Source of the DNA: a virus
Taxonomy: Duplodnaviria; Heunggongvirae; Uroviricota; Caudoviricetes
Virus record (IMG/VR): IMGVR_UViG_2597490260_000006
Length of the DNA stretch: 25,283 bases
Reading direction: 5' to 3' (one strand)
Shown: piece after piece, positions 1 through 25,283 of the stretch
Layout of the letters: every line of letters begins with the position of its first letter
Position numbering within the stretch: the first letter of the stretch is position 1
Made by a program: the position numbers and the translations under genes
The notes under the pieces: model-generated
Database searches by the model: none
The model's input: the letters and a program-made list of their open reading frames with translations, nothing else
Told to the model about the DNA's origin: nothing

Positions 1-844
1 TGTTTATCACTGGCGACCTGAACCACATCGTCACCAATAGCTATTTTTTTATAGCCCGGAGAAAAACCCGCAATCATATCCAGTGAATCGTTAAACGGTA
101 TCCACACATCAGGCAGCGGCGGCACTATATTCGCATAGGGCTCTGCAGTCACTTCCGCTGCGGCTTCTGCGCGGTCTGCCGCCTTTTCAGCTCGTGTCGC
201 TGCCGACAGAGCCTCATCCTTTTTCTGCCCGGCCTTTGTTGCGTCTGCTGCAGCCTCCCGCGCTTTTGTGGTGGCGACTCCGGCATTTTCAGCGGCTGAC
301 TCTGCATTACGGCGGGAAGCCTCTTCACTGTCTGCGGAGGCTTCTTCTGACGCACGGGCATTTGTCTCTGAACGTTCTGCCGCTGTTGCTGCGTTTTGTG
401 CGGCTGTTTTTGAANNNNNNNNNNGTTCCTGGACGATGCCGCTGCTGTTTCTGATTTCTTTGCTGCCGCTGCGCTCTGAGAGGCGGCTTCAGCGTTGCGT
501 GCCACATCCTCCACCATTTCCTGAAAACGGCGCAATGCCTCCGGCATGACATCATCTTCCGTCATGGCACCGAGAAAATCATTCAGCGTCCCCGGACTGG
601 AACCTTCATAGACGGTAATGGTCCCAACATGTGATGGCTGAGAACCCTCAATCCACAGGATGACGCTGTACTGACCATACTCAACGTCCATACTGTAACG
701 CCCGGCTTCATCAGGATTTTCAGAGGCCACCGTGTTCACCAGTACCGTGGTGCTGTTACGCTTTGCCTTCAGTTGAATAGTGCAGTTCTGTATTGGTTTT
801 CCCGCACCATCTTTCAGCACACCTGAGATTTTTACTGCTGCCAT
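1..844 (-). CDS. stf: Side tail fibre protein Stf, 5' portion (partial, continues beyond window start; interrupted by N-run)
   Basis: Translation from the ATG at 844 (MAAVKISGVLKDGAGKPIQNCTIQLKAKRNSTT...) matches the recalled lambda Stf N-terminus. The track ORF begins at a GTG at 850, but the ATG at 844 has a GGAG 5 nt upstream. After the N-run the track ORF continues in a low-complexity frame; my manual translation shows the Ala/Glu/Ser-rich Stf-like frame starts at 413 and stays open to position 1. Confidence 0.8.
415..424. other. Run of 10 ambiguous bases (assembly gap or masked bases) inside stf
   Basis: Literal n characters at 415-424; the stf reading frame changes phase across it, so true gap length is unknown. 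Confidence 0.95.
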
Positions 845-856
845 ATCCACTCCACA

Positions 857-883
857 AAAAAGCCCGCCTGAACCGGCGGGCTG
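857..883 (-). terminator. Intrinsic terminator-like hairpin between lom and stf
   Basis: Minus-strand reading gives stem GCCCGCC / GGCGGGC with loop GGTTCA followed by TTTTTTG. Confidence 0.5.
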
Positions 884-908
884 TCATAACACTGTGTTGC
901 CTGGTTAA

Positions 909-1508
909 TCAGAATTTATAACCGACACCAACGATGAAACCGTCAGTGCGCCAGTCGCCACTGCCGGAACCTTCATAAGCAATATCAATGGCCACGGATT
1001 CGGTCGGGTTAAACTGCACGCCAGCCCCCCACGCCAGAGACGTGTCGCTGTAGCGACCGTCATCACTTCCGGTCAGCACATCGTCCGTTTTCCCCTTGTT
1101 ATCAGTTACGCGGAGATAATCCCCGGAGAAAGTCGACACACGGCTGTAAGCCACGCCCGCCATCGCATACGTGCTGAACCATTCATTCACGCGTACAGAC
1201 GGCCCCGCCATCATGCTGAACCAGCGGTTACGCACGGAATCTTCATGCCAGCGGGTATCGCTGTAGTGCGTTTTTTGCTCATCCTCAGCATTGGCATAAC
1301 TGAAGGACGTAATCAGCCCCAGCGCGTCCGTAAACTCATAACGGTATTTCACGTTAATCCCGTTCAGATTATCGCTGCCGGGAGCGTTCGTACGGGCATG
1401 AAGATACCCCGCGCTCAGTGTGGACTGATGTTCAGACGCCCATGCAGGCGCACCGGATACGGACAGACAGATGGCTGCGGACAAAATGGCTGCACATAAT
1501 TTACGCAT
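909..1508 (-). CDS. lom: Lom outer membrane protein (Ail/Lom family beta-barrel)
   Basis: 199 aa with N-terminal signal peptide (MRKLCAAILSAAICLSVSGAPAWA) and C-terminus ...DWRTDGFIVGVGYKF with terminal aromatic residue typical of OMPs; sits between J and stf as lom does in lambda. Confidence 0.85.
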   Translation of the reverse strand: MRKLCAAILSAAICLSVSGAPAWASEHQSTLSAGYLHARTNAPGSDNLNGINVKYRYEFTDALGLITSFSYANAEDEQKTHYSDTRWHEDSVRNRWFSMMAGPSVRVNEWFSTYAMAGVAYSRVSTFSGDYLRVTDNKGKTDDVLTGSDDGRYSDTSLAWGAGVQFNPTESVAIDIAYEGSGSGDWRTDGFIVGVGYKF

Positions 1509-1532
1509 AATTACCTCTCGCTTTTCTGCAAT

Positions 1533-1556
1533 AAAAAAGGCGCCATTTCTGGCACC
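1533..1556 (-). terminator. Intrinsic terminator-like hairpin downstream of J
   Basis: Minus strand reads GGUGCC-AGAAAU-GGCGCC (6-bp stem with one G-U wobble) followed by six T residues. Confidence 0.45.
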
Positions 1557-1575
1557 CGTATTGGGGTTATAAAAT

Positions 1576-4500
1576 TCAGCTAATCGTGATGCCTGCAGTG
1601 GCTTTCTTCATCACAACAACCAGCAAATCGCTGATACTTGCTGTGGGATACCAGCCATTTACCCACCATGCTGATACAGAAAACTCCAGCGTCATGTCGC
1701 CGCGACCAGCAGGCATATCAATAACACCACTGTAAACCAGCGTATTATCCATCGCGGTACGGTTATAAATTTCAGCACCGTTTTTCTTCACTATCAGGCG
1801 GCATGACGAATAAGTATCGCTGTTCTCCCGCTCATGTCTGGCACCGCTGAAAGCCACCGCCGGAATAACAATCTGCCGGTTAAACGGCTGATCGTCATAA
1901 ACCCTGACGGTAATGGTTCCTGATGGCCAACGCTTCGGTGCACGGGAGTCACGAGGGAAAGCCTTACCCACTGTTTTAACGAGATCGCCTTCAATCTGGT
2001 TTGCAGACAGTTTCCCTCTGATGACACAGTTCTCGTTAATGGTGACATTATTGAGCGTGCCGGTATTCGCCGTGATGGCTCCACTGATATCCGCATTGCG
2101 GGCTGTCAGCCTGCCATCCGGCGTCAGGGAAAACGTCGGAGGATTGCCGGATGACGTGATGCTCACCGCAAACAGTCGCTTCAGGAACACGTCGTTCATG
2201 AACAGCTGATTCCCCTGCGCCACAAACAGCGGCGTGGTGTTGCCGTTCTCCGGGGTAATCATCGCAATGCGATCGGCCTGCAGCAGAATGTTACTCAGGG
2301 TCTGACCATCAACATCCTCAATCCCCGCACCAATCCCGGCCACATAGGGAATACCGTTTTTTGTTTTCTGCACCTTCAGCATATACATGGCATTCAGCTC
2401 ATTGCGCGTGTCTGACTGAACCCGCTGGATTTGCTGTATGGTCACGGCCTGGTCACCCAGCTTTTTATCCGTGGTCGAGGTAATTTCACTCCCTTTTTTA
2501 TCCACGTACTGGCGGACCTGTGCTATCTGTCGGGCGTTTTCTGACTGCCCCTGGCTGACAGTCTGTGAGATTTCACTGCTCACCCGGTCCACTTTCTGGC
2601 TCACCTGCGCGATGGCCAGTGTCTGATCCTCATTCTTTTTCGCAACCAGCTGCGTGAGGCTGTTTTCCGCCTTCCCGATTTTCCGGGTCACTTCTGCGAT
2701 ATCCGTGTCCATCCGCTGACGGATATCTTCTTCCAGTTGCGTGACCTCCATACGCAGCGCTGAAGCATCAATGCGCTCTTTCAGTGCCTGACCCAGAAGC
2801 GTCTCATCTATCAGCCCCCGGAAAATTTCCAGATACCCTTCACCATCATTGCTGGGCTGCCCGCTGGCTTCCACAAAAGCAGATTTTCCCACCAGGTTGA
2901 CGCTTCGCACGTAAAACCAGAAATCCGTCCCCGGCTTAATCCGGCTCCCCTGGACAGTCCACTGACTGCCGGTCCCCAGATAACGGGCAGATTTTTCCAC
3001 CTGTGCTGTGTTCGTGATGCGTTTTTCTGAGAACCAGAATTCAAACTGTACCGTCGGGTCATACACCGCAAGACGCGGGACCGCCGTTATCTGAAAATAC
3101 CCCGGCGTCAGCTCAATGGTGGCGGGTTTTGCAGGTGCGTTAATCCGGAACGATACCGACGCCGGATCGCCCTGCTGTCCCCGGGCATTTACCGCCCGGA
3201 CCGTCAGCGTGTAACGCCCCAGCGCCAGCTGCCTGAAGCGGTAAGTGGTTTCCGCCGTCCGGGCCGTGCTGACCAGCCGCTCACTGCCGTCATCCGCTGT
3301 TACGGTCAGACGGAGCAGGAAGCTCACGCCCTTCACCACCTTCGGCGTGTCCCAGCGCGCCAGCACCTGATATTCCCCGCTGTCTGCGGTGACTTCGGCG
3401 GTCAGGTGCTGCACCGCTGGCGGCGTGACACCATTCACCGTGCCGCTCTGGTCGCCGTCAAAGTGCGCTCCGTTATCCACGATGGCCTCTTTTTCCGGCA
3501 CATGCTGCACGGCGGTGATGGCATACGTGCCGTCGTCGTTCTCACGGATACTCACGCAGCGGAACAGTCGCTGGCGCAGCGTCGGCAGCTTCAGCCCCCA
3601 TACGCTGTATTCAGCAACACCGTCAGGAACACGGCTCACTTTTACCTTCACGCCGTCGGTGACGGACTGAACCTCCACGCTGACCGGATTGCCACTTCCG
3701 TCAACCAGGCTTATCAGCGTGGTACCGGAGGATGGCAGCGTGATTTCACGGTCGAGCGTCAGCGTCCGGGTCTGGCTGTTCACCGCCAGCACTCGCCCGC
3801 CGGTGCTGATACCGGCATAGTCATCATCGCAGATTTCAATGACATCGCCCGGTACATGGCGAAGCCCTTCAGCACCCACGCTGAAGTCCACGGTCTGCGT
3901 TTCCAGCAGCTCCGTTTTAATCAGCCACAGCCCGGCGCGGTGTGCCTGCCCCCGACTGGTACAGCCAAAGGCATCCATCTTCGTGACGTTACGACCGTAA
4001 CGGAGAATGGCCTGCGTATCTTCAACAAGCTCTGTCGCCGTCTCCCAGCCGTTATCCGGGTCAATCCAGTTCACCTCAACGGCATTATGGCGGTCCTTCA
4101 GGGCGCTGAAGCTGTAGCGGAACGGCGCGCCATCATCCGGCATCACCACATTACTGCGGTTATAGGTCCACACCTTATCCGACGGTCGGTCCTGCACGAA
4201 CGTCAGCGTCTGCCCGTTCCATACCGGCATACAGCGCATCGCCGAACAGAAATCACTGAGCACATCCCACGCCTTACGCTGTGTGGTCAGGTACGCATTA
4301 CAGGTGATGCGCGGCTCCGTGCCACCAAAACCATCCGGCACCGACTGGTCGCAATACTGTCCGATGACATACAGCGCCCATTTGTCCACATCCGCCGCAC
4401 CAAGACGTTTCCCCATGCCGTAGCGCGGATGGGTCAGCATATCCCACAGACACCATGCCATGTTGTTGCTGTATGCCGGTTTAAACGTTCCGTCCCAGAT

Positions 4501-5274
4501 ACCGCTGTATTGCCGCCTCTGCGGGTTATAGTTCGACGGCACCTGCAGAATGCGCCCGCGAAGATGATAATTACGACTCACCTGCTGGCTGCCGAACTGT
4601 TCCGAGTCCACCTGCACGCCGACCAGTGCCGTGTTCGGGTAGCACTGTTTCACATCGATGATTTCGGTGTATGACGACCAGAGCGTTTTGTTCTGCAGCT
4701 GGTCTGTGGTGCTGTCCGGTGTCATCCTGCGCATCCGGATATTGAACGGGCGCGGAGGCAGATTATCCACCACCACCGAGGCCAGATACTGCGAGGTGGT
4801 TTTGCCCTTAATGGTGATGTCTTTTTCCGTCACCCAGCCACCGTTACGTTGTATCTGAACCAGCAGGCGAACTTCCGACGGATTCCGGTCCCCCTTTGAA
4901 GTGGTTTCCACCAGAGCCTGCACACCGAAGGTAAAGCGCAGACGGTCGATGTTTGCAGACGTGATGGTCCGGGTGATCGGCGTGTCATATTTCACTTCCG
5001 TACCCAGCACCGTCTCGGATCCGGAGGATTCAAAACCCTCCGGCGGTGTCTGCTCCTGCTCACCTGCCCGGAACACCACCGTGACACCGGCGATGTTGGT
5101 ATTCCCTTCACTGTCCAGCACCGGCGTACTGTTCAGCAGCACGCTTTTTAATCCATCCACCGGACCTTCTATCGGTCCTTCGCTGATGGCATCGATCACA
5201 CTCAGTAACTGCGTGGATTTCAGGTTGTCCTTCGCTTCGCGCGGGGTATGCCCCTTACTGCTGCCTTTACCCAT
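1576..5274 (-). CDS. J: Tail tip / host specificity protein J (central fibre)
   Basis: 1232 aa; N-terminus [44 protein letters not shown]... matches recalled lambda J over a long stretch; GGAG 8 nt upstream of the ATG. The C-terminal roughly 400 aa, including a coiled-coil-like segment, differ from lambda J. Confidence 0.9.
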
Positions 5275-5297
5275 TCGTCATGCTCCATAAACGACAA

Positions 5298-5315
5298 AAC
5301 CGCCCGCAGGCGGTT
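5298..5315 (-). terminator. Hairpin with U-tract in the I-J intergenic region
   Basis: Minus strand reads AACCGCC-TGCG-GGCGGTT followed by TTGTCGTTT; could be a partial terminator or mRNA structure. Confidence 0.35.
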
Positions 5316-5334
5316 TCACATAAAACATTTTGCA

Positions 5335-5982
5335 TCAGCGACCAATCACCACAACCTGACCACCATCCCCTTCGTCTGCCGTGCTGATCTCCTGAGAAAC
5401 CACCCGCGACCCCACACGCATTTCACCGTACAGAACAGGCAGAACATTGCCCTGAGCAACCATGTTATCCAGTGAGGAAAAATAGGTGTTCTGTTTGCCG
5501 TTATCTGTACTGGCTGCCGTGGACGTCCTGGCTTTCGGTGCCAGCATCTGCGCCACACCGCCCAGGATCATACTGGCCCCTGCCGCATACATGCCCGATA
5601 CAGCCGCGGCACCCAGCCAGCCCACAGGGTTCCACCATGCCACCGCAATCAACGCCGCCCCCAGCACCACCTGAAATACACCGCCACTTTTAGCTCCCGC
5701 CAGACGCGGCACGATATGGATCACGGCACCATTTGCCAGCGGCTCATTAAGACGGGCAGATAATTCGGTTTCACCTGCATCACGCCCGGCAATGCGCACC
5801 TGATACCAGCCGTCATTCAGTTTCTGACGAAACGCCGGGAGCTGTGTGGCCAGCGCCCGGATGGCTTCGGCCCCCGTTTTCACACGAAGGTCGATGCGGC
5901 GACCAAATCGTTGCAAATCCCCGTAAAGGCAGATGCGTGCCATGCCCGGTGACGCCAGAGGGAGTGTGTGCGTCGCTGCCAT
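5335..5982 (-). CDS. I: Tail assembly protein I
   Basis: 215 aa; MAATHTLPLASPGMARICLYGDLQRFGRRIDLRVKTGAEAIRAL... and C-terminus ...NVLPVLYGEMRVGSRVVSQEISTADEGDGGQVVVIGR match recalled lambda gpI; overlaps K as in lambda. Confidence 0.85.
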   Translation of the reverse strand: MAATHTLPLASPGMARICLYGDLQRFGRRIDLRVKTGAEAIRALATQLPAFRQKLNDGWYQVRIAGRDAGETELSARLNEPLANGAVIHIVPRLAGAKSGGVFQVVLGAALIAVAWWNPVGWLGAAAVSGMYAAGASMILGGVAQMLAPKARTSTAASTDNGKQNTYFSSLDNMVAQGNVLPVLYGEMRVGSRVVSQEISTADEGDGGQVVVIGR

Positions 5983-6623
5983 TTGTCGGTATACCTCTCT
6001 CGTTTGCTCAGTTGTTCAGGAATATGGTGCAGCAGCTCGCCGTCACCACAGTAAATGGCGGCATGATTCGGCACCGATGAACCAAAACAGCACAGCAGCA
6101 CATCGCCCGGCTGCGCCGCTGACAACGGCACCTGATACAGCCCTGTGGCCTCCAGATTATCCAGATAGAGATTCTGACCGTGACGCCACCAGTCATCCCC
6201 GCGATGAAAATCCGGCATCTCAATCCCCGCCAGATGATAAGCATCCCGGAACAGCGTGTAACAGTCCGTCACCCCGTGCTCAAAGCGCCGCCCGGTAAGA
6301 TGCGGCACACAGCGGAATTTATGAATCTCACCCCGGCAGACCAGCCACCACAGCAAATCACTCTGCACCTGCAGCCGCCGGTCGGCCTCACTCAGCCAGG
6401 GCAGACCACCGGGGTGGCTGTGGACCAGCGCCACAATCTCACCCTGCATCTCTGCCCGCAGCCAGTCCTCCGGCGACATCCGGAAATACGCCTCCGGCTC
6501 ACCGGAGATATTCACGCAGGGAAAATATCTTTCCCCCTCCGGCGTTCTCACCACGAAGCCGCACGACTCCGCTGGCGCACATCGCCGGGCGTGCGCCAGA
6601 ATCGCTGATTCTGTCTGTGTCAT
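5880..6623 (-). CDS. K: Tail assembly protein K (JAMM/MPN metalloprotease plus NlpC/P60-like domain)
   Basis: Start moved to the internal ATG at 6623 (MTQTESAILAHARRCAPAESCGF...), since upstream codons overlap the L gene end. Contains the JAMM motif HSHPGGLPWLSEAD (HxH-x7-S-xx-D). Confidence 0.85.
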   Translation of the reverse strand: MTQTESAILAHARRCAPAESCGFVVRTPEGERYFPCVNISGEPEAYFRMSPEDWLRAEMQGEIVALVHSHPGGLPWLSEADRRLQVQSDLLWWLVCRGEIHKFRCVPHLTGRRFEHGVTDCYTLFRDAYHLAGIEMPDFHRGDDWWRHGQNLYLDNLEATGLYQVPLSAAQPGDVLLCCFGSSVPNHAAIYCGDGELLHHIPEQLSKRERYTDKWQRRTHSLWRHRAWHASAFTGICNDLVAASTFV

Positions 6624-6627
6624 GGGA

Positions 6628-7326
6628 TTACTGCGAAAGTTTGTTAATGGAAAGGAAGCCGCCAAAGTTGCCGACGTTATTGCGAAACTTACAACCACTC
6701 AGGCATTTGCTGCATTTATCCTTCGTGATATCGGACGTCGGCTGGTCATATTCATCCGCGACAGCCGGACCGTGATAACCGCACTCATCACCGCGATAGG
6801 TCCAGGTGCAGGTATTAGCCAGCATGATGCGCCCCGGAAAAACAGCACCGTCCGTTTCCGTCGGCGTGGACAGTACAAAAGAGGCACTGACCGCGCTCAG
6901 TTCGCTGCACTGCTCGATGCGCCAGCGGCTGATCACCTCCTGCTCCGGATCGGCGTCACTGTTTCCGTTGACGAAGTTCACCGCATCCAGAAAACGGGCG
7001 TAAACCTTACGCCTGACCACCGTTCCGCCGACCAGACTCTGCAGGTCTTCCGCCATCCCGGTGACCATTCCGTGCAGGTTAGAAACCGTCAGTGTCGGAC
7101 GGGCAGCACTGCCCTTGCCGTTCAGTTCAAATCCCGTCCCCTGAATGGGGTATGCCTGATACTGCCGCCCCTGCCAGGTAACCGGCTCACCTTTTTCGTT
7201 CTGCTCATTACAGAAAAAATAACGTTCACCACCGACCTCTGTCAGATCGATTTCCCAGAGCACCGCCTGGGCTGACTGAGTGAGGCGTGTCGTCTCATGA
7301 TGTGTTTCCTGTGGAATATCCTGCAT
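6628..7326 (-). CDS. L: Minor tail protein L
   Basis: 232 aa; MQDIPQETHHETTRLTQSAQAVLWEIDLTEVGGERYFFCNEQNEKGEP... matches recalled lambda gpL; C-terminal Cys cluster (CGYHG...DKCSKCLSGCKF). Confidence 0.9.
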   Translation of the reverse strand: MQDIPQETHHETTRLTQSAQAVLWEIDLTEVGGERYFFCNEQNEKGEPVTWQGRQYQAYPIQGTGFELNGKGSAARPTLTVSNLHGMVTGMAEDLQSLVGGTVVRRKVYARFLDAVNFVNGNSDADPEQEVISRWRIEQCSELSAVSASFVLSTPTETDGAVFPGRIMLANTCTWTYRGDECGYHGPAVADEYDQPTSDITKDKCSKCLSGCKFRNNVGNFGGFLSINKLSQ

Positions 7327-7335
7327 CAGAGCCTC

Positions 7336-7665
7336 CTATGCCACGACCTGTTCAAAATCTGCCGTTATGGTTACCCACAACGCCCCCACGCTTGCCGACC
7401 ATTTACGACAAACCACCCTGATCGGCTTCCAGTCATAAGGTGGCGTCCACTGAAATGCGCGGACGCCACCGTGCCGTTCCAGAAAGGATTTTAAAGATGG
7501 GTGTTCACATTTACGAACACGTATCGTCACGCTGTAAGTCGACAACTGGTTATTCAGTCCCGCCGCACGACGCTGTTCATAACCATCGCCCAGCTTCACT
7601 GTCACCACTTTCGGCTCTGATACCACATTCATATCCGGGCGCACTTTCCAGTGAAACGTCTCCAT
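7336..7665 (-). CDS. M: Minor tail protein M
   Basis: 109 aa; METFHWKVRPDMNVVSEPKVV...TADFEQVVA matches recalled lambda gpM; its ATG shares one base with the H stop codon. Confidence 0.9.
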   Translation of the reverse strand: METFHWKVRPDMNVVSEPKVVTVKLGDGYEQRRAAGLNNQLSTYSVTIRVRKCEHPSLKSFLERHGGVRAFQWTPPYDWKPIRVVCRKWSASVGALWVTITADFEQVVA

Positions 7666-10600
7666 TACCGATATGCTCCACTTAACCGACCACCATCACG
7701 GGCCTGCTGTTGCATAAAGTCCGCTGCCGCTTTTTTCCCAAGGTCATAAACCACCTTCAGGGCAGCAGGACCTATCTGCCCGTTCGTGCCATCGTTATTG
7801 ATCTCGATGTTGTACTGCGGGGCAAACATCGCCATACCTGAACCACCAATATCCGCCACAACCCCCAGCTTACCGTCAGCACCACGACGCAGTGGCAGAA
7901 TGGCTTCAGGTCCAGCTTCCCCCATCACACCCGCGCCTTTTGCAAAAGCAAAAAACGTCGGACGGTTAACCACCGTGCCACTGTAGCGACTCAAATCAGC
8001 CGACTGATAAACACCGCCATCAGCATTGGCTACAAAATCAAAAGGCAGCGCGGAAGCAATGCCTTTTACCGCTTTCATTAAAGCTATCTGAGCCATGATT
8101 CTGGACATATCTGACAGCACAGAAGAGGTGAAGGATTTGAAATTGAGTTTGCCTGTAGTACAGAATGTCGCCAGCCAGTCACTCATGCTACTGAACGCAG
8201 ACGTGAACAACTGTTCCACTGTCCCGGCTGTGTTATCCGCATTCTCAGTGACATTCTGGAGTGCACGCAGGACTCCGTTTTTCCAATTACCCTGAGCAAT
8301 TTCAAGCCGTTGCCAGTAACGGCGATTCTCATTCAGTTGTCGGTTCAGACTCTCCGTCAGCGCCTGCTCGGCCTTTCTGTAGTCATCCGTGTTATATGTC
8401 CCTTTCTGCTCACTATCCCGCCTCAACTGCTCCAGCTGTTGCTGGTATTTCTGGCGAAGACTCAGTTGTACCTGATATCGCTGCCGCTGCTGATCACCCA
8501 TACCCACCGTGGCGATATCCAGGTCATGTTGCTGACGCTGAGCGCGCTCTTCTTCAGCCAGTTGACTGGTCAGCTGAATTGTTTTTTTCTTCAGATCGTT
8601 GAGTGCCGTCTGTTTCTGAAGCTCCTGCTGTTTTACATCCAGCAGCGTCAGTGCCTGAATCAGTTCATCTTTACGGGCCAGCACACTCTTTTCATCTGCC
8701 GTCAGTTTTTTCCCGTCCAGATCGCTGATGCGCTGCTGCAGAGCCAGAAGCTGTTTATGCGCTTCTGTCATCTTTTCAGTGGCAATGCCTGCTGACTGTC
8801 TTGCAGCAGCAATCTGTCCTTCCACCTGTGCCTGTTGCTGACTGTACTGCAGCAATAACCGGGTGGCCTCATCATTACGGGTTTCGCGTGTTTTTTTCTT
8901 ACCGGATGCCAGGGCTTTCTCGTAACGTTCATTTTCACGTTGTATCGCCGCATCCCTGACAGCCTGATCGGCGTACTGCATGGCATTAATACGCGCAATT
9001 TCACGCTGATGTCGTGCAGCTTCCGTTTCATTCATCCGGTTCAGTGCAGCATTTTCAGCATTACGGCGTTTCTGTTGCTCCTGATAATTCCGCTCTGCCT
9101 GCTCTTTTGCATCCTGCAAATCCTTCTGGCGTTTTTTCTCCTGAAGATCGTTAAGACGCTGCTGATCGTATTCAACCTGAGAAGATGATGCCGTCCAGGG
9201 GAGTCTTTTCGCCCGCGACACTTTCTCCTGCAAAGTGGCAATCTGCGCATCCAGCGAATCTTCACGACCAATATTCATGGCCGCATCCCAGAACTGCTTC
9301 CACCAGTCAGACAAAGTTTGCAGCGTACTGCCCAGCGCATTGAGGTTATTATCAATATCCGCAGTACGCCGACCGGTTTCCTCTGCCAGTGCAGACATGG
9401 CTATCCGTGCCGCATCACTGGACCGCCCCTGCTCTCCAAGGACGCGTATCTGCTCAAGCTGAGTGGCAGTAAGAAAATGCAGCTCATTGTCCAGAGACTT
9501 CGCGGCATTTACAGGATCATCCTTCAGCCGCTTAAACTGATTTATGGTATCGCTGACCGACTGGCCAACCGATCGCTCCATCTGTGCGGCAGCTCTCGCC
9601 ACCATACCGATATCGTTTCCACGAAATGCACCACTCCCCACCACCTGAGCCAGCGCACCGGCTGCAGCATGTTGCGTGATACCATTCCCGGAAATAGCAC
9701 GACTGAGCGTCCACAGCTGCCCGGCAGTGACTCCGGCATAATGCCCCGTCAGCGACAGCTGGCGGTTAAATTCTTCCCCCTCCTTCTGACCGTCATACCA
9801 GGCTTTACCCAGGCCATAGACAGCCGCGGCAATACCGCCAATAACCCCGCCAAGCATCATGCCTTTCGGTGACATCAATGTGTCTATCCACCCGGCACGG
9901 TTAGCCAGCGTTATTCCGGATCCCCTCAGCGCACCTAAATTTCCGCGGGCCAGTTCACCTATCAGAACGCCTATCTCCTGACGGGCCGCTGCACTTTTCA
10001 GCCCCAGCGAATGCGTGGCTTTTCCTGCCTGCTCCATTTTGCGGATATACACTTCTGCAGCACTGCTTACCCCCAGCTGGGCAGCCTTGGCACGAAGCAA
10101 CTCAGAAGAAGAAAGATTCTGGCGGGTTGCCTGCTCTTTAAGCTGACGGATAAACGCCACTTTCTGTCGGGTAGCCTCTTCCTCAGCCTGTGTAAGAACA
10201 CGGGTTTTCGCCGTAACCTCAGAAATCAGCGCCAGATAATCCTGCTGACCAATCCCGCCACTGTTTCTGGCCTGTCGGATCTGCTGCTGAATACGCTGTA
10301 ATTCCTGCAGACCCGCACTGGCCTGTTTCACACTGTCAATCTGACGATAAAACGCAGCAGCCGCTTTATCCTGAGCCTCCGCCAGAGCCATGGCCTGCGC
10401 CTGTTCCTCGCGCATTTTCTGGCTCAGCGCCTCCATACGCTGGCGGGTTTTCTCCACCTCGCGGGCCATGCGTTCATGAGCCTGTGCGTTCTTCTCCACC
10501 GTCTGCGCATGGACGGATGCGGCTGTTGCAGCCGAAGACGCCGCCTGCGTTGTCTGCCGGGCGGCCTGAGTCTGACGCTCCATAAAACGCTGCATACGGG

Positions 10601-10721
10601 CAGAAGACCGTTCTGCATCGCTGGCTGCACCATTCAGAAGGTTTTTGATACGGGGGATTTCATTTTTAAACTCTGCCGCATCAATCCCCAAATCAATGAC
10701 CAGGTTGGCTATCTGGTCCAT
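7665..10721 (-). CDS. H: Tail tape measure protein H
   Basis: About 1018 aa, Ala/Gln/Glu/Arg-rich coiled-coil-like sequence throughout, positioned between T and M. Start placed at the ATG at 10721 (MDQIANLVIDLG...) with GGAGG 8 nt upstream; the track ORF starts 30 nt earlier inside the T frame. Confidence 0.85.
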   Translation of the reverse strand: MDQIANLVIDLGIDAAEFKNEIPRIKNLLNGAASDAERSSARMQRFMERQTQAARQTTQAASSAATAASVHAQTVEKNAQAHERMAREVEKTRQRMEALSQKMREEQAQAMALAEAQDKAAAAFYRQIDSVKQASAGLQELQRIQQQIRQARNSGGIGQQDYLALISEVTAKTRVLTQAEEEATRQKVAFIRQLKEQATRQNLSSSELLRAKAAQLGVSSAAEVYIRKMEQAGKATHSLGLKSAAARQEIGVLIGELARGNLGALRGSGITLANRAGWIDTLMSPKGMMLGGVIGGIAAAVYGLGKAWYDGQKEGEEFNRQLSLTGHYAGVTAGQLWTLSRAISGNGITQHAAAGALAQVVGSGAFRGNDIGMVARAAAQMERSVGQSVSDTINQFKRLKDDPVNAAKSLDNELHFLTATQLEQIRVLGEQGRSSDAARIAMSALAEETGRRTADIDNNLNALGSTLQTLSDWWKQFWDAAMNIGREDSLDAQIATLQEKVSRAKRLPWTASSSQVEYDQQRLNDLQEKKRQKDLQDAKEQAERNYQEQQKRRNAENAALNRMNETEAARHQREIARINAMQYADQAVRDAAIQRENERYEKALASGKKKTRETRNDEATRLLLQYSQQQAQVEGQIAAARQSAGIATEKMTEAHKQLLALQQRISDLDGKKLTADEKSVLARKDELIQALTLLDVKQQELQKQTALNDLKKKTIQLTSQLAEEERAQRQQHDLDIATVGMGDQQRQRYQVQLSLRQKYQQQLEQLRRDSEQKGTYNTDDYRKAEQALTESLNRQLNENRRYWQRLEIAQGNWKNGVLRALQNVTENADNTAGTVEQLFTSAFSSMSDWLATFCTTGKLNFKSFTSSVLSDMSRIMAQIALMKAVKGIASALPFDFVANADGGVYQSADLSRYSGTVVNRPTFFAFAKGAGVMGEAGPEAILPLRRGADGKLGVVADIGGSGMAMFAPQYNIEINNDGTNGQIGPAALKVVYDLGKKAAADFMQQQARDGGRLSGAYR

Positions 10722-11043
10722 AACGCACACCTCCGGAAATACCTTCCCCAAGATGCATCAGTTCTTCGTCCGTTCGCTCCGGTATCCCGTTCTCTTCCGG
10801 TAAAAGGCTGAAATCAGCCACCGCAGCATCACTGCTGCCGGACACCATTCTCACGATCAATGCCTTCAGCGAGGCAAACTGCGCATCCATCCACACATCA
10901 CTGAAGCTCTGCATCCGGAAATAATCGCCCCACTCACCAAGCTCAGTGGCCGACATTTCCGACAGCATCCGCCGCCAGTCTGCCCGCCGGAACTCCCGGG
11001 CAAGCCGCATGACAAACTGCATTTCCCGCGTCAGGACTTTTCC
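10693..11043 (-). CDS. T: gpT reading frame, expected to be expressed as a G-T fusion by -1 ribosomal frameshift
   Basis: ORF in the -1 frame relative to G, overlapping the last codons of G, with no independent RBS. I checked the frame by hand: at the coding-strand sequence CCG GAA AAG TCC TGA, stepping back one base reads GGA AAA GTC CTG ACG CGG GAA ATG CAG... and runs to the stop at 10693. Confidence 0.7.
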   Translation of the reverse strand, partial: GKVLTREMQFVMRLAREFRRADWRRMLSEMSATELGEWGDYFRMQSFSDVWMDAQFASLKALIVRMVSGSSDAAVADFSLLPEENGIPERTDEELMHLGEGISGGVRYGPDSQPGH

Positions 11044-11417
11044 GGCGTCAGCACCTCATGCTCCAAATCCCCGGCATTATCAATGGCCCCCATACCGCTC
11101 AGCGACAGAACCATCTCCGCCCCCGCACCCAGGGCATCATACGACCATGTTGTAATAACGGATGCGCAAAGCGTCTCTACATCCTTAGACTGATCCGCAT
11201 TCCACAGTGAGCGGGAAACCAGCCAGGCATTGATATCCATCCCCATCCGCAGAAAAGCAATCTGTCGTTCAGCCTCCGGCAGTTCTCCCTCACCGGCATC
11301 AAACTTTGCCGTTCGCTGCTGAACAAACGCCAGATATTCAATTCTCTGCAACCCGGACAGCTCACTGAGCACCACGGACTGTTTTTCATAATTAAACGTG
11401 CCCTGTTTCAGAAACAT
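11031..11417 (-). CDS. G: Tail assembly chaperone G
   Basis: Start taken at the second of two adjacent ATGs (MFLKQGTFNYEKQSVVLSELSGLQRIEYLAF...), GGAG about 6 nt upstream; resembles recalled lambda gpG; lies between V and H. Confidence 0.8.
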   Translation of the reverse strand: MFLKQGTFNYEKQSVVLSELSGLQRIEYLAFVQQRTAKFDAGEGELPEAERQIAFLRMGMDINAWLVSRSLWNADQSKDVETLCASVITTWSYDALGAGAEMVLSLSGMGAIDNAGDLEHEVLTPEKS

Positions 11418-11433
11418 CATGTTCTCCACCTGC

Positions 11434-11457
11434 AAAAAAGCCCCGGATAACCGGGGC
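11434..11457 (-). terminator. Intrinsic terminator between V and G
   Basis: Minus strand reads GCCCCGG-UUAU-CCGGGGC followed by TTTTTTG, 20 nt after the V stop. Confidence 0.6.
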
Positions 11458-11477
11458 AAATGATGAGTATCGTCCTG

Positions 11478-12221
11478 TTAACCTGCGGCGCTGACAGTCA
11501 CCGCAGCCACAGCCACAAAATTCCCGTCAGCGGTCATGCCCACAATGCTGACACTGCCCTGCTTCACGCCTTTCACCGTGGCCACAAGCCCGTTCAGGGT
11601 CACCGTGGCAGTCTGTGGATCTGACGAATGCACACTGATCGCTTTGTCACTGGCTCCGTCAGGTTTTACTGTAAAGGTCAGCGTGGTGGTTGCTCCCACT
11701 TTTACACTGGCAGATGCCGGTGCCACCGTCAGCCCGGTAACGCTCACTGTTTCAGTGCCTTCCTCTGCCAGATACGGACGCCCCACACCGCTGATTTTCA
11801 CAGTGCGGGTCATCACGTCTTTTGAGGCAATGGTTTTACCCAGTGAACTCAGCCAGCCACGGAAAACATCAACAGTACCGTTGGGATATTTGATACGAAA
11901 CGCGCAGACTTCACCGGAGTCGAACAACTGAACCAGTTTTTTCTGCCCGCTGTCACCCGGACGCCAGGCCAGCGTCGCCGAAGTATCACCGACTGATTTC
12001 TGCCCCTGGGTTGTCGTTTTCCAGTCTGCATCTTCATCATCGAGATAAGTATCATCTTCTGCATCAGCGGTCATTTCGCCAGGTTGCAGATCCTTCACCA
12101 TCGCAAGACGCAGCCAGTCAGTGTCCGACAAAGGGTTCGCAAATGCGTCGCCGTTGCCGGTATACATCCAGAACGTCGTCCCCGCACCTTTCGTCTTTGC
12201 CAGTGGATTTGGTGTGGTCAT
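11478..12221 (-). CDS. V: Major tail protein V
   Basis: Start moved to the ATG at 12221 (MTTPNPLAKTKGAGTTFWMYTGNGDAFANPLSD...), which has GGAGGTGGCA immediately upstream and lies just after the U stop. Resembles recalled lambda gpV, including a C-terminal Ig-like region. Confidence 0.9.
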   Translation of the reverse strand: MTTPNPLAKTKGAGTTFWMYTGNGDAFANPLSDTDWLRLAMVKDLQPGEMTADAEDDTYLDDEDADWKTTTQGQKSVGDTSATLAWRPGDSGQKKLVQLFDSGEVCAFRIKYPNGTVDVFRGWLSSLGKTIASKDVMTRTVKISGVGRPYLAEEGTETVSVTGLTVAPASASVKVGATTTLTFTVKPDGASDKAISVHSSDPQTATVTLNGLVATVKGVKQGSVSIVGMTADGNFVAVAAVTVSAAG

Positions 12222-12231
12222 TGCCACCTCC

Positions 12232-12633
12232 TTAATTCGTGTACGTGATCTGGTACGTGATTTCCGCCATCGCCCAGGTGGCCATCTCATTATCACGTTG
12301 ATAGTTAAAACCGAGTGGGATCAGGGTGTCGATGAGTCCGGAAAGTGCCGGTACATCATTCAGGGCCGGGAAAATGGTGCTCTCCATCCACATATCCAGC
12401 TCTGAATCCGGTGCCTGTGCCCGGATGAAGACAGCAATATGCAGAACAGCCTGCCAGTCATCTTCATCCGTCATTTTTCCGGTGTACTGAGCATCACTCA
12501 GCCACACCGCCACGGCAGGCAGTTCCTGCGCATCAACAAATGCCGGAAGCCCGTCAAAAAACGTGGCGCTGTCTCCACACTGTTCCCGAAGGCGTGCCAG
12601 TACGACCTGGCGGATTTGTGTATGTCGGTTCAT
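12232..12633 (-). CDS. U: Tail terminator protein U
   Basis: Resembles recalled lambda gpU (...ATFFDGLPAFVDAQELPAVAVWL..., ...PDSELDMWMES...). Start placed at the ATG overlapping the Z stop (ATGA); the alternative ATG at 12645 has only a 2-3 nt spacer to GAGG. Confidence 0.85.
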   Translation of the reverse strand: MNRHTQIRQVVLARLREQCGDSATFFDGLPAFVDAQELPAVAVWLSDAQYTGKMTDEDDWQAVLHIAVFIRAQAPDSELDMWMESTIFPALNDVPALSGLIDTLIPLGFNYQRDNEMATWAMAEITYQITYTN

Positions 12634-13208
12634 CGGGTCAGCCATAACCTCAGTTGTTGTTTCAGTGCATACCCCAGCTGTTTCGGCATTTCCGCAGCAA
12701 TGATGCGGTCGCGGGCATCTTCAAATGCCTGTGTCAGCGGTCCGGACAGCGGGATTTTCACCACATCAATGGGGTAACGATTTTTGCCATCAATACGCCG
12801 CATCACATGCCAGCGACCATTCGCCAGTTGCTGAATAAACGCATCCCGGAAAAGATATTTACCCACCTTCAGCACACTGCCACGGTACTGCAGTTTTCCA
12901 CCACGCCGGGCCAGTCTGACCCGGGCTGTCCCCAGCTTAATGGCGGGAAGATTGCCCCGGTTAACGCGGATCCTGGCCGTCATTTTTCCTGACGGACTGG
13001 CTTTAAACACCCGGACACGCTGACGTACCAGTTTCAGGGGGATCCCTTTCACCTGGTTATCTCCCGCAACGGTATTCCCGGCAACCTGCCGGGTGGCAAC
13101 CGAGACCGCTTTCTGTGCCACACGGTTTATCGCCCATGCGCTGGCCTGTGGCACCATACGGGTATCAAGGCTGTTCAGATTGCGGATGGCATTCTCAAGC
13201 CCCTTCAT
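12630..13208 (-). CDS. Z: Minor tail protein Z
   Basis: 192 aa; MKGLENAIRNLNSLDTRMVP...GNLPAIKLGTARV...FIQQLANGRWHVMRRIDGKNRYPIDVVKIPLSGPL... resembles recalled lambda gpZ and is the same length. Confidence 0.85.
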   Translation of the reverse strand: MKGLENAIRNLNSLDTRMVPQASAWAINRVAQKAVSVATRQVAGNTVAGDNQVKGIPLKLVRQRVRVFKASPSGKMTARIRVNRGNLPAIKLGTARVRLARRGGKLQYRGSVLKVGKYLFRDAFIQQLANGRWHVMRRIDGKNRYPIDVVKIPLSGPLTQAFEDARDRIIAAEMPKQLGYALKQQLRLWLTR

Positions 13209-13219
13209 CCCACACCTCT

Positions 13220-13495
13220 TTACTCAATAAAGATCATTGGCTTACCGTTAAAGCGTTCATGCCGTGTGACCGTCCATTGTTGTCCGTCATAAACAACGCG
13301 ATCCCCGCGCCGTGGGCGGTATCCCGAAGAAAACACCACCAGAGAGACCGCAGGTCCGGACAGAGCATTCAGCTCTGCCAGTGTTTCTCCCGGGATCACA
13401 GCCATATCGACATCATTAATCGAGGCTGTCTTTCCCATCTTTCTGACCGTGATCGCATCCATACGCGCTGCCAACCGGGAAAAGGGATCAGACAT
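13220..13495 (-). CDS. Head-tail joining protein, FII-like
   Basis: 91 aa directly upstream of Z; segment RRGDRVVYDGQQWTVTRH resembles the recalled lambda gpFII region RRGDTLTIGEENFWVDRV. Position matches FII in the lambda order. Confidence 0.6.
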   Translation of the reverse strand: MSDPFSRLAARMDAITVRKMGKTASINDVDMAVIPGETLAELNALSGPAVSLVVFSSGYRPRRGDRVVYDGQQWTVTRHERFNGKPMIFIE

Positions 13496-13811
13496 TGAGT
13501 TTTACCGGCACTTCTTCTGCACTGGTTCCGGCATCTGCCCAGACAACCCCGACCAGCGGATCAGAGCCGCTGTTAGTCAGCTGAACTTTTCCGGACTTCA
13601 GATAAACCTTCTTACCCGTTTTCATGTCATCCGTTTTCAGCTTAGGCAGCATAAACACACCTTCGGTCATGCCGTCGCCTGTTTCACCCTGTGGAATATC
13701 GGTCAGCGCCACCGCAAAAACATCGCCCACCTGCACCAGATCTCCGCTGCTGATGGCTGCACTGGCAACAATCGCCACCGTTTTTCCTTCTTCTACAAAA
13801 TTCTTTGCCAT
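13488..13811 (-). CDS. Small head-associated protein of unknown function (possible decoration or head completion protein)
   Basis: Start placed at the ATG at 13811 (MAKNFVEEGKTVAIV...), GGAG 7 nt upstream. Occupies the slot right after the major capsid gene. No similarity to lambda D or FI that I can recognise; family assignment is a guess. Confidence 0.6.
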   Translation of the reverse strand: MAKNFVEEGKTVAIVASAAISSGDLVQVGDVFAVALTDIPQGETGDGMTEGVFMLPKLKTDDMKTGKKVYLKSGKVQLTNSGSDPLVGVVWADAGTSAEEVPVKLNV

Positions 13812-13824
13812 AACTGTCTCCGCA

Positions 13825-13873
13825 CAGCCCCGTTCAGGGGCTGATTTCAGGTACAAAAAAAGCCCTTACGGGC
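13825..13873 (-). terminator. Two hairpins after the capsid gene, the first a terminator-like GNRA hairpin with U-tract
   Basis: Minus strand reads GCCC-GUAA-GGGC followed by TTTTTTTG (13855-13873), then CAGCCCC-UGAAC-GGGGCUG (13825-13843), 14 nt before the next start codon. Confidence 0.5.
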
Positions 13874-13897
13874 CATCAGAGTTGTTGTCTGCGACGT

Positions 13898-15856
13898 TTA
13901 CGCCGTACATTTCACCAGACCGCGGTGATCAACTGGCGCGACACCGGCGTCAATACGCACTTTCGTTGTCACGCCATCCACACTGAAGCCCTCCATCTGA
14001 TCAATATATGGCGTATCCACACCGTTGAGATAAGCCACTTCAATCGTATCGGAGCCTTTGGACGCAGCCAGGTAGAAAGTGGTCTGGCTGTTATCATCAA
14101 GACGAGGCTCTGCAATAACGGTCGCAAAATCTTTCACCGGGTTAATAATACCGGCGTTAATGTCAGCCCCCTTGACACTTGAGGAGCGAATGACCTGGTT
14201 AGCAACAGACTCCATCGCCGTCGGTACCAGTACGAACGCAGGACGAATATTCAGATGACGCTCCCCCTCTTTCTGAACGCGCATCAACTGGCGGGCTTTA
14301 TCCAGCGATGCCACGTCCATTGCAGCGCTCTCCAGTACGTTTGCATGTTTCGCTTTATCGAACAGACTTACATTATCTGTGGAGATTTTCGGGTTAGACG
14401 TCAGAATGGCATAAACCAGATCGGCAATAGTGGATTTCGCCGCACGGCCCAGTTTCATCGGGACATCGGTCAGCATATTCAGATCATCATTGATAATGGC
14501 CTGACGGGTGATACTGAACAGCTCGCCATAGGTCGCCAGTGCAATAGTGGCCTGTTTATCTCCGGTGGTGACGTATTTATATTCCGCCCCTTCACGCACC
14601 TTACGCAGAGCACTGAAGCCCCCCATACCCACACGATGGGCAATTTTAAAATCAGACAACTGACCTTTCCGCGTCCACTGTTCATAGGTTTCAGGGGCAT
14701 CTTCCCAGCCCTGCAGAATGGCTTTGTTCGCAACATCCAGCAGAATATTACCGAAGTCAGACGTACTGTGTGTGAACGCCGCACCGACCATCTGCATCGG
14801 GTTATAACTGGAAACACCAATACCCCGTTCAGTCAGTGACATACGGGCATATTCACGCAGAGTCATCCCGTTGTAGACATTATCACGTTCGGTTTTTTCA
14901 AATCCGGCACGCGCCATCAGCGCCTGGCGGATCCCGTCCCCCACAAAATTACCGTTACCGGCATAAATATGAGCCGGGGTATTTTTATTGGATGGCGTGG
15001 ACTCGCGCCCCATCTCGTTCAACAGCTTTTCGCGGGCCTGCTCCAGCGAACATTCAGGATCGGCAAGGCACTGAGCCTGCAGCGTCTGATAACGCCCGCC
15101 AAACATGGCAAACAGATCATTAATACCGTTTACACGCGCTTTTTGCTCTGCCAGTACCTGCGCACGGATACTGTTTTCATCCAGCACGGGTGCTGCTGCC
15201 TGCACTGGCGTCCGGGAGGCTGCAGGTTCATTATCCTGTACGCGTGGAGCACTGTTACGTGGCGGAGTAATCATGTTTCGAATGGATTCCGGCATCTTTT
15301 TAAATTCCTCTGTACGTTTTGACTGAATACATGCCATTGCCTTAACGGCTGGCGTCACCTGATCAGCAAATCCCTGTGCCAGACATTCGGCACCGGACAT
15401 CCAGGTCTCATCCGCCAGCATGGCAGCAATTTCATCGGTGGTTTTCCCGGTTTTCTGTGCATAAGCGGGTAACAGAACCGCCTCAACTTTATCGAGCAGG
15501 TCGGCATAGGTGCGCATGTCCTCCGCATCACCGCCCGTAAAGCCAAATGGTTTATGAATCATCATGAAGGTGTTTTCCGGCATAATGACCGGGTTTCCCA
15601 CCATCGCAATGACCGACGCCATTGACGCCGCCACACCGTCGACATAAACGGTAATGGACGCACCATGTGTTTTCAGTGCATTAAAAATGGCGATGCCTTC
15701 AAAGACATCGCCACCCGGTGAATTGATATGGAGATTAATGTGGGTGATATCGCCCAGTGCATTCAGATCACTGATAAACTGCTTCGCCGTAACACCCCAG
15801 AAACCAATCTCGTCATAAATATAAATATCCGCATCACTCTGGTGACCAGCCTGCAT
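13898..15856 (-). CDS. Fused prohead protease (ClpP-like) - scaffold - major capsid protein
   Basis: Start placed at the first ATG after the portal stop (MQAGHQSDADIYIYDEIGFWG...), about 652 aa. N-terminal region has ClpP-type motifs (HINSPGGDVFEG, AASMASVIA, MMIHKP). It is followed by a Gln/Ala/Glu-rich linker and a long C-terminal domain in the position and size of a major capsid protein. Confidence 0.75.
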   Translation of the reverse strand: MQAGHQSDADIYIYDEIGFWGVTAKQFISDLNALGDITHINLHINSPGGDVFEGIAIFNALKTHGASITVYVDGVAASMASVIAMVGNPVIMPENTFMMIHKPFGFTGGDAEDMRTYADLLDKVEAVLLPAYAQKTGKTTDEIAAMLADETWMSGAECLAQGFADQVTPAVKAMACIQSKRTEEFKKMPESIRNMITPPRNSAPRVQDNEPAASRTPVQAAAPVLDENSIRAQVLAEQKARVNGINDLFAMFGGRYQTLQAQCLADPECSLEQAREKLLNEMGRESTPSNKNTPAHIYAGNGNFVGDGIRQALMARAGFEKTERDNVYNGMTLREYARMSLTERGIGVSSYNPMQMVGAAFTHSTSDFGNILLDVANKAILQGWEDAPETYEQWTRKGQLSDFKIAHRVGMGGFSALRKVREGAEYKYVTTGDKQATIALATYGELFSITRQAIINDDLNMLTDVPMKLGRAAKSTIADLVYAILTSNPKISTDNVSLFDKAKHANVLESAAMDVASLDKARQLMRVQKEGERHLNIRPAFVLVPTAMESVANQVIRSSSVKGADINAGIINPVKDFATVIAEPRLDDNSQTTFYLAASKGSDTIEVAYLNGVDTPYIDQMEGFSVDGVTTKVRIDAGVAPVDHRGLVKCTA

Positions 15857-15869
15857 CCTGAACCAGGAA

Positions 15870-17378
15870 TTATTCTTCGGACTGGTTGTTGGTGTGCTGC
15901 GGCTCCTGTCGTTTCGTTGCGGCACTGCTGCCTCCTTTATCACTGGCCGGATCGGTATCAAATACCAGATCCAGCTTGCGGTTTTCATCAATTTCGGCCT
16001 TGCGCCGACGTTTGACATCATCCGGATTACGACCACCAGCACGTACCCAGTCTGATTCTGTCGCCGCTCCACCACGAATCTGGATTTTCCAGGCCTCAGC
16101 CTCCTTAACAGGGTCAATCCACGGCATCACCGGTCCGGAATACACCGCGGTATACAGTGAAGAACGGTCAAGATCGCGGGGTAGCCTGATAACACCGGAT
16201 GCCACAGCCTGTTTCAGCCAGGCACGGTACATCGGGCGGGTGACGGCACCAATAAACCAGTCCTGCAGGATCAGGTAGCCATCAGTGGATTCAACCAGCT
16301 CCTGACGCTGGGCGCTGTAAGTGCCGTTATAGTTGCGCGCTGTACTGGAAAAACTCAGACGACTGCCAGCCGCCACGGCACGCAACTGACCATTACGAAA
16401 AGTTTCAAGGTTAGGATTGGGACGATCCGACTTCACCATTCCGATTTCTTCGCCGGGTTTCAGATCGTCGTAAATAATGCCTGGCTGAATGGTAAGCTCG
16501 CGTTCATTCTCCTTGCTGTCATTACCATCCGTTTCATAGCTCTGTCCGTCGCCTTTCCGGATGTACATCCCCAGAGCAGCGGCGATCCTTGCTGCAGTCA
16601 GCTCAGAATCTTCATACTCTTTCAGGGCGCTGAGGCGGATCAGCACACCGGACAATAAAGACGTCCCGCGCATCTGGTGCAGACGGCGAACAAATTTAAG
16701 ATGCAGCATTCGCTCTGCATCCACTTCTTTGGTTTCCATCTGCCGTCCGGATACAGGACGACTTTTATACACCAGATATTTTTCGGGACGCCCCCAGTCA
16801 TCAACAAACACGCCCTGATTCAGCCTGTTGCTCTCATCACTGGTCATGGGAATAAAGTCCGGCTCGAGCGCCTCCAGCCAGAAATGAACACCGGCAGAAG
16901 GCGTCAGGCTGTTTATGCGCCCGGAAACCATCTGGGCAAACACCTCACCATCGCGCAGCCAGGTACGCAGCATCAGACGTTCCAGCATCGGACGGGTAAA
17001 CTGCCCGGTGACTTCCGGACTGACAGACCATTCACTCCATCGGGTACGTATCTCCGCTGCCAGGTCACGGGCAATGGCACCATTGCGTAATACCGGATGT
17101 GGCTCGACAATAATCCCGTTTTTCCCCACCACCCGTTCTTCCAGCTTGTCAAATACACCAATGACCAGATCGTGGTTGTTATCAAGGTAACGGGCCTGCT
17201 CACGTAACGACACGGCCCCGTACTGGCTTAACTGGTCGGCAGTTCGGTTCTCCCGTCGGGCTTTGTGTGTCCGCGTCGTTTTTACGGCCTCATAAGCTTG
17301 GATCACCGCTCGGGAACGCAGCCTTGCCGCTTTCCATCCTGGTGAAAAAACGCCAATCACATCATCAAGAATTGCCAT
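15870..17378 (-). CDS. Portal protein
   Basis: Start placed at the ATG at 17378 (MAILDDVIGVFSPGWKAARLRS...), which shares one base with the W-like stop (TGATG) and has GAGG 5 nt upstream. About 502 aa between the W-like gene and the protease-capsid gene. Confidence 0.8.
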   Translation of the reverse strand: MAILDDVIGVFSPGWKAARLRSRAVIQAYEAVKTTRTHKARRENRTADQLSQYGAVSLREQARYLDNNHDLVIGVFDKLEERVVGKNGIIVEPHPVLRNGAIARDLAAEIRTRWSEWSVSPEVTGQFTRPMLERLMLRTWLRDGEVFAQMVSGRINSLTPSAGVHFWLEALEPDFIPMTSDESNRLNQGVFVDDWGRPEKYLVYKSRPVSGRQMETKEVDAERMLHLKFVRRLHQMRGTSLLSGVLIRLSALKEYEDSELTAARIAAALGMYIRKGDGQSYETDGNDSKENERELTIQPGIIYDDLKPGEEIGMVKSDRPNPNLETFRNGQLRAVAAGSRLSFSSTARNYNGTYSAQRQELVESTDGYLILQDWFIGAVTRPMYRAWLKQAVASGVIRLPRDLDRSSLYTAVYSGPVMPWIDPVKEAEAWKIQIRGGAATESDWVRAGGRNPDDVKRRRKAEIDENRKLDLVFDTDPASDKGGSSAATKRQEPQHTNNQSEE

Positions 17379-17596
17379 CAGAACCTCGCCAGCCGGTACC
17401 CGGGATGCCCCCGTCGTCGTGTAATCAGAGCCGCAAGGCGGCGCTCCCACTCCTGCCGCCCCTGCCGGATCTCAGATAAGTTTTCCATGGTCATCTGCTG
17501 ACCATTAAAAGTGACGGATTTTCCGTCCAGCACTGCCATTTCAGCTTCCGTATAACGCTGAATCATGGCTTCAATATCATTCTGATTCATAACCAT
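17378..17596 (-). CDS. Head-tail joining protein, gpW-like
   Basis: 72 aa immediately after the terminase large subunit; C-terminal RRRG motif as in recalled lambda gpW (...TGMTQRRRGPAGF...). Confidence 0.6.
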   Translation of the reverse strand: MVMNQNDIEAMIQRYTEAEMAVLDGKSVTFNGQQMTMENLSEIRQGRQEWERRLAALITRRRGHPGYRLARF

Positions 17597-19689
17597 CCTC
17601 CGGAAGTCAGCCAGGGGTTAACATCGTCAGTTACTGTTTTCTTCCGTTTTTGTTTTTTAACAGGCGTGGATACCGGTTCCGGTGTGGGTGACGGTTCGGT
17701 ACTGTCCGGGACACACTCCAGCCAGGTTTCCCGGCTCGCCCACTCCGGTGCATCCGGCCAGCGGATCTTTTCGTATCCATGCAGAATGACCAGAGCCTCG
17801 GCATACACCATCAGGTCAAAAGCTTCGTTGGCACCGCGACCCGGCTTACTCCATTTCCCGTCACTGCTCCGCTCTTCATACGTCAGTTCGTCGTAAAACC
17901 AGCTCCCCAGCCAGTCAGGGAAATGCACATAGCCGGGACCTGGCGAGTCACGCCATAACGCGTTATTCACCCGGTCTTTCAGGGCATCCGTCTGAAGAAG
18001 CCAGAGCGGTACATCACCTGCGGCCTGCGCCCGTCGGCCCGTTCGTCCGGTGTTATCAGGGAATGTACGGGTGATCAGTTTTGCGCGCCGGATGCTGTCG
18101 CCCTTAAACAGGTAAATACGTTTACCAAGGCCATCACGACGGCAACGACGCCAGAATTTATAGGCATTATCAGTGACCCCGTCTTCACCGCCGGAGTCCA
18201 CCGCCATTGCCATCAGTCGCATTTGTTGAGAAGGATCGGAGGCCAGCGGCCAGCTTTTATGAAAAACATCCGTCAGCAGGACATCCCAGTCTTCCGGATA
18301 GCTGGCCGGATCAATTCGCTGGCTCTCCCCGTCGCTGTCACCGCGCAATGACTGCGTGATGTTGTAACGATCAATAATCCAGCGTTCGCCACGGCTGCCA
18401 TAGCCCGTTACCTGAACCACAAAACGGCGATGAAGTCCCGCCTGCACATCCACTGTCGCCACAAGGAAATTAACGCCATCCGGAACACTGCGGGAAGGAA
18501 CTGGCTCTGCCCGCTGCTCAAGCAATTCACTTTTTCGTTGCTCCATGCTGGCGCGGGGAAGATAAGGTAATCCCCAGTCGGTATTGATAACCGTCTTGAG
18601 TGTCTCTTCACTTCCGGTTGTCTCGTATTCCTGTTCTGCAGTAAGCAGTTTGTAAACGAGTTGCGAGAGTGTCTGATAAGCAGCTGCCGGCCCCTCCATC
18701 CAGAATGACGCAATACGTGAACGCCGGGGATCACCATAACGACTGCCATCTGCATTGATGGATTCACCATCCCGTAACCAGACCCCACGTCCGTTCAGCT
18801 CGCGTTTTTGTTCAGGCAAAATCCGTCCTGAACAGGAAGGACACTGAATATAAGCCGCCTCACTTGCCAGCACAGGATCGGCAATATCACGGAAACCAGC
18901 AACCACATCGCCGCAGGGCTGAAAATACTCACCACAGTGTGGACAGGGCCAGTACCAGCGACGGCGATCGCCACGGTTATAGAGCGACAGGATCCCCGTG
19001 GTTGGTGGAGCCTCATGCGGTGAAGTCCGTCGCCATTTCACATCCTTCACATCCCTGCCGGGGGAACTCTCCACCAGCGTCATACCACTGGACATAAATG
19101 TGGTGGTACGTTTTGAGGCAAGAGAGAAGGCATCCCCCTCACCATCAATATCTTCCGGAAAACGGTCATAATCCGTCAGCGCCACGCATTTATAATCTGA
19201 TGAAGACATGATATTGACTGACGGCCAGCCGATTTTCAGGTAGTTGCCAGCAAGGAATGTTCTGTCATAAACGTTGTTGTCATTTTTGTTCGGACTCAGG
19301 CGACTGACCACTTCCGGGCTGACGCGAAACGTTCTGGCGAGTCGTTTTTTGGAGTGTTCGCGGGCTTTTTCCTCCGTCATCTGAATGATCAGCATATCAG
19401 CAGGATCGCAAATCACGTTGTAAATCACCCAGCCGTCAATCAGGCCGATAGTCTTGCCGGTTCGTGCCGGGCCAACAAATATCACTGCGTCGTATTCACG
19501 CGAGGCCAGGCAGTTCATAGGCTCAATAACATACGGTGCCACCAGCGGATCCCACGGGACTGAGTTCCCTGCCCCCATGGGCACCCGCATATACTGAGCA
19601 ACGGCATCAGCAACCCGCATTCGTCTCGGTGCGCGAAGGATATAACCTGAATCGGTTCGTGCTGCCTTTGCGGTTTCCTGATTCAGCAT
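17587..19689 (-). CDS. Terminase large subunit (GpA-like)
   Basis: 700 aa; Walker A-like VGPARTGKT near the N-terminus; Cys pairs CPHCG...CPSC; start codon overlaps the stop of the upstream small-subunit gene. Confidence 0.85.
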   Translation of the reverse strand: MLNQETAKAARTDSGYILRAPRRMRVADAVAQYMRVPMGAGNSVPWDPLVAPYVIEPMNCLASREYDAVIFVGPARTGKTIGLIDGWVIYNVICDPADMLIIQMTEEKAREHSKKRLARTFRVSPEVVSRLSPNKNDNNVYDRTFLAGNYLKIGWPSVNIMSSSDYKCVALTDYDRFPEDIDGEGDAFSLASKRTTTFMSSGMTLVESSPGRDVKDVKWRRTSPHEAPPTTGILSLYNRGDRRRWYWPCPHCGEYFQPCGDVVAGFRDIADPVLASEAAYIQCPSCSGRILPEQKRELNGRGVWLRDGESINADGSRYGDPRRSRIASFWMEGPAAAYQTLSQLVYKLLTAEQEYETTGSEETLKTVINTDWGLPYLPRASMEQRKSELLEQRAEPVPSRSVPDGVNFLVATVDVQAGLHRRFVVQVTGYGSRGERWIIDRYNITQSLRGDSDGESQRIDPASYPEDWDVLLTDVFHKSWPLASDPSQQMRLMAMAVDSGGEDGVTDNAYKFWRRCRRDGLGKRIYLFKGDSIRRAKLITRTFPDNTGRTGRRAQAAGDVPLWLLQTDALKDRVNNALWRDSPGPGYVHFPDWLGSWFYDELTYEERSSDGKWSKPGRGANEAFDLMVYAEALVILHGYEKIRWPDAPEWASRETWLECVPDSTEPSPTPEPVSTPVKKQKRKKTVTDDVNPWLTSGGWL

Positions 19690-20180
19690 TACTCCTCCTG
19701 CTGTAATTCCTCCTCATCATCCGCACCTGCTTCGGTCACCCGCAGGGCTATCTGATCGCGCAGATCATCAATAATGGACTGAACACGGCTCACAGCGGCA
19801 GGCTGCAGGCCGCAGTCACGTTCCAGAATATCCGGTAATGTCTCCAGCACCTGCACGACCGCTTTTGCCCAGATGGCAAACTCCCGTCTGACATCACTGG
19901 CCGGAATGAGTTGTGCCGTTTCCTGTTCGAACTTAAGACGCTCACGTTCAGACTGATACCAGGCTTTGCGTTCATGTGGATCCATTTCGCCCTCAGCAAC
20001 CGGCGGTGGTAACCCCATAAATTCAGTCAGAATATCGGTCAACCGGTATAGCTTGAGTTTGTCATGTCCACCAGCGGGACGAATGTTTTTCAGTCTTGCC
20101 ACGACAGTCTGGCGGTGCAGACCAGATAAAGCCGCCAGTTGATTAATATTCAGCATCAGGTTTTTCAACTCATGATCCAT
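19689..20180 (-). CDS. Terminase small subunit (Nu1-like)
   Basis: 163 aa; N-terminal helix-turn-helix-like segment LNINQLAALSGLHRQTVVARLKN; acidic C-terminus; GGAGG upstream of the ATG; sits directly upstream of the large subunit and downstream of the candidate cos site. Confidence 0.75.
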   Translation of the reverse strand: MDHELKNLMLNINQLAALSGLHRQTVVARLKNIRPAGGHDKLKLYRLTDILTEFMGLPPPVAEGEMDPHERKAWYQSERERLKFEQETAQLIPASDVRREFAIWAKAVVQVLETLPDILERDCGLQPAAVSRVQSIIDDLRDQIALRVTEAGADDEEELQQEE

Positions 20181-20210
20181 ATTTCCTCCGGAGAGCTTTA
20201 AACATGCATC

Positions 20211-20280
20211 GTGCGAACAACTTTAAGAAAACGCGTTCGATGTCGAACAAAAAACACTCAATTCGACATGCAAAAAACAA
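20211..20280. promoter_or_regulatory. Repeated TCGAAC-containing motifs upstream of the terminase small subunit gene (candidate cosB-type binding sites)
   Basis: Within 100 bp of the Nu1-like start: CGAACAA (20214-20220), near-palindrome GTTCGA-TG-TCGAAC (20235-20248), TCGAACAAAAAAC and TTCGACATGCAAAAAAC. Function as terminase-binding sites is inference. Confidence 0.4.
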
Positions 20281-20344
20281 ATAACCATTAATAATCAATA
20301 AGATGCAAAGATGATGGTGGCCAATAAAAATGCAAAAACTAGCC

Positions 20345-20370
20345 TTTTTCCGCGACGCTCCCGCCCCGTG
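20345..20370. other. Candidate cosN (cohesive end site)
   Basis: Late-strand sequence GGGGCGGGAGCGTCGCGG resembles the recalled lambda left end GGGCGGCGACCTCGCGG (shared GGGCGG and TCGCGG flanks), about 170 bp upstream of the Nu1-like start, comparable to the lambda spacing. Confidence 0.45.
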
Positions 20371-20817
20371 GCAGGCCCCCCCACCGGGAGGACCCGTCAG
20401 CCTGACAGCCATAACGAACGTCTGATACAGCCCTTACATGAATGGCATCGGGATAATCCAGAAAGGAATAGCATCGACCCACAAGAATCTGTGTGAGTGT
20501 CCTGTTTCTTCCACCCCCGCACAGGACTGGCGAGCATGAGGGACAACCCCGCGAACCATAACCGCGCTGATGACAGGACTGGCCCGGCTTGTATTGCTTC
20601 CAGCCTTCGCTTTTGTGGCTTTTGCAATAGCCTGACGGATCTGTGGTGGTATTGCGGTAGCCGCGAACACGGCAGGTTTTTGGGGTTCGTGGGGGCATAT
20701 GTACTCCAATGAAGAAGCCACCAACATAGCCTCCTCCATTCATCGTGAAACTATTTTCATCTACCCAGTAATGAATTCTTTGAAGAGTTGTGATCAATAC
20801 AACTCGCTAATGGAGAG

Positions 20818-20841
20818 GCTTGTCTCACACGTGAGACAAGC
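20818..20841. repeat. 24-bp near-perfect palindrome (11-bp inverted repeat, 2-bp centre)
   Basis: GCTTGTCTCAC-AC-GTGAGACAAGC read directly from the sequence; about 80 bp upstream of the small plus-strand ORF. Confidence 0.9.
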
Positions 20842-20920
20842 TTCCTGTTTGATTTACTGGACAGTATAGGAGGACAGAATGCCTTCCTCACTCGAATAAC
20901 ATCAATTAAGGAGGTTCAAC

Positions 20921-21043
20921 ATGTTTCATTCCACAAGTCATCAGGCTGTAATTATGGCAGCATCAGTTTGTGCCACAGACCTTTTCCGCTTCACTTTGAG
21001 CCTGATTCATTTCTACCTGACCGGCTCGCCTCTATCTTTCTAA
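20921..21043 (+). CDS. Small ORF (40 aa) with strong ribosome-binding site, antisense to the late transcript
   Basis: AAGGAGG 7 nt upstream of the ATG; encodes MFHSTSHQAVIMAASVCATDLFRFTLSLIHFYLTGSPLSF. Below the ORF track size cutoff. No family recognised; coding status is unproven. Confidence 0.4.
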   Translation: MFHSTSHQAVIMAASVCATDLFRFTLSLIHFYLTGSPLSF

Positions 21044-21162
21044 TCCCCGATTAATCCAAATTTCACTGCCATAATGCCGACATTCTCTGCCATTGTTGGC
21101 TCCGTTTATCCGTTAAAAGGGATATCAGTTAAGTTATCCCGTGCAGGGTATAAGCCATTATC

Positions 21163-21192
21163 AAAGCCACTCTGTAGGGAGTGGCTTTTGTA
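21163..21192 (+). terminator. Plus-strand intrinsic terminator-like hairpin
   Basis: AAAGCCACU-CUGUAGGG-AGUGGCUUU followed by UG; about 120 nt downstream of the small plus-strand ORF. Confidence 0.4.
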
Positions 21193-21397
21193 ATGGCAAT
21201 AAAAAGCCCCGCGAATGCGAGGCTAAATCCTGGTATTTGTAATGACTGGCTCTTATCTCAACGCAGCCCCTTACCGCGCGCAAGATGCTCAATATCAAGC
21301 ATCAGCAATGAGATGTTTAATCTGGATTCACTCCAGAAGTGATCACCATCCTGTCTACAGAGCCAGATGTGAAGGATGATGAGTAAAATTATCGCTA

Positions 21398-21880
21398 TCA
21401 TCGAAGGCATTGCGTCCTGATGTATTCCTGAAGCGTTCTCAGTGCTGTTTGGTCGCGGATAATTCCGTCCCGGATACCGAGAACGTTTCGTCCAGCAACT
21501 GGAGAGAGTTCGACGGTGGCATCATTGCCCATGCCGGAGGCGCTGGAGGTTTCGGCTGAGGATGGCACAGGGCATTTTCCTTTGACGAACACCCGACCAC
21601 CATTATCAAGCTTGCGCCGAAGAGCATCATTTTTAGCTTTCGCATCAGCTAACTCCTTCGTGTATTTAGCATCGAGTGCATCAGCAGCACGCTGGCGCTG
21701 CTGCATGTCAGTAATGGTGGCGGTCGCCTGCTTCAGCTCACTGACTTTTTTATCACGCTGTTCTTTATAGGCGATGGCGTTATCACGGTAATGATTGACC
21801 GCCCACGACAGGCAGACGATGATGCAGATAACCAGAGCATAAATAATCGCGGCGACTCTGCTCACTGATCTATCCCCCAA
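21398..21880 (-). CDS. Rz: Rz i-spanin (inner membrane spanin subunit)
   Basis: 160 aa; N-terminal transmembrane segment ([20 protein letters not shown]) followed by a charged coiled-coil-like region; directly downstream of the endolysin gene and containing an embedded lipoprotein ORF. Confidence 0.85.
21439..21645 (-). CDS. Rz1: Rz1 o-spanin (outer membrane lipoprotein), embedded within Rz in another frame
   Basis: 68 aa; signal peptide with lipobox (LIMVVGCSS) followed by proline-rich mature sequence ([16 protein letters not shown]); entirely inside the Rz coordinates. Confidence 0.8.
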
Positions 21881-22395
21881 CAGGCTAATGCGCTTTCCTG
21901 GTCACGACGAATAACTTGCCCATAGCAGTTATTTGAACGTATGCGGCAATCGCGCCCACCATCTTTTATCCACCAACGAATCGCCTCACATGCACCCTTA
22001 CGATCACCGGCATTCAGCCGCTTATAAAACGTCGACGGGAAACACTTACCAGGGCCAATGTTATAGGGACAGAATGACGCGATACCGGCTTTCTGTGGCT
22101 CGGTCAGTGGAACTTTTATATTGCGCTCCACCCATGCCAGCGCCTTATCCCGCTCAATGGCGTTAACCTGGGCGCATTTTTCCTTCGACAGTTTCATTCC
22201 CGGAATAACAGGTTTACCGTCCACCATCGTTGCTCCCCGACAGATGGTCCATATGCCGGAGCCATCGCGGTATGCAGTGATGTGATTCCCCTCTTTTTCA
22301 TCCAGAAACTGATCGAGAATGTCAGGCGCGGGCGCACCGACGGCAATCAGTGCCAGAACAGCAGCCGACAGGCTGTATCTGATTTTTACGTTCAT
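21862..22395 (-). CDS. R: SAR endolysin (lysozyme-like, signal-arrest-release type)
   Basis: 177 aa; weakly hydrophobic Ala/Gly-rich N-terminal segment ([16 protein letters not shown]), then a lysozyme-like region ([24 protein letters not shown]); resembles the lysozymes of phage 21 and K-12 cryptic prophages as I recall them. Confidence 0.85.
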
Positions 22396-22458
22396 GGATA
22401 TTTATCAGGATTTATCGGTTTCTGCCCACGGACAGGTTTATCTGTTCCGGTCAGTGAC

Positions 22459-22809
22459 TTAAGGTTGTGATTCCGGAGGAGTCTTCAGAGAACCAGTAAT
22501 TCTTCCCGGTAGCTTTCCTTTGTAGGTTATCCATACATTCTGCGCCTCTAAAATTACGGGGCGCTTTTCCGGCGACTGCTCATCCCCTTCACATAACCCG
22601 GCAGCAACATCCAGGAAGACCTGTCTGATGCTCATTCTGGCTGCTGCCTCATAAAACTCCAGCGCGGCACCTTCAACACGGTCCAGCGAGATGTCCAGGT
22701 CAAAAATTTCACCGTCAAAGCGTTTTTTGTCCCGTAACGCTAAAGTTACCGTAACTTTATTCTCAAAATTGCGGATCCCTTTCACAATCAGTTCATAGTT
22801 TTGAGTCAT
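22459..22809 (-). CDS. Hypothetical protein located between holin and endolysin (possibly related to YdfR-like prophage proteins)
   Basis: 116 aa, tightly packed 4 nt after the holin stop. The family name is from memory of cryptic-prophage gene order and is not verified. Confidence 0.6.
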   Translation of the reverse strand: MTQNYELIVKGIRNFENKVTVTLALRDKKRFDGEIFDLDISLDRVEGAALEFYEAAARMSIRQVFLDVAAGLCEGDEQSPEKRPVILEAQNVWITYKGKLPGRITGSLKTPPESQP

Positions 22810-22813
22810 TGAA

Positions 22814-23029
22814 TTACTCTCCCCGTGCAGCCTTACGCTTGTCTTCTCTGATTTTGAAGTACAGATTTGTCAGATAAGTCAGGAAGCCCAGAACCAGACT
22901 CCCCAGTACACCAATCGCAGCCCACTGTGACGGACTGACCTGATCAAGCCACTGTAAAAACCAGTAGCCAGCACTGCCTGCGGAGGTGCCATAGGCGACA
23001 CCCGTTGTTAACTTATCCATGGATTTCAT
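22814..23029 (-). CDS. S: Class II holin (phage 21 S-type pinholin) with dual-start motif
   Basis: Start trimmed to [71 protein letters not shown] (71 aa), which closely matches the recalled phage 21 S protein. Two ATGs are separated by Lys-Ser (MKSM). GAGGTGGGG RBS upstream. Confidence 0.85.
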
Positions 23030-23068
23030 AACCCCACCTCGCAGATGCGGGTGCTGTGTAATGGAAAT

Positions 23069-23090
23069 AAAAAGGCCACCTGACGTGGCC
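23069..23090 (-). terminator. Intrinsic terminator immediately downstream of the methyltransferase gene and upstream of the holin
   Basis: Minus strand reads GGCCAC-GUCAG-GUGGCC followed by TTTTTATTT, 7 nt after the methyltransferase stop. Confidence 0.55.
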
Positions 23091-23096
23091 ACCAGA

Positions 23097-24149
23097 TTAT
23101 TTCCCCACCAGCTCGTTTATCTCTTTCACTGTCTGGTTAAACCGCTCTGACTCAAGCTCAACACCTAAGGCCCGACGCCCCAGCGCCATTGCTGCTTTTA
23201 TTGTGGAACCGGATCCCATAAAAAAATCAGCAACCAGATCACCAGGTCGACTACTGGCATTGATTATTTGCCTGAGCATATCCGCCGGTTTCTCACACGG
23301 ATGTTTACCCGGGTAGAACTGAACGGGTTTATGCATCCAGACATCGGTATAAGGCACGGAGACTGATACGGAGAAATAGCGCCGGAGAGATTTAAACTCA
23401 TCCAGCAATTCAGAATATTTGCGATTCAGTGAATCATAAGATGCCACCAGCTGGTGGTGTGGTTGTTCCAGTTGTTGTTCCTGAAACTTCTCTGCCGCTA
23501 TACGGGAAAACAGTGCCTGTAACTTCCGATAGTCAGCCTCATTCGGCAACTGCCACTGACTGGCACCAAACCAGTGGGAAACCATATTTTTCTTACCTGT
23601 GGCTTCGGCAATTTGTTTTGCCGTTATACCCAGTTCGGCACGAGCATCCCTGAAATACGATATCAGCGGTGCCATTATGTGCTGTTTGAGTTCCCTTTCT
23701 TTTGCCGCATAGCCGTCACTTTTGCCGCGATATGGCCCCTGGTAATGTTCAGCAAACAGAACGCGCTCTGTGGCAGGAAAATATGCGCGCAGACTTTCTT
23801 TATTACACCCATTCCAACGTCCGGACGGCTTCGCCCAGATGATATGGTTAAGCACGTTGAAACGTTCACGCATCATGATCTCAATATCAGATGCCAGGCG
23901 ATGCCCACAGAACAGGTAAAGGCTTCCGGCAGGTTTTAACACCCGCCAGAACTGGGCCAGACAGTGGTCCAGCCACTTAAGGTAATCTTCGTCCCCTTTC
24001 CACTGATTGTCCCAACCGTTGGGTTTCACCTTGAAGTACGGCGGATCGGTAACAATCAGGTCAATGGAATCATCAGGCAGGGACTGAATAAAATGCAGGC
24101 AATCAGCGTTGATTAAATCAACACTGTTTATTTTTACAGTATTTTTCAT
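23097..24149 (-). CDS. DNA methyltransferase, N6-adenine or N4-cytosine type, beta-class motif order, no adjacent restriction gene
   Basis: 350 aa; DPPY motif near the N-terminus (LIVTDPPYF) and FxGxG AdoMet-binding motif near the C-terminus ([13 protein letters not shown]); a helix-turn-helix-like segment in the middle. No obvious Shine-Dalgarno before the ATG. Confidence 0.85.
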
Positions 24150-24299
24150 GGATCAGTAAGCGTAACTCTGGTAGGCTCACTCTGCTTTTGCGCTAAAGCA
24201 GTGGGCCGTGGTTCGCTTGTGACCAGTAAGCATGAGCGAATGGCTGGCAGGTGCTACCAACACCCACCAGCCGCCCATTTTCACAGCAGGAAACCGCCA

Positions 24300-24503
24300 T
24301 TACTGGCAGCGTCTGAATTTATTCCCGTATCCGCCGTTATCCTTCGCCAGACCCGCCAGAACTAACTGAGTCAGTATTAACTGGCACCGGGCTTCGCTTA
24401 CTCCGGTAGTTCTCGTCATCATGCGTGGCGTTACCCACTTGTCAGCAGGTAAGAAATGAAGGACTGCGGCGGCGGTTTCTGTCATATCTTGCTGTTTTAG
24501 CAT
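24300..24503 (-). CDS. Small putative DNA-binding protein (winged-helix-like), function unknown
   Basis: Start placed at the second ATG (MLKQQDMTETAAAVLHFLPADKWVTPRMMTRTTGVSEARCQLILTQLVLAGLAKDNGGYGNKFRRCQ, 67 aa), with AGAAGGGA 7 nt upstream. A helix-turn-helix-like segment is my reading, not a database match. Confidence 0.5.
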   Translation of the reverse strand: MLKQQDMTETAAAVLHFLPADKWVTPRMMTRTTGVSEARCQLILTQLVLAGLAKDNGGYGNKFRRCQ

Positions 24504-24625
24504 GTCTTTTTCCCTTCTGGTTAACATGACATACCAATAACTCTTGTCTAAAAAGCCAGCAAGATAAAAGGTCAGTATTCACGACCACCAGCGTGTTTAC
24601 TGTACTGCACCAAGTTTACAGGTAC

Positions 24626-24645
24626 AAAAAAACCGCTCAGCGGCG
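24626..24645 (-). terminator. Weak terminator-like hairpin with seven-T tract
   Basis: Minus strand reads GCCGC-UGA-GCGGU followed by TTTTTTTG; short stem and 3-nt loop, so it is weak. Confidence 0.3.
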
Positions 24646-24711
24646 GGTTTAAGTTGTGTGGCGAAGTAACCACTCTTAACAGCATATTTGATTTTTTACG
24701 ATTGTAAACGG

Positions 24712-24739
24712 TTGATTATTCATCTCCAATAAAAATAAT
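24712..24739 (+). promoter_or_regulatory. Sigma-70-like promoter for the lipoprotein gene
   Basis: TTGATT (24712-24717), 16-nt spacer, AATAAT (24734-24739); the ATG is about 35 nt downstream. Confidence 0.5.
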
Positions 24740-24773
24740 TGTGTAGGTATGCCCTTAACAATGGATAAGAAAC

Positions 24774-25220
24774 ATGAATAAAATGACTGTACTATTACTT
24801 AGCGCAACTATCATTTCAGGTTGTACTTCTTCCGTACCATTGATAAAAAAAACTCAATCAGGAAAACCTGAGGGGGTTTATCAAAATACGACAAAAGATA
24901 AAGTCAAAGATGCCCTTGTGAATTACTGCAATAGTAGAGGGTTGATAATTTACAACGCTGATAACAGCAGTGTTATATGTGGTAAAGAACTGGAAGGCGG
25001 GTCTGCTGTTTTTGGACAAATGTTAATCGGCAATGCCTATTCAACAACCCCGGTATCAAAAGTCAGATTTACTATCGCTCAAGTTAATAACGATACAAAA
25101 GTGTGGGCCGATATGTGGATGGAAACTCAAATGGCAATGGGGCAAGTACAACAAATGGCTATAACAGACAACGCAAGCAAAAACACTATCCAACAACGTC
25201 TTGATGAATTAAAACCTTAA
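24774..25220 (+). CDS. Putative lipoprotein of unknown function (AT-rich accessory gene)
   Basis: 148 aa; signal peptide with lipobox (LLLSATIISGCTSS); gene is visibly AT-rich relative to the flanking phage genes; opposite orientation to the late operon. Confidence 0.75.
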   Translation: MNKMTVLLLSATIISGCTSSVPLIKKTQSGKPEGVYQNTTKDKVKDALVNYCNSRGLIIYNADNSSVICGKELEGGSAVFGQMLIGNAYSTTPVSKVRFTIAQVNNDTKVWADMWMETQMAMGQVQQMAITDNASKNTIQQRLDELKP

Positions 25221-25240
25221 GTAAATTAATTAAATAAAAT

Positions 25241-25264
25241 GGGGAGAATAAATCGACTCCCCAC
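25241..25264. terminator. Hairpin downstream of the lipoprotein gene
   Basis: UGGGGAG-AAUAAAUCGA-CUCCCCA; the T-rich tract lies on the minus-strand side, so it may terminate a minus-strand transcript entering from beyond the window. Confidence 0.3.
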
Positions 25265-25283
25265 ACATTAAACTGATTCAATT

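Follow-up and report, generated by a model that had tools for sequence, protein, structure and literature searches.

A mosaic lambdoid J allele with a lengthened helical shaft and a receptor-binding tip predicted to recognize OmpC

Does a J protein that parts from phage lambda J in its C-terminal portion also use a receptor other than LamB? This question is raised by a stretch of 25,283 nucleotides (hereafter the window) from the IMG/VR virus record IMGVR_UViG_2597490260_000006 (Caudoviricetes). Its initial annotation described a J protein that is lambda-like at the N-terminus and carries a longer coiled-coil-like segment and a different distal domain, and took this divergence as the reason why a different receptor is likely. 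Here we describe how this J is built, what it is related to, where its mosaic boundaries lie, how its repeats are arranged and how prevalent it is, with domain names taken from the lambda cryo-EM work (PMC11101478). The features discussed are the following:

909..1508, minus strand: lom-like outer-membrane protein gene, downstream of J, in the same order as in lambda
1576..5274, minus strand: complete J gene (tail-tip / central tail fibre protein), 1232 codons and a stop
3295..5274, minus strand: J aa 1-660, hub domains and start of FNIII-1, near-identical to lambda (PF24801 at aa 86-207, PF13550 at aa 330-498)
2818..3294, minus strand: J aa 661-819, remaining FNIII-1 and FNIII-2 (PF24421 at aa 610-714, PF24489 at aa 716-818)
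2386..2841, minus strand: J aa 812-963, alpha-helical shaft (AHS), ~150 residues versus ~50 in lambda
2455..2757, minus strand: J aa 840-940, insertion of 101 aa not present in lambda, ~3.5 repeat units of 29 residues each
1972..2385, minus strand: J aa 964-1101, beta-prism central straight fibre (CSF), moderately conserved (PF09327 at aa 946-1073)
1579..1971, minus strand: J aa 1102-1232, Ig-like receptor-binding domain (RBD) of 'class A' (1A2 / O157-prophage) type (PF12421)

The window comes from an E. coli lambdoid prophage. Its bases 1-8000 are 100% identical to the MS21324 chromosome and are also matched at ≥95% in several hundred other complete genomes. The MS21324 prophage adjoins ssrA, and its genes run in the order Lom, gpJ, tail assembly protein, C40 peptidase, L, M, tape measure and further genes, with head, lysis, Q, CI/Cro and integrase genes beyond the tape measure. 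Both the order of ORFs in the window and the way in which the identical MS21324 region is annotated show the lambda-type gene order round J. The prophage is apparently intact. The J ORF is unbroken in the ORF list and its translation; it scores 2333 bits against the NCBIfam model NF049904 (lambda_TipJ; curated cutoff, 1950), and its MS21324 match is annotated in RefSeq as gpJ. The lom-like gene belongs to the Ail/Lom family by annotation of its MS21324 match; its best NCBIfam matches, PRK15240 and PRK09408 (both Ail/OmpX-type), are each below the curated cutoff. The side-fibre gene neighbouring J contains a run of N and is whole in MS21324. A true frameshifting deletion in this side-fibre gene, as an explanation of the 43-bp length difference from MS21324, was ruled out: 10 N stand in place of 53 bp, so that the difference represents an assembly or masking gap.

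Global alignment with lambda J (NC_001416, 15505-18903, 1132 aa), with identities calculated in windows of 30 codons, places the onset of divergence at ~aa 661 and that of strong divergence at ~aa 751. Residues 1-660 are 96-100% identical to lambda (92-100% at the nucleotide level), which agrees with the several hundred lambda-like residues noted initially, whereas aa 661-750 show ~83-93% protein and 84-90% nucleotide identity and the sequence from aa 751 onward shows 30-80% and 49-76%, respectively. Divergence rises across the remaining FNIII-1 and FNIII-2 (aa 661-819), where the sliding protein identity declines from ~88% to ~47-70% and DNA similarity to lambda and 434 ends at ~aa 818. Positions 1576-2900, the part of the gene singled out by the initial annotation, encode aa 792-1232, the strongly diverged 3' third of the ORF; the divergence is real, but its extent is nearer 480 residues, the insertion included, than the roughly 400 estimated. 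The estimate that J is about 100 aa longer than its lambda counterpart was accurate, the difference being exactly 100 (1232 versus 1132 aa), and the whole excess resides in a single 101-aa gap in lambda (839/840), opposite window J aa 840-940.

The DNA of the gene is not of one kind. In blastn, the alignment with lambda breaks off at window position 2821 (J aa 818), with a weak return (74%) over aa 1000-1083; no blastn match to lambda lies downstream of aa 1083, in a region that includes the whole RBD. Over the first ~818-829 codons, DNA identity to lambda, 434, phage 21 and PhiR55_1 is 91-93%. For the last ~300 codons, the closest DNA among six phage J genes is that of Stx2a_WGPS2 (85%), and the insertion DNA has no match in the J genes of lambda, 21, 434, phi330, WGPS2 or PhiR55_1. 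The J gene is a mosaic at the DNA level.

The domain layout follows that of lambda. Six Pfam families, all above their gathering scores, occur in the same order in the window J and in lambda J: FNIII-A, hub (Phage-tail_3), Ig_J, Ig_J_second, Phage_Tail_Tip and Ig_GpJ_C. The sole difference in layout is an uncovered stretch of 127 residues between Ig_J_second (716-818) and Phage_Tail_Tip (946-1073), which constitutes the shaft. The CSF that follows is 60-80% identical to lambda over aa 991-1080 and aligns with the solved gpJ chains 8xck and 9wca.

The claim of a different distal domain holds for the sequence, as the tip is only 42% identical to that of lambda and hence not close to it, but not for the family, which is that of the lambda RBD (PF12421). 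Residues 1102-1232 match the Ig_GpJ_C profile over its entire length (1-135 of 135, E=6.7e-38, 130 bits; cutoff, 26.2), and the C-terminal 441 aa match the solved gpJ chains 9wca, 8xcj and 8iyk by sequence. An AlphaFold2 monomer model, whose low confidence (mean pLDDT 52.7) reflects a single chain of an intertwined trimer and a shallow alignment and which was used for secondary structure and family-level Foldseek comparison alone, has as its top Foldseek matches the lambda and A8 gpJ fibres 9wca, 8xck, 8xcj and 9wcb, the last deposited as 'A8 gpJ 713 central tail fiber with OmpC'. These Pfam, PDB-sequence and Foldseek data rule out a novel distal domain and identify the tip as a homologue of the lambda Ig-like RBD. 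Its identity to other tips is as follows:

PhiR40_1: 100%
Stx2a_WGPS2 and PhiR55_1: 87-89%
gpJ-1A2 chimera: 87-88%; receptor OmpC
phage 21: 55-63%; receptor LamB, OmpC after one mutation
A8 / phi330: 55-62%; receptor OmpC
lambda: 42-45%; receptor LamB
434: 36-42%; receptor OmpC

At 42% identity, the window tip lacks the close similarity to the lambda RBD that would mark it as LamB-type. Divergence from lambda is nevertheless an insufficient argument for a change of receptor, as the tip of phage 21 is only 44-47% identical to that of lambda and yet uses LamB (PMC11336670). The expectation of a different receptor finds better support in the 87-88% identity of the tip to that of 1A2, a chimera that delivers DNA through OmpC and not LamB. 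In the work of Brödel et al., C-termini of natural E. coli J proteins were fused to lambda J at residue 964 and the chimeras were screened on a lamB-deleted recipient; A8 and 1A2 were then tried on cells that lacked both lamB and ompC and were supplied with OmpC variants, where A8 was active on both K-12 and EDL933 OmpC and 1A2 on EDL933-type OmpC only, not on K-12 OmpC (PMC11338833). A follow-up study states that both 'recognise OmpC ... rather than LamB' (bioRxiv 10.1101/2025.02.28.640725). Elsewhere in the family, phi330 loses its ability to plate when ompC is knocked out and regains it upon complementation, and the central fibre of 434 has been described as OmpC-targeting (PMC12502783). 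The gpJ-1A2 sequence used here was obtained from machine-read supplement DNA, stitched and translated across read-error frameshifts, and its tip is 96-97% identical to the natural tips of WGPS2 and PhiR55_1. Since the window tip falls in the 1A2 class, OmpC is its best-supported receptor and, judging by sequence, most likely the one that it uses rather than LamB of lambda.

The same comparison bears on two alternatives. The tip could still bind LamB, its divergence being due to drift or to adaptation to LamB variants, much as phage 21 has kept LamB; the window tip is 57-63% identical to that of phage 21. We regard this as quite unlikely, because the much closer 1A2 tip came from a lamB-deleted screen, with OmpC and not LamB as its receptor, and its activity varied with the OmpC allele supplied (PMC11338833). 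The second alternative, only slightly less unlikely, is that the tip recognizes another outer-membrane protein (OmpF, FhuA, etc.) or an OmpC allele too specific for the 1A2 result to be transferred. The window tip differs from that of 1A2 by 19 substitutions, at least six of which fall within the loops at aa 1107-1118, 1146-1154 and 1204-1212, whose phi330 counterparts are predicted to contact OmpC; the contact-loop differences are K1114E, R1146K, N1151H, S1152T, T1154I, W1204L and G1207N. Specificity could therefore differ, in the OmpC allele or even in the porin. One J mutation adds OmpC to the LamB of phage 21, and a few mutations take both lambda and phage 21 to OmpF or OmpC (PMC11336670), so that 88% identity is no guarantee of the same receptor, and 1A2, for its part, accepts some OmpC alleles and not others (PMC11338833). 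Against this second alternative, the characterized family members compared (lambda, 21, 434, phi330, A8 and 1A2) all have LamB or OmpC as their natural or designed receptor, and the loops of the window tip and 1A2 are identical in length, differing by substitutions only, with no indels anywhere in the tip. Outside the source paper of PhiR40_1, the literature searched contained no adsorption or knockout experiments on this allele or on PhiR40_1, and the receptors of PhiR40_1, Stx2a_WGPS2 and PhiR55_1 were not reported in it.

The second departure from lambda lies in the shaft. What had been described as a longer coiled-coil-like segment is indeed a proline-free stretch of predicted helix with a periodicity of 29 residues. 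Pro is absent from J aa 836-945, where Q, A, S, V, T, D, E and K abound, and the low-confidence AlphaFold2 model has helices at aa 812-822, 826-939 and 943-963, the latter two forming a nearly continuous helix over aa 826-963, followed by beta structure and a C-terminal beta-sandwich. BLOSUM62 autocorrelation over aa 820-975 has its top offset at 29 (z=6.3 versus 500 shuffles) and reaches z=4.2 at 58; other peaks are seen at 11, 22, 40 and 51, with those at 11 and 22 also above the shuffles. Such peaks would be expected from a unit that combines two helical repeats of 11 residues with one of 7. When the sequence is laid out in rows of 29 residues, recurring motifs become visible, such as xIAQVxQxVDxxxSEI. 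The repeats, which are evident from the autocorrelation and from natural length variants, are too diverged for BLASTP self-comparison of aa 791-1010, which did not find them, and for Tandem Repeats Finder, which found no DNA repeat in the insertion. A Pfam scan of the shaft alone returned generic coiled-coil families, all of them sub-threshold and none informative.

The insertion is flanked by the two conserved ends of the shaft, the FNIII-proximal end (lambda 812-839) and the CSF-proximal end (lambda 840-861), the latter of which turns into beta-strands upon LamB binding (PMC11101478). With this position between both ends, the insertion looks like a spacer that spares the functional parts of the shaft. 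By analogy with solved fibres, the shaft is probably a trimeric coiled coil, and with such predicted geometry the 101 additional residues, at 0.15 nm each, would make the closed fibre ~15 nm longer than that of lambda, which measures 29.7 nm in the closed state.

Natural alleles differ in shaft length, measured here between the motifs GKSAF (in FNIII-2) and YVAGIG (in the CSF):

77 aa: lambda, 434
105 aa: phage 21, phi330, Stx2a_WGPS2, PhiR55_1
178 aa: window J, PhiR40_1
214 aa: P0006
247 aa: P0071

A search with the C-terminal 441 aa of J gave 8000 matches, the best 120 of which were used to find length variants. With the exception of one Shigella flexneri sequence, almost all of these best 120 were E. 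coli fragments, and the usual names among them were phage tail tip protein, DUF1983 and host specificity protein J; nothing about function could be learned from them. The step from the window J to P0006 (178 to 214 aa) is accounted for by a 29-residue unit ([29 protein letters not shown]) that is visibly duplicated, together with a 7-residue insertion, and the shaft appears to gain or lose whole repeat units. The 178-aa shaft is joined, among the matches listed, either to a window-type (class-A) tip or to a phage-21-like one, so that shaft and tip represent independent modules.

What such variation may be for is a more tentative matter. The natural range of shafts may add up to ~25 nm of fibre, whatever the tip type, and a longer shaft could carry the tip through a thick capsule or O-antigen to the porin, several listed carriers of the long allele being ExPEC/APEC strains; it could instead be a place where side fibres dock, as they do in F2 pyocins. 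It is possible, though on the doubtful side, that the lambdoid J shaft is a length-variable cassette of 29-residue repeats whose length is selected for reach or for side-fibre docking. As the trigger signal of lambda runs through the shaft, long alleles would furthermore show over what distance it can be transmitted. An earlier description of modular variation in shaft length was not found in the literature searched, which makes this variation by 29-residue repeats a modestly fresh point, a lead rather than a discovery.

An insertion of this size might also be the non-functional expansion of a decaying prophage remnant. Many E. coli prophages are defective, and the gene next to J carries the run of N mentioned above. 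The J ORF, however, is intact, that run is an assembly or masking gap in a gene that MS21324 has whole, the insertion is kept at ≥95% identity in 613 records, and a 98.6% identical J belongs to a plaque-forming phage, PhiR40_1 (PMC13190303), all of which makes decay highly improbable. The J of PhiR40_1 (PV340560), like that of the window, has 1232 aa; there are 17 substitutions, two of them in the last 441 aa. Because this phage, which was induced from the ECOR collection and grown on ECOR13, forms plaques with a near-identical J, the long-shaft allele is functional in infectious virions. PhiR40_1 reportedly belongs to the Brenes & Laub 2025 panel. Apart from its source paper, the literature searched showed PhiR40_1 in use only in the SNIPE study, where it is among the phages cited for ManYZ-independent protection.

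Taken as a whole, the data make it quite probable that the window encodes a natural mosaic lambdoid J allele of four modules, with lambda-like action, a longer fibre and OmpC as its predicted receptor. The hub and FNIII region of lambda/434/21 type (aa 1 to ~818) would build the tail tip; it is followed by an alpha-helical shaft lengthened by 101 aa (~3.5 repeats of 29 residues), by the conserved beta-prism fibre and by an Ig-like RBD of the kind most frequent among E. coli prophages. The tip of the J trimer would dock on a trimeric outer-membrane porin, whereupon a conformational signal would travel up the fibre and open the tail tip. Both the lambda-like triggering and the homotrimeric central fibre are proposed by analogy, the latter from homology to the solved trimers 8XCK and 9WCA.

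The allele is already known and nothing rare: it is annotated as gpJ and belongs to a very common class. Judged by DNA matches among 5426 complete E. coli genomes, the window-type tip is present in 3932, 3371 of them at ≥80% coverage, and has a best identity of ≥90% in 2786 records; the insertion DNA is found in 770 of the 5426, lying in a J / tail-tip gene in all matches listed. The tip of lambda itself is matched in 133 of the 5426 genomes, with laboratory derivatives of K-12 and J53 among the matches listed. Given 133 versus 3932 genomes, 'diverged from lambda' should not be read as unusual: the window tip is of the commonest type in E. coli, and lambda is an atypical reference for J. Receptor calls for J proteins should accordingly be made by comparison with the characterized tip classes (lambda, 21, 434, A8/phi330 and 1A2) and not with lambda alone. 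A near-identical tip is already in use as an OmpC-targeting delivery module, and shaft-length polymorphism provides a cheap handle on adsorption through surface glycans and on signalling to the tail tip, as well as a parameter for engineering lambda-based delivery particles.

Among known systems, lambda gpJ (8IYK, 8XCK, 8XCJ) shares with the window J the gene position (I-J-lom-stf), the six Pfam domains and the AHS-CSF-RBD layout, but it is without the 101-aa shaft insertion, its RBD is 42% identical, and it binds LamB, whereas OmpC is predicted for the window. The gpJ-1A2 chimera (Eligo Bioscience) has an RBD of the same class, 87-88% identical between the last CSF layers and the C-terminal end, derived from a natural donor tip like those of Stx2a_WGPS2, PhiR55_1 and O157 prophages; owing to its fusion point at lambda aa 964, it has the short shaft of lambda. 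The J of PhiR40_1 shares both the long shaft and the tip and is in effect the same allele, with minor substitutions; the flanking side-fibre gene differs, at 83% identity over its matched part. The J proteins of A8 / phi330 (9WCA; 9WCB with OmpC) and phage 21 belong to the same RBD family and share the motifs [31 protein letters not shown]. These are porin binders with a shaft one unit longer than that of lambda; they differ from the window J in a barrel-entering hairpin that is 6 residues longer, a shaft that is 73 aa shorter and a tip that is 55-63% identical.

A further comparison is with the F2-pyocin central fibre protein PyoF10 (PDB 25vf), which aligns weakly to the insertion repeats (E=0.0033), a marginal similarity. 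The J homologue of F2 pyocins has an 'exceptionally long' shaft, a coiled coil of three strands to which side fibres dock (PMC13455828). PyoF10 differs from the window J in being a Pseudomonas tailocin with no terminal RBD and with an insertion domain in its shaft; by analogy, the F2-pyocin shaft appears to offer a structural precedent for the long shaft of the window J.

Across J (1232 aa; 1576-5274, minus strand), lom and the upstream tail genes, the window is 97% identical to PhiR40_1, a plaque-forming phage with a near-identical J, which is listed as PhiR40.1 in the SNIPE study among the phages with ManYZ-independent protection (PMC13190303). The side tail fibre gene (window 1-850, minus strand), which lies downstream of lom, has ~83% identity to this phage, counted over the matching part only (L005:8118-8545 in the PhiR40_1 record). 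The side fibre is a mosaic module separate from J. Its open reading frame, as read in the window, spans only 149-850 (233 aa, compared with 687 aa for the intact gene) because of a run of 10 N at positions 415-424. In Escherichia coli MS21324, the closest complete genome, 53 bp of the gene stand in place of this run; 10 N for 53 bp represent an assembly or masking gap and a true deletion was therefore rejected.

In the record of the OmpC-binding phage phi330, J is annotated at 1042 aa (L004:1982-5110), and a 116-aa ORF is listed separately upstream of it. The phi330 J aligns with the window J only from window residue 118 onward, which suggests that the start of the phi330 gene was mis-called or that the record contains a frameshift, rather than that this J is truly shorter. 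Supplementary file 10 of PMC11338833, the source-data sheet behind Extended Data Fig. 2, gives the same values for the engineered gpJ chimeras 1A2 and A8 in Panel C (OmpC-EDL933) and Panel B (OmpC-MG1655), which looks like a copy error in that sheet; both the text of the paper and its data for Fig. 1b have 1A2 active on EDL933 OmpC (PMC11338833).

Two further features, annotated in MS21324, adjoin the lysis cassette and the small terminase (DUF1441) gene, respectively:

23097-24149, minus strand, DNA methyltransferase gene, directly upstream of the lysis cassette
~20339-20797, minus strand, HNH endonuclease pseudogene remnant, next to the small terminase gene

The comparison with lambda concerns two genes, the second of them as annotated in MS21324:

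7665-10751, minus strand, tape measure gene
13898-16117, minus strand, fusion of a ClpP-like prohead protease and the major capsid protein

The tape measure product (~1018-1028 aa) is longer than lambda gpH (853 aa; PMC12617516), which would imply a tail tube longer than that of lambda. The prophage has a lambda-like tail tip despite a differently arranged head module: since protease and capsid protein are annotated as a single fusion gene, whereas lambda has separate C, Nu3 and E genes, this module is organized unlike its lambda counterpart.

Follow-up and report, generated by a model that had tools for sequence, protein, structure and literature searches.

In phage lambda, a low-level −1 frameshift sets the ratio of the tail assembly chaperone G to the fusion GT at about 30:1, a proportion that is needed for tail assembly, with G binding the tape measure and T recruiting the tube protein (Atkins 2016, PMC5009743). 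Comparable pairs are annotated as genes 14/15 of N15 (NC_001901) and as G/G-T of phi80 (FN582354), where both records label a GGAAAAG heptamer "slippery sequence for -1 translational frameshift" (coordinates 10027–10033 in N15) and the phi80 record contains a joined G-T CDS. More broadly, no tetramer in E. coli is more prone to shifting than A_AAG, at which frameshifting rises to 5.6% when the IS3 pseudoknot is present and is close to background when it is not (Sharma 2014, PMC4066793), and NNA_AAG sites are in natural use, as in the G_CGA_AAG of IS1222 (Atkins 2016, PMC5009743). Literature text searches returned no phage paper that discusses the GGAAAAG heptamer, and what is said here of its earlier recognition draws on reviews and GenBank annotations.

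The window analyzed here, by which we mean the whole stretch of 25,283 nucleotides from IMG/VR record IMGVR_UViG_2597490260_000006, belongs to a lambdoid prophage or phage of the mEp460/cdtI type with E. coli as its host. Over the 901 bases around the site in question, the window is 98–99.4% identical to 17 phages isolated from E. coli, among them mEp460, cdtI, Ayreon, Tritos, and PhiR47_1, and the same module is found in 1,848 of 5,426 complete E. coli genomes; E2348/69 is one strain that carries it. The layout of the G/GT family is present, with two overlapping open reading frames between the tube and tape-measure genes, the second of which lies in the −1 frame. Read along the minus strand, tail tube gene V is followed by a terminator-like hairpin, G, the −1 frame (T), and the tape-measure gene:

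12296–11478, minus strand: tail tube gene V, lambda-type (PF16461, Phage_TTP_12, plus Big_2).
11434–11457, minus strand: terminator-like hairpin (11457–11440) and T-run between V and G, not in the shift signal.
11031–11420, minus strand: gene G, tail assembly chaperone of 129 aa, from the ATG at 11420 (the first of two ATGs) to the TGA stop at 11033–11031.
10693–11055, minus strand: −1 frame (T), preceded by a stop at 11058–11056, open from 11055, terminal stop at 10695–10693.
11052–11057, minus strand: Shine–Dalgarno (SD)-like GAGGTG, 8 nt upstream of the heptamer.
11037–11043, minus strand: proposed shift site G_GAA_AAG, with P-site codon GAA at 11042–40 and A-site codon AAG at 11039–37.
11020–11022, minus strand: ATG annotated as the start of T in RefSeq and the phage records, probably not the real start.
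7665–10721, minus strand: tape-measure gene, with its ATG at 10721 preceded by GGAGGTG at 10734–10728, annotated as tape measure protein in all relatives.

Pfam, PHROG, and tblastn searches confirm that the two overlapping frames are homologs of gpG and gpT. The first matches PF06894 (Phage_TAC_2, E=5.5e-39) and PHROG 42, goes by the RefSeq name "phage tail assembly chaperone G", and is 33% identical to lambda G (E=3e-9, tblastn), and the second matches PF06223 (Phage_tail_T, E=5.1e-15) and PHROG 39. A terminator is annotated at the place equivalent to our hairpin in mEp460, Ayreon, and N15. An earlier sequence-only reading of this stretch had placed T in the −1 frame relative to G, overlapping its last codons, and this is borne out by an overlap of 25 nt (11055–11031).

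That reading had also singled out G GAA AAG at 11037–11043 as the only heptamer at the overlap. A mechanical scan agrees, with coordinates that are exact, as G_GAA_AAG is the sole X_XXY_YYZ or Z_ZZN-type candidate within the 25 nt. In the 0 frame, the 3' end of G reads CCG (11045–43), GAA (11042–40), AAG (11039–37), TCC, TGA; a slip of one base would leave the two tRNAs paired with GGA (11043–41) and AAA (11040–38), with GUC (11037–35) as the next codon. The heptamer was correctly said to depart both from the X_XXY_YYZ pattern and from the G GGA AAG of lambda, which we verified in J02459. The bare string GGAAAAG has 7 matches in the window where 3.5 are expected, an unremarkable count, and the significance of the site thus rests on its frame and position and not on the string alone. 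The base calls, which the reading had proposed to check in other assemblies, are sound: CCGGAAAAGTC is present in 78 of 78 IMG/VR relatives with an intact G (80 were fetched, and 2 with disrupted G genes were left out), which excludes a canonical GGGAAAG at the site. Three isolated phages share this sequence, as do genomes of E. coli, E. ruysiae, Shigella, and others, and hundreds of independent assemblies agree on the heptamer.

For a census of the family, G/T junctions were gathered from diverse phages and, by a scan with an alignment of eight G-T fusions, from one genome per bacterial species, giving 57 distinct sequence contexts (phages and Enterobacterales genomes) after the removal of duplicates. 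All of these contexts have the slip-site Lys codon at the same place, exactly 12 codons ahead of the ARE(F/M) motif of the T domain, and since in-frame A_AAG is rare elsewhere in G genes (0.65% of codons), such identical placement is far beyond chance. The heptamer is G_GAA_AAG in 44 of the 57 and the lambda-type G_GGA_AAG in 4, with G_GTA_AAG in 3 (Pantoea), G_GCA_AAA in 2 (Kluyvera and Ewingella), A_GAA_AAG in 2 (Morganella), and A_AAA_AAG (phage 1720a-02) and G_GGA_AAA (Providencia) in 1 each. When contexts are clustered at 70% amino acid identity, G_GAA_AAG is found in 17–18 of 24 clusters. Lambda's own heptamer is missing from 53 of the 57 junctions and any X_XXY_YYZ heptamer from 51, so the canonical heptamer is not a true defining feature of the G/GT family. 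The "non-canonical" G_GAA_AAG is the majority form and lambda's canonical heptamer the minority, and the former, annotated as it is in N15 and phi80, is neither unusual nor new. The position of the 0-frame stop is not fixed, lying 0, 1, or 5 codons past AAG by lineage, with Proteus, Morganella, and Providencia having the stop immediately after AAG.

The heptamer is also constrained in ways that the encoded residues would not require. At the 46 GAA-class sites, base 1 is G in 44 (96%), compared with a background of 43% G at the third codon position for these amino acids in the remainder of those G genes. The preceding codons to which this base belongs are GCG (19), CCG (11), CTG (9), TTG (2), ACG (2), GTG (1), and GCA (2), and they encode Ala, Pro, Leu, Thr, and Val. 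GAA encodes the slip-site Glu in 46 of 46 sites (100% vs 59% in the rest of these genes), and AAG encodes the slip-site Lys in 46 of 46 (100% vs 33%). Binomial estimates of chance fixation are about 6e-6 for G1, 8e-5 for GAA, and 2e-9 for AAG, where some 18 clusters below 70% identity are treated as independent at saturated synonymous sites. GGAAAAG is, moreover, the only wholly invariant block in a nucleotide alignment of 21 junctions. Together, these comparisons indicate that selection at the heptamer acts on nucleotides, not amino acids.

No conserved stimulator of frameshifting was found at the site in single-sequence folds, in a consensus fold, or in a census of SD-like elements. Neither the 87 nt downstream of the site nor a 191-nt stretch around it folds more stably than shuffled sequences do (z = 0.08 and −0.63), and an RNAalifold consensus built from 21 diverse loci with G_GAA_AAG reaches −1.5 kcal/mol with no covariation, on which grounds a downstream stimulatory RNA was rejected as part of the signal. 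Upstream, GAGGTG is predicted to form a duplex of −9.2 kcal/mol with the 3' end of 16S rRNA, a strength of −8 kcal/mol or below being seen in just some 4% of background windows. In roughly half of its close relatives the weaker GAGGCG (−5.6 kcal/mol) stands in its place, and family-wide there is no enrichment of SD-like elements (16% of 67 contexts at or below −6 kcal/mol vs 15% in the background). An upstream SD-like stimulator was rejected as a family feature because it is not conserved even in close relatives, and GAGGTG is a possible lineage-specific stimulator or local modifier.

Read through the shift, the predicted GT fusion has 242 aa, 128 from G and 114 from T, with T translated post-shift from 11040 and the conceptual junction joining ...LTPEK to VLTREMQF.... 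It aligns without gaps across this junction to seven relatives (Fels-1, lambda, phi80, an Stx2a phage, 1720a-02, mEp237, and a Klebsiella phage) at 33–60% identity, and three residues do not vary, the slip-site Lys (K128), E133, and F136, two of which lie upstream of the ATG at 11022. In addition to the PF06894 and PF06223 domains and the placement between tube and tape-measure genes, this gap-free alignment and the invariant Lys support the earlier suggestion that the locus uses the conserved −1 frameshift of the G/GT tail chaperones. Four database proteins do contain both domains in one frame and were considered as independent support from natural fusions; each stands alone in its cluster and has an internal deletion that spans the junction, probably an assembly error or a deletion variant, and we set them aside as uninformative.

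From the alignment and the constraint on the heptamer, G_GAA_AAG at 11043–11037 is very probably a functional −1 frameshift site of the G/GT pair, and a GT fusion product is predicted for this heptamer. The databases present the locus otherwise, as RefSeq/PGAP and all 17 close phage records give T as a separate open reading frame, with no slippage join and no GT fusion. By that account there would be no frameshift, and T would be a protein of 109 aa made from the ATG at 11022–11020, a codon that does exist and is used as the start in these annotations. This Met is not conserved, however, and the corresponding stretch offers no start codon in lambda, phi80, mEp043, and others. Protein conservation extends upstream of the ATG to K128 and includes the residues between the shift site and the annotated start, all relatives have the −1 frame opening shortly ahead of the heptamer, and the latter is itself under nucleotide-level selection. 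The sole SD-like, purine-rich stretch, GGGAA, abuts the ATG with no spacer, and in lambda the T sequence arises as the frameshift-derived part of gpGT (Levin 1993, Xu 2013, summarised in PMC5009743). As the T frame lacks a conserved initiation site and the fusion is colinear with its relatives through the junction, we consider a stand-alone T very improbable. Still further from likely is that the fusion arises by transcriptional slippage, with an extra A in the A4 run, or that an original GGGAAAG was altered here by a sequencing error or a pseudogenising indel. A short AAAA homopolymer is indeed there, but productive realignment in transcription needs runs longer than 7 A or 8 T (PMC3711429), and an error or recent mutation is excluded by the recurrence of the heptamer not only in the many independent assemblies but in at least 17 protein clusters below 70% identity. 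The best explanation of the locus is thus, with good probability, a programmed −1 site of a lambda-type G/GT chaperone pair in an mEp460/cdtI-like E. coli prophage.

In the mechanism that we propose, most ribosomes would read ...Pro-Glu-Lys-Ser-stop and release the 129-aa G, and a small fraction would slip back by one base with tRNA-Glu on GAA in the P site and tRNA-Lys on AAG in the A site. The tRNA-Lys of E. coli prefers AAA to AAG, and this single species (anticodon mnm5s2UUU) would re-pair from AAG to the preferred AAA, a slip that had been described as standard from the letters alone and that holds as such. In the P site, tRNA-Glu (anticodon mnm5s2UUC) would re-pair from GAA to GGA, with G:C at position 1, G.U at position 2, and A:U at position 3. 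The mismatch that had been anticipated for this step is real, and it has likewise been classed as a second-position mismatch by others (Peng 2019, PMC6924986). After the slip, GUC would be read in the T frame to yield the 242-aa fusion, and GT, if it behaves as in lambda, would bind the tape-measure protein through its G part and recruit the tail tube protein through its T part.

Published work bears on how costly such a slip might be. E. coli has one tRNA-Lys (PMC5009743), and the change from AAG to AAA is favourable by −2.9 kJ/mol (Bock 2019, PMC6787027). A purine-pyrimidine change from A.U to G.U at the first position costs about 5 kJ/mol, in a thermodynamic data set without second-position changes (Bock 2019, PMC6787027), and this G.U cost would be partly offset because of the 2.9 kJ/mol gained in the A site. 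In a reconstituted system, AUG_GAA_AAG gave mainly the 0-frame product and served as a "less slippery" control (Peng 2019, PMC6924986), and the authors of PRFect invoked re-pairing of GAA to GGA through G.U for mycobacteriophage chaperone sites (PMC10885494).

That both tRNAs slip in tandem, with a G.U at the middle position of the P-site codon, seems to us somewhat the better supported of the possible mechanisms, because G1 would pair with C36 of tRNA-Glu, and conservation of G1 is predicted by a tandem slip and not by a slip in the A site only. This is weakened by G_GTA_AAG, G_GCA_AAA, and A_GAA_AAG, whose P-site codons re-pair poorly, which suggests that full P-site re-pairing is not obligatory. 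The main rival, which we hold less likely, is that the same site and product are used but that tRNA-Lys slips by itself on the A_AAG tetramer or NNA_AAG hexamer (Licznar et al. 2003), with re-pairing of tRNA-Glu unneeded. Such a slip would suit the finding that A_AA(G/A) is the sole element common to all 57 junctions and that the P-site codon varies (GAA, GGA, GUA, GCA, AAA), some variants (GUA, GCA) being unable to re-pair, and summaries of the literature describe slipping of A_AAG in the A site only, with help from a wobble-prone tRNA one codon earlier (PMC5009743, PMC10861913). The 0-frame stop directly after AAG in Proteus, Morganella, and Providencia is also in keeping with it, and where the stop is so placed a related version is plausible, in which it is peptidyl-tRNA-Lys that slips, already in the P site, before the A site is filled. 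A slip of tRNA-Lys alone gives no reason, however, for the excess of G1 over background at the GAA-class sites across five amino acids, and shifting on the tetramer is about 10-fold weaker than on a heptamer and needs a strong stimulator (Sharma 2014), of which none was detected here. The protein product is the same whether one tRNA slips or two; the occurrence of the shift, its efficiency, and the preferred re-pairing by both tRNAs are what we infer from the sequence comparisons. There is, in addition, a slim chance that the preference for this heptamer reflects something further, be it that ribosomes in vivo accept a G.U in the middle of the P-site codon much more readily than has been assumed, that a stimulator has gone unrecognised, or that a GT:G ratio lower than that of lambda is optimal for most of these phages. 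Candidates for such a stimulator are the acidic nascent C-terminus of G, the nearby 0-frame stop, and ribosome queuing.

Biologically, the feature would be a standard tail-assembly frameshift, and little changes in that respect. It does expose an annotation gap, in that the GT fusion is omitted by RefSeq and by the close phage records for a very common E. coli prophage lineage, and frameshift finders limited to X_XXY_YYZ will overlook the form that most of the G/GT family carries. There is also a modest mismatch between laboratory and phage, as biophysicists have used G_GAA_AAG as a "less slippery" control and yet it is the form preferred in nature here. A natural, strongly selected −1 site with a putative second-position G.U in the P site offers a convenient test case, and not a discovery.

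Among the known systems to compare is E. coli dnaX, a −1 shift on the canonical heptamer A_AAA_AAG with a conserved SD and a stem-loop, and with an efficiency of about 50–80%. AAG occupies the A site in both, and GAGGTG at 8 nt upstream resembles the upstream stimulator of dnaX, but the three-element cassette is not reproduced in the window, where the SD-like element is not conserved and the stem-loop is absent. Others are the low-level A_AAG and NNA_AAG motifs (Licznar 2003; Sharma 2014; G_CGA_AAG of IS1222; A_CGA_AAG of B. subtilis cdd), which share with the window the A_AAG core, tRNA-Lys(UUU), and a P-site codon that is not XXA with identical X. The window has an in-frame A_AAG in an E. 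coli host as this class does; the strong downstream pseudoknot or hairpin that accompanies such motifs, where they are not incidental, has no detectable counterpart in the window, and base 1 is conserved in addition. With lambda G/GT (Levin, Hendrix and Casjens 1993; Xu, Hendrix and Duda 2004, 2013, 2014) the window has in common the gene family, the position, the −1 direction, the A-site slip from AAG to AAA, a shift site that is likewise without conserved downstream structure, and a tape-measure gene whose start overlaps the end of T as at lambda T/H. The canonical G_GGA_AAG, checked at the homologous position in J02459, is one base from the heptamer of the window, and the P-site tRNA-Gly of lambda undergoes only a change at the wobble position, whereas tRNA-Glu in the window would have to take a G.U at position 2.

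A further close match is to N15 and phi80. Their preceding codon is GCG (Ala) and ours CCG (Pro), their 0-frame stop lies 5 codons past the heptamer and ours 1, they have no SD-like element upstream where the window has GAGGTG, and their GT identity to the window is only about 36–37%. Even so, the Pfam families and gene order are those of the window, N15 resembles the window in the terminator-like stem-loop that separates its tube gene from G, and both phages carry the identical GGAAAAG at the homologous position, 12 codons before ARE. The window has the same G_GAA_AAG in the G frame with the same 12-codon spacing, and the feature is in this sense already known: it is the G/GT programmed frameshift, in a heptamer variant that phage annotators have recognised for years.

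The G/T junction, at which a -1 frameshift is predicted to yield the GT fusion, carries a variety of slippery heptamers at the homologous site in related loci. The following are listed as non-canonical, with the middle codon in the P site and the last in the A site:

G_GTA_AAG: Pantoea (L148, L149, L165)
G_GCA_AAA, then a stop at once: Kluyvera and Ewingella (L104, L106)
A_GAA_AAG, then a stop at once: Morganella (L108-L110)
G_GGA_AAA, then a stop at once: Providencia (L147)

Wherever the A-site codon is AAA instead of AAG, the next codon is a 0-frame stop.

The fusion is missing from the RefSeq/PGAP annotation and from all 17 close phage records, and a frameshift is marked only in the records of phi80, N15 and phage 21. 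T appears instead as a stand-alone ORF of 109 aa in RefSeq/PGAP and 17 of 17 close records (for example at 779-1108 of L176 and 979-1308 of L002), with its start assigned to a non-conserved ATG (11020-11022 of the window, minus strand); the Ayreon record places the start still further downstream.

A G/T junction identical to that of lambda is found on about 15 contigs (L151-L163, L172, L174, L175), many of them short and with coverage of about 1x, from assemblies of unrelated organisms that include Neobacillus, Oceanobacillus, Kitasatospora, Shewanella, Pseudomonas, Leeuwenhoekiella, Chromatium, Paenibacillus and Pseudoxanthomonas. These are almost certainly contamination by phage lambda control DNA. 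Taxonomy is implausible for three metagenome-assembled genomes, labelled 'Bacillota bacterium' (L096), 'Proteobacteria' (L098) and 'Geobacteraceae' (L140); G/T is 92-98% identical in the first two and clearly enterobacterial in the third, and all three contigs are likely mis-binned enterobacterial prophages. The G and T domains are joined in one frame in four singleton proteins (P0001-P0003, P0021), where internal deletions across the junction create the single frame; these are probably assembly or indel artefacts rather than natural fusions.

Two further features lie in the window:

11434-11457, minus strand: GC hairpin with a T6 run, separating V (tail tube gene) from G
13898-16117, minus strand: 739-aa ORF, candidate protease-capsid fusion, from translation

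The hairpin has a perfect 7-bp GC stem (GCCCCGG-TTAT-CCGGGGC) followed by T6, and a rho-independent terminator is annotated at the equivalent position in the mEp460, Ayreon and N15 records. Transcription passing from the gene of the abundant tube protein into those of the chaperone and tape measure may be attenuated here. As read from its translation, the N-terminal part of the 739-aa ORF resembles a ClpP-type prohead protease; if this holds, the C-terminal part would be the major capsid protein, and the ORF would have the fused protease-capsid arrangement of some lambdoid prophages.

What the first reader, a model, noticed from the sequence alone, without database searches (positions are those of the whole stretch)
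13898..15856. Prohead protease, scaffold-like linker and major capsid protein encoded as one ORF
A single open frame of about 652 codons combines ClpP-type protease motifs, a Gln/Ala/Glu-rich linker and a capsid-sized C-terminal domain. Lambda encodes these functions in separate genes (C, Nu3, D, E). The head module therefore comes from a different lineage than the lambda-like tail module, and maturation presumably involves self-processing.
Basis: partly seen in the sequence, partly recalled or inferred. Interest (0 to 1): 0.4.

Follow-up and report, generated by a model that had tools for sequence, protein, structure and literature searches.

The report
Known phage protease–scaffold–capsid fusion gene
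This is the ordinary, already catalogued head gene of a common E. coli lambda-like prophage, in which the capsid-trimming protease, a scaffold segment and the capsid protein are one gene; comparative evidence suggests a second start inside it that may also make a protease-less capsid precursor.

Summary
On the minus strand, 13898-15856 is an uninterrupted frame. It encodes a ClpP-like serine protease (about res 1-170), a Pro/Ala-rich tether (197-226), a three-helix scaffold-like domain (227-283), a short conserved linker (284-303) and an HK97-fold capsid domain (304-652).

It is already known. It scores 985 bits (cut-off 475) against NCBIfam NF045540, [quoted passage not shown]. It is 100% identical to RefSeq-annotated genes and occurs in 2124 of 5426 complete E. 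coli genomes. It is 99% identical in cultured phages (cdtI, mEp460, Ayreon) that have no other capsid gene. The same three-in-one design was proposed for Pseudomonas phage MD8.

Two corrections:
- The best-supported start is GTG 15925 (675 codons), overlapping the portal gene.
- Lambda's D-type function sits in a separate cement gene (13488-13811).

One addition: in 74 of 75 gammaproteobacterial homologues, Met188 is an ATG preceded by a Shine-Dalgarno-like AGGA, which is held fixed at synonymous sites. This region has the lowest synonymous variation in the gene. It points to a nested 465-residue scaffold-capsid product, as in lambda C/Nu3.

Self-processing and the internal start are inferred, not shown.

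The parts
13898..15925 (-). Full-length gene: ClpP-like prohead protease / scaffold / major capsid protein fusion (675 codons from GTG 15925; 652 from the ATG at 15856 given in the finding; predicted 73.5 kDa).
   Evidence: ORF. NF045540 985 bits against a cut-off of 475. RefSeq CDS WP_001596842.1 has the same coordinates. Mass.
15931..15937 (-). Shine-Dalgarno AAGGAGG, 5 nt upstream of the GTG start (15923-15925). It lies inside the 3' end of the portal gene.
   Evidence: The same AAAGGAGG-N5-GTG is conserved across the enterobacterial clade.
15347..15856 (-). ClpP-fold serine protease domain (res 1-170 in ATG numbering). Catalytic Ser78 is at 15623-15625 and His101 at 15554-15556. Glu150 (15407-15409) aligns with the ClpP Asp.
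   Evidence: Pfam/NCBIfam. PDB ClpP alignments. Foldseek TM-score about 0.8 (normalised to ClpP length), rmsd about 2 A to ClpP. S78 and H101 are invariant in 71/71; position 150 is E in 57 and D in 9.
15306..15309 (-). Internal Shine-Dalgarno-like AGGA (codons 183-184, GAG GAA), 10 nt upstream of the internal ATG.
   Evidence: Present 9-10 nt upstream of the ATG in 73/74 homologues, against 0-30% for the 15 other conserved-Met columns. Codon 183 ends in G in 71/71, against 46% gene-wide. The synonymous-diversity minimum of the whole gene lies at res 175-191.
15293..15295 (-). Internal ATG (Met188): predicted start of a nested, in-frame scaffold-capsid product (res 188-652, 465 aa, 50.7 kDa). 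Inferred, not shown.
   Evidence: ATG in 74/75 aligned gammaproteobacterial homologues. Mass.
15179..15268 (-). Pro/Ala/Gln-rich flexible tether (res 197-226). Its length varies from 10 to 54 residues among homologues.
   Evidence: pLDDT below 50 at 201-221. Length range.
15008..15178 (-). Three-helix scaffold-like domain (res 227-283), analogous in position to the HK97 delta domain. The scaffold function is inferred.
   Evidence: Helices 227-250, 257-265 and 271-283 at pLDDT 95-97. The region is conserved in 57 of 111 long homologues by phmmer and absent from bare-capsid homologues.
14948..15007 (-). Second linker (res 284-303) with the conserved motif TPS..AHI(Y/H)AGNGN. Candidate maturation cleavage region; the mature capsid protein is predicted to begin about res 290-304 (about 38 kDa).
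   Evidence: pLDDT below 50 at 293-301. N301, G302, N303 and D307 are (near-)invariant. Bare-capsid homologues start at about this position.
13901..14947 (-). HK97-fold major capsid protein domain (res 304-652; Pfam Phage_capsid_4, distantly Mu gpT-like).
   Evidence: Model pLDDT 93. Foldseek hits encapsulins, HK97 Head II and many phage capsids at E about 1e-9 to 1e-8 with 7-16% identity. The weak PDB sequence match is to Mu-gpT-domain capsids 8rkx/8rkc.
13488..13811 (-). Separate downstream capsid cement/decoration gene (107 aa, PF09956 Phage_cement_2, ex-DUF2190). It is the functional counterpart of lambda D.
   Evidence: E 9e-21. RefSeq 'DUF2190 family protein'. The same gene follows the capsid gene in a distant relative, L084.
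15870..17378 (-). Upstream portal gene (lambda-family portal, 502 aa). Its last 56 nt overlap the fusion gene's 5' end.
   Evidence: PF05136, E 5e-82. 23% identity to lambda gpB. Annotation.

Best explanation
This is the head-shell gene of a mEp460/cdtI-type lambdoid prophage of E. coli. It is a member of the catalogued 'ClpP-like prohead protease/major capsid protein fusion' family.

Translation from GTG 15925 gives a 73.5-kDa chain: ClpP-fold serine protease, flexible tether, three-helix scaffold-like domain, short conserved linker, HK97-fold capsid domain.

Most likely (inferred) a second, internal initiation at ATG 15295 (Met188) also produces a 50.7-kDa scaffold-capsid chain without the protease. 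This would parallel lambda making Nu3 from inside C, and herpesviruses making UL26.5 from inside UL26.

Both chains would co-assemble through their capsid domains on the lambda-family portal. The N-terminal parts would point inward, so the protease is delivered as part of a shell subunit.

Once enclosed, the protease would cut in the disordered linkers. This would remove itself and the scaffold part and leave a capsid protein of about 38 kDa starting near res 290-304. The shell would then expand, be filled with DNA, and be stabilised by the separately encoded cement protein.

Shown here: the domain identities, catalytic-residue conservation, gene context, intactness across relatives, and nucleotide-level conservation of the internal ribosome-binding site. 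Inferred: use of the internal start, the ratio of the two products, self-cleavage and its sites, and the scaffold role of res 227-283.
For: Family membership:
- NF045540 985 bits against a cut-off of 475, full length; PHROG_133; Pfam CLP_protease plus Phage_capsid_4.
- 100% identical RefSeq CDS with that product name.

It is the working capsid gene:
- 99% identical in cultured phages. In Ayreon the gene order is TerS-TerL-W-portal-fusion-small protein-FII-Z-U-V..., with no other capsid gene.
- 78 phage records carry the full-length fusion.

Folds:
- N-terminal domain is ClpP (TM-score about 0.8 normalised to ClpP length).
- C-terminal domain has the HK97 fold. Model pLDDT is 90-93.

Active protease: Ser78 and His101 are invariant in 71/71.

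Internal start:
- ATG in 74/75 homologues.
- AGGA-type motif 9-10 nt upstream in 73/74, against 0-30% at 15 control Met columns.
- Codon 183 varies between E, K and Q but is always NAG (71/71), against 46% G-ending gene-wide.
- For 14 lineages below 60% mutual identity, the chance product is 3e-5.
- The eight lowest synonymous-diversity windows of the gene all lie at res 175-191.
- Local RNA is not structured (z = +1.1).

Cleavage region:
- Disordered 293-301 with an invariant N-G-N motif.
- Bare-capsid homologues begin there.

Precedent: the MD8 gp5 three-in-one proposal (PMC8508860).
Against: - No experimental datum for this family was found: no N-terminal sequence, virion mass spectrometry or procapsid composition. 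Ten literature searches were run, and only the bioinformatic MD8 paper was relevant.
- Met188 is not conserved in more distant ClpP-type fusions. In a 21-sequence sample, 17 have V/A/T/I/F/P/L at that column or are gapped there. A nested start is therefore at best clade-specific.
- The AGGA-to-ATG spacing (10 nt; about 8 nt when aligned to the full anti-SD) is at the long end of the usual range.
- The proteins that seemed to be stand-alone 'MP...' scaffold-capsid genes turned out to be a contig-truncated copy and a frameshifted copy of the fused gene. They do not show independent use of that start.
- How a ClpP-fold domain, which is normally heptameric, would be activated while tethered to capsomers is unknown.
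Confidence: 0.62

Rival explanations
1. Single-product polyprotein. Only the full-length chain is made, every shell subunit carries its own protease and scaffold part (1:1 stoichiometry), and all of them are trimmed after assembly. The conserved AGGA-N10-ATG would then be a translational pause site at the domain boundary, or some other nucleotide-level signal, rather than a start.
For: There is one uninterrupted ORF in 74/78 loci. NCBIfam, RefSeq and all phage records annotate a single CDS. Distant ClpP-type fusions lack a Met at this column. The MD8 paper describes one gene without mentioning an internal start. By my own rough estimate, the extra mass fits inside a T=7 procapsid: 415 x about 35 kDa is about 15 MDa, comparable in order to P22 scaffold loads.
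Against: A pause site would not need the ATG, yet the ATG is kept in 74/75 at a fixed 9-10 nt from the AGGA. None of the 15 other conserved Met codons has such a motif. Synonymous constraint peaks exactly there.
Confidence: 0.3
2. Decayed or artefactual fusion. The long ORF would be a prophage pseudogene, or a sequencing or assembly error that hides a stop or frameshift between separate protease and capsid genes.
For: Many E. coli prophages are defective. The protein database holds obviously chimeric versions of this protein joined to terminase, portal or tail protein L. One related locus (L083) is split by a frameshift. The VT1-Sakai copy is interrupted by IS629.
Against: An identical ORF is found in at least 10 independently sequenced complete genomes. 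It is 98.5-99.2% identical in 16 records of plaque-forming or induced phages. The frame is kept open at 46-99% amino-acid identity across Gammaproteobacteria. Catalytic and capsid residues are under purifying selection. No other capsid gene exists in these phages.
Confidence: 0.02
3. The ClpP-like domain is a catalytically dead structural (scaffold) module, and maturation uses a host protease or no cleavage at all.
For: Scores against cellular ClpP equivalog models are far below their cut-offs (59 against 309 bits for TIGR00493). The third triad position is Glu rather than the canonical Asp. No cleavage data exist.
Against: Ser78 and His101 are invariant in 71/71 diverse homologues, and the surrounding ClpP active-site motifs (GxAAS, MIHxP) are kept. 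The domain matches the curated 'head maturation protease, ClpP-related' model at 216 bits against a cut-off of 120. In other relatives the same capsid family is fused to two other protease families, S49 and S78. This argues that protease activity is the selected function.
Confidence: 0.05

Closest known systems
NCBIfam NF045540 'ClpP-like prohead protease/major capsid protein fusion protein' (scaf_prot_MCP1). Members include the cdtI, mEp460, Ayreon and long-tailed Stx phage genes, and Pseudomonas phage MD8 gp5 as described in PMC8508860.
   Same: It is a member. It matches the model over its full length at twice the cut-off. It has the same domain order, the same position after a lambda-family portal and before a DUF2190/cement gene, and 99-100% identity to annotated members.
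   Different: Nothing in the architecture differs. I did not see the conserved internal AGGA-ATG in the annotations or in the MD8 paper. The 675-codon GTG start does not differ from the RefSeq annotation, but most of the phage records checked annotate the shorter ATG-start CDS.
Phage lambda C / Nu3 / E (with D)
   Same: It has a ClpP-clan serine protease and a scaffold segment in one reading frame, probably with an in-frame internal start giving the protease-less product. The portal and large terminase belong to the same Pfam families. A separate decoration protein stabilises the shell.
   Different: The protease is of ClpP (S14) type, not S49. The capsid protein is in the same chain instead of a separate gene E. 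The decoration protein is PF09956 rather than gpD. There is no BLASTP similarity to C, Nu3, D or E.
Phage HK97 gp4 protease / gp5 (delta domain fused to the capsid protein)
   Same: A scaffold-like N-terminal segment is contiguous with an HK97-fold capsid domain and is presumably removed by a phage protease inside the procapsid. There is no separate scaffold gene (HK97 facts as summarised in PMC8508860).
   Different: HK97's protease is a separate gene of family S78. Here a ClpP-type protease is covalently attached upstream. The capsid domain is only 7-16% identical to solved HK97-fold shells. A cement protein is present, and HK97-type chainmail cross-linking was not examined.
NCBIfam NF045541 'prohead protease/major capsid protein fusion protein' (scaf_prot_MCP2), and S49- or S78-type protease fusions to the same capsid family
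   Same: The scaffold-capsid part is the same (NF045541 aligns to res 195-649, 401 bits). The design is the same three-in-one.
   Different: The score is below that model's cut-off (401 against 525), because the N-terminal protease belongs to a different family. In those relatives Pfam finds Peptidase_S78 or Peptidase_S49 instead of CLP_protease.
Herpesvirus UL26 / UL26.5 (protease-scaffold with a nested scaffold gene) and phage Mu I/Z with capsid protein gpT
   Same: The logic of delivering a maturation protease is the same: it is fused to an assembly-competent partner while the partner is also made alone from a 3'-coterminal in-frame unit (my own knowledge; the conserved herpesvirus strategy is the subject of PMC11565193, which I saw only as a title and abstract). 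The capsid domain is weakly Mu-gpT-like (PF10124, E 3.7e-8; PDB 8rkx/8rkc).
   Different: In those systems the partner is the scaffold only and the capsid protein is a separate gene. The protease folds are unrelated (herpes) or of another family (Mu).

Membership tests
NCBIfam NF045540, ClpP-like prohead protease/major capsid protein fusion | Full-length match to the curated HMM above its cut-off. | tested here: met
   985 bits against a cut-off of 475; residues 9-651 align to model positions 2-651 of 652.
NCBIfam NF045540, ClpP-like prohead protease/major capsid protein fusion | N-terminal ClpP-related head maturation protease domain with a catalytic Ser and His. | tested here: met
   NF045542 216 bits against a cut-off of 120. 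ClpP fold with TM-score about 0.8 normalised to ClpP length. Ser78 and His101 are invariant in 71/71.
NCBIfam NF045540, ClpP-like prohead protease/major capsid protein fusion | C-terminal HK97-fold major capsid domain in the same chain. | tested here: met
   PF25209, E 2e-54. Foldseek probability 1.0 to HK97-fold shells.
NCBIfam NF045540, ClpP-like prohead protease/major capsid protein fusion | It is the only capsid gene of the head module and sits between the portal gene and the head-completion genes. | tested here: met
   Window context. Phage Ayreon and RefSeq annotation.
NCBIfam NF045540, ClpP-like prohead protease/major capsid protein fusion | Autoproteolytic removal of the protease and scaffold parts to give the mature shell protein. 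| not testable with these tools
   Only indirect evidence: disordered linkers at 201-221 and 293-301, and a conserved motif at 296-307. No experimental report was found.
Lambda C/Nu3-type nested protease-scaffold gene | In-frame internal ribosome-binding site and start codon giving a 3'-coterminal protease-less product. | tested here: inconclusive
   The sequence signature is present and under nucleotide-level selection. Its actual use in translation cannot be tested here.
Lambda C/Nu3-type nested protease-scaffold gene | Protease of family S49 (SppA-like), with the capsid protein encoded by a separate gene. | tested here: not met
   There is no PF01343 hit; the domain is CLP_protease. There is no BLASTP match to lambda C, Nu3 or E. 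The capsid domain is in the same chain.
HK97 gp4/gp5-type head module | Separate S78 protease gene upstream of a delta-domain-capsid gene. | tested here: not met
   There is no Peptidase_S78 hit, and the protease is fused. Relatives with an S78 protease fused to the same capsid family do exist.
Cellular ATP-dependent ClpP (TIGR00493 and related equivalogs) | Score above the equivalog cut-off. | tested here: not met
   58.7 bits against a cut-off of 308.6; all other cellular ClpP models are likewise far below their cut-offs. It has the same fold but is not a cellular ClpP.

The most novel reading that the evidence does not exclude
The fusion gene is really a two-product nested gene in a large gammaproteobacterial prophage clade. 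A strongly conserved internal ribosome-binding site and ATG (Met188) make a scaffold-capsid chain as the bulk building block. The full-length chain, started at a GTG overlapping the portal gene, is a minority subunit that carries the protease into the shell. Protease dose per procapsid would then be set by the ratio of two translation starts. I found no mention of this in the annotations or in the literature available to me. That is not proof that it is unpublished.
Probability: 0.55. Interest if true: 0.4.

Novelty: already known. Interest (0 to 1): 0.22.

Why it matters
As a finding it matters little. The gene is correctly named by NCBI's pipeline, is present in about 39% of complete E. coli genomes, and the three-in-one design is in print.

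Its practical value is for annotation:
- Many phage records call it only 'protease', 'Nu3' or 'preconnector', and so appear to lack a capsid gene.
- Most of the phage records checked use a start codon that is probably 23 codons too short.

If the nested start is real, this very common and genetically tractable coliphage group (mEp460, cdtI, Ayreon) would be a simple system for two questions. How is the dose of maturation protease per procapsid set? How is a ClpP-fold enzyme kept inactive until it is enclosed?

Tried and rejected
1. ATG 15856 as the true start. Rejected in favour of GTG 15925. The ATG has no Shine-Dalgarno sequence, and conserved residues (NSWF) lie upstream of it.

2. Hidden frameshift or stop. 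Rejected.

3. 'Stand-alone' scaffold-capsid genes starting MP..., as independent proof of the internal start. Rejected. P0147 sits on a 1.5-kb contig whose frame is open to the contig edge. P0133 (L083) is a frameshifted fused gene that still encodes the conserved peptide upstream of the Met in the other frame. P0204 also starts 78 nt from a contig end.

4. A family-wide internal start. Rejected. More distant ClpP-type fusions have no Met at that column.

5. A close solved capsid structure. None exists. The PDB sequence search gives only weak Mu-gpT-domain hits (E 2e-4), and Foldseek gives generic HK97-fold or encapsulin hits at 7-16% identity.

6. RNA structure around the internal start. Nothing significant (z = +1.14).

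7. Literature. Ten full-text searches were run (two earlier query attempts were rejected for term format), plus two failed look-ups by id for papers I recalled from memory (Liu & Mushegian 2004 by DOI; Casjens & Hendrix 2015 by a guessed PMC id). Only PMC8508860 was directly relevant. No virion proteomics or N-terminal sequence for this family was found.

It was replaced by phmmer in the sandbox plus two 10-protein scans.
Full report
**1. What is there**

The window is the late region of a lambdoid prophage. All genes lie on the minus strand, in this order:
- DNA methylase, P21-type holin, lysozyme, Rz
- small terminase (DUF1441 type)
- gpA-type large terminase
- a 72-aa W-position gene
- lambda-family portal
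- the ORF in question
- a PF09956 cement protein
- an FII-position gene
- Z, U, V, G/GT, H, M, L, K, I, J, Lom and a tail-fibre N-terminus

The reported frame is real. From ATG 15856 to the stop at 13898 there are 652 codons without interruption.

**2. Identity**

- Pfam finds CLP_protease at residues 23-168 (E 6.6e-36) and Phage_capsid_4 at 355-649 (E 2e-54), with a weak Mu gpT match.
- NCBIfam gives a full-length match to NF045540, 'ClpP-like prohead protease/major capsid protein fusion protein'. The score is 985 bits against a cut-off of 475.
- NF045542, 'head maturation protease, ClpP-related', also matches. Cellular ClpP equivalogs are far below their cut-offs.
- PHROG_133 matches end to end.
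- The DNA is 100% identical to chromosomal prophages of many E. coli strains, where RefSeq gives exactly this product name. 2124 of 5426 complete E. coli genomes carry a match.
- It is 98.5-99.2% identical in 16 phage records (cdtI, mEp460, Ayreon, phi458, Tritos and others) and about 77% identical in long-tailed Stx phages.
- In phage Ayreon the head-tail operon contains no other candidate capsid gene.
- At protein level, 78 phage records carry the full fusion. About 700 others match only the protease part, i.e. they have stand-alone ClpP-type prohead proteases such as Pseudomonas D3 orf5.

The fusion is therefore genuine, functional and already catalogued. The same 'protease, scaffold and capsid protein in a single gene' idea was published for Pseudomonas phage MD8 gp5 on bioinformatic grounds (PMC8508860).

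**3. Anatomy**

An AlphaFold2 model built on 106 diverse homologues has a mean pLDDT of 90.4. It shows five segments:
- a compact domain at 1-170
- short helices to about 196, then a disordered stretch at 201-221
- a three-helix bundle at 227-283 (pLDDT 95-97)
- a second disordered stretch at 293-301
- a large alpha/beta domain at 304-652

The first domain superposes on ClpP from many species (TM-score about 0.8 normalised to ClpP length, rmsd about 2 A). A second model of residues 222-652 (pLDDT 93) matches HK97-fold shells (encapsulins, HK97 Head II, numerous phage capsids) with probability 1.0 but only 7-16% identity. No close solved structure exists. The best PDB sequence hits are Mu-gpT-domain capsids at E 2e-4.

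Ser78 and His101 are invariant in all 71 ClpP-type fused homologues examined. Position 150, which aligns with the ClpP Asp, is Glu in 57 and Asp in 9.

The first tether varies from 10 to 54 residues and is Pro/Ala/Gln-rich. The second linker has a fixed length (17-25 residues) and carries a strongly conserved TPS..AHI(Y/H)AGNGN(I/F/L)VGD motif. Bare-capsid homologues begin at about this point. I take this motif as the likely maturation cleavage region. That would leave a mature protein of about 38 kDa. This is inference.

**4. Start codon**

The frame is open up to 16117. GTG 15925 has an AAGGAGG 5 nt upstream, whereas the ATG at 15856 has none. RefSeq uses the GTG, giving 675 aa and a 56-nt overlap with the portal gene.

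The residues just upstream of the ATG (NSWF) are conserved in distant homologues as SWY, NWF or RWY. In those homologues the 'Met' is Leu, Val or Ile. The AAAGGAGG-N5-GTG arrangement is conserved across the enterobacterial clade, and the Trp is present in 72 of 75 homologues. The gene is best placed at 13898-15925.

**5. Evolutionary context**

A search with the capsid domain alone against 1.84 billion cluster representatives found 10,642 relatives at E <= 1e-3.
- Of the best 148 representatives, 111 are 600 residues or longer, with the capsid domain at the C-terminus.
- 73 of those 111 have the same ClpP-like N-domain.
- Of ten of the others scanned with Pfam, seven carry instead an HK97-type S78 (four) or a lambda-type S49 (three) protease, and three had no recognisable protease domain.

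The scaffold-capsid unit has thus been joined to at least three protease families. This fits the existence of a second NCBIfam model, NF045541, which aligns to residues 195-649 here.

A scan of one genome per species returned 79 loci from Enterobacterales, Pasteurellaceae, Vibrionaceae, Shewanella, Pseudomonas and others, at 46-99% identity. In 74 of 78 the frame is uninterrupted for 620 codons or more. The four exceptions are cut by contig ends or are partial.

**6. An internal start (my addition)**

In an alignment of 75 of these ORFs, Met188 is ATG in 74. An AGGA/AGGAG/AAGGA motif lies 9-10 nt upstream in 73 of those 74. The controls are as follows:
- Of 16 columns with a conserved Met, only this one has such a motif. 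Its frequency is 99%, against 0-30% for the others.
- The motif is built from codons 183-184. Codon 183 changes between Glu, Lys and Gln but is always the G-ending synonym (GAG 47, AAG 15, CAG 9; 71/71). In the same genes only 46% of E/K/Q codons end in G, and 15 other E/K/Q columns range from 25 to 81%. Codon 184 is GAN (Glu/Asp) in 72 of 75.
- With one sequence per lineage below 60% mutual identity (14 lineages, 12 with NAG), the product of their own G-ending frequencies is 3e-5. At below 70% identity (30 lineages) it is 3e-9.
- A synonymous-diversity scan over 54 sequences below 85% identity puts the eight lowest 9-codon windows of the entire gene at residues 175-191. The minimum is 0.38 against a gene mean of 0.58.
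- The local RNA is, if anything, less structured than shuffled controls.

Together these show selection on the nucleotide sequence for a Shine-Dalgarno-plus-ATG at the protease/scaffold boundary. The simplest reading is a nested, in-frame product, residues 188-652 (50.7 kDa): a scaffold-capsid chain without protease.

Limits of this evidence:
- It is comparative evidence only.
- The Met is absent in more distant ClpP-type fusions.
- The database proteins that begin at this Met are a truncated copy and a frameshifted copy of fused genes, not independent genes.

**7. Mechanism proposed**

- Shown: domain folds, catalytic residues, gene order, the selective constraints above.
- Inferred: both chains co-assemble via the capsid domain on the portal, with their N-terminal parts inside. 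The tethered protease becomes active in the closed shell and cuts the disordered linkers, degrading itself and the three-helix domain. The 38-kDa shell protein then expands and is stabilised by the separate cement protein.
- Main rival: only the full-length chain is made. Roughly 415 copies of a 35-kDa extra mass would still fit in a T=7 procapsid (my own estimate).

**8.

BLASTP against lambda gives:
- Z 50%, U 53%, V 55%, M 56%, L 93%, K 96%, I 78% and J 71% identity
- G 33% and H 26%
- TerL 25% and portal 23%
- no match at all for the fusion protein, the cement protein, or the W-like, FII-like and TerS proteins

The head module is therefore of a different, distantly related lineage and is joined to a lambda-type tail module. 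The join lies between the FII-position gene and Z.

**9. Verdict**

The only element that may be new is the conserved internal start. It needs a simple experiment (procapsid protein composition, or start-site profiling) to confirm or dismiss.

Noticed in passing
window 15870-15925 (minus strand): The 5' end of the fusion gene (GTG 15925) overlaps the last 56 nt of the portal gene in another frame, and its AAGGAGG Shine-Dalgarno lies inside the portal coding sequence. This suggests translational coupling of portal and shell-protein synthesis. Phage GenBank records mostly annotate the shorter ATG 15856 start.
   Followed up: partly
L083 2357-4332 (NCBI GCA_000755365.1, contig BBMQ01000056.1): A relative in which a frameshift splits the gene into a 201-aa ClpP protease and a 443-aa scaffold-capsid ORF that starts exactly at the Met188-equivalent ATG. 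The conserved peptide upstream of the Met is still readable in the second frame, and AAGGA lies 10 nt upstream. It could be a pseudogene, a sequencing error, or a still-functional split made possible by the internal start.
   Followed up: partly
protein database hits P0005, P0009, P0033, P0034, P0059-P0061, P0064-P0068, P0080, P0081: Many database 'proteins' join this fusion protein, at 99% identity, to pieces of large terminase, portal, tape measure, tail protein L or J-like domains (lengths 727-1135 aa). They are probably deletion-derived defective prophages or assembly or gene-calling artefacts. I did not examine them.
   Followed up: no
window 13488-13811 (minus strand): The gene after the fusion is a 107-aa PF09956 'Phage_cement_2' (ex-DUF2190) protein. 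The same pairing of capsid gene and cement gene is seen in a distant relative (L084). This is the likely decoration/cement partner of this capsid family.
   Followed up: partly
window 909-1508 and 149-850 (minus strand): Downstream of J there is a Lom/Ail-family outer-membrane protein gene (42% identical to lambda Lom) and a 'prophage tail fibre N-terminal' gene (233 aa) that ends 148 nt from the window edge.
   Followed up: no
window 5880-6698 (minus strand): The mechanical ORF for the K-like gene is 272 aa from a GTG, but only residues 74-272 align with lambda K, at 96% identity. The real start is therefore probably internal, and the long ORF overlaps the L gene end.
   Followed up: no
window 10693-11459 (minus strand): The G-like ORF (11031-11459) and the overlapping downstream ORF (10693-11022) have the layout of the lambda G/GT tail-chaperone pair, which is expressed by a programmed -1 frameshift. 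I did not look for the slippery site.
   Followed up: no
window 23097-24149 (minus strand): A 350-aa N6/N4 DNA methylase gene sits immediately upstream of the holin-lysozyme-Rz lysis cassette in the late region.
   Followed up: no
residues 189-200 of the fusion protein (window 15257-15292, minus strand): Directly after Met188 there is a conserved peptide, P-x-x-(I/L)-(K/R)-N-(M/L)-(I/L)-x-x-P-(R/Q/K). Pro189 is present in 75/75 and Pro199 in 69/75. The peptide forms a short helix in the model. Its function is unknown. It would be the N-terminus of the nested product.
   Followed up: no

Follow-up and report, generated by a model that had tools for sequence, protein, structure and literature searches.

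A probable lambda-type cos site with a divergent cosN core upstream of DUF1441 and gpA-family terminase genes in a lambdoid Escherichia coli prophage

Results

Gene order and features of the region

The window, that is, the whole 25,283-nucleotide stretch analysed here (IMG/VR record IMGVR_UViG_2597490260_000006), carries its late genes on the minus strand, where a Q antiterminator region, a DNA methyltransferase, a holin, a lysozyme and Rz follow one another from right to left. After a gap of ~1.08 kb come terS, terL, a lambda-family portal gene, a gene for a ClpP-protease/major-capsid fusion and the tail genes; terS, terL, the portal and the fusion are intact open reading frames. Several complete E. 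coli genomes contain chromosomal prophages that match the 4.5 kb around the putative packaging site with 100% identity, and related terminase regions were found in 3927 of 5426 complete genomes. We consider it very probable that positions 20181-20395, read on the minus (late) strand, constitute the cohesive-end site (cos) of a lambdoid E. coli prophage with head genes of the Gifsy-2/mEp460/PhiR40.1 type, with somewhat lower confidence in the exact ends and in the R-site assignments. The features are as follows.

20389..20395, minus strand: cosQ-like heptamer GGGTCCT, 22 nt upstream of the predicted first nick
20353..20368, minus strand: cosN, CG/GGGCGGGAGCGT/CG, placed by homology and the record ends of relatives
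20366..20355, minus strand: predicted 12-nt 5' cohesive end, in the lambda register
20367/20366 on the late strand and 20355/20354 on the opposite strand: predicted nicks
20334..20354, minus strand: I2-like spacer CGCGGAAAAAGGCTAGTTTTT (cos 13-33)
20310..20322, minus strand: R3-like box GGCCACCATCATC (cos 45-57), at the position of lambda R3 (cos 50-65), with the R3 motif element GCCACCATC at cos 46-54
20293..20305, plus strand: IHF-like site AATCAATAAGATG (cos 62-74), between R3 and R2 like lambda I1
20262..20270, motif on the plus strand, inverted relative to R3 and R1: R2-like element TTCGACATG (cos 97-105)
20239..20247, minus strand: R1-like element TTCGACATC (cos 120-128), 23 bp start to start from R2
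20197..20223, minus strand: conserved segment AAGTTGTTCGCACGATGCATGTTTAAA (cos 144-170)
19689..20180, minus strand: terS, DUF1441 small terminase subunit, 163 aa
17587..19689, minus strand: terL, large terminase subunit of the lambda gpA family, 700 aa, with ATPase and endonuclease domains

Several further observations concern the surroundings of the site. An 80-aa open reading frame (20170-20412, minus strand) crosses cos, its equivalents being mEp460_059 and PhiR40_1 XSB42407; GenBank "hypothetical proteins" annotated across the cos region overlap cosN, cosB and the terS start, and were probably called in error where the DNA is a packaging site without coding function. A promoter scan of 20100-21400 returned no sigma-70-like promoter. 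The gap between the lysis genes and cos contains a pseudogene remnant of an HNH endonuclease (50 codons, 20549-20698, minus strand); E. coli MS21324 has the identical prophage, in which RefSeq marks the gene as incomplete. An HNH gene next to the terminase genes is usual in HK97-type cos phages and not in lambda-type ones. Here the HNH gene persists only as a remnant and TerL belongs to the gpA family, a combination that departs from the HK97-type cos (3' overhang, HNH-assisted); the gpA-family TerL and the complete cosQ-cosN-cosB series likewise depart from headful (pac) packaging.

The prohead protease of ClpP type is fused to the major capsid protein (13898-16117, minus strand), as in Gifsy-2, and the head module is therefore unlike that of lambda, despite a lambda-family cos, TerL and portal. 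Gifsy-1 was considered as the closest published relative and rejected, since it has lambda/21-like head genes and is absent from the tblastn matches to TerS; Gifsy-2 and not Gifsy-1 is the related phage.

The cosN sequence follows the published rules for lambda-like cos sites

On the minus strand the region reads ...GACGGGTCCTCCCGGTGGGGGGGCCTGCCACG GGGCGGGAGCGT CGCGGAAAAAGGCTAGTTTTTGC..., with the layout GGGTCCT-22 nt-CACG/GGGCGGGAGCGT/CGCGG. The 18-mer GGGGCGGGAGCGTCGCGG occupies 20350-20367, and the 17-mer GGGCGGGAGCGTCGCGG occurs once in the window when up to 3 mismatches are allowed, with 0.06 matches expected in shuffled sequence and at least one match in 6 of 100 shuffles. We retrieved the lambda genome ends (...ACGGGTCCTTTCCGGTGATCCGACAGGTTACG / GGGCGGCGACCT / CGCGGGTTTTCG) and used the junction ...GGTTACG/GGGCGGCGACCT/CGCGGG as the alignment reference. 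Eight of the 12 bases of the predicted cohesive end are those of lambda (1-6, 10 and 12); the mismatches, at bp 7, 8, 9 and 11, all fall in the right half (bp 7-12), leaving the left half unchanged. CG stands beside both nicks and is followed by CGCGG, and the cosQ heptamer keeps its fixed distance from the nick (22 nt; 23 in lambda). The rotational symmetry of cosN amounts to 8/16 bp, versus 10/16 in lambda. Downstream, the I2-like spacer is similar to lambda CGCGGGTTTTCGCTATTTAT and is kept throughout the DUF1441/gpA terminase family.

Lambda-like phages have been defined by 12-nt 5' ends with identity to those of lambda (Feiss and colleagues; PMC4669245, PMC9026076). Natural cosN differences lie in bp 7-12, with the left half, the flanking CG and cosQ conserved (Feiss et al. 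2015, PMC4669245); N15 differs from lambda at positions 9 and 12, and Gifsy-1 at 8, 9 and 11 (PMC4669245). As predicted here, the cosN of the window obeys this right-half rule exactly, and we regard the region as a genuine lambda-type cos of a well-described kind, a natural variant within the published rules that calls for no changed concept. The exact 12-mer GGGCGGGAGCGT was absent from the searchable texts of papers, the one match being to a mammalian promoter and irrelevant; the survey of Vahanian et al. 2017 lies outside that search.

The preliminary description of this DNA had proposed, for 20211-20370, a cos with lambda-like cosN flanks and a divergent core, upstream of terminase genes and at a lambda-like distance from the small-subunit start. 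The proposal is borne out by the cosQ, spacing and nick-flank homology, and by the terS ATG lying at cos 187, against 191 for Nu1 in lambda. The lambda homology reaches further than that description saw: outside or unnoticed in its interval were cosQ (20389-20395), an R3-like box at 20310-20322 and, at 20293-20305, an IHF-like site.

Genome records of relatives break in a 12-nt register

In GenBank, phage cdtI (AB285204) and phage Tritos (OV696610, linear) open with GGGCGGGAGCGTCGCGGAAAAAGGCTAGTTTTT, the same sequence as in the window, and close with ...CCTGCCACG, such that both record starts coincide with the 12-mer GGGCGGGAGCGT; these record ends, too, favour the cos assignment. The linear record of Hafnia phage yong2, whose TerS is 63% identical, runs from CGCGGGAAACGG (CGCGGG) to ...GGGTCCT-22 nt-GAG GGGGCAGCGACA; its break thus coincides exactly with the predicted second nick. 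Phage LLS, a relative, has an annotated 12-nt 5' end, GGGCGGCGCGCT, in the same register; this mEp213/LLS end appears in the passage of a Genome Research 2025 article (PMC12315714) that cites Vahanian et al. 2017 and a personal communication from M. Feiss. The cdtI, Tritos, LLS and yong2 records thus all break in the 12-nt register, and dozens of enterobacterial relatives have a 12-mer of that same length. Lambda may have served as the model when the record ends of cdtI, Tritos and yong2 were chosen. Taken together, the three lines of record-end evidence agree and are indirect evidence for the predicted 12-nt 5'-protruding ends at this site.

It is decidedly unlikely, in our estimate, that the site is a cos whose nicks fall off the lambda register, giving a shorter or shifted overhang and an end other than GGGCGGGAGCGT. 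Such a shift has a precedent in Cr-LKS3, which combines a DUF1441 TerS (37% identical to that of the window) with a gpA-type TerL and has a measured overhang of 9 nt, GGGCTCGCG (PMC9303873); overhang length is therefore not fixed across the DUF1441 family. The linear record LR595868 (mEp460_4F5; L009:1-30) could be read in the same direction, as it starts 4 nt before the predicted nick and is missing 2 nt of the 12-mer (CCACGGGGCGGGAGCG--CGG), which an assembly error at a physical end of the DNA may explain. Against a shift, the CG flanks lie exactly 12 bp apart, as in lambda, four phage records break in the 12-nt register, and the 12-mer keeps its length in dozens of relatives. Contig ends in IMG/VR were also considered for mapping termini and were rejected, most matches being prophages inside isolate genomes.

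Conserved R-like elements and an IHF-like site in cosB

TCGAAC-containing repeats between cosN and the start codon had been put forward as small-subunit binding sites. Between cosN and the ATG the hexamer occurs once per strand (20243-20248, plus; 20235-20240, minus), with eight occurrences in the whole window, so this count is by itself weak evidence. The octamer TTCGACAT has two copies in the 25-kb window, which form a perfect 8-bp inverted pair ATGTCGAA/TTCGACAT at 20262-20269 and 20240-20247; an 8-bp inverted repeat within 220 bp is by itself not improbable. We compared 66 TerS-related loci from a one-genome-per-species collection. A 9-bp motif, (G/T)TC(A/G)NCAT(C/G), recurred at cos 44-50 (plus), 96-102 (minus) and 119-125 (plus) in ~25 prophages of Citrobacter, Klebsiella, Kosakonia, Enterobacter, Atlantibacter, Yokenella, Ewingella, Serratia and others. 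The R2-R1 spacing was 23 bp in every related locus with both elements. A (G/T)TCATCATC box stands at cos 44-50 in ~20 related prophages, other TerS subtypes having a different sequence there. In Gifsy-2, ...CACTG is found at cos 51, 97 and 122, the positions being kept and the sequence changed, and two loci with a different putative recognition helix (L172 and L177) carry GTGCAGC at cos 46 and 113.

A loose regular expression for the motif (BYCRHCATS), designed after the data had been seen, matched 33 times in the window against 24 +/- 5 expected; because the loose motif is common and was chosen in this way, we base the R assignment on the conservation of position. The order R3-I1-R2-R1 with R2 inverted, built from candidate sites recognised in the sequence and laid out identically in ~25 relatives, supports the interpretation of the three elements as equivalents of R3, R2 and R1 and as candidate TerS sites. 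The earlier proposal hence survives through this comparison of a 9-bp motif at three fixed positions, of which TCGAAC is only a part. TTTGCAT direct repeats were examined as R sites as well and rejected, since the mEp460 subtype is without them.

The IHF-like site AATCAATAAGATG differs from WATCAANNNNTTR by one mismatch. Twelve sites this good occur in the window, so that 0.09 would be expected per 190 bp, and a TTGAT core occupies the equivalent place in the cdtI, mEp460 and L177 types. Between R1 and the terS start lies a 57-bp segment (cos 129-186) that includes AAGTTGTTCGCACGATGCATGTTTAAA, which the window and mEp460 subtypes share and the shorter cosB of the LLS/mEp213 type lacks. The cosB regions of the window, mEp460 and Gifsy-2 types are all longer than the LLS/mEp213 type, in the window by 57 bp, and the extra segment carries a conserved AAAGTTGTTCGCA(C/A)GATGCATGTTTAAA.

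R1 itself lies within a local dyad, TGTTCGACATCGAACG (20234-20249, minus strand), followed by CGTTTTCTT. The TCGAAC/TTCGACAT repeats might act, in place of terminase sites, as a hairpin that controls the transcription or translation of terS; in one form of this explanation the dyad and its T-run look like a weak intrinsic terminator on the late transcript. A consensus scan did score 20249-20234 (minus strand) as terminator-like, with 6 pairs, 3 of them GC, and then the T-run, and Gifsy-2 has a similar local dyad, GTTCGACACTGAAC. The LLS/mEp213-type cosB, however, keeps the R2/R1 pair and its 23-bp spacing without the local dyad, and a third copy of the motif stands 70 bp upstream, at the R3 position. 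Moreover, the stem is short and weak, and the hairpin and terminase-site roles are not mutually exclusive. We therefore judge the hairpin explanation unlikely and retain the candidate TerS sites as the preferred reading. Two other, stronger terminator-like hairpins were observed nearby: one at 21205-21224 (minus strand), directly past the lysis cassette on the late strand, and a 13-pair stem at 20815-20844 (plus strand), on the opposite strand in the gap upstream of cos.

A gpA-family large subunit and a small subunit outside the Nu1 sequence family

The terminase proteins had also been described as not lambda-like, which holds for one subunit and fails for the other. TerL matches the Pfam families GpA_ATPase (PF05876, 1.6e-71) and GpA_nuclease (PF20454, 1.4e-85) and aligns with lambda gpA at 25% identity over 623 aa (E 9e-19); by these matches it is a distant member of the lambda gpA family, the family making 5' cohesive ends. 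TerS, in contrast, belongs to DUF1441 (4.6e-44): it had no match to a Nu1-family Pfam entry and no BLASTP alignment with lambda Nu1, and searches of the PDB with the TerS sequence or profile returned nothing significant.

A profile comparison with hhalign matched the TerS N-terminus (LNINQLAALSGLHRQTVVARL...GGHDKLKLY) with residues 2-52 of Nu1 (E 7e-4, probability 27%). The single-sequence AlphaFold model was poor (pLDDT 52.5), and a model built on 37 homologues (pLDDT 78.6) adopted a beta-alpha-alpha-beta-beta-alpha winged-helix topology. Foldseek matched the model to MerR-family regulators, RacA, BldC and one chain of 6HN7, the RppC-lambda TerS complex (PMC6739421). These models suggest that the TerS N-terminus is probably a Nu1-like winged helix-turn-helix and that TerS probably works like Nu1 while standing outside the Nu1 sequence family. 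Because cosB and TerS both differ from those of lambda, a packaging-initiation specificity distinct from that of lambda is plausible.

A common cosQ-cosN-I2 core joined to different cosB regions

We scanned IMG/VR for the 17-mer GGGCGGGAGCGTCGCGG and obtained at least 120 stretches, 6 of which were set aside as chance matches in GC-rich DNA without cosQ. GGGTCCT stood at -29 in 73 of the 81 distinct contexts with this cosN. At least 10 unrelated upstream sequences turn alignable exactly at cosQ, an onset of homology that looks like a functional module boundary and that lends further weight to the cos assignment. Downstream of a common core (cosQ, cosN and CGCGGAAAAAGGCTAGTTTTTG) stands either of two cosB regions that are unrelated to each other and are paired with different TerS subfamilies: 65 loci encode a TerS of 163/164 aa (window and mEp460 types), and 33 encode a TerS of 179 aa (cdtI/Tritos type), which is 42% identical. 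This pairing of a common cosN with different cosB/TerS sets parallels, by analogy, the relation between lambda and phage 21.

Three IMG/VR loci (L015, at 8231-8247 and downstream, L077 and L111) have the same cosQ-cosN and a cdtI-type cosB with no terS or terL after it; their next open reading frame, ~560 nt downstream, resembles a ClpP-type prohead protease. In L015, the terS-less cos lies 8.1 kb downstream of a normal cos with terS, in the same orientation. From their arrangement, these terS-less copies look like a satellite (PICI or helper-embedded) that carries the cos of the helper family.

Infectious relatives carry nearly the same cos

A prophage site could also be a relic in a defective element, or packaging could be headful without fixed ends here. 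Many E. coli prophages are defective, and the HNH pseudogene lies directly upstream of the site. PhiR40.1, PhiR47.1 and PhiR55.1, however, serve as infectious phages in a recent preprint (bioRxiv 10.1101/2025.11.03.685801); their TerS and that of the window are 99.4% identical, and the cos of the plaque-forming PhiR40.1 differs from that of the window by 2 substitutions, both outside every named element. A relic or headful explanation is thereby made unlikely, and we rate it as most improbable given, in addition, the intact terS, terL, portal and protease-capsid fusion, the intact cos elements and a TerL of the gpA (5'-cos) family, not a headful family.

Discussion

We propose that the region works as a lambda-type packaging site, in a scheme that takes from lambda the exact nick positions, TerS binding at the R elements, and what IHF and cosQ would do. 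TerS dimers would occupy R3 (GCCACCATC) and the inverted pair R2/R1 (TTCGACATG/TTCGACATC, 23 bp apart), with IHF probably bending the DNA between R3 and R2 and so aiding TerS, and the gpA-family TerL would thereby be anchored on cosN. TerL would then introduce two nicks separated by 12 bp, one in the late strand (CACG^GGGCGGGAGCGT) and one in the other (CCGCG^ACGCTCCCGCCC), to yield 5'-protruding ends GGGCGGGAGCGT; rejoined ends would give the junction CACGGGGCGGGAGCGTCGCGG. Packaging would proceed leftward in window coordinates, through terS, terL, the head genes and the tail genes, until it was ended by the reading of cosQ (GGGTCCT), cosN and the I2-like spacer in the following cos.

A known cos with likely ends would allow annotators to orient and delimit a very common E. 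coli prophage family, and its recognition would prevent spurious "hypothetical protein" calls over the site. It would also predict which prophages and satellites terminate on, or initiate at, one another's sites, and it supplies defined candidate binding sites for an uncharacterised DUF1441 small terminase.

More tentatively, and with rather more doubt than belief, we put forward a joint reading in which the cosQ-cosN-I2 core (end GGGCGGGAGCGT) is a common termination signal for several E. coli initiation specificities, combined with a mode of DNA recognition by DUF1441 proteins unlike that of Nu1. The specificities may include at least the window/PhiR40.1, mEp460 and cdtI types, together with the terS-less satellite-like elements with a cdtI-type cosB. 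Recognition could rely on a rigid R2/R1 inverted pair with invariant 23-bp spacing, and the 57-bp insertion (cos 129-186) could be an optional part with a regulatory role of its own. If the termination core is indeed common, prophages and satellites that reside together could end packaging at one another's cos sites and recombine across them.

Among known systems, lambda offers the closest plan. The cosQ heptamer GGGTCCT is identical, at 22 nt from the nick in the window and 23 nt in lambda; CG stands at both nicks exactly 12 bp apart; a T-rich I2-like spacer begins with CGCGG; the R3-like box, the IHF-like site, the inverted R2-like element and the R1-like element follow in the same order; the terS start lies at 187 (window) and 191 (lambda); and both have a gpA-family TerL and a lambda-family portal. 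In contrast, the R sequence of the window is TTCGACATC-like, whereas that of lambda contains CGTTTCC; the window TerS falls into Pfam DUF1441 without BLAST similarity to Nu1; the identity of TerL to gpA is only 25%; and the head is built on a ClpP-protease/capsid fusion. N15, phiD326 and Gifsy-1 likewise confine variation to bp 7-12 and keep the left half, the CG flanks and cosQ, but they have two or three changes against four in the window cosN, and Nu1-type TerS with lambda/21-like head genes in place of the DUF1441/Gifsy-2-like arrangement.

Phages cdtI and Tritos share with the window cosQ, the 12-mer and the next 21 nt without a difference, along with a gpA-family TerL and a DUF1441-family TerS; their TerS is, however, 42% identical and their cosB is unrelated from ~cos 40 onward, so that they probably represent a different initiation specificity on the same cosN, as in lambda versus phage 21. 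In mEp213/LLS, the TerS family is common to both (62% identity), as are cosQ and the I2-like spacer, and the R3/R2/R1 motif stands at cos 44, 98 and 121, versus 46, 97 and 120 in the window. The right half of the 12-mer differs there, and cosB is 57 bp shorter (ATG at 130 versus 187), as a result of which R1 overlaps the terS start codon. Finally, the cos sites of PICIs and helper-embedded satellites (Fillol-Salom 2019, PMC6739421; Feiss 2022, PMC9026076) resemble this family in joining a common cosQ-cosN to an exchangeable cosB, whereas the cos of the window precedes its own terS and terL.

Follow-up and report, generated by a model that had tools for sequence, protein, structure and literature searches.

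The closest described counterparts of the element reported here are the late (class III-like) transcription units of the SP6-group phages (SP6, K1-5 and K1E; Molineuxvirinae), for example the capsid-gene unit, in which a 22-bp promoter with a G start is followed by a 5' stem-loop, a strong AAGGAGG-type ribosome-binding site and a hairpin terminator. The phi10 promoter, s10 leader and T-phi unit of T7 that is known from the pET vectors is an analogue of the same arrangement. A second point of reference is provided by the lambdoid morons (bor/iss, lom), autonomous units that are flanked by hairpins, lie on the strand opposite to the late operon, show a patchy mosaic distribution and are defined by a host-type promoter that is active in the lysogen. 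A third is provided by the membrane toxins of type I toxin-antitoxin systems (hok/sok, ldr, tisB, ibs, zor), hydrophobic peptides of about 40 residues whose expression must stay off. The cassette described below resembles the SP6-group units in all the elements just listed, sits in the same slot and on the same strand as the morons, and specifies a peptide that is like the type I toxins in its length of about 40 residues, its hydrophobicity and its predicted single helix. We think it rather probable that it is a silent lambdoid-prophage cassette that would be read by the RNA polymerase of a superinfecting SP6/K1-5-group phage, and that its peptide would abort or exclude the infection.

The window, that is, the whole stretch of DNA that was analysed, comprises 25,283 nucleotides of a Caudoviricetes genome (IMG/VR record IMGVR_UViG_2597490260_000006). 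A plus-strand ORF of 40 codons (20921–21043) begins with the ATG at 20921, ends with the TAA at 21041–21043 and encodes MFHSTSHQAVIMAASVCATDLFRFTLSLIHFYLTGSPLSF; its Shine-Dalgarno sequence AAGGAGG, which can be read directly in the sequence at 20908–20914 on the plus strand, is located 6 nt 5' of the ATG. Further upstream a near-perfect 24-bp palindrome (20818–20841) lies within a plus-strand hairpin at 20809–20849, with a core stem at 20815–20844 and a CACG loop, followed by TTCCTGTTTGATTT. A second plus-strand hairpin with a T run (21154–21197), about 110 nt 3' of the stop codon, is the probable terminator of the cassette transcript. The initial annotation had listed the ORF, the AAGGAGG, the palindrome and the downstream hairpin, all of which are present in the sequence, and had placed the ORF on the strand opposite to the surrounding phage genes. 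The latter is borne out by the neighbourhood, where all large ORFs are encoded by the minus strand, including TerL (17587–19689), Nu1-like (19689–20180), Rz (21398–21880) and the endolysin (21862–22395), and the ORF is antisense to these late genes. The feature that had been missed is a K1-5-type promoter between the palindrome and the ribosome-binding site.

This promoter, ATTTACTGGACAGTATAGGAGG, occupies positions 20852–20873 on the plus strand (-17 to +5), with the G at 20869 as the predicted +1. The K1-5 genome contains 11 promoter sites with the consensus ATTTACTGGACACTATAGAAGG, to which the window promoter is identical at 20 of 22 positions, the mismatches being C>G at -5 and A>G at +2; the conserved core ACACTATAG reads ACAGTATAG in the window, with one change at -5, and the G at +1 is kept. 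It is the sole site in the window with three or fewer mismatches to the K1-5 consensus, and 100 shuffles contained none. When scored with a weight matrix built from the 11 promoters of K1-5 itself it reaches 27.1 bits, inside the range of K1-5's own promoters (26.4–38.1), the next best site in the window scoring 5.9. The commonest allele, found in O157 and 813R8, is identical to the consensus throughout (22/22, 38.1 bits), and a 40-nt probe from this allele matches K1-5, K1E and dozens of other Vectrevirus genomes over 27/28 to 29/31 bases, at 6–9 sites per genome. Within IMG/VR the exact K1-5 19-mer is confined to Vectrevirus genomes and this cassette; the SP6-type 19-mer is likewise confined, except for one other sequence seen in two contigs. 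Judged by motif, these matches identify 20852–20873 as a K1-5/K1E-type promoter (Vectrevirus, SP6 group; single-subunit RNA polymerase), and they show its orientation and its position relative to the ORF. The G at -5 of the window allele contrasts with a C in each of the 11 K1-5 promoters, and a search for a phage whose promoters equal the window allele (ACAGTATAGG) found none; the window copy may therefore be a weak promoter, or one adapted to a phage not yet sampled. A sigma-70 promoter scan, which was a consensus scan only, detected no site upstream of the ORF, be it on the plus or the minus strand, nor any minus-strand promoter in the region. The only promoter-like element recognised upstream of the ORF is that of a phage single-subunit RNA polymerase and, since it is of a lytic-phage (K1-5/SP6 family) type, the cassette probably stays silent for as long as no such phage enters the cell.

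The promoter differs between homologous cassettes. The E. coli alleles vary at -12 to -10 (CTG, ATG, GGT or CTT) and in addition at -16, -5, -3, -2 and +2 to +5, and the SfIV-type alleles carry ATTTAGGTGACACTTTAGAAG, one mismatch away from the SP6 consensus. In Klebsiella temperate phages and metagenome contigs the hairpin and the C-terminus of the peptide are kept and the promoter is instead TAATAGTGGCGAGTATAGAA, of which the Klebsiella Autographiviridae phage PYH-2 has 12 copies in its genome. One cassette type is found with three promoter types (K1-5, SP6 and Klebsiella-podovirus), and comparison of the homologues shows an exchange for host-matched types in the Klebsiella and SfIV-type versions. 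It is a tentative but serious possibility that these elements constitute a family of prophage 'promoter traps', in each of which a temperate phage of enterobacteria would carry a silent peptide gene controlled by a promoter taken from lytic Autographiviridae that attack its host, and whose specificity would be re-programmed by swapping or mutating some 20 bp of promoter.

Transcription from 20869 would yield a predicted plus-strand 5' leader of 52 nt (20869–20920) with a small predicted stem-loop at its 5' end (20870–20889). The leader also contains a 6-codon upstream ORF (MPSSLE*, 20879–20899, plus strand) in frame with the main ORF, which in some alleles, where its TAA is TCA, reads through to give a 54-aa form. 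In E. coli alleles a 5' stem-loop starting from +1 or +2 is predicted at -5.3 to -6.6 kcal/mol; in the Klebsiella-type cassettes it is stronger (-10.3 and -11.5), like the leader of the K1-5 capsid gene (-11.1). The cassette leader shares only modest sequence similarity with the Vectrevirus capsid leader, and for this reason we treat the likeness as suggestive only. Amongst 41 relatives, a unique and non-duplicated set, the ATG is invariant and the Shine-Dalgarno sequence near-invariant, the sole exception being AAGGAAG in 2 of the 41.

Both flanking hairpins are far more stable than shuffled sequence and both combine a G+C-rich stem-loop with a T run, as intrinsic terminators do. As plus-strand RNA the upstream hairpin forms 18 pairs at -22.9 kcal/mol (z = -4.6, none of 200 shuffles being as stable), compared to -18.4 kcal/mol for the minus strand, and a terminator scan marked it as terminator-like on the plus strand. 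Across 14 alleles its pairing is retained in 230 of 252 cells (91.3%) on the plus strand versus 198 of 252 on the minus strand, with 39 G-U pairs on the former and 7 on the latter; three pairs have changed on both sides, a covariation that supports the structure, and Klebsiella phages carry a homologous hairpin (TTGTCCAACACGTTGGACA). By these measures the upstream hairpin is conserved as a plus-strand RNA structure. The compensatory changes and the G-U asymmetry favour such an RNA hairpin and make it less likely that the palindrome is a protein operator. Located as it is 5' of the transcription start, the hairpin would serve as an insulating terminator that shields the cassette from read-through. 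The downstream hairpin (-30.1 kcal/mol, z = -8.2), with the inner stem GCCACTC/GAGTGGC followed by TTTT, folds on both strands.

In every context examined the cassette is located in the bor-type 'moron' slot between the lysis and packaging genes. Its divergent neighbour in HK97/P27-type relatives is an HNH endonuclease gene, of which the window retains a 5' remnant (20549–20698, minus strand); the gene is intact in SfIV, 813R8 and O157, and PGAP has annotated a partial HNH pseudogene at the identical locus of E. coli KGu016. The suggestion that the locus corresponds to the position of bor in lambda agrees with O157:H7 FRIK944 and phage 813R8, in which iss/bor comes directly after the cassette segment and on the same strand; the lambda bor/lambdap78 region itself has no sequence homology to the cassette. 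The description of the locus as a compact unit holds in so far as the plus-strand elements are all there, but its parts are of mosaic origin. The upstream hairpin, promoter and ORF belong to a module (20552–21082) common to SfIV and O157 prophages, with similarity of the window to SfIV and O157 stopping at 21082. The downstream terminator belongs to a separate module (21105–21400) common to PhiR47_1, which is without the whole ORF module; the breakpoints lie at 20552–20566 and 21082–21105.

The classic moron slot, the presence of bor/iss as the next gene in many relatives, the strong Shine-Dalgarno sequence, the hairpins on both flanks and the small hydrophobic peptide would all be expected of a conventional moron, expressed in the lysogen by the host polymerase, whose product would be a lysogenic-conversion peptide, a toxin akin to those of type I systems or a partner upstream of bor/iss. 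We nevertheless consider this unlikely. The lysogen expression that the initial annotation had proposed by analogy with bor finds no plus-strand sigma-70-like promoter upstream in the consensus scan, and a type I-like arrangement no antisense promoter on the minus strand. The cassette moreover occurs without bor in the window, in SfIV and in Klebsiella phages, for which reason we reject the related idea of a leader peptide of bor. A conventional moron would also leave unexplained why a perfect phage-polymerase promoter is found at the right distance from the ORF and why it has been exchanged for a host-matched one in Klebsiella. The ORF is almost never called by PGAP, and the peptide is missing from the supplements of the Sakai Ribo-seq small-gene study, a weak argument given that the files may hold no sequences.

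The second alternative is that the locus is non-functional mosaic debris, in which the 3' leftover of an o-spanin gene would be accompanied by a promoter that is a recombination scar from Autographiviridae and by an ORF that is a chance antisense frame. The region is indeed highly mosaic and relatives contain tandem duplications of it. The 3' half of the ORF is antisense to the 3'-end remnant of a LysC/Rz1-type o-spanin gene (20991–21082, minus strand, ending ...RKIEASRSGRNESGSK*); this gene is truncated in the window and intact in SfIV (L001 701–1042, annotated as o-spanin) and in Kp4864-1 (L107 2994–3344), and where it is intact the conservation of the ORF in its 3' half can in part be credited to the antisense o-spanin tail. 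The N-terminal half, in addition, is without purifying selection: codons 2–19 hold 2 synonymous versus 24 nonsynonymous variants, a ratio that fits diversifying selection and weak constraint equally. The synonymous bias across relatives that the initial annotation had named as a check is missing from this half and is found in codons 20–40, where synonymous and nonsynonymous variants stand at 9:5 against an expectation of 25% (P = 0.002). The reading frame, loss of which the initial annotation would have counted against a gene, is kept in all 23 distinct alleles, each of 123 nt with no indel or stop; a few database copies contain C-terminal frameshifts. Of the 21 sites that vary amongst diverged homologues, 11 are third codon positions, and the substitutions in the conserved block fall on position 3 of the plus-strand frame, corresponding to position 2 in that of the spanin, a pattern that argues against the debris explanation. 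The block furthermore persists in the window, O157, L108 and L190, in all of which the spanin gene is truncated. At the protein level the N-terminal half is variable and the last 18 residues (RFTLSLxHYYLTGSPLSF) are conserved across E. coli, Shigella and Klebsiella phages. The N-terminal DNA of the three Klebsiella-type homologues, which are 38 aa long, is unalignable, yet each has its own Shine-Dalgarno sequence and in-frame ATG, and the same holds for all four unrelated N-terminal sequence types. A scar, finally, would not be exchanged for a promoter that matches the lytic phages of another host genus. We regard the debris explanation as quite improbable. Most probably the ORF is a genuine protein-coding gene, carried on the plus strand and running antisense to the late operon.

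Very improbable, lastly, is a functional promoter whose RNA, or whose transcription as such, is the active product, be it antisense to o-spanin/late RNA (in SfIV and Kp4864-1 the transcript would run antisense to the 3' end of o-spanin), by reading into bor/iss (by eye only, no hairpin lies between the ORF and bor in bor-carrying relatives) or by replication interference or priming, since the near-invariant consensus Shine-Dalgarno sequence, frame conservation and synonymous bias point to translation, the strong terminator of the window follows the ORF ahead of any late gene, and an antisense RNA would have no target in a lysogen in which the prophage late genes are not expressed.

AlphaFold2 predicts the peptide as a single helix over residues 2–34 (pLDDT 83). 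Its GRAVY values range from 0.45 to 1.26 and its hydrophobicity is moderate, the best 19-residue Kyte-Doolittle window being 0.9–1.8; it contains no lipobox and has no similarity to Bor. Searches of Pfam, PADLOC and PHROGs with the peptide gave no meaningful match, and an Rfam scan of the whole window gave no family. Speculatively, the variable N-terminal half may be an export or membrane-anchor signal, and the invariant C-terminus (...YLTGSPLSF-COOH), which resembles the C-terminal signal of outer-membrane proteins, may target the envelope machinery. Of the products that the initial annotation had entertained, a small toxin is plausible. The cassette is present in 625 of 5426 complete E. coli genomes (~11.5%), O157:H7 prophages included. 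In tblastn searches the peptide was absent from lytic phages and was found in 11 temperate phage records only. A scan of GTDB species representatives produced one match, a chance one in a Thermoguttaceae MAG, which indicates a narrow family restricted to E. coli, Shigella and Klebsiella phages, and HMMER against 1.8 billion representative proteins added one further true homologue (P0018), the other matches being repeat proteins.

According to the promoter-capture model that we favour, the terminator-like hairpin would stop upstream read-through into the cassette, which would remain silent in the lysogen and would not be read by host RNA polymerase. Upon infection by a Vectrevirus-type phage, the polymerase of the invader would transcribe from the K1-5-type promoter with +1 at 20869, producing an RNA with, in order, the short leader and its 5' stem-loop, the consensus Shine-Dalgarno sequence, the 40-codon ORF and the terminator hairpin. 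The resulting burst of a hydrophobic single-helix peptide would harm the cell, probably at the membrane, or block the invader, and the aborted infection would protect neighbouring lysogens. We infer the silence in the lysogen, the transcription by the invader's polymerase, the toxicity of the peptide and the defensive outcome from sequence, the last of these purely from the architecture of the cassette. Many carriers, such as O157:H7, are neither K1 nor K5 strains, so that the invaders that matter there would have to be further phages of this group that carry other tailspikes. If this model is true, a conserved unannotated element carried by about one complete E. coli genome in nine would be explained, and one could predict for a given lysogen which therapeutic podophages (K1-5, K1E and their relatives; Autographiviridae of Klebsiella) it blocks. 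Further traps could be found by a simple rule, the presence in a prophage of an orphan promoter for a phage polymerase.

How, then, does the cassette compare with the systems described so far? Unlike the SP6-group units it resides in a temperate lambdoid siphovirus prophage, is antisense to the prophage's own late operon and drives a peptide that the lytic phages do not have. No single-subunit polymerase gene was seen in the prophage stretches examined, and the fully annotated record of SfIV presumably contains none. The cassette shares the slot, strand, flanking hairpins and patchy mosaic distribution of the morons, but the consensus scan detected none of the host-type promoters that define them, and it has no sequence similarity to bor. 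Type I systems rely on an antisense RNA antitoxin with its own promoter; here neither an antisense RNA gene (no Rfam family, no minus-strand promoter) nor a sigma-70 promoter was detected, the peptide has no similarity to the known families, and control would lie in the specificity of the promoter, not in an antitoxin RNA. The Gifsy defence is unrelated to the cassette.

The logic is that of abortive infection, in which a lethal or blocking function is silent until the invader supplies the trigger. Examples of systems triggered by phage products include AbiD1, which is activated by a phage protein, as well as Lit, PrrC and PifA. These natural triggers act on proteins or translation, whereas that of the cassette would be the RNA polymerase of the invader acting on a captured promoter. 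Djordjevic and colleagues are said to have engineered a phage-promoter 'triggered suicide' cassette in 1997 and we know of designs in which the polymerase reads a captured promoter from engineered systems only; in the literature we found no description of a natural phage-polymerase-triggered prophage cassette. If our reading is true, the cassette would sense phages by a principle of which natural bacterial or prophage immunity has so far provided no described example; such a defence would recognise no phage protein or nucleic acid and would instead offer the invader's polymerase a promoter. The nearest natural parallel is eukaryotic. Fischer and Hackl reportedly described in 2016 an integrated virophage, mavirus, in Cafeteria, with genes under late promoters of the giant virus CroV. 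The two systems are unrelated, and in the case of mavirus a whole virophage genome is reactivated rather than one small-peptide cassette; what they would have in common is an integrated element that stays silent until a superinfecting virus brings the matching transcription machinery, with protection conferred at the level of the population.

The window covers a lambdoid prophage's late region, in which every large gene, including the tail genes, is encoded on the minus strand; an assembly gap (10 N) lies at 415-424, at the tail-gene end. The minus-strand ORFs flanking the site of interest encode Rz (21398-21880) and an endolysin (21862-22395) on one side and a Nu1-like small terminase (19689-20180) and the large terminase (17587-19689) on the other, leaving a gap of 1.2 kb that separates Rz from the terminase genes. 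The initial annotation described a small plus-strand unit here, antisense to the late operon and in the position of lambda bor, and in these respects it holds: the unit sits at the site occupied by bor/iss in relatives, and a 40-codon ORF (ATG at 20921, end at 21043) is preceded by AAGGAGG at 20908-20914, six bases upstream of the ATG, and by a palindrome that folds as an 18-pair hairpin (20809-20849), and downstream of the stop comes a hairpin of very high stability accompanied by a T run (21154-21197). The unit is real, and we refer to it as the cassette. The initial interpretation was right only in part; the promoter, the main feature here, had been overlooked.

Sequence comparison reveals that the gap is a mosaic. 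The segments 20180-20566 and 21105-21400 are common to phage PhiR47_1, which has the same flanks without the insert 20567-21104, while Shigella phage SfIV, coliphage 813R8 and O157:H7 prophages have in common with the window a module at 20552-21082 that is absent from PhiR47_1. In O157 and 813R8 this module forms the intergenic DNA that separates an HNH endonuclease gene on the minus strand from bor/iss on the plus strand, and in SfIV it leads from the HNH gene directly to the lysis genes. Of the HNH gene, the window retains just a 5′ fragment (20549-20698, minus strand), which adjoins the lambda-type Nu1/A terminase; the usual partners of HNH are HK97/P27-type terminases, and the juxtaposition is a recombination joint of two packaging-module types. 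At the opposite end, Rz is followed by a 50-codon minus-strand ORF (21258-21410), annotated as a hypothetical protein at an identical locus of E. coli KGu016, and then by a good minus-strand intrinsic terminator (21205-21224) that stands back to back with the hairpin at 21154-21197.

The stretch that separates the palindrome from the ribosome-binding site contains a K1-5-type promoter sequence, ATTTACTGGACAGTATAGGAGG (20852-20873, plus strand). Vectreviruses are SP6-like podoviruses with their own RNA polymerase gene. A 40-nt probe from the commonest (O157/813R8-type) allele matches K1-5, K1E and dozens more Vectrevirus coliphage genomes at 27/28 to 29/31 bases and 6-9 sites per genome, and these sites are the phages' own promoters. 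The common allele is identical to the consensus of the 11 K1-5 promoters, ATTTACTGGACACTATAGAAGG; the window allele differs from it twice (-5 C>G, +2 A>G). As a caveat, the -5 G is absent from K1-5 promoters, and a search for a phage promoter exactly matching the window allele found none. With up to three mismatches to the consensus allowed, no site other than 20852-20873 is found in the 25-kb window, and 100 shuffles yielded none. A weight matrix derived from K1-5's own promoters, which themselves score 26.4-38.1 bits, gives 27.1 bits for the window allele, 38.1 for the common allele and 5.9 for the second-best site in the window. Within IMG/VR the exact K1-5 19-mer is confined to Vectrevirus genomes and this cassette, and so is the SP6-type 19-mer, apart from one unrelated sequence in two contigs. 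By sequence, the element belongs to the SP6/K1-5 promoter family. It is oriented into the ORF, with a predicted start at G20869 and hence a 52-nt leader, and a consensus scan found no sigma-70-type promoter ahead of the ORF on the plus strand. Rfam gave no match in the window. The bor-like reading of the initial annotation is therefore not upheld: the slot fits a moron, but the host promoter that defines one was not detected. An ordinary moron expressed in the lysogen, or a type I-like toxin, is thus unlikely, as it leaves both the phage promoter and the missing host promoter unexplained.

Among E. coli alleles the promoter varies at -12 to -10 (CTG, ATG, GGT, CTT), the region that determines polymerase specificity in T7-group promoters, and also at -16, -5, -3, -2 and +2 to +5. 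Six IMG/VR relatives (loci L032, L035, L041, L044, L074 and L105) carry a 287-bp tandem duplication of the HNH 5′ end, hairpin, promoter and a degenerate SD; its junction falls exactly at the start codon of the small ORF, which gives each prophage two phage-type promoters, the first of which has no ORF behind it.

The same cassette occurs in the Klebsiella temperate phages Kp4864-1 and Kp4856-1, in contigs encoding a homologue of the peptide (P0018) and in gut metagenomes. In these Klebsiella-type versions a homologue of the upstream hairpin (TTGTCCAACACGTTGGACA) and the ORF's 3′ half are retained; the intervening DNA cannot be aligned with that of E. coli. Where E. coli has the K1-5 promoter they have (T/C)AATAGTGGCGAGTATAGAA, a sequence that phage PYH-2, a Klebsiella-infecting member of the Autographiviridae, carries in about 12 copies and some 20 related Klebsiella podoviruses in 6-8 copies each. 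SfIV-type alleles bear ATTTAGGTGACACTTTAGAAG, one mismatch from the consensus of the eight SP6 promoters. A recombination scar would not be expected to swap for the promoter of another host genus's lytic phages, and this exchange across host genera is the strongest argument for selection on the promoter. Kp4856-1 has two tandem promoter-like motifs upstream of the small ORF, first a degenerate one (TTAGTGGCGAGGATAAGAGG, locus L108, 2816-2845) and then a near-perfect Klebsiella-podovirus promoter (L108, 2890-2912).

The ORF is very probably coding. Once duplication junctions are set aside, 47 unique IMG/VR relatives leave 41, all of which have the ATG and a near-invariant SD (AAGGAAG in two); each of the 23 distinct ORF alleles has a length of 123 nt, without indels or stops. 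Nine of 14 variant sites in codons 20-40 are synonymous against 25% expected (P = 0.002), compared with a synonymous to nonsynonymous ratio of 2:24 in codons 2-19. The three Klebsiella-type homologues (MLKISLLSTIVNHKITFAVIYFLLSLIHFYLTGSPLSF, MHKPLIKLFLIKLLFSGFFQRFTLSLAHYYLTGYPLSF, MTKLITKYVIINFLFSKELTRFILSLTHYYLTGSPLTF) have N-terminal halves unrelated in DNA, each provided with its own SD and an ATG whose frame leads into the conserved C-terminus. In the diverged forms, third codon positions account for 11 of the 21 variable sites within the last 18 codons. The C-terminal part is constrained, and the N-terminal half is fast-evolving or weakly constrained. That the region is mosaic debris with an ORF arisen by chance is quite improbable in the face of this frame-specific substitution pattern, four independent in-frame starts and the promoter exchange. 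The coding case is complicated by what runs antisense to the 3′ half, the truncated tail of a LysC/Rz1-type o-spanin gene (20991-21082, minus strand), intact in SfIV (locus L001, 701-1042) and Kp4864-1 (locus L107, 2994-3344). The conserved ORF block persists where the spanin gene is broken; plus-frame position 3 corresponds to spanin position 2, and the changes therefore hit the spanin tail and spare the peptide. The small ORF may have originated by overprinting on the o-spanin tail.

The peptide is hydrophobic (GRAVY 0.45-1.26) and predicted to form a single long helix (residues 2-34, pLDDT 83). It has no family in Pfam, PADLOC or PHROG, and no lytic phage in the searched collection encodes it. 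Gene callers almost never call the ORF; hairpin, promoter and ORF occur together in 625 of 5426 complete E. coli genomes, mostly unannotated and usually once per genome. The invariant C-terminus, ...GSPLSF-COOH (21023-21040), follows the G-x-x-hydrophobic-x-Phe pattern of outer-membrane-protein C-terminal signals, and in the Klebsiella forms the N-terminal halves, which vary, resemble signal peptides (e.g. MHKPLIKLFLIKLLFSGFF). Speculatively, the peptide could be exported and target the machinery of the envelope.

Both hairpins far exceed shuffled controls in stability. Across 14 alleles of the upstream hairpin, 91% of cells are paired on the plus strand versus 79% on the minus strand, with 39 versus 7 G-U pairs, and three pairs have changed on both sides. 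Given that it lies ahead of the predicted start of transcription, with a T-rich tract behind it, we infer that it is a terminator guarding the cassette against read-through, a desirable shield in front of a harmful gene. The downstream hairpin would terminate the cassette transcript in the window; where relatives carry bor, that gene may be reached by the transcript. At its very 5′ end the predicted transcript has a small stem-loop, weak in E. coli alleles but strong in Klebsiella cassettes and in the K1-5 capsid-gene leader. The predicted leader also contains a six-codon ORF, MPSSLE* (20879-20899, plus strand), in frame with the 40-aa ORF and with its own SD-like GGAGG; O157 and other alleles have TCA in place of its TAA stop, and the frame runs through to a 54-aa form (MPSSLESHQLRRFNMFHS...). 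That the promoter functions but yields an active RNA instead of the peptide is very improbable given the near-invariant SD, the conserved frame and a terminator ahead of any late gene.

The most economical reading is that the cassette would be silent in the lysogen until an infecting Vectrevirus-type phage makes its polymerase and transcribes it, whereupon a burst of hydrophobic peptide would damage the cell or block the invader, and the infection would be aborted. The sequence analysis itself shows the promoter's identity, the architecture, the exchange of promoters to match the host and the coding signature; lysogen silence, transcription by the invader, toxicity and defence are inferred. 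No matching polymerase gene was seen in the prophage region that contains the cassette. A caveat is that many carriers, e.g. O157:H7, are neither K1 nor K5 strains. If confirmed, this would be a prophage-encoded protective module with an unprecedented trigger: we know of no natural bacterial example of a promoter wired to an invader's polymerase, and full-text literature searches found no description of such a cassette. It shares its slot with morons but differs from them in lacking a detected host promoter, and resembles type I toxins solely in product size. In its makeup (a phage promoter, a stem-loop at the 5′ end, a strong ribosome-binding site, a short ORF and a terminator) it resembles a natural counterpart of the pET expression unit. 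The proposed logic matches that of phage-activated abortive infection systems such as AbiD1, of engineered suicide cassettes under phage promoters, and of the mavirus provirophage, which bears giant-virus promoters.

Follow-up and report, generated by a model that had tools for sequence, protein, structure and literature searches.

Organization of the lysis cassette

The stretch of DNA analysed here (the window, 25,283 nucleotides at its full length) carries a lysis cassette whose genes all lie on the minus strand: an S21-type holin, an ORF of 116 aa, an R21-like lysozyme and an Rz/Rz1 pair. Terminase, head and tail genes, gpJ, Lom and a tail fibre gene follow downstream of the cassette, which identifies the window as the late region of a lambda-like prophage. 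The cassette is 100% identical to that of E. coli MS21324 (H91), where RefSeq labels the genes 'class II holin family protein', 'YdfR family protein', 'lysozyme' and 'lysis protein'. Searches for Rfam and tRNA matches across the whole window returned nothing. From high to low coordinates, the features of the cassette and of its upstream flank are:

24149-23097, minus strand: N6/N4 DNA methylase, 350 aa (PF01555), upstream of the holin
23074..23090, minus strand: terminator-like G+C hairpin plus T-run (GGCCACGTCAGGTGGCC TTTTTATTTC), a pattern match only
22814..23029, minus strand: S21-type class II holin (pinholin type), 71 aa (PF04971 'Bacteriophage P21 holin S', E=3e-35; PHROG holin)
22809-22459, minus strand: ydfR, 116 aa, with its ATG at 22809 and its stop at 22459 (PF07041)
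22594..22809, minus strand: ydfR codons 1-72, the DUF1327 core (PF07041, alignments, AF2 pLDDT 91, dN/dS about 0.25)
22459..22593, minus strand: ydfR codons 73-116 plus stop, the variable C-terminal tail (CEGDEQSPEKRPVILEAQNVWITYKGKLPGRITGSLKTPPESQP; alternative tails, low pLDDT, recombination)
22396..22458, minus strand: spacer of 63 nt between ydfR and the endolysin gene
21862..22395, minus strand: GH24 lysozyme, 177 aa, predicted SAR endolysin (PF00959)
21398..21880, minus strand: Rz i-spanin (PF03245, E=2.5e-28; PHROG 13), start codon uncertain
21439..21645, minus strand: Rz1 o-spanin lipoprotein, embedded in Rz (PF06085, E=3.8e-21; PHROG 3198)

A preliminary description of positions 22459-23029, an interval that corresponds exactly to ydfR plus the holin, had read the cassette as a set of phage-21-type components with an extra, tightly packed 116-aa gene between holin and endolysin. 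Our analysis agrees: the holin belongs to PF04971, the lysozyme is R21-like with a SAR-like N-terminus, Rz and Rz1 match PF03245 and PF06085, and the extra gene (22809-22459) follows the holin after a gap of 4 nt. The dual start that had been noted for the holin is also present, as the ORF opens at 23029 with ATG AAA TCC ATG (MKSM), giving Met1 and Met4 as starts with Lys2 between them. Together with the HMM match, the length of 71 aa and the two hydrophobic segments, the first of which is weak (TMD1 window KD 0.19; TMD2 1.72), this start places the protein among the S21-type pinholins. By homology to S21, the holin would form small heptameric, depolarising-only holes, and its longer product would act as the antiholin.

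The lysozyme is homologous to the solved lysozymes R21 (3HDE, E=2e-16) and RrrD (4ZPU). At its N-terminus, an Ala/Gly-rich hydrophobic stretch (KD19 1.87, residues 9-27) stands directly ahead of the catalytic E-x8-D-x5-T. This is the SAR arrangement, and the protein is therefore predicted to be a SAR endolysin. SAR endolysins of the R21 type are tethered to the membrane in a Sec-dependent manner and are released upon depolarisation. In a survey of Stx phages, SAR endolysins and pinholins were predicted for nearly all of them, including the endolysin family found here (PMC8136144). The Rz gene overlaps the 3' end of the endolysin gene. At the other end of the cassette, the terminator-like hairpin (23090-23074) sits between the stop of the DNA methylase gene and the start of the holin gene; if it functions as its pattern suggests, Q-modified polymerase presumably transcribes through it.

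The 116-aa gene is a member of the YdfR family

The ORF between holin and endolysin is almost certainly a genuine YdfR / DUF1327 gene. Against Pfam DUF1327 (PF07041, curated gathering cut-off 25 bits) it scores 142.4 bits with E=5.3e-42, covering residues 1-112 of the protein and positions 1-92 of the 93 in the profile. The near-invariant core residues of the family as seen in alignments (Y5, L7, V9, Y53, E54 and A57) are all present, and the gene lies where family members are expected, between a class II holin and a lysozyme. It also matches PHROGs 406 and 2091 (E~1e-68), both of which, like DUF1327, are without an assigned function. The preliminary description was thus right in calling it an ORF of no established function, but it had not recognised that the ORF belongs to a named and common family, which the profile search it proposed readily reveals. 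NCBIfam has no model for the protein, a profile search of PDB sequences with YdfR gave no match, and the PADLOC defence models matched neither the YdfR variants nor the convergent partner ORFs described below. Deposited phages and RefSeq name the ORF 'YdfR family protein', and the founding member of the family is ydfR of the K-12 Qin prophage. Gene, family and position have been in the databases since the K-12 and H-19B sequences, and annotation pipelines routinely name the gene; the finding is therefore already known, and the gene is an ordinary one.

YdfR consists of a conserved core and a variable tail. The core, about 72 aa long, was modelled with AlphaFold2 from a 26-sequence alignment as three beta strands followed by one helix (pLDDT 91), and the tail was modelled at pLDDT <50. 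Across codons 1-72, dN/dS is about 0.25 against the diverged K-12 and BP-4795 alleles. This identifies the ORF as a real gene and no chance ORF, whose core, judging from these comparisons, is under purifying selection. Homologues are detectable across genera, down to about 25-30% identity. Family-wide the core is acidic (pI 4.5-5.6), and a search of the window protein for a membrane segment found none (maximum KD19 1.03); we predict YdfR to be soluble and cytoplasmic.

The C-terminal tail comes in several types. Besides the 116-aa form of the window (...KTPPESQP) there are 114-aa forms, the K-12 form with an unrelated tail (103 aa) and a 104-aa form. Longer forms of 176-183 aa add a helical module, forms of 206 aa and 268-287 aa also occur, and in protein P0154 the modules stand in swapped order. 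Truncated, frameshifted or fused forms are found in databases as well. DNA homology between the window and K-12 stops after about codon 68 and returns 10 nt before the lysozyme start. In the comparison with BP-4795, dS is 1.74 in the core and 0.21 in the tail, suggesting an old core and a young tail. Taken together, the break in homology with K-12 and the contrast in dS between core and tail indicate that ydfR is itself a recombination mosaic.

Distribution and position of ydfR

By DNA search, 4,348 of the 5,426 complete E. coli genomes (~80%) have a homologue of ydfR, with up to 10 copies per genome. In every one of the 88 Escherichia-type loci that we fetched, ydfR directly follows an S21-type 71-aa holin and precedes a 177-aa lysozyme (87 of the loci show the holin; one begins at ydfR). 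The S-ydfR-R order is also that of H-19B, BP-4795, mEp460 and the Stx1a and Stx2c converting phages, for a total of 101 phage records. Conservation at this position, which had been suggested as a check, is thus confirmed by the 88 loci as well as by K-12 Qin and BP-4795. Outside Escherichia-type cassettes the family is small: 319 proteins among 5.8 billion, and 85 clusters (50% identity) among 1.84 billion representatives. When one genome per species was searched, the family turned up in Escherichia and Shigella, and otherwise just in two MAGs that are evidently contaminated. Among deposited phages, a tblastn search for distant relatives with two distant members returned E. coli alleles only, and one single-protein scan returned nothing.

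The ATG of ydfR is only 4 nt past the holin stop, and 7 nt ahead of it a Shine-Dalgarno-like GGGGAGAG (22817..22824, minus strand) lies within the final codons of the holin. In cassettes that lack ydfR, the same motif and the same 4-nt spacing serve the endolysin start. When the window (...CGGGGAGAGTAATTCAATG) is compared with VT2-Sakai (...CGGGGAGAGTAAGCTGATG), the S/R junction of the latter proves identical to that of the window (...CGGGGAGAG TAA, 4 nt, ATG); ydfR therefore takes exactly the slot, and the ribosome-binding site, that the endolysin has in ydfR-less cassettes. This arrangement suggests translational coupling of ydfR to the end of the holin gene. Scans of ydfR and the 63-nt spacer gave no promoter or terminator match, and the late promoter presumably drives ydfR along with S and R. 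The spacer ahead of the endolysin lacks a clear Shine-Dalgarno sequence; at its position, other alleles have an extended YdfR C-terminus and/or a small convergent ORF.

Is YdfR needed for lysis?

From its position, the preliminary description had proposed a role of the 116-aa gene in lysis timing or regulation. Natural variants do not favour this proposal. VT2-Sakai, an inducible phage, has a holin of the same type directly next to a 90%-identical lysozyme, with no ydfR between them. The lysozyme (at least 80% identity) occurs in about 358 phage records and YdfR in only 101, so that about 70% of the lysozyme records are without ydfR. Moreover, one and the same YdfR allele is paired with holins of 79-96% identity, with varied endolysins and with very different spanins, and thus gives no sign of co-evolution with a lysis partner. 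Such variants show that YdfR is dispensable for the holin-endolysin-spanin pathway in nature; the gene is an accessory passenger of the lambdoid Escherichia S21-type cassette and probably has no core lysis function. The proposal is further countered by the missing membrane segment, by the occurrence of the core in tail operons and by experimental data that point to RNase E/RNA (see below). A lysis-timing role would, on the present comparisons, amount to guilt by association. We also considered YdfR as a membrane antiholin or holin-like protein and rejected this candidate, as the protein has no TM segment and matches no holin or antiholin family.

Two screens list the gene. The supplementary tables of the envelope-integrity screen of Paradis-Bleau include the Keio ydfR mutant among the hits, a phenotype that may be polar on the downstream lysozyme gene rrrQ. 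In an overexpression screen, ydfR is listed with a 3-fold rise in the MIC of streptomycin. The literature that we searched mentions DUF1327 in passing only, and a literature search for essQ/rrrQ was uninformative.

Relatives outside the S21-type cassette

Core-only members of DUF1327 (72-94 aa, 25-40% identity) are found in Citrobacter, Cronobacter and metagenomic contigs, where they occupy junctions of siphovirus tail operons, after the tape measure protein, gpM, gpL or gpI. In a Cronobacter prophage, the DUF1327 gene lies between the lysis genes and terminase, next to a glycosyltransferase-like gene. An E. coli-type cassette (L104/L105) has ydfR between a PF16080 holin and the same 177-aa lysozyme.

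In each of these settings, the PF16080 cassette and every non-Escherichia context examined included, a convergent small ORF (74-182 aa) stands tail-to-tail after the DUF1327 gene, and several E. coli cassette variants (L002, L003 and L088) also carry such an ORF behind it. The stop codons of DUF1327 and partner are between -53 and +41 nt apart. The partners belong to PHROGs 10490, 2572, 2411 and 1853, whose function is unassigned. They fall into at least five or six groups with undetectable mutual homology, and show no detectable relationship to the C-terminal extension of the long YdfR forms; simple scans gave no promoters for them. A partner of the phrog_10490 type accompanies DUF1327 at four sites (after tape measure, after gpM, after gpI and at the Cronobacter site upstream of terminase), which suggests a mobile two-gene unit. 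The ydfR of the window is the 'solo' form, followed by the 63-nt spacer only, and most E. coli copies are likewise solo. In the literature that we searched, neither the pairing of DUF1327 with a convergent ORF nor its relatives in tail operons, both of which lie outside the window, have been described.

Reported association of K-12 YdfR with RNase E

The experimental basis for a mechanistic view of YdfR comes from one paper of 2026 on the K-12 protein. A genomic two-hybrid screen that used RNase G as bait yielded codons 1-72 of K-12 ydfR three times, and YdfR 1-72 gave stronger signals with N-terminal constructs of RNase E than with RNase G (PMC13232886). This fragment coincides precisely with the conserved core. 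Full-length T25-YdfR was positive only with Rne1-597, and negative with full-length Rne and with shorter constructs (PMC13232886). Strep-YdfR copurified chromosomally encoded Rne1-598 together with large amounts of DNase-resistant nucleic acid; since the lysate was not treated with nuclease, the association with Rne could be bridged by RNA (PMC13232886). Overexpression of YdfR led to few transcript changes and to no growth defect, and the ydfR operon of K-12 is silent under standard growth (PMC13232886). Phage effectors of RNase E are known from other systems, namely T4 Srd, which targets the catalytic N-terminal half, T7 gp0.7 and phiKZ Dip (PMC4980113). Searches for sequence or structural homology of YdfR to Srd, gp0.7 and Dip found none.

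Possible functions of YdfR

The reading that we prefer, and hold tentatively, is that YdfR acts in the cytoplasm on a host target, RNase E/RNA being the best candidate; it extends to the window protein by homology (80% core identity) to K-12. The product of ydfR would be made late, alongside the holin and in step with it, and its acidic beta3-alpha core would bind a cytoplasmic host factor. Experimental data exist for one candidate target only, RNase E (its catalytic N-terminal half) and/or RNA. YdfR, expressed late, would then modulate RNA processing or serve as an adaptor for it, instead of being part of a lysis clock at the level of the membrane. Against this reading, the data stem from one paper and from another allele, and an acidic domain is no obvious RNA binder. 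The possible bridging by RNA, the restriction of the full-length signal to Rne1-597 and the mild outcome of overexpression count against it as well. The strict position next to the holin (88 of 88 loci) and the Keio envelope hit are also compatible with a lysis-related role.

Such a role could take the form of a cytoplasmic regulator of lysis timing, in which the acidic YdfR, produced in step with the pinholin, would bind the basic cytoplasmic C-terminal tail of S21 or the precursor of the SAR endolysin and so delay or sharpen triggering, much as soluble antiholin-type factors do. The invariable placement of ydfR in the 88 Escherichia-type loci, with an S21-type holin on one side and the 177-aa lysozyme on the other, speaks for this view, as do the close coupling of its start to the holin stop and the L104/L105 cassette, in which the gene lies between a PF16080 holin and the same lysozyme. 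The insertion also puts R behind a 63-nt spacer without a clear Shine-Dalgarno sequence, which could itself reduce the output of endolysin. Soluble regulators beside holins do exist, P1 LydB being an example (PMC9025707). Nonetheless, we regard a timing regulator as unlikely. The same S/R pair functions without ydfR in VT2-Sakai, YdfR and holin alleles do not co-vary (79-96% holin identity with one YdfR), the core-only homologues in tail operons have no holin nearby, and YdfR shows neither a TM segment nor similarity to holins or antiholins. The listing of the Keio mutant in the envelope-integrity screen would count in favour of a timing role, but it may reflect polarity on rrrQ, and the experimental data on K-12 YdfR concern RNase E/RNA, not lysis. 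Alternatively, DUF1327 could be the conserved member of a mobile two-gene moron, expressed from the late operon to antagonise or regulate a convergent partner expressed in the lysogen, either as a protein or by antisense read-through; the window copy would be a partner-less solo that may keep partial function. This possibility, which we also consider doubtful, would account for the convergent ORF of 74-182 aa in all non-Escherichia contexts examined and in several E. coli variants, for the travel of a phrog_10490-type partner with DUF1327 into four insertion sites, and for the fact that the partners are recognised PHROG families. These families, however, number at least five or six and are mutually unrelated, so the flank may be a mere hot spot for moron insertion. 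Neither partner promoters (simple scans) nor PADLOC matches were obtained. Being the majority form in E. coli and under purifying selection, the solo gene must moreover work without a partner.

At the other extreme, ydfR could be an insertion that is decaying or has no function, spurious or selfish sequence that fills the space between S and R. Natural cassettes can do without it, its tail is hypervariable, and truncated, frameshifted or fused forms are in the databases. We nevertheless judge this highly improbable: the core has a dN/dS of about 0.25, is conserved to about 25-30% identity across genera and has a confident predicted fold, and the gene is carried by about 80% of E. coli genomes, often more than once, and has a strong Shine-Dalgarno sequence and coupling to the holin. 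A spurious ORF in particular was rejected on dN/dS and conservation. The timing and two-gene readings are not exclusive of a mechanism through RNase E/RNA. As a speculation that we would rate as a long shot, the DUF1327 core might be a late RNase E-docking effector or RNA adaptor, forming the constant half of a convergent module that inserts at late-operon junctions. The version in the lysis cassette would then adjust how the S-R message is processed or decays, and would thereby indirectly affect lysis timing or the holin:endolysin ratio. If this were true, DUF1327 would be the first effector directed at RNase E to be described from a temperate lambdoid phage.

For the annotation of the window, our observations change nothing, as the gene is already annotated and named and is present in most E. 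coli genomes, K-12 included. The gene is nevertheless among the commonest prophage genes of E. coli. In Shiga-toxin phages it is presumably expressed together with the lysis genes, and any effect on lysis timing would bear on toxin release.

Comparison with known systems

The closest named relative is the K-12 Qin prophage, whose YdfR (P76160) is of the same family and stands in the same order, essQ (annotated essD)-ydfR-rrrQ-rzpQ. Its 71-aa holin is 86% identical to that of the window, the first 74 residues of YdfR are 80% identical and the 177-aa lysozyme is 92% identical. The two cassettes differ in the tail of YdfR, which is unrelated (103 aa in K-12, 116 aa in the window), in the following junction, where the ydfR stop of K-12 overlaps the rrrQ start and the window has a 63-nt spacer instead, and in the spanin region, where Qin has a DUF2514 protein in place of the Rz/Rz1 pair. 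BP-4795 has the order S, ORF47 (YdfR family), R, ant, Rz, and thus differs from the window by the extra ant between R and Rz. In H-19B, the unannotated ORF between S and R is of the YdfR family. BP-4795 and H-19B, like mEp460 and the Stx1a/Stx2c phages, are inducible plaque-forming lambdoid phages with a window-like S-ydfR-R order; the YdfR alleles of Stx phages are 63% identical to that of the window.

VT2-Sakai and other Stx2a phages of the 933W type, DLP12 (essD-rrrD) and phage 21 have the same holin family and the same or a related lysozyme, and ydfR is absent from them. The gene order of phage 21 is reportedly S-R-Rz. In such ydfR-less S21-type cassettes, it is the endolysin itself that is coupled to the holin stop.

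With regard to function, two types of analogue can be considered. T4 RIII is a small cytoplasmic lysis regulator encoded next to the holin gene. Like YdfR, both P1 LydB and T4 RIII are small, soluble and holin-adjacent; they have no homology to YdfR. T4 Srd, one of the RNase E effectors, binds to the enzyme's catalytic N-terminal half, as K-12 YdfR is reported to do, and a functional analogy between the two is possible (PMC4980113, PMC13232886).

The ydfR gene is an intragenic mosaic, in which an old and diverged core (22594-22809, minus strand; codons 1-72) is joined to a young, exchangeable tail (22459-22593, minus strand; codons 73-116 and the stop). At least six kinds of C-terminal module are found among database ydfR alleles of 103 to 287 aa (proteins P0014, P0038, P0105, P0127, P0132 and P0154; locus L088, 4001-4807), and in one YdfR protein the module order is swapped. 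The gene can also be split: at loci L104 (3501-4017) and L105 (1305-1788), a 72-aa core ORF is followed by an overlapping ORF of 96-107 aa that likewise matches DUF1327. The 72-aa core ORF of this split allele is present on at least 10 contigs, and the holin upstream of it at L104 and L105 belongs to another family, PF16080.

DUF1327 outside lysis cassettes, and its convergent neighbours

Core-only DUF1327 genes of 72-94 aa lie in siphovirus tail gene clusters (tail operons of loci L091-L097 and L100-L102), 3' of the tape measure, gpM, gpL or gpI genes, and at L103, from Cronobacter, such a gene lies between lysis genes and terminase; the family is therefore not confined to lysis cassettes. 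The window copy stands alone. Where a DUF1327 gene does not, it is always followed by a small opposite-strand ORF (74-182 aa) in tail-to-tail orientation, with -53 to +41 nt between the two stops at the 11 loci listed here.

DUF1327 gene with its convergent ORF, by locus
L090 4001-4576
L091 4001-4553
L094 4001-4486
L097 4001-4526
L100 3501-4006
L101 3501-4321
L103 3501-4017
L104 3501-4225
L002 4001-4589
L003 3980-4766
L088 4001-5131

The convergent ORFs are spread over several mutually unrelated PHROGs without an assigned function (10490, 2572, 2411 and 1853), and the phrog_10490-type partner shifts jointly with DUF1327 among different late-operon junctions. The pair resembles a mobile module of two convergent genes.

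E. coli-type holin-ydfR-lysozyme cassettes also occur in records assigned to Firmicutes, namely L006 (Veillonella parvula MAG), L008 (Bacillota MAG) and P0068 (labelled Enterococcus faecalis). This assignment almost certainly reflects contamination or mis-binning.

Surroundings of the cassette

A holin allele with 79% identity to that of the window begins M-Y-Q-M-E-K, not M-K-S-M-D-K (L004 3703-3996; L016 2902-3213; L088 3727-3996). Its dual-start motif is without Lys2, the source of the S21 antiholin's additional positive charge.

Further features lie on either side of the cassette:
20181-21397, the roughly 1.2 kb that separate Rz from the small terminase subunit
20339-20797, 152-aa TTG-start ORF
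23074-23090, minus strand, G+C-rich hairpin and T-run, after the stop of the DNA methylase and before the start of the holin
23097-24149, minus strand, N6/N4 DNA methyltransferase gene (350 aa), directly upstream of the holin
24774-25220, plus strand, 148-aa ORF opposite to the late genes

The hairpin is an intrinsic-terminator-like site within the late transcription unit. Among related loci, only some have this methyltransferase gene beside the cassette. The 148-aa ORF has a lipoprotein-like N-terminus (…LLSATIISGC…), gave no match in a Pfam search and matched PHROG 3152 (function unknown) full-length, and is probably a moron. In the interval from Rz to the terminase genes we found no convincing gene; the TTG-start ORF has only fragmentary PHROG matches, among them one to part of an HNH endonuclease family. 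This stretch could be the remnant of an HNH gene or the cos region.

Endolysin start

In the window, ydfR occupies the holin-coupled start site, and the endolysin ATG (22395) sits 3' of a 63-nt spacer (22396-22458) in which no clear Shine-Dalgarno sequence was found. The presence of ydfR may therefore alter endolysin translation in cis. In the K-12 Qin prophage, by contrast, the ydfR stop overlaps the start of the lysozyme gene rrrQ, whereas in the window the spacer separates the two genes.

Follow-up and report, generated by a model that had tools for sequence, protein, structure and literature searches.

In the laboratory, M.EcoGII is a widely used reagent for chromatin and RNA footprinting. 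It is a non-specific adenine methylase carried by a prophage, reported to be toxic and not to be expressed in the lysogen; the means by which the phage keeps it silent are not stated (PMC5778455; PMC12707154). The same has been seen for M.EcoGI: neither enzyme gives a methylation signal in the lysogen and both are toxic on expression (PMC5778455). In the M.EcoGII literature that we searched, no genomic position, leader RNA or upstream small ORF is described. Related gene pairs occur in the phages SfV (orf47–orf48) and phiP27 (L23–L24), where the annotations of the two genes say no more than hypothetical protein or methyltransferase. Another toxic, broadly acting adenine-modifying enzyme that is silent in the lysogen is encoded by the com-mom operon of phage Mu (PMC12707154).

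The locus described here lies in a 25,283-nt stretch of viral DNA, called the window below, and all of the features under study (methyltransferase, 67-aa ORF, the spacer between them and the terminator) are carried by its minus strand (Table 1). A 2.5-kb stretch is 98–100% identical to sequenced phages and to 161 Escherichia coli genomes, so these features are not chance. We consider it probable that the region is a cargo cassette that carries an M.EcoGII-family methylase at the start of the late operon of a lambdoid prophage and follows late-operon logic.

Table 1. Positions of the features discussed in the text (paired segments are given as 5' arm with 3' arm).
Feature	Position	Strand	Details and basis
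P21-type class II holin	22814..23029	-	first gene of the lysis cassette; PF04971 match, E = 3e-35
Strong intrinsic terminator t2	23066..23093	-	between methylase and holin; terminator scan; annotated in SfV, Ayreon
M.EcoGII-family beta-class N6-adenine DNA methyltransferase, 350 aa	23097..24149	-	PF01555, phrog_67, PADLOC MTase_II
Start region UGAUCC	24155-24150	-	
Conserved structured leader RNA	24150..24285	-	covariation; ~135 nt
Leader P1	24277-24273 with 24206-24202	-	
Leader P2	24272-24261 with 24253-24242	-	
Leader P3	24240-24232 with 24220-24212	-	
Leader P4	24200-24195 with 24188-24183	-	
Alternative leader fold	24278-24273 with 24237-24232; 24225-24214 with 24162-24150; 24207-24201 with 24180-24174	-	
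67-aa stand-alone winged-helix protein	24300..24503	-	SfV orf47 / phiP27 L23 family, phrog_331
Promoter-proximal terminator t1	24624..24644	-	5-bp hairpin + U7; terminator scan; annotated in SfV, Ayreon
Late promoter pR'	24681..24708	-	-35 TTTACA 24708-24703; -10 TATGCT 24686-24681; promoter scan
148-aa lipoprotein-like gene (context only)	24774..25220	+	phrog_3152 match, E = 1e-104

The preliminary description of this DNA had called the 350-aa product a beta-class methyltransferase with DPPY before FxGxG, and the profile search upholds it. PF01555 matches with 145.9 bits (cut-off 26.7) over profile positions 1–220 of 221, PADLOC MTase_II matches at E = 3e-152 and phrog_67 also matches, while TDPPYF (residues 34–39) precedes FFMGSGST (309–316), the order of motif IV before motif I that marks beta-class N6/N4 amino-methyltransferases. 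Aligned over its full length with M.EcoGII, the protein has 281 of 349 residues identical (81%), which places it in the M.EcoGII family; the only two gap positions are close to the C-terminus and do not fall in the central domain. The query for this comparison came from Table S1 of PMC11551740 and contains minor machine-reading errors. Among solved structures no M.EcoGII structure was found, and the nearest are distant beta-class enzymes only. Judging by the 81% identity and by its place behind terminators and a structured leader, the methylase of the window is presumably sequence-non-specific, silent in the lysogen and toxic. The near-identical phage and chromosome stretches, which span about 5 kb of the window together with its flanks, carry no annotated restriction enzyme, and the neighbouring ORFs gave no match to the PADLOC defence models. 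Of the earlier suggestion of a phage anti-restriction methylase, the orphan phage-borne adenine enzyme stands, and the anti-restriction role is plausible. It had also been noticed that the gene lacks an obvious Shine–Dalgarno sequence: indeed, no GGAGG-type motif precedes its ATG (tactgatccATG), and the UGAUCY immediately 5' of this codon is kept in nearly all homologues.

In pR', 16 nucleotides separate TTTACA from TATGCT, and a hairpin with a U7 tract follows. Positions 24733–24624 align with the annotated pR' and terminator of the Stx2 phage 06-3462, and the alignment takes in TAAGAGTGGTTAC, the conserved initial transcribed stretch. No Q-like gene had been seen in the window, which is correct: a PF06530 Q gene ends 22 bp past the right edge, both in phage PhiR40_1 and in E. 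coli chromosomes with 100% identity to the window over 22800–25283. The Q protein from those chromosomes is 79% identical to that of an Stx phage. The one chromosome that was inspected differs farther downstream in having a truncated YdfR gene, and the actual source genome probably also carries Q, to judge from genomes whose 100% identity covers the right-hand 2.5 kb only. Inserted between Q and pR' is a gene on the opposite strand, found between Q and the small ORF in PhiR40_1 and the E. coli chromosomes as well; its 148-aa product has no match in Pfam, and the N-terminus, MNKMTVLLLSATIISGC, reads as a lipoprotein signal by eye from the sequence. Read from the sequence, the locus thus has the layout of a Q-dependent late operon, with Q upstream of the late promoter, and promoter and terminator upstream of the lysis genes. 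This is an ordinary, lambda-like arrangement, and the idea that late control here differs from that of lambda Q is not supported, given a Q gene so close to the edge and its cognate pR' and t1 within the window.

The two terminators differ in strength. The first, t1, is weak (−6.3 kcal/mol, z = −0.9); in Sakai-type Stx phages a stronger hairpin homologous to it is read through by the 258-nt precursor of StxS (PMC7547250). No StxS-like sequence was detected in the window past the first 80 nt. The hairpin with a U-tract that had been spotted just after the methylase stop is a second, intra-operon terminator, t2: its hairpin, GGCCAC-GUCAG-GUGGCC followed by U5AU3, begins 6 nt past the stop codon and folds with −12.2 kcal/mol (z = −3.0), a stability reached by none of 200 shuffles. 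Because t1 is weak, t2 may be the main barrier ahead of the lysis genes, in line with the earlier proposal of a late-operon terminator placed before the holin, which is followed by a DUF1327/YdfR ORF, lysozyme (PF00959) and Rz. Transcription would start at pR', meet t1 and then span the 67-aa gene, the leader, the methylase and t2 before reaching the holin. Q would be made only after induction, whereupon RNA polymerase would pass both terminators, and this read-through would make the methylase a late gene. The preliminary description had named, as the finding that would speak against it, a Q-type gene beyond the right edge together with a methylase transcribed as an ordinary early gene; the former is largely what was found, but the latter is not what this layout suggests. 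Made late, the methylase would modify progeny DNA prior to packaging and so shield it from restriction in the next host.

With a pR' that is presumably constitutive and a weak t1, a toxic methylase would need a second lock. On these same two points some mRNA may exist in the lysogen, and the methylase could then be viewed as an epigenetic regulator expressed there for the benefit of the host. However, the related M.EcoGII and M.EcoGI give no methylation signal in the lysogen and are toxic (PMC5778455), the methylase gene is located between Q/pR' and the lysis genes in all phages that were examined, and its start site is predicted to be occluded (see below); we find this view highly improbable. 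The second lock would instead be the leader, to which we come after the small ORF.

The preliminary description had reported a 67-aa winged-helix-like ORF 150 bp upstream of the methylase on the same strand. It is real and conserved, with homologues of 47–58% identity in phages of Hafnia, Morganella, Providencia, Citrobacter and Klebsiella, so the fear that it might be an unconserved frame is not borne out. The distance to the methylase ATG is exactly 150 nt, and an alternative start at 24527 is possible, giving a 75-aa form. The profile search of the small protein returned phrog_331 (E = 3e-26); there was no match to any Pfam family, including none of the HTH_3 type, and none in PADLOC. Its AlphaFold2 model (pLDDT 87.6, pTM 0.76) has H1-b-H2-H3-b-hairpin topology, with helices at residues 4–17, 26–33 and 37–49 and strands at 53–55 and 63–65. 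Foldseek matched this model to generic winged helices (probability 1.0, E about 6e-3), the best being Zalpha with a TM of 0.82, and the predicted fold agrees with the winged-helix order H1-S1-H2-H3-S2-wing-S3. Close variants of the ORF, of which nine were gap-free and usable, show ~17 synonymous versus 5 non-synonymous differences, a pattern that is weakly consistent with purifying selection. A controller (C) protein of a restriction-modification system was ruled out, as the predicted fold is a winged helix, there is no Xre-type HTH, C-box or PADLOC match, and no endonuclease is annotated in the related phage and chromosome stretches that were examined.

A winged helix encoded just ahead of the methylase could be a DNA-binding transcription factor that times its expression, with the spacer as operator or promoter. 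Some relatives are indeed named 'TrmB family transcriptional regulator' by NCBI; the ORF lies 149–150 nt 5' of the methylase in 78 of 80 loci, the other two being contig ends; and one helix of the spacer, P2, is also a 12-bp inverted repeat in DNA. Yet the promoter scan found no promoter-like site between the small ORF and the methylase (24300–24150), so that an internal methylase promoter was rejected, and the small protein has neither an Xre-type HTH nor a C-box or restriction gene beside it. In several loci (L180, L195 and L077, the last from Gilliamella) leader and methylase are present without the small ORF. Moreover, the four covarying helices of the spacer accept G-U and U-G pairs on the sense strand only (for instance UG in 20, GU in 10 and GU in 7 sequences), and this one-sided tolerance is typical of an RNA, not of a symmetric DNA operator. 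A transcription factor acting on the spacer is, in our opinion, distinctly unlikely.

The ~150-nt spacer is in fact conserved more strongly than the small ORF itself. In a plain MAFFT alignment of 50 sequences, two-sided changes were found in 12 pairs of the leader, against 6.7 ± 1.2 in shuffled alignments; none of 500 shuffles reached 12 and slid controls gave at most 5, while a model-fitted alignment has such changes in 24 of 31 pairs, although they represent few independent events, a small set of clades (Enterobacteriaceae, Morganellaceae and Vibrio) contributing much of the covariation. All four helices, P1–P4, are backed by compensatory changes, and the junction and loops are highly conserved. 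In ~65 genomic and 115 viral loci the leader lies directly 5' of the methylase start; the viral loci are 115 of 121 IMG/VR pattern matches, the remaining six comprising contig ends, chance matches and a truncation. A covariance search with Rfam 15 gave no match at E <= 1 over 20500–25283, and over 24120–24320 at E <= 10 it returned only two chance-level matches, both on the opposite strand; the known families AgvB, AsxR, STnc100 and the SAM riboswitch classes were ruled out accordingly. By its conservation and covariation, then, the leader is a conserved, folded RNA outside Rfam, held at a fixed position upstream of one class of gene and associated exclusively with the methylase. We found no description in the literature of an RNA element upstream of M.EcoGII-type methylases; a 2023 catalogue of ~10,000 candidate viral RNAs contains four unnamed candidates upstream of "DNA N-6-adenine-methyltransferase" genes (PMC10690425).

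Several other readings of the spacer were tried and rejected. A tRNA or tRNA-like element was ruled out, ARAGORN having found no tRNA in the window. The same holds for a small protein: the ORF that begins at a conserved ATG varies from 3 to >47 codons in length, with a stop after 7 codons in 19 of the 50 sequences, and no ORF is conserved. A P5 hairpin (AUCAG/CUGAU) around the start site was dropped, its pairing being lost in several lineages of the alignment. An all-against-all search of alignment columns for pseudoknots and loop–loop contacts was swamped by clade-specific co-variation.

Downstream of lambdoid pR' promoters, Hfq-binding sRNAs are known to be encoded (PMC4104026; PMC7547250), and the spacer might be a trans-acting or processed sRNA of this kind, similar to StxS, AgvB or AsxR, that adjoins the methylase incidentally. 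But the spacing to the start codon of the methylase (or, in Vibrio, of a Com-like ORF) is constant in every genuine copy, the start region has its complement in a conserved segment inside the leader, no terminator marks a 3' end on the spacer, and AgvB and AsxR have no match there in Rfam. An sRNA is thus very unlikely, and the leader is better regarded as a part of the methylase mRNA that may act on translation.

How it might do so is suggested by a second fold. In the proposed default state, the conserved segment UGGUCA...AAGCG of the leader would pair with the start region CGCUU...UGAUCC-AUG, and the competing three-way-junction fold of P1–P4, which is kept by compensatory changes, would expose the start site. 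The two folds are nearly iso-energetic in the window (−55.4 and −56.5 kcal/mol). The alternative, occluding fold is the predicted minimum-energy fold in the versions from E. coli, Morganella, Providencia, Vibrio and Gilliamella, in each of which occlusion of the start site is predicted via different sequences. Such occlusion was predicted for 34 of 50 natural sequences, as against 111 of 500 controls in which the start region had been shuffled. In the alignment 91.6% of the cells of the alternative fold pair, a figure that is partly inherited from sequence conservation because the minimum-energy structure of the window itself was the source of this fold. Compensatory changes occur in it at 82–146, 83–145, 84–144 and 94–129; two-sided changes affect 6 of its 22 pairs, compared with 4.8 in shuffles, and 111 of 500 shuffles reach 6. 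The folding z-scores of the leader are modest (−1.4 to −4.0). On these predictions, the case for the leader as a translational gate on the methylase seems to us evenly balanced.

If there is a gate, something should open it. It is tentatively possible that the leader represents an undescribed, bistable class of RNA belonging to M.EcoGII-type methylases, start-occluding by default and switched by a lytic trigger, either the 67-aa protein as an RNA-binding activator or a small-molecule ligand. If true, this would explain how a genome-wide adenine methylase can be kept silent despite a late promoter that is expected to fire constitutively. The small winged-helix protein taken by itself as the candidate that flips the leader is rather doubtful, and it is unlikely to be an obligatory trigger because, as mentioned above, some loci keep leader and methylase in its absence. 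That same observation would suit a metabolite riboswitch for SAM, SAH or another nucleotide-related ligand, with the junction as aptamer and the start-site helix as expression platform, as would the conserved junction and loops with their covarying stems, the two mutually exclusive conserved folds and the consumption of SAM by the methylase encoded downstream. On the other hand, the leader resembles no known riboswitch class in Rfam and no ligand can be inferred for it, and a protein trigger (the winged-helix protein, the methylase or the Com-like protein of Vibrio) or purely kinetic, co-transcriptional folding would explain the same data. A riboswitch is unlikely.

The arrangement recurs well beyond the window. 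The order Q, small ORF, ~150 nt, methylase and lysis or stx genes is found in SfV, phiP27, 1720a-02 and mEp460 and in phages of Hafnia, Morganella, Providencia and Citrobacter; SfV and Ayreon are annotated as Q, terminator, orf47, methylase, terminator and S, an order that is seen in six genera. Phage 1720a-02 encodes a methylase 93% identical to M.EcoGII, with the order Q, small ORF, leader, methylase and stx2. In Vibrio relatives, a 42-aa ORF with a Com-like CxxC...CxxC zinc ribbon lies between leader and methylase; its match to PF10122 is weak (E = 0.037, below the Pfam threshold). In Stx phage 06-3462, the last 35 codons of an M.EcoGII-like methylase remain right after tR', so that this phage of the 933W/Sakai type carries a remnant of the methylase cassette at the site of stx insertion.

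Compared with M.EcoGII of E. coli O104:H4 C227-11, the enzyme of the window has the same beta-class motif order and size (349–350 aa), and their identity extends to the central target-recognition region. Both are orphan and prophage-borne, and the relative in 1720a-02 shares neighbours and leader with the window, whose enzyme is nonetheless a different allele, 19% divergent. For the silence of M.EcoGII, the answer proposed here is a place between two terminators in a Q-dependent late operon, behind a leader able to hide the start site. SfV orf47–orf48 and phiP27 L23–L24 share with the window the succession of Q, terminator, small ORF, ~150 nt, methylase and lysis or stx genes, and in SfV the spacer and methylase start are nearly identical to those of the window. 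Their small ORFs, however, are a different allele, about 50% identical, and in phiP27, an Stx2e phage, the methylase is followed by tRNA genes and stx2e where the window has a terminator and holin. Stx phages of the 933W/Sakai type have a Q of the same family and homologous promoter, initial transcribed region and first hairpin, and they too place cargo genes between pR' and the lysis genes. Unlike them, the window has a ~570-bp segment with the opposite-strand lipoprotein-like gene between Q and pR', and its cargo is small ORF, leader and methylase, whereas theirs is tRNAs and stx. The C proteins are likewise small nucleic-acid-binding proteins encoded just 5' of a modification-related gene. 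They carry an Xre-type HTH, recognise C-boxes in their own promoter and regulate a restriction gene, whereas the window protein is a predicted winged helix that lacks a restriction partner and whose gene precedes a structured RNA, not a promoter.

Mu com-mom is similar to the window in that the start site is sequestered in RNA structure, by prediction in our case, and must be opened. It differs in having a single hairpin where the window leader has four helices, ~135 nt and two competing folds, and in its Com gene, for which the window has no counterpart, no such ORF lying there between leader and methylase. The window enzyme is also unrelated to Mom, and its control would involve Q antitermination, not Dam, OxyR and C. 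If the leader is a real switch, it would constitute a new RNA family, ranging from Escherichia to Vibrio, in one of the most closely studied groups of phages, and Mu com-mom would no longer be the only case in which a dangerous DNA-modifying enzyme is gated at translation.

The methylase gene belongs to an already known family. Its product scored 145.9 bits against Pfam PF01555 in a profile search (cut-off 26.7), and 281 of 349 residues (81%) are identical to those of M.EcoGII (sequence from Table S1 of PMC11551740), with two gap positions near the C-terminus. M.EcoGII, a non-specific adenine methyltransferase from E. coli O104:H4, is described as a beta-class enzyme whose DPPY lies N-terminally and whose FxGxG lies C-terminally, with the recognition domain in the centre; it is prophage-borne, belongs to "a very large family", is not expressed in the lysogen and is harmful when expressed (PMC5778455; PMC12707154). 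The preliminary description had recognized the DPPY-before-FxGxG order and the lack of an obvious Shine-Dalgarno sequence, and indeed no GGAGG-type element precedes the ATG. Its label of orphan phage methylase is also right, because no restriction partner is annotated in phage PhiR40_1 or the matching E. coli chromosome stretch (about 5 kb of overlap with the window) and the ORFs neighbouring the methylase match no defence model. The enzyme may well serve in anti-restriction. One E. coli chromosome that is 100% identical to window 22800-25283 (locus L004) encodes a second, unrelated methyltransferase in the prophage early region (2408-3061 of that locus, outside the window; annotated as phage N-6-adenine-methyltransferase, 217 aa), so that this phage carries an early adenine methylase in addition to the late one.

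Features of the methylase region and its leader
Feature	Position	Strand	Remarks
Late promoter pR'	24708-24681	-	TTTACA-16-TATGCT; aligns with annotated pR' of 06-3462
First terminator	24644-24624	-	hairpin and U7; follows pR'
Small ORF, 67 aa	24300-24503	-	phrog_331; ends exactly 150 nt before methylase ATG
P1	24277-24273 with 24206-24202	-	helix backed by covariation
P2 (12 bp)	24272-24261 with 24253-24242	-	helix backed by covariation
P3	24240-24232 with 24220-24212	-	helix backed by covariation
P4	24200-24195 with 24188-24183	-	helix backed by covariation
Methylase, 350 aa	23097-24149	-	TDPPYF ahead of FFMGSGST; Pfam PF01555

The small winged-helix-like ORF noticed upstream of the methylase proved to be real, with relatives of 47-58% identity in phages of six genera and close variants that differ mainly at synonymous sites; an alternative start at 24527 would give a 75-aa form. 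The phrog family to which it belongs is of unknown function, and the profile search returned no Pfam match. Its AlphaFold2 model is a confident, canonical winged helix (pLDDT 87.6), for which Foldseek found only generic winged helices, all at E ~6e-3, among them Zalpha (TM 0.82), the N-terminal domains of IclR and TrmBL2, and the RNA-binding domain of SelB. The modelled fold is thus a nucleic-acid-binding one; given the winged helix and the lack of a Pfam match, identity with a restriction-modification C protein was rejected. The family is mosaic, with an invariant RCQLILTQ between variable flanks; the first 11 codons (MLKQQDMTETA) are unusually conserved, and the next 25 fall into two strongly divergent alleles. 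Of the 80 viral loci carrying this ORF, 78 have the methylase start 149-150 nt farther 3', and two are contig ends. Leader and methylase are also found without it, behind a different gene at two loci (L180 and L195) and directly behind Q in a Gilliamella locus (L077).

Across genera, the 150-nt spacer is better conserved than the small ORF itself. Searches with an HMM and then with a covariance model (R1) returned about 65 genomic loci, from Enterobacteriaceae, Erwiniaceae, Morganellaceae and Serratia, at which it lies directly 5' of the methylase; matches in Vibrio and Gilliamella were weaker. With 50 de-replicated sequences in a plain MAFFT alignment, 12 pairs with two-sided changes were counted in the helices of a three-way junction (P1-P4), as against 6.7 +/- 1.2 in shuffles (0 of 500 reached 12) and at most 5 in slid controls; in a model-fitted alignment including Vibrio, 24 of 31 pairs showed such changes (control value 11.7 +/- 1.4). 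Frequent G-U substitutions on the minus strand point to an RNA rather than a DNA operator. A protein-coding spacer was rejected, the ORF from the conserved internal ATG varying from 3 to more than 47 codons, and the window contains no tRNA genes. The core pattern occurs at 121 IMG/VR sites, and at 115 of them the methylase is the next gene 3'; contig ends, two chance matches within genes and one truncated copy make up the remaining six. The "gap" is a structured RNA tied to the methylase. One IMG/VR contig (2698536677_000006; L162) has two leader cores about 3 kb apart (383-422 and 3369-3408), which may represent tandem methylase cassettes or an assembly artefact.

The minimum-energy structure predicted for the window leader is not the three-way junction. 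It comprises a 5' hairpin (AUGGGC with GCUCAU, the latter being the 5' strand of P3), an extended P4 (GGCCCAC with GUGAGCC) and a long-range helix between UGGUCA...AAGCG (24225-24214) and CGCUU...UGAUCCA (24162-24149), which is predicted to bury the conserved UGAUCC together with the A of the AUG. In the window, little energy separates the two folds (-55.4 versus -56.5 kcal/mol). In an unfitted alignment, 91.6% of cells pair in the alternative fold versus 23-38% with slid partners, a comparison to be read with the fold's derivation from the window sequence in mind. Compensatory changes fall in the start-site helix, at three successive pairs, and in the extended P4; the count of two-sided changes, again for a fold derived from the window sequence, does not exceed that of shuffles. 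For Morganella, Providencia, three Vibrio loci and Gilliamella, too, the minimum-energy prediction has this architecture, built from a different sequence in each, and the start codon is predicted to be covered in Vibrio (GUCAUA with UAUGAC) and Gilliamella (GGUCAU with AUGACC). At least five start-region nucleotides pair with the capturing segment in 34 of 50 natural leaders and, once the start region is shuffled, in 111 of 500 controls. By our own reading, the conserved UGAUCY before the ATG would be complementary to GGAUCA near the 3' end of 16S rRNA.

The genomic context argues for conventional transcription. Window 22800-25283 (2.5 kb) shares 98.2% identity with phages PhiR40_1 and PhiR55_1, and at least 11 E. 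coli chromosomes among the matches listed agree with it at 100% identity. In PhiR40_1, and in one 100%-identical chromosome whose flanks were examined, the window's right edge is followed, after 22 bp, by the end of a 121-aa "antiterminator Q" gene; that chromosome is not the exact source of the window, because its downstream YdfR gene is truncated and followed by extra sequence. The Q protein, a PF06530 match (E = 2e-51), shares 79% identity with its counterpart in Stx2 phage 06-3462, whose annotated pR', conserved initial transcribed sequence and first terminator align with window 24733-24624, which identifies the promoter listed in the table as pR'. In SfV and Ayreon the annotations run from Q through a terminator, the small ORF, the methylase and a terminator to the holin; a series of Q, small ORF, a spacer of 138-153 nt and methylase is repeated in phiP27, Hafnia phage yong2, Morganella IME1369_02, Providencia PSTRCR_117lys and Citrobacter phiNP, and Q, small ORF and methylase again follow one another in 1720a-02, whose methylase is 93% identical to M.EcoGII. 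Because of these homologies and the recurring order, the late control unlike that of lambda envisaged in the preliminary description finds no support; the methylase is cargo heading an ordinary late operon whose expression would depend on Q. Between Q and pR', which it separates by about 570 bp, lies a 148-aa lipoprotein-like ORF (24774-25220, plus strand; N-terminus MNKMTVLLLSATIISGC; phrog_3152) for which Pfam, NCBIfam and PADLOC gave no match. It appears to be inserted cargo provided with a promoter-like site of its own (24712-24739, plus strand), and a hairpin (25243-25262) separates its end from the convergent end of Q.

The hairpin and U-tract reported between the methylase stop and the holin form a strong, G+C-rich terminator (-12.2 kcal/mol, z = -3.0), and the first terminator is weak (-6.3 kcal/mol, z = -0.9). 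In Sakai-type Stx phages, pR' is reported to be constitutively active in lysogens (PMC7547250); the homologous first hairpin, stronger there (-12.6 kcal/mol), lies inside the 258-nt StxS precursor, and transcription therefore passes through it. Given this read-through and the weakness of the first hairpin, the second terminator may be the main barrier shielding the lysis genes; its suggested role as a block before the holin would thus stand, within lambda-like control. Some methylase mRNA may be present even in lysogens. Another weak terminator-like hairpin (24586-24570, minus strand; GGUCGUGAAUACUGACC then UUUUAU) lies between the first terminator and the small ORF (24504-24620). The methylase is followed by a P21-type holin (PF04971), a DUF1327/YdfR-family ORF (116 aa; 22459-22809, minus strand), lysozyme and Rz. 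In E. coli MS20653, a 100% identical strain, the YdfR gene is truncated and followed by extra sequence, so the lysis cassette varies among otherwise identical prophages.

We propose that, without Q, late transcription from pR' would be halted in part by the weak first terminator and firmly by the second, and that the methylase message would additionally be closed to translation by default. During RNA synthesis the 5' hairpin could form first, and the segment thereby freed would capture the start region; a trigger, which might be a protein, a ligand or abundant transcript, would stabilize the three-way junction and open the start site.

The methylase and its gene neighbourhood are already known. 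As far as Rfam (no match even at E <= 10) and literature searches show, neither the leader RNA nor its pair of conserved folds has been described, and the RNA may be hidden among the unnamed candidates of an extensive catalogue of viral RNAs. The stx genes of Stx phages occupy the slot that the methylase holds here. Phage 06-3462 (933W/Sakai-type; L005) keeps the last 35 codons of an M.EcoGII-like methylase (2790-2903; 66% identical; compare window 23097-23204); because this remnant directly follows tR', most of the methylase of an ancestral cassette, along with its leader and small ORF, appears to have given way to the StxS-producing region. The nearest functional analogue of the proposed control is com-mom of phage Mu. 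In three Vibrio loci (L073, a metagenome-assembled genome, at 2334-2462; L075; L087), the leader precedes not the methylase but a 42-aa CxxC...CxxC zinc-ribbon ORF that is only weakly Com-like (PF10122, E = 0.037). The predicted occlusion there falls on the start codon of this ORF, and the methylase itself begins with TTG about 15 nt farther on.

Follow-up and report, generated by a model that had tools for sequence, protein, structure and literature searches.

At one end of a 25,283-nucleotide stretch of DNA from a lambda-like E. coli phage (the window, by which we mean the whole stretch analyzed), one gene alone runs opposite to the late genes. The open reading frame at 24774..25220 (+) encodes a protein of 148 aa, signal peptide included, and the remaining window genes, all on the − strand, comprise tail, head, terminase, Rz, lysozyme, DUF1327, S21-type holin and N6/N4 DNA methyltransferase genes. 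A preliminary description of this DNA had read the interval 24626-25264 as an AT-rich lipoprotein gene with its own promoter, transcribed away from the late operon, an independently expressed cargo gene that could alter the surface of the lysogen. The gene and its orientation are borne out, and the interval also holds a late promoter and terminator (24626-24708, −) that had gone unrecognized.

The encoded protein begins MNKMTVLLLSATIISG-C. Its signal peptide and lipobox (LLLSATIISG-C) occupy 24774..24824 (+), with the codon for Cys17 at 24822-24824; LLLSATIISGC matches the pattern [LVI][ASTVI][GAS]C, and the N-terminus conforms to the PROSITE-type lipobox rule with residue 17 as the modified cysteine. 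Residues +2 to +4 are T-S-S, and a lipobox with no Asp at +2 predicts lipid modification and, by the Lol rule, sorting to the outer membrane. The mature lipoprotein would have 132 aa (~14.5 kDa, pI 8.5). The lipobox pattern recurs in 19 of 21 family members, the homologues carry A or T at +2, and Cys17 never varies in alignment A1 and is kept by at least 90% of A3.

Base composition also sets the gene apart. Its GC content is 0.376, whereas the 24 other window ORFs average 0.532±0.027 (z −5.8), and for GC3 the corresponding values are 0.315 and 0.560±0.044 (z −5.6), so that the lower GC first noticed by eye is upheld at the level of both overall composition and codon third positions. The gene sits in an AT-rich cargo cassette (GC 0.36) at 24710..25283, of which the left bound is the −35 of the late promoter pR' and which extends ~22 nt beyond the window end, to the stop codon of the antiterminator gene Q. 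Homology with the Kati, ev243, PA-2 and 933W cassettes ends 1-2 nt upstream of the pR' −35, and Q homology resumes in the last Q codons (L001 9162), just past the window. Between Q and pR' there are ~600 bp of AT-rich DNA here, where in 933W the two are contiguous or overlapping.

It had been recognized at the outset that the gene might be host chromosomal DNA outside the prophage, but its surroundings in complete genomes show that it lies inside the phage. Window positions 24150 to 25283 are, over their full length, 99.8% identical to the complete genomes of Escherichia phages PhiR40_1 and PhiR55_1, and both of these, like chromosomal prophages, contain the gene between Q and the late genes. 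In PhiR40_1, where Q has 121 aa, it lies on the strand opposite to the late genes; a prophage of E. coli SLK172 has the same layout, with the protein (WP_001038608.1) annotated as "hypothetical protein." Of 5426 complete E. coli genomes, 184 (~3%) have the layout in full length, the exact protein is found on at least 1000 contigs, and the carriers include human and animal isolates. A literature search by phage name, by the accession WP_001038608 and by PA-2 lc returned no paper on the lipoprotein gene; a paper on the svsR sRNA proved unrelated, the svsR RNA being located at cI.

To the left of the cargo, the − strand from 24709 to 24626 is, by homology, a late promoter cassette (pR'/qut/tR') equivalent to the one annotated in 933W. 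The promoter pR' occupies 24681..24708 (−), with a −35 of TTTACA (24708-24703), a 16-nt spacer and a −10 of TATGCT (24686-24681), and it aligns base for base with the copies in 933W, PA-2, Kati and DLP12. Transcription is expected to start near 24674 (−), giving a predicted leader RNA of ~48 nt. The initial transcribed region (24645..24680, −) contains a near-invariant GTTAAGAGTGGTTAC at 24680-24666, to which 933W shows one mismatch (G-A-TAAGAGTGGTTAC), and within it ACTTCGCC (24667-24660) aligns with the "qut" annotated in 933W. The promoter-proximal intrinsic terminator tR' follows at 24626..24644 (−), consisting of GCCGCTGAGCGGT and then a T run, with the stem at 24644-24632 and the T run extending to 24626; it aligns with the terminator annotated just after qut in 933W. 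Over the aligned region the 933W record carries the annotations "pR'; putative late promoter" and "qut" together with a rho-independent terminator, the pR' and qut features being labeled "putative" in that record itself. In a four-way alignment the conserved elements are a −35 of TTTAC(A/G), the 16-nt spacer, a −10 of TAT(GCT/CAT), GTTAAGAGTGGTTAC and a terminator of the form AACCCGCCG…CGG followed by T6-7.

Pairwise comparisons delimit this block sharply. Kati and ev243 have exactly two segments in common with this phage: Q, whose DNA is ~83% identical, and an 83-bp block spanning window 24709-24627 at 85.5% identity. Searched with window 24655-24715 as the query, the promoter-proximal part of the block matches 933W at 78% over 55 bp (aligned part 24655-24709), and the same query matches the PA-2 lc record at 85.5% identity; DLP12 carries 60 bp of the block (window 24686-24627) at 91.7% identity. 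With other lambdoid phages (mEp460, cdtI and Stx2c phages) the similarity on the late-gene side extends only to ~24650-24687, and homology with mEp460, which is of the Q82 type, starts exactly at tR'. The Q protein next to the cassette shares 85% identity with both DLP12 QuuD and Kati Q and 79% with Q933W; Q21, for which a structure has been solved, is a distant relative. Taken together, these alignments indicate that the pR'-qut-tR' cassette travels with the Q933W/QuuD type of Q. In the textbook arrangement (bioRxiv 10.1101/651190) the order is Q, pR', a σ-dependent pause element, a terminator and the late genes. An alternative placement of pR' immediately after Q, which would send late transcripts antisense through the lipoprotein gene, was considered and rejected because the pR'/qut/tR' block lies beyond the cargo in all of the Q933/QuuD-type phages compared.

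Among the closest known counterparts of the late cassette is the one in 933W (and H-19B), in which −35, spacing, −10, transcribed region and terminator all align with those described here. The two differ in where cargo is carried: 933W has pR' overlapping the 3' end of Q, with sense-oriented cargo (tRNAs and stx) downstream of tR', whereas here the cargo lies upstream of pR' and antisense. In PA-2, Kati, ev243 and the K-12 cryptic prophage DLP12 the slot between Q and pR' is filled by a reverse-oriented OmpC-type porin gene, namely lc in PA-2, nmpC in DLP12 and a gene annotated "porin OmpC" in ev243 and Kati, and the lipoprotein gene shares with these both slot and orientation: it lies between Q and pR', antisense to the late genes, beside a Q of the QuuD/Q933 type. 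Work from the Schnaitman laboratory in the 1980s reportedly identified lc as a lysogenic-conversion gene, expressed from the prophage and changing the porin make-up of the outer membrane. Because the porin holds the same Q-pR' position elsewhere, the lipoprotein gene is a second kind of outer-membrane cargo in the known lc/nmpC slot. The likeness is one of position and not of product. The porins are β-barrels of ~365 aa, in contrast to a 148-aa lipoprotein of an unrelated family with no porin domain, and the porin genes lie ~370-400 bp from the pR' block, in a gap for which the PA-2 record annotates CRP sites, whereas here the candidate cargo promoter abuts pR'.

That promoter deserves a guarded reading. 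A consensus scan finds a σ70-type site, TTGATT-16-AATAAT, at 24712..24739 (+) with 9/12 matches, from which transcription would be expected to start near 24746, ~27 nt 5' of the ATG. The promoter announced in the preliminary description as a good sigma-70-like one is present, then, and its quality is only weakly verified. The surrounding 1.2 kb, being AT-rich, holds 6 σ70-like matches against 2.4±1.5 in shuffles; a site with a better score (10/12, 24755-24784) spans the start codon and for that reason cannot serve the ORF. In an alignment of upstream regions, homologues occupying other slots show no conservation of the candidate promoter, nor of anything else beyond the ribosome-binding area. 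We regard 24712..24739 as a candidate cargo promoter, weakly indicated by a consensus match in AT-rich DNA. If correctly placed, it stands back-to-back with pR': the cargo −35 (24712-24717, +) is 3 bp from the pR' −35 (24703-24708, −), the two expected starts are ~72 bp apart and divergent, and the gene itself is convergent with Q.

At the other end of the gene, a stem-loop, GGGGAG-N10-CTCCCC, lies at 25241..25264 (ΔG −11.2 and −14.5 kcal/mol; z −2.6 and −2.9), between the convergent 3' ends of the lipoprotein gene and Q. On the − strand AUUUUAUUU comes next, and for transcripts leaving Q the structure scores as a terminator. Read in the direction of the lipoprotein gene, on the + strand, it has no U-tract, and for this copy of the gene it is at most a putative terminator. 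The homologues in four other loci (L003, L004, L005 and L010) have a canonical intrinsic terminator directly 3' of the gene. An Rfam scan of 20000-25283 gave chance matches below threshold only.

Morons are defined as extra phage DNA of deviant GC with its own promoter and terminator (PMC3594210). The DNA here is extra relative to 933W (a porin intervenes at the same point in PA-2 and DLP12), its base composition departs from that of its neighbors by the margin given above, and the ~600-bp cassette, with its candidate promoter, lipoprotein gene and stem-loop, resembles moron-type phage cargo. The homologues, at 50-72% identity, tell the same story of mobility. All lie in prophage-like contexts, at different positions: between tail genes K and I in Salmonella (L003); in a cargo cluster near K/I in Jejubacter (L004); between the tape measure gene and M in Citrobacter-like loci (L005, L010 and L011) and in Photorhabdus (L019); in a P1-like element in Enterobacter (L006); and between a RecA-like gene and LexA-like/RusA genes, in a nin-like region, in Phytobacter (L007-L009). 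In 6 of 7 loci the gene is richer in AT than the DNA on either side. Location inside the phage, extra DNA compared with 933W, foreign composition, homologues in other cargo slots and occupancy of the lc/nmpC slot converge in support of the suggestion that this is a cargo gene.

These placements bear on one specific reading of the gene, as a lipoprotein masking the phage's own receptor in the manner of Llp of T5 or Cor of φ80, N15 and HK022. Such a protein would inactivate the receptor recognized by the tail tip, so that superinfection is prevented and progeny are not lost on debris. A small predicted outer-membrane lipoprotein would suit this role, six homologous loci in five placements (L003, L004, L005, L010, L011 and L019) lie in the tail-tip cluster (H/M or K/I), and the Q-pR' slot is occupied in PA-2 by lc, which alters the porin that serves PA-2 as its receptor. 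A dedicated receptor mask should, however, follow the tail, and this one does not. Among the carrier phages compared, the lipoprotein covaries with neither J nor the tape measure: J proteins are ~30% identical with unrelated C-termini, an identical lipoprotein in L010 and L011 accompanies different J C-termini, and lipoproteins 59-72% identical are found beside tape measures only 24-45% identical. Other homologues, in the P1-like element and the nin-like region, are far from tail genes, and the protein resembles no annotated family in Pfam or PHROG. We therefore consider receptor masking of this kind unlikely. Since it does not covary with J or tape measure, the cargo moves independently of the tail module; and since the lipoproteins are so much better conserved than the J proteins and tape measures beside them, their target, judged from these comparisons, is probably a host envelope component rather than a phage one.

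What family the protein belongs to can be stated more easily than what the family does. It matches PHROG 3152 over its full length (E 1.3e-104, residues 1-148 of 148), a family with no annotated function. Pfam and NCBIfam scans of the lipoprotein gave no family match; at E ≤ 0.1 Pfam returned just two sub-threshold, unrelated matches, with the Bor family unmatched, and PADLOC anti-phage defense profiles gave 0 families at E ≤ 1. Searching the PDB by sequence and by profile turned up nothing for the lipoprotein domain; the PDZ part of fused relatives alone was matched. The homology and structure predictions proposed earlier thus led to a family of no annotated function and to a fold that assigns none. 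A word-indexed search recovered 31 relatives, all Enterobacterales; an exhaustive profile search recovered 823 cluster representatives at E ≤ 1e-3, 408 of them at E ≤ 1e-10. Homologue hosts include Photorhabdus, Xenorhabdus, Arsenophonus and Phytobacter. A Pfam scan of 93 members found a C-terminal PDZ domain, of the DegP type, in 15, and TPR/YfiO, SHOCT or SH3 in single members. Named examples of the PDZ-fused relatives, annotated "PDZ domain-containing protein," come from Xanthomonas, Stenotrophomonas and Sphingomicrobium; their surroundings resemble genomic islands or prophages and are uninformative on function. The fusion of lipoprotein and DegP-type PDZ in many relatives points to a periplasmic context.

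Conserved across the family are Cys17, T27-x-S29-G30, Cys52, Cys69, G86-N87-x-Y89-S90-x-x-P93, M120 and G123-Q124, with two conserved loops reading IGNAYSTTP and ETQMAMGQ, and Cys52 and Cys69 may form a periplasmic disulfide. An AF2 model (pLDDT 85) consists of a single α+β domain resembling the helix-grip, KA1, BamC-N and Flpp3 folds. Similarity to the BamC N-domain, to Francisella Flpp3 (DUF3568) and to DUF4468 amounts to 6-14% sequence identity with no profile match, and we rejected the assignment of a function from the fold because KA1-like folds are common to functionally unrelated proteins.

λ Bor and its DLP12 counterpart BorD are natural points of comparison, as they too are small outer-membrane lipoproteins carried as cargo opposite to the late genes. 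By this analogy the protein would be a host-interaction (virulence) factor like λ Bor/Iss, raising serum resistance or adhesion of the lysogen. Like bor (PMC3594210; borD in DLP12), the gene is small lipoprotein cargo running against the late genes, and E. coli isolates of human and animal origin carry it. Unlike the lipoprotein here, Bor and BorD occupy the slot after Rz and have a known serum-resistance phenotype, and neither the Bor family nor any other in Pfam is matched. Homologues in insect and nematode symbionts and in plant or soil bacteria, together with PDZ-fused relatives in the genera named above, also fit poorly with a function specific to mammalian serum, and this reading seems to us improbable.

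A quite different proposal would place the protein in the lytic cycle, as an accessory lipoprotein for lysis or egress, for example an o-spanin-like one. Lysis genes are indeed nearby, and there are weak PHROG matches to Rz-like spanins (E 0.02-0.035), but those matches extend no further than residues 1-45, the part made up of signal peptide and lipobox. An Rz region is already present elsewhere in the phage, at 21398-21880; the lipoprotein gene lies upstream of pR' and runs antisense to the late operon; and homologues lie far from any lysis genes. An Rz1-type o-spanin would be expected within, or together with, an i-spanin gene in the late lysis cassette, and the lipoprotein gene is in neither position. 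Of the readings weighed here this is the least credible, and we think it very unlikely.

It could also be supposed that the gene does nothing at all. H-NS often silences AT-rich foreign genes in E. coli, and because of this the gene may be poorly expressed; a passenger hitch-hiking in a permissive Q-pR' gap, silenced and of no benefit to phage or host, would be consistent with the weak promoter match, with an AT-rich composition typical of H-NS targets and with family scans that assign no function. The record of selection is hard to reconcile with this. Against homologues, dN/dS is 0.07-0.24 where dS could be computed, synonymous sites being saturated, and values of this size indicate clear purifying selection on the lipoprotein gene. 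The cysteines and motifs persist through at least 823 clusters, different prophage slots have acquired the gene repeatedly and independently, and the exact protein has reached the large number of contigs noted above. With dN/dS, the lipobox in 19/21 members, the conserved motifs and the AF2 model all in favor, this is a real, selected protein, and a silent passenger is an unlikely account of it.

The reading we prefer, at a probability of roughly 60%, is that of a back-to-back cargo cassette in the Q-pR' slot encoding a predicted outer-membrane lipoprotein that is expressed in the lysogen and acts on the envelope. Host σ70 RNA polymerase would transcribe the gene in the repressed prophage; the product would be lipid-modified at Cys17 and carried by the Lol system to the outer membrane, on the periplasmic side, and there it may act on an envelope component conserved in Enterobacterales. 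During lytic growth, N-antiterminated transcription through Q could run antisense over the cargo gene and lower its expression, and occupancy or activity of pR' could likewise interfere with the abutting cargo promoter, turning the gene down.

What such a protein would do at the envelope is a more tentative matter. Of single roles, keeping other phages from entering is the likeliest, though as a specific proposal it is no better than possible; protection or remodeling of the envelope is the alternative. As proposed for the lipoprotein here, Cor (φ80, N15 and HK022), Llp (T5) and HK97 gp15 are envelope cargo excluding superinfecting phages, and they are often embedded in tail gene clusters, like several of the homologues. 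They differ in having no sequence relationship to this protein, which lacks covariation with tail tip or tape measure, and HK97 gp15 is an inner-membrane protein and not a lipoprotein. More speculatively still, PHROG 3152 might represent a widespread new class of prophage-borne outer-membrane lipoproteins that act on a conserved component of the host envelope independently of the tail, whether by broad exclusion of other phages or colicins or by protection, with the PDZ relatives pointing to recognition of outer-membrane protein C-termini and the paired pR' and cargo promoters serving as a silencing switch.

Prophage cargo genes are a main source of differences among E. coli strains in surface, phage sensitivity and virulence, and the Q-pR' gap emerges as a reusable slot for reverse-oriented outer-membrane cargo, whether porin or lipoprotein. 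Correct annotation of pR' at such loci matters for predicting the control of late genes and toxin genes in Q933-type phages. The interest of the gene itself lies mainly in its membership of a large, mobile and selected family that is uncharacterized and has no Pfam model. Should it prove to be a true exclusion factor, it would be of relevance to phage therapy and to competition among prophages.

Within the interval 24626-25264, which the preliminary description had given to an AT-rich lipoprotein gene, lies a Q933W/QuuD-type cassette for late transcription (pR'-qut-tR'; 24626-24709, − strand), from whose promoter a leader RNA of ~48 nt is predicted. The cargo cassette with the lipoprotein gene intervenes between this promoter and its Q gene. 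About 45 nt downstream of tR' is a second terminator-like hairpin (24570-24586, − strand; GGTCGTGAATACTGACC followed by TTTTAT), and the first ORF beyond it encodes a 75-aa protein of phrog_331 (24300-24527, − strand; function unannotated) with weak MarR/Ren-like similarity.

The late operon's first large gene, which precedes the holin, encodes a 350-aa N6/N4 DNA methyltransferase (23097-24149, − strand; PF01555, E 2e-42) carrying an inserted HTH-like segment; the mEp460, cdtI and Stx2c phages likewise have a late-expressed methylase at this position. Farther along, the interval separating Rz from the small terminase subunit (20180-21400, ~1.2 kb) is reduced in GC (0.44-0.47) and contains no convincing ORF; Rfam matches there were below threshold, attributable to chance and to eukaryotic families, and cos presumably lies within this stretch.

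The lipoprotein domain has at least 823 cluster representatives, yet is without a Pfam model. Many relatives, in Xanthomonadales and Sphingomonadales, are fusions of this domain to PDZ, with or without SHOCT (P0237, P0241, P0250 and others), and the surroundings of such fusions at three loci (L016-L018) are again island- or prophage-like. In Jejubacter (L004, 1700-7550) and Photorhabdus (L019, 5370-10600), a large cluster of cargo genes adjoins the lipoprotein homologue inside the tail-tip gene cluster; the content of these clusters includes Arc/HicB-like, Bro-N and KilA-N genes, HTH repressors and P22 antirepressor domains.

The slot between Q and pR' has an equivalent in the DLP12 prophage of E. 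coli K-12 (L020), where it is filled by the porin gene nmpC (2030-4326), itself interrupted by IS5, and where the pR' block is retained between nmpC and essD (4718-4777). Phage mEp460 (L002) carries two copies of a tR'-like terminator sequence (4644-4675 and about 3970-3998), one ~100 nt downstream of the phage's Q82-type Q and the other where the shared late region joins. This arrangement suggests that the terminator is a joint at which Q modules recombine with late modules.
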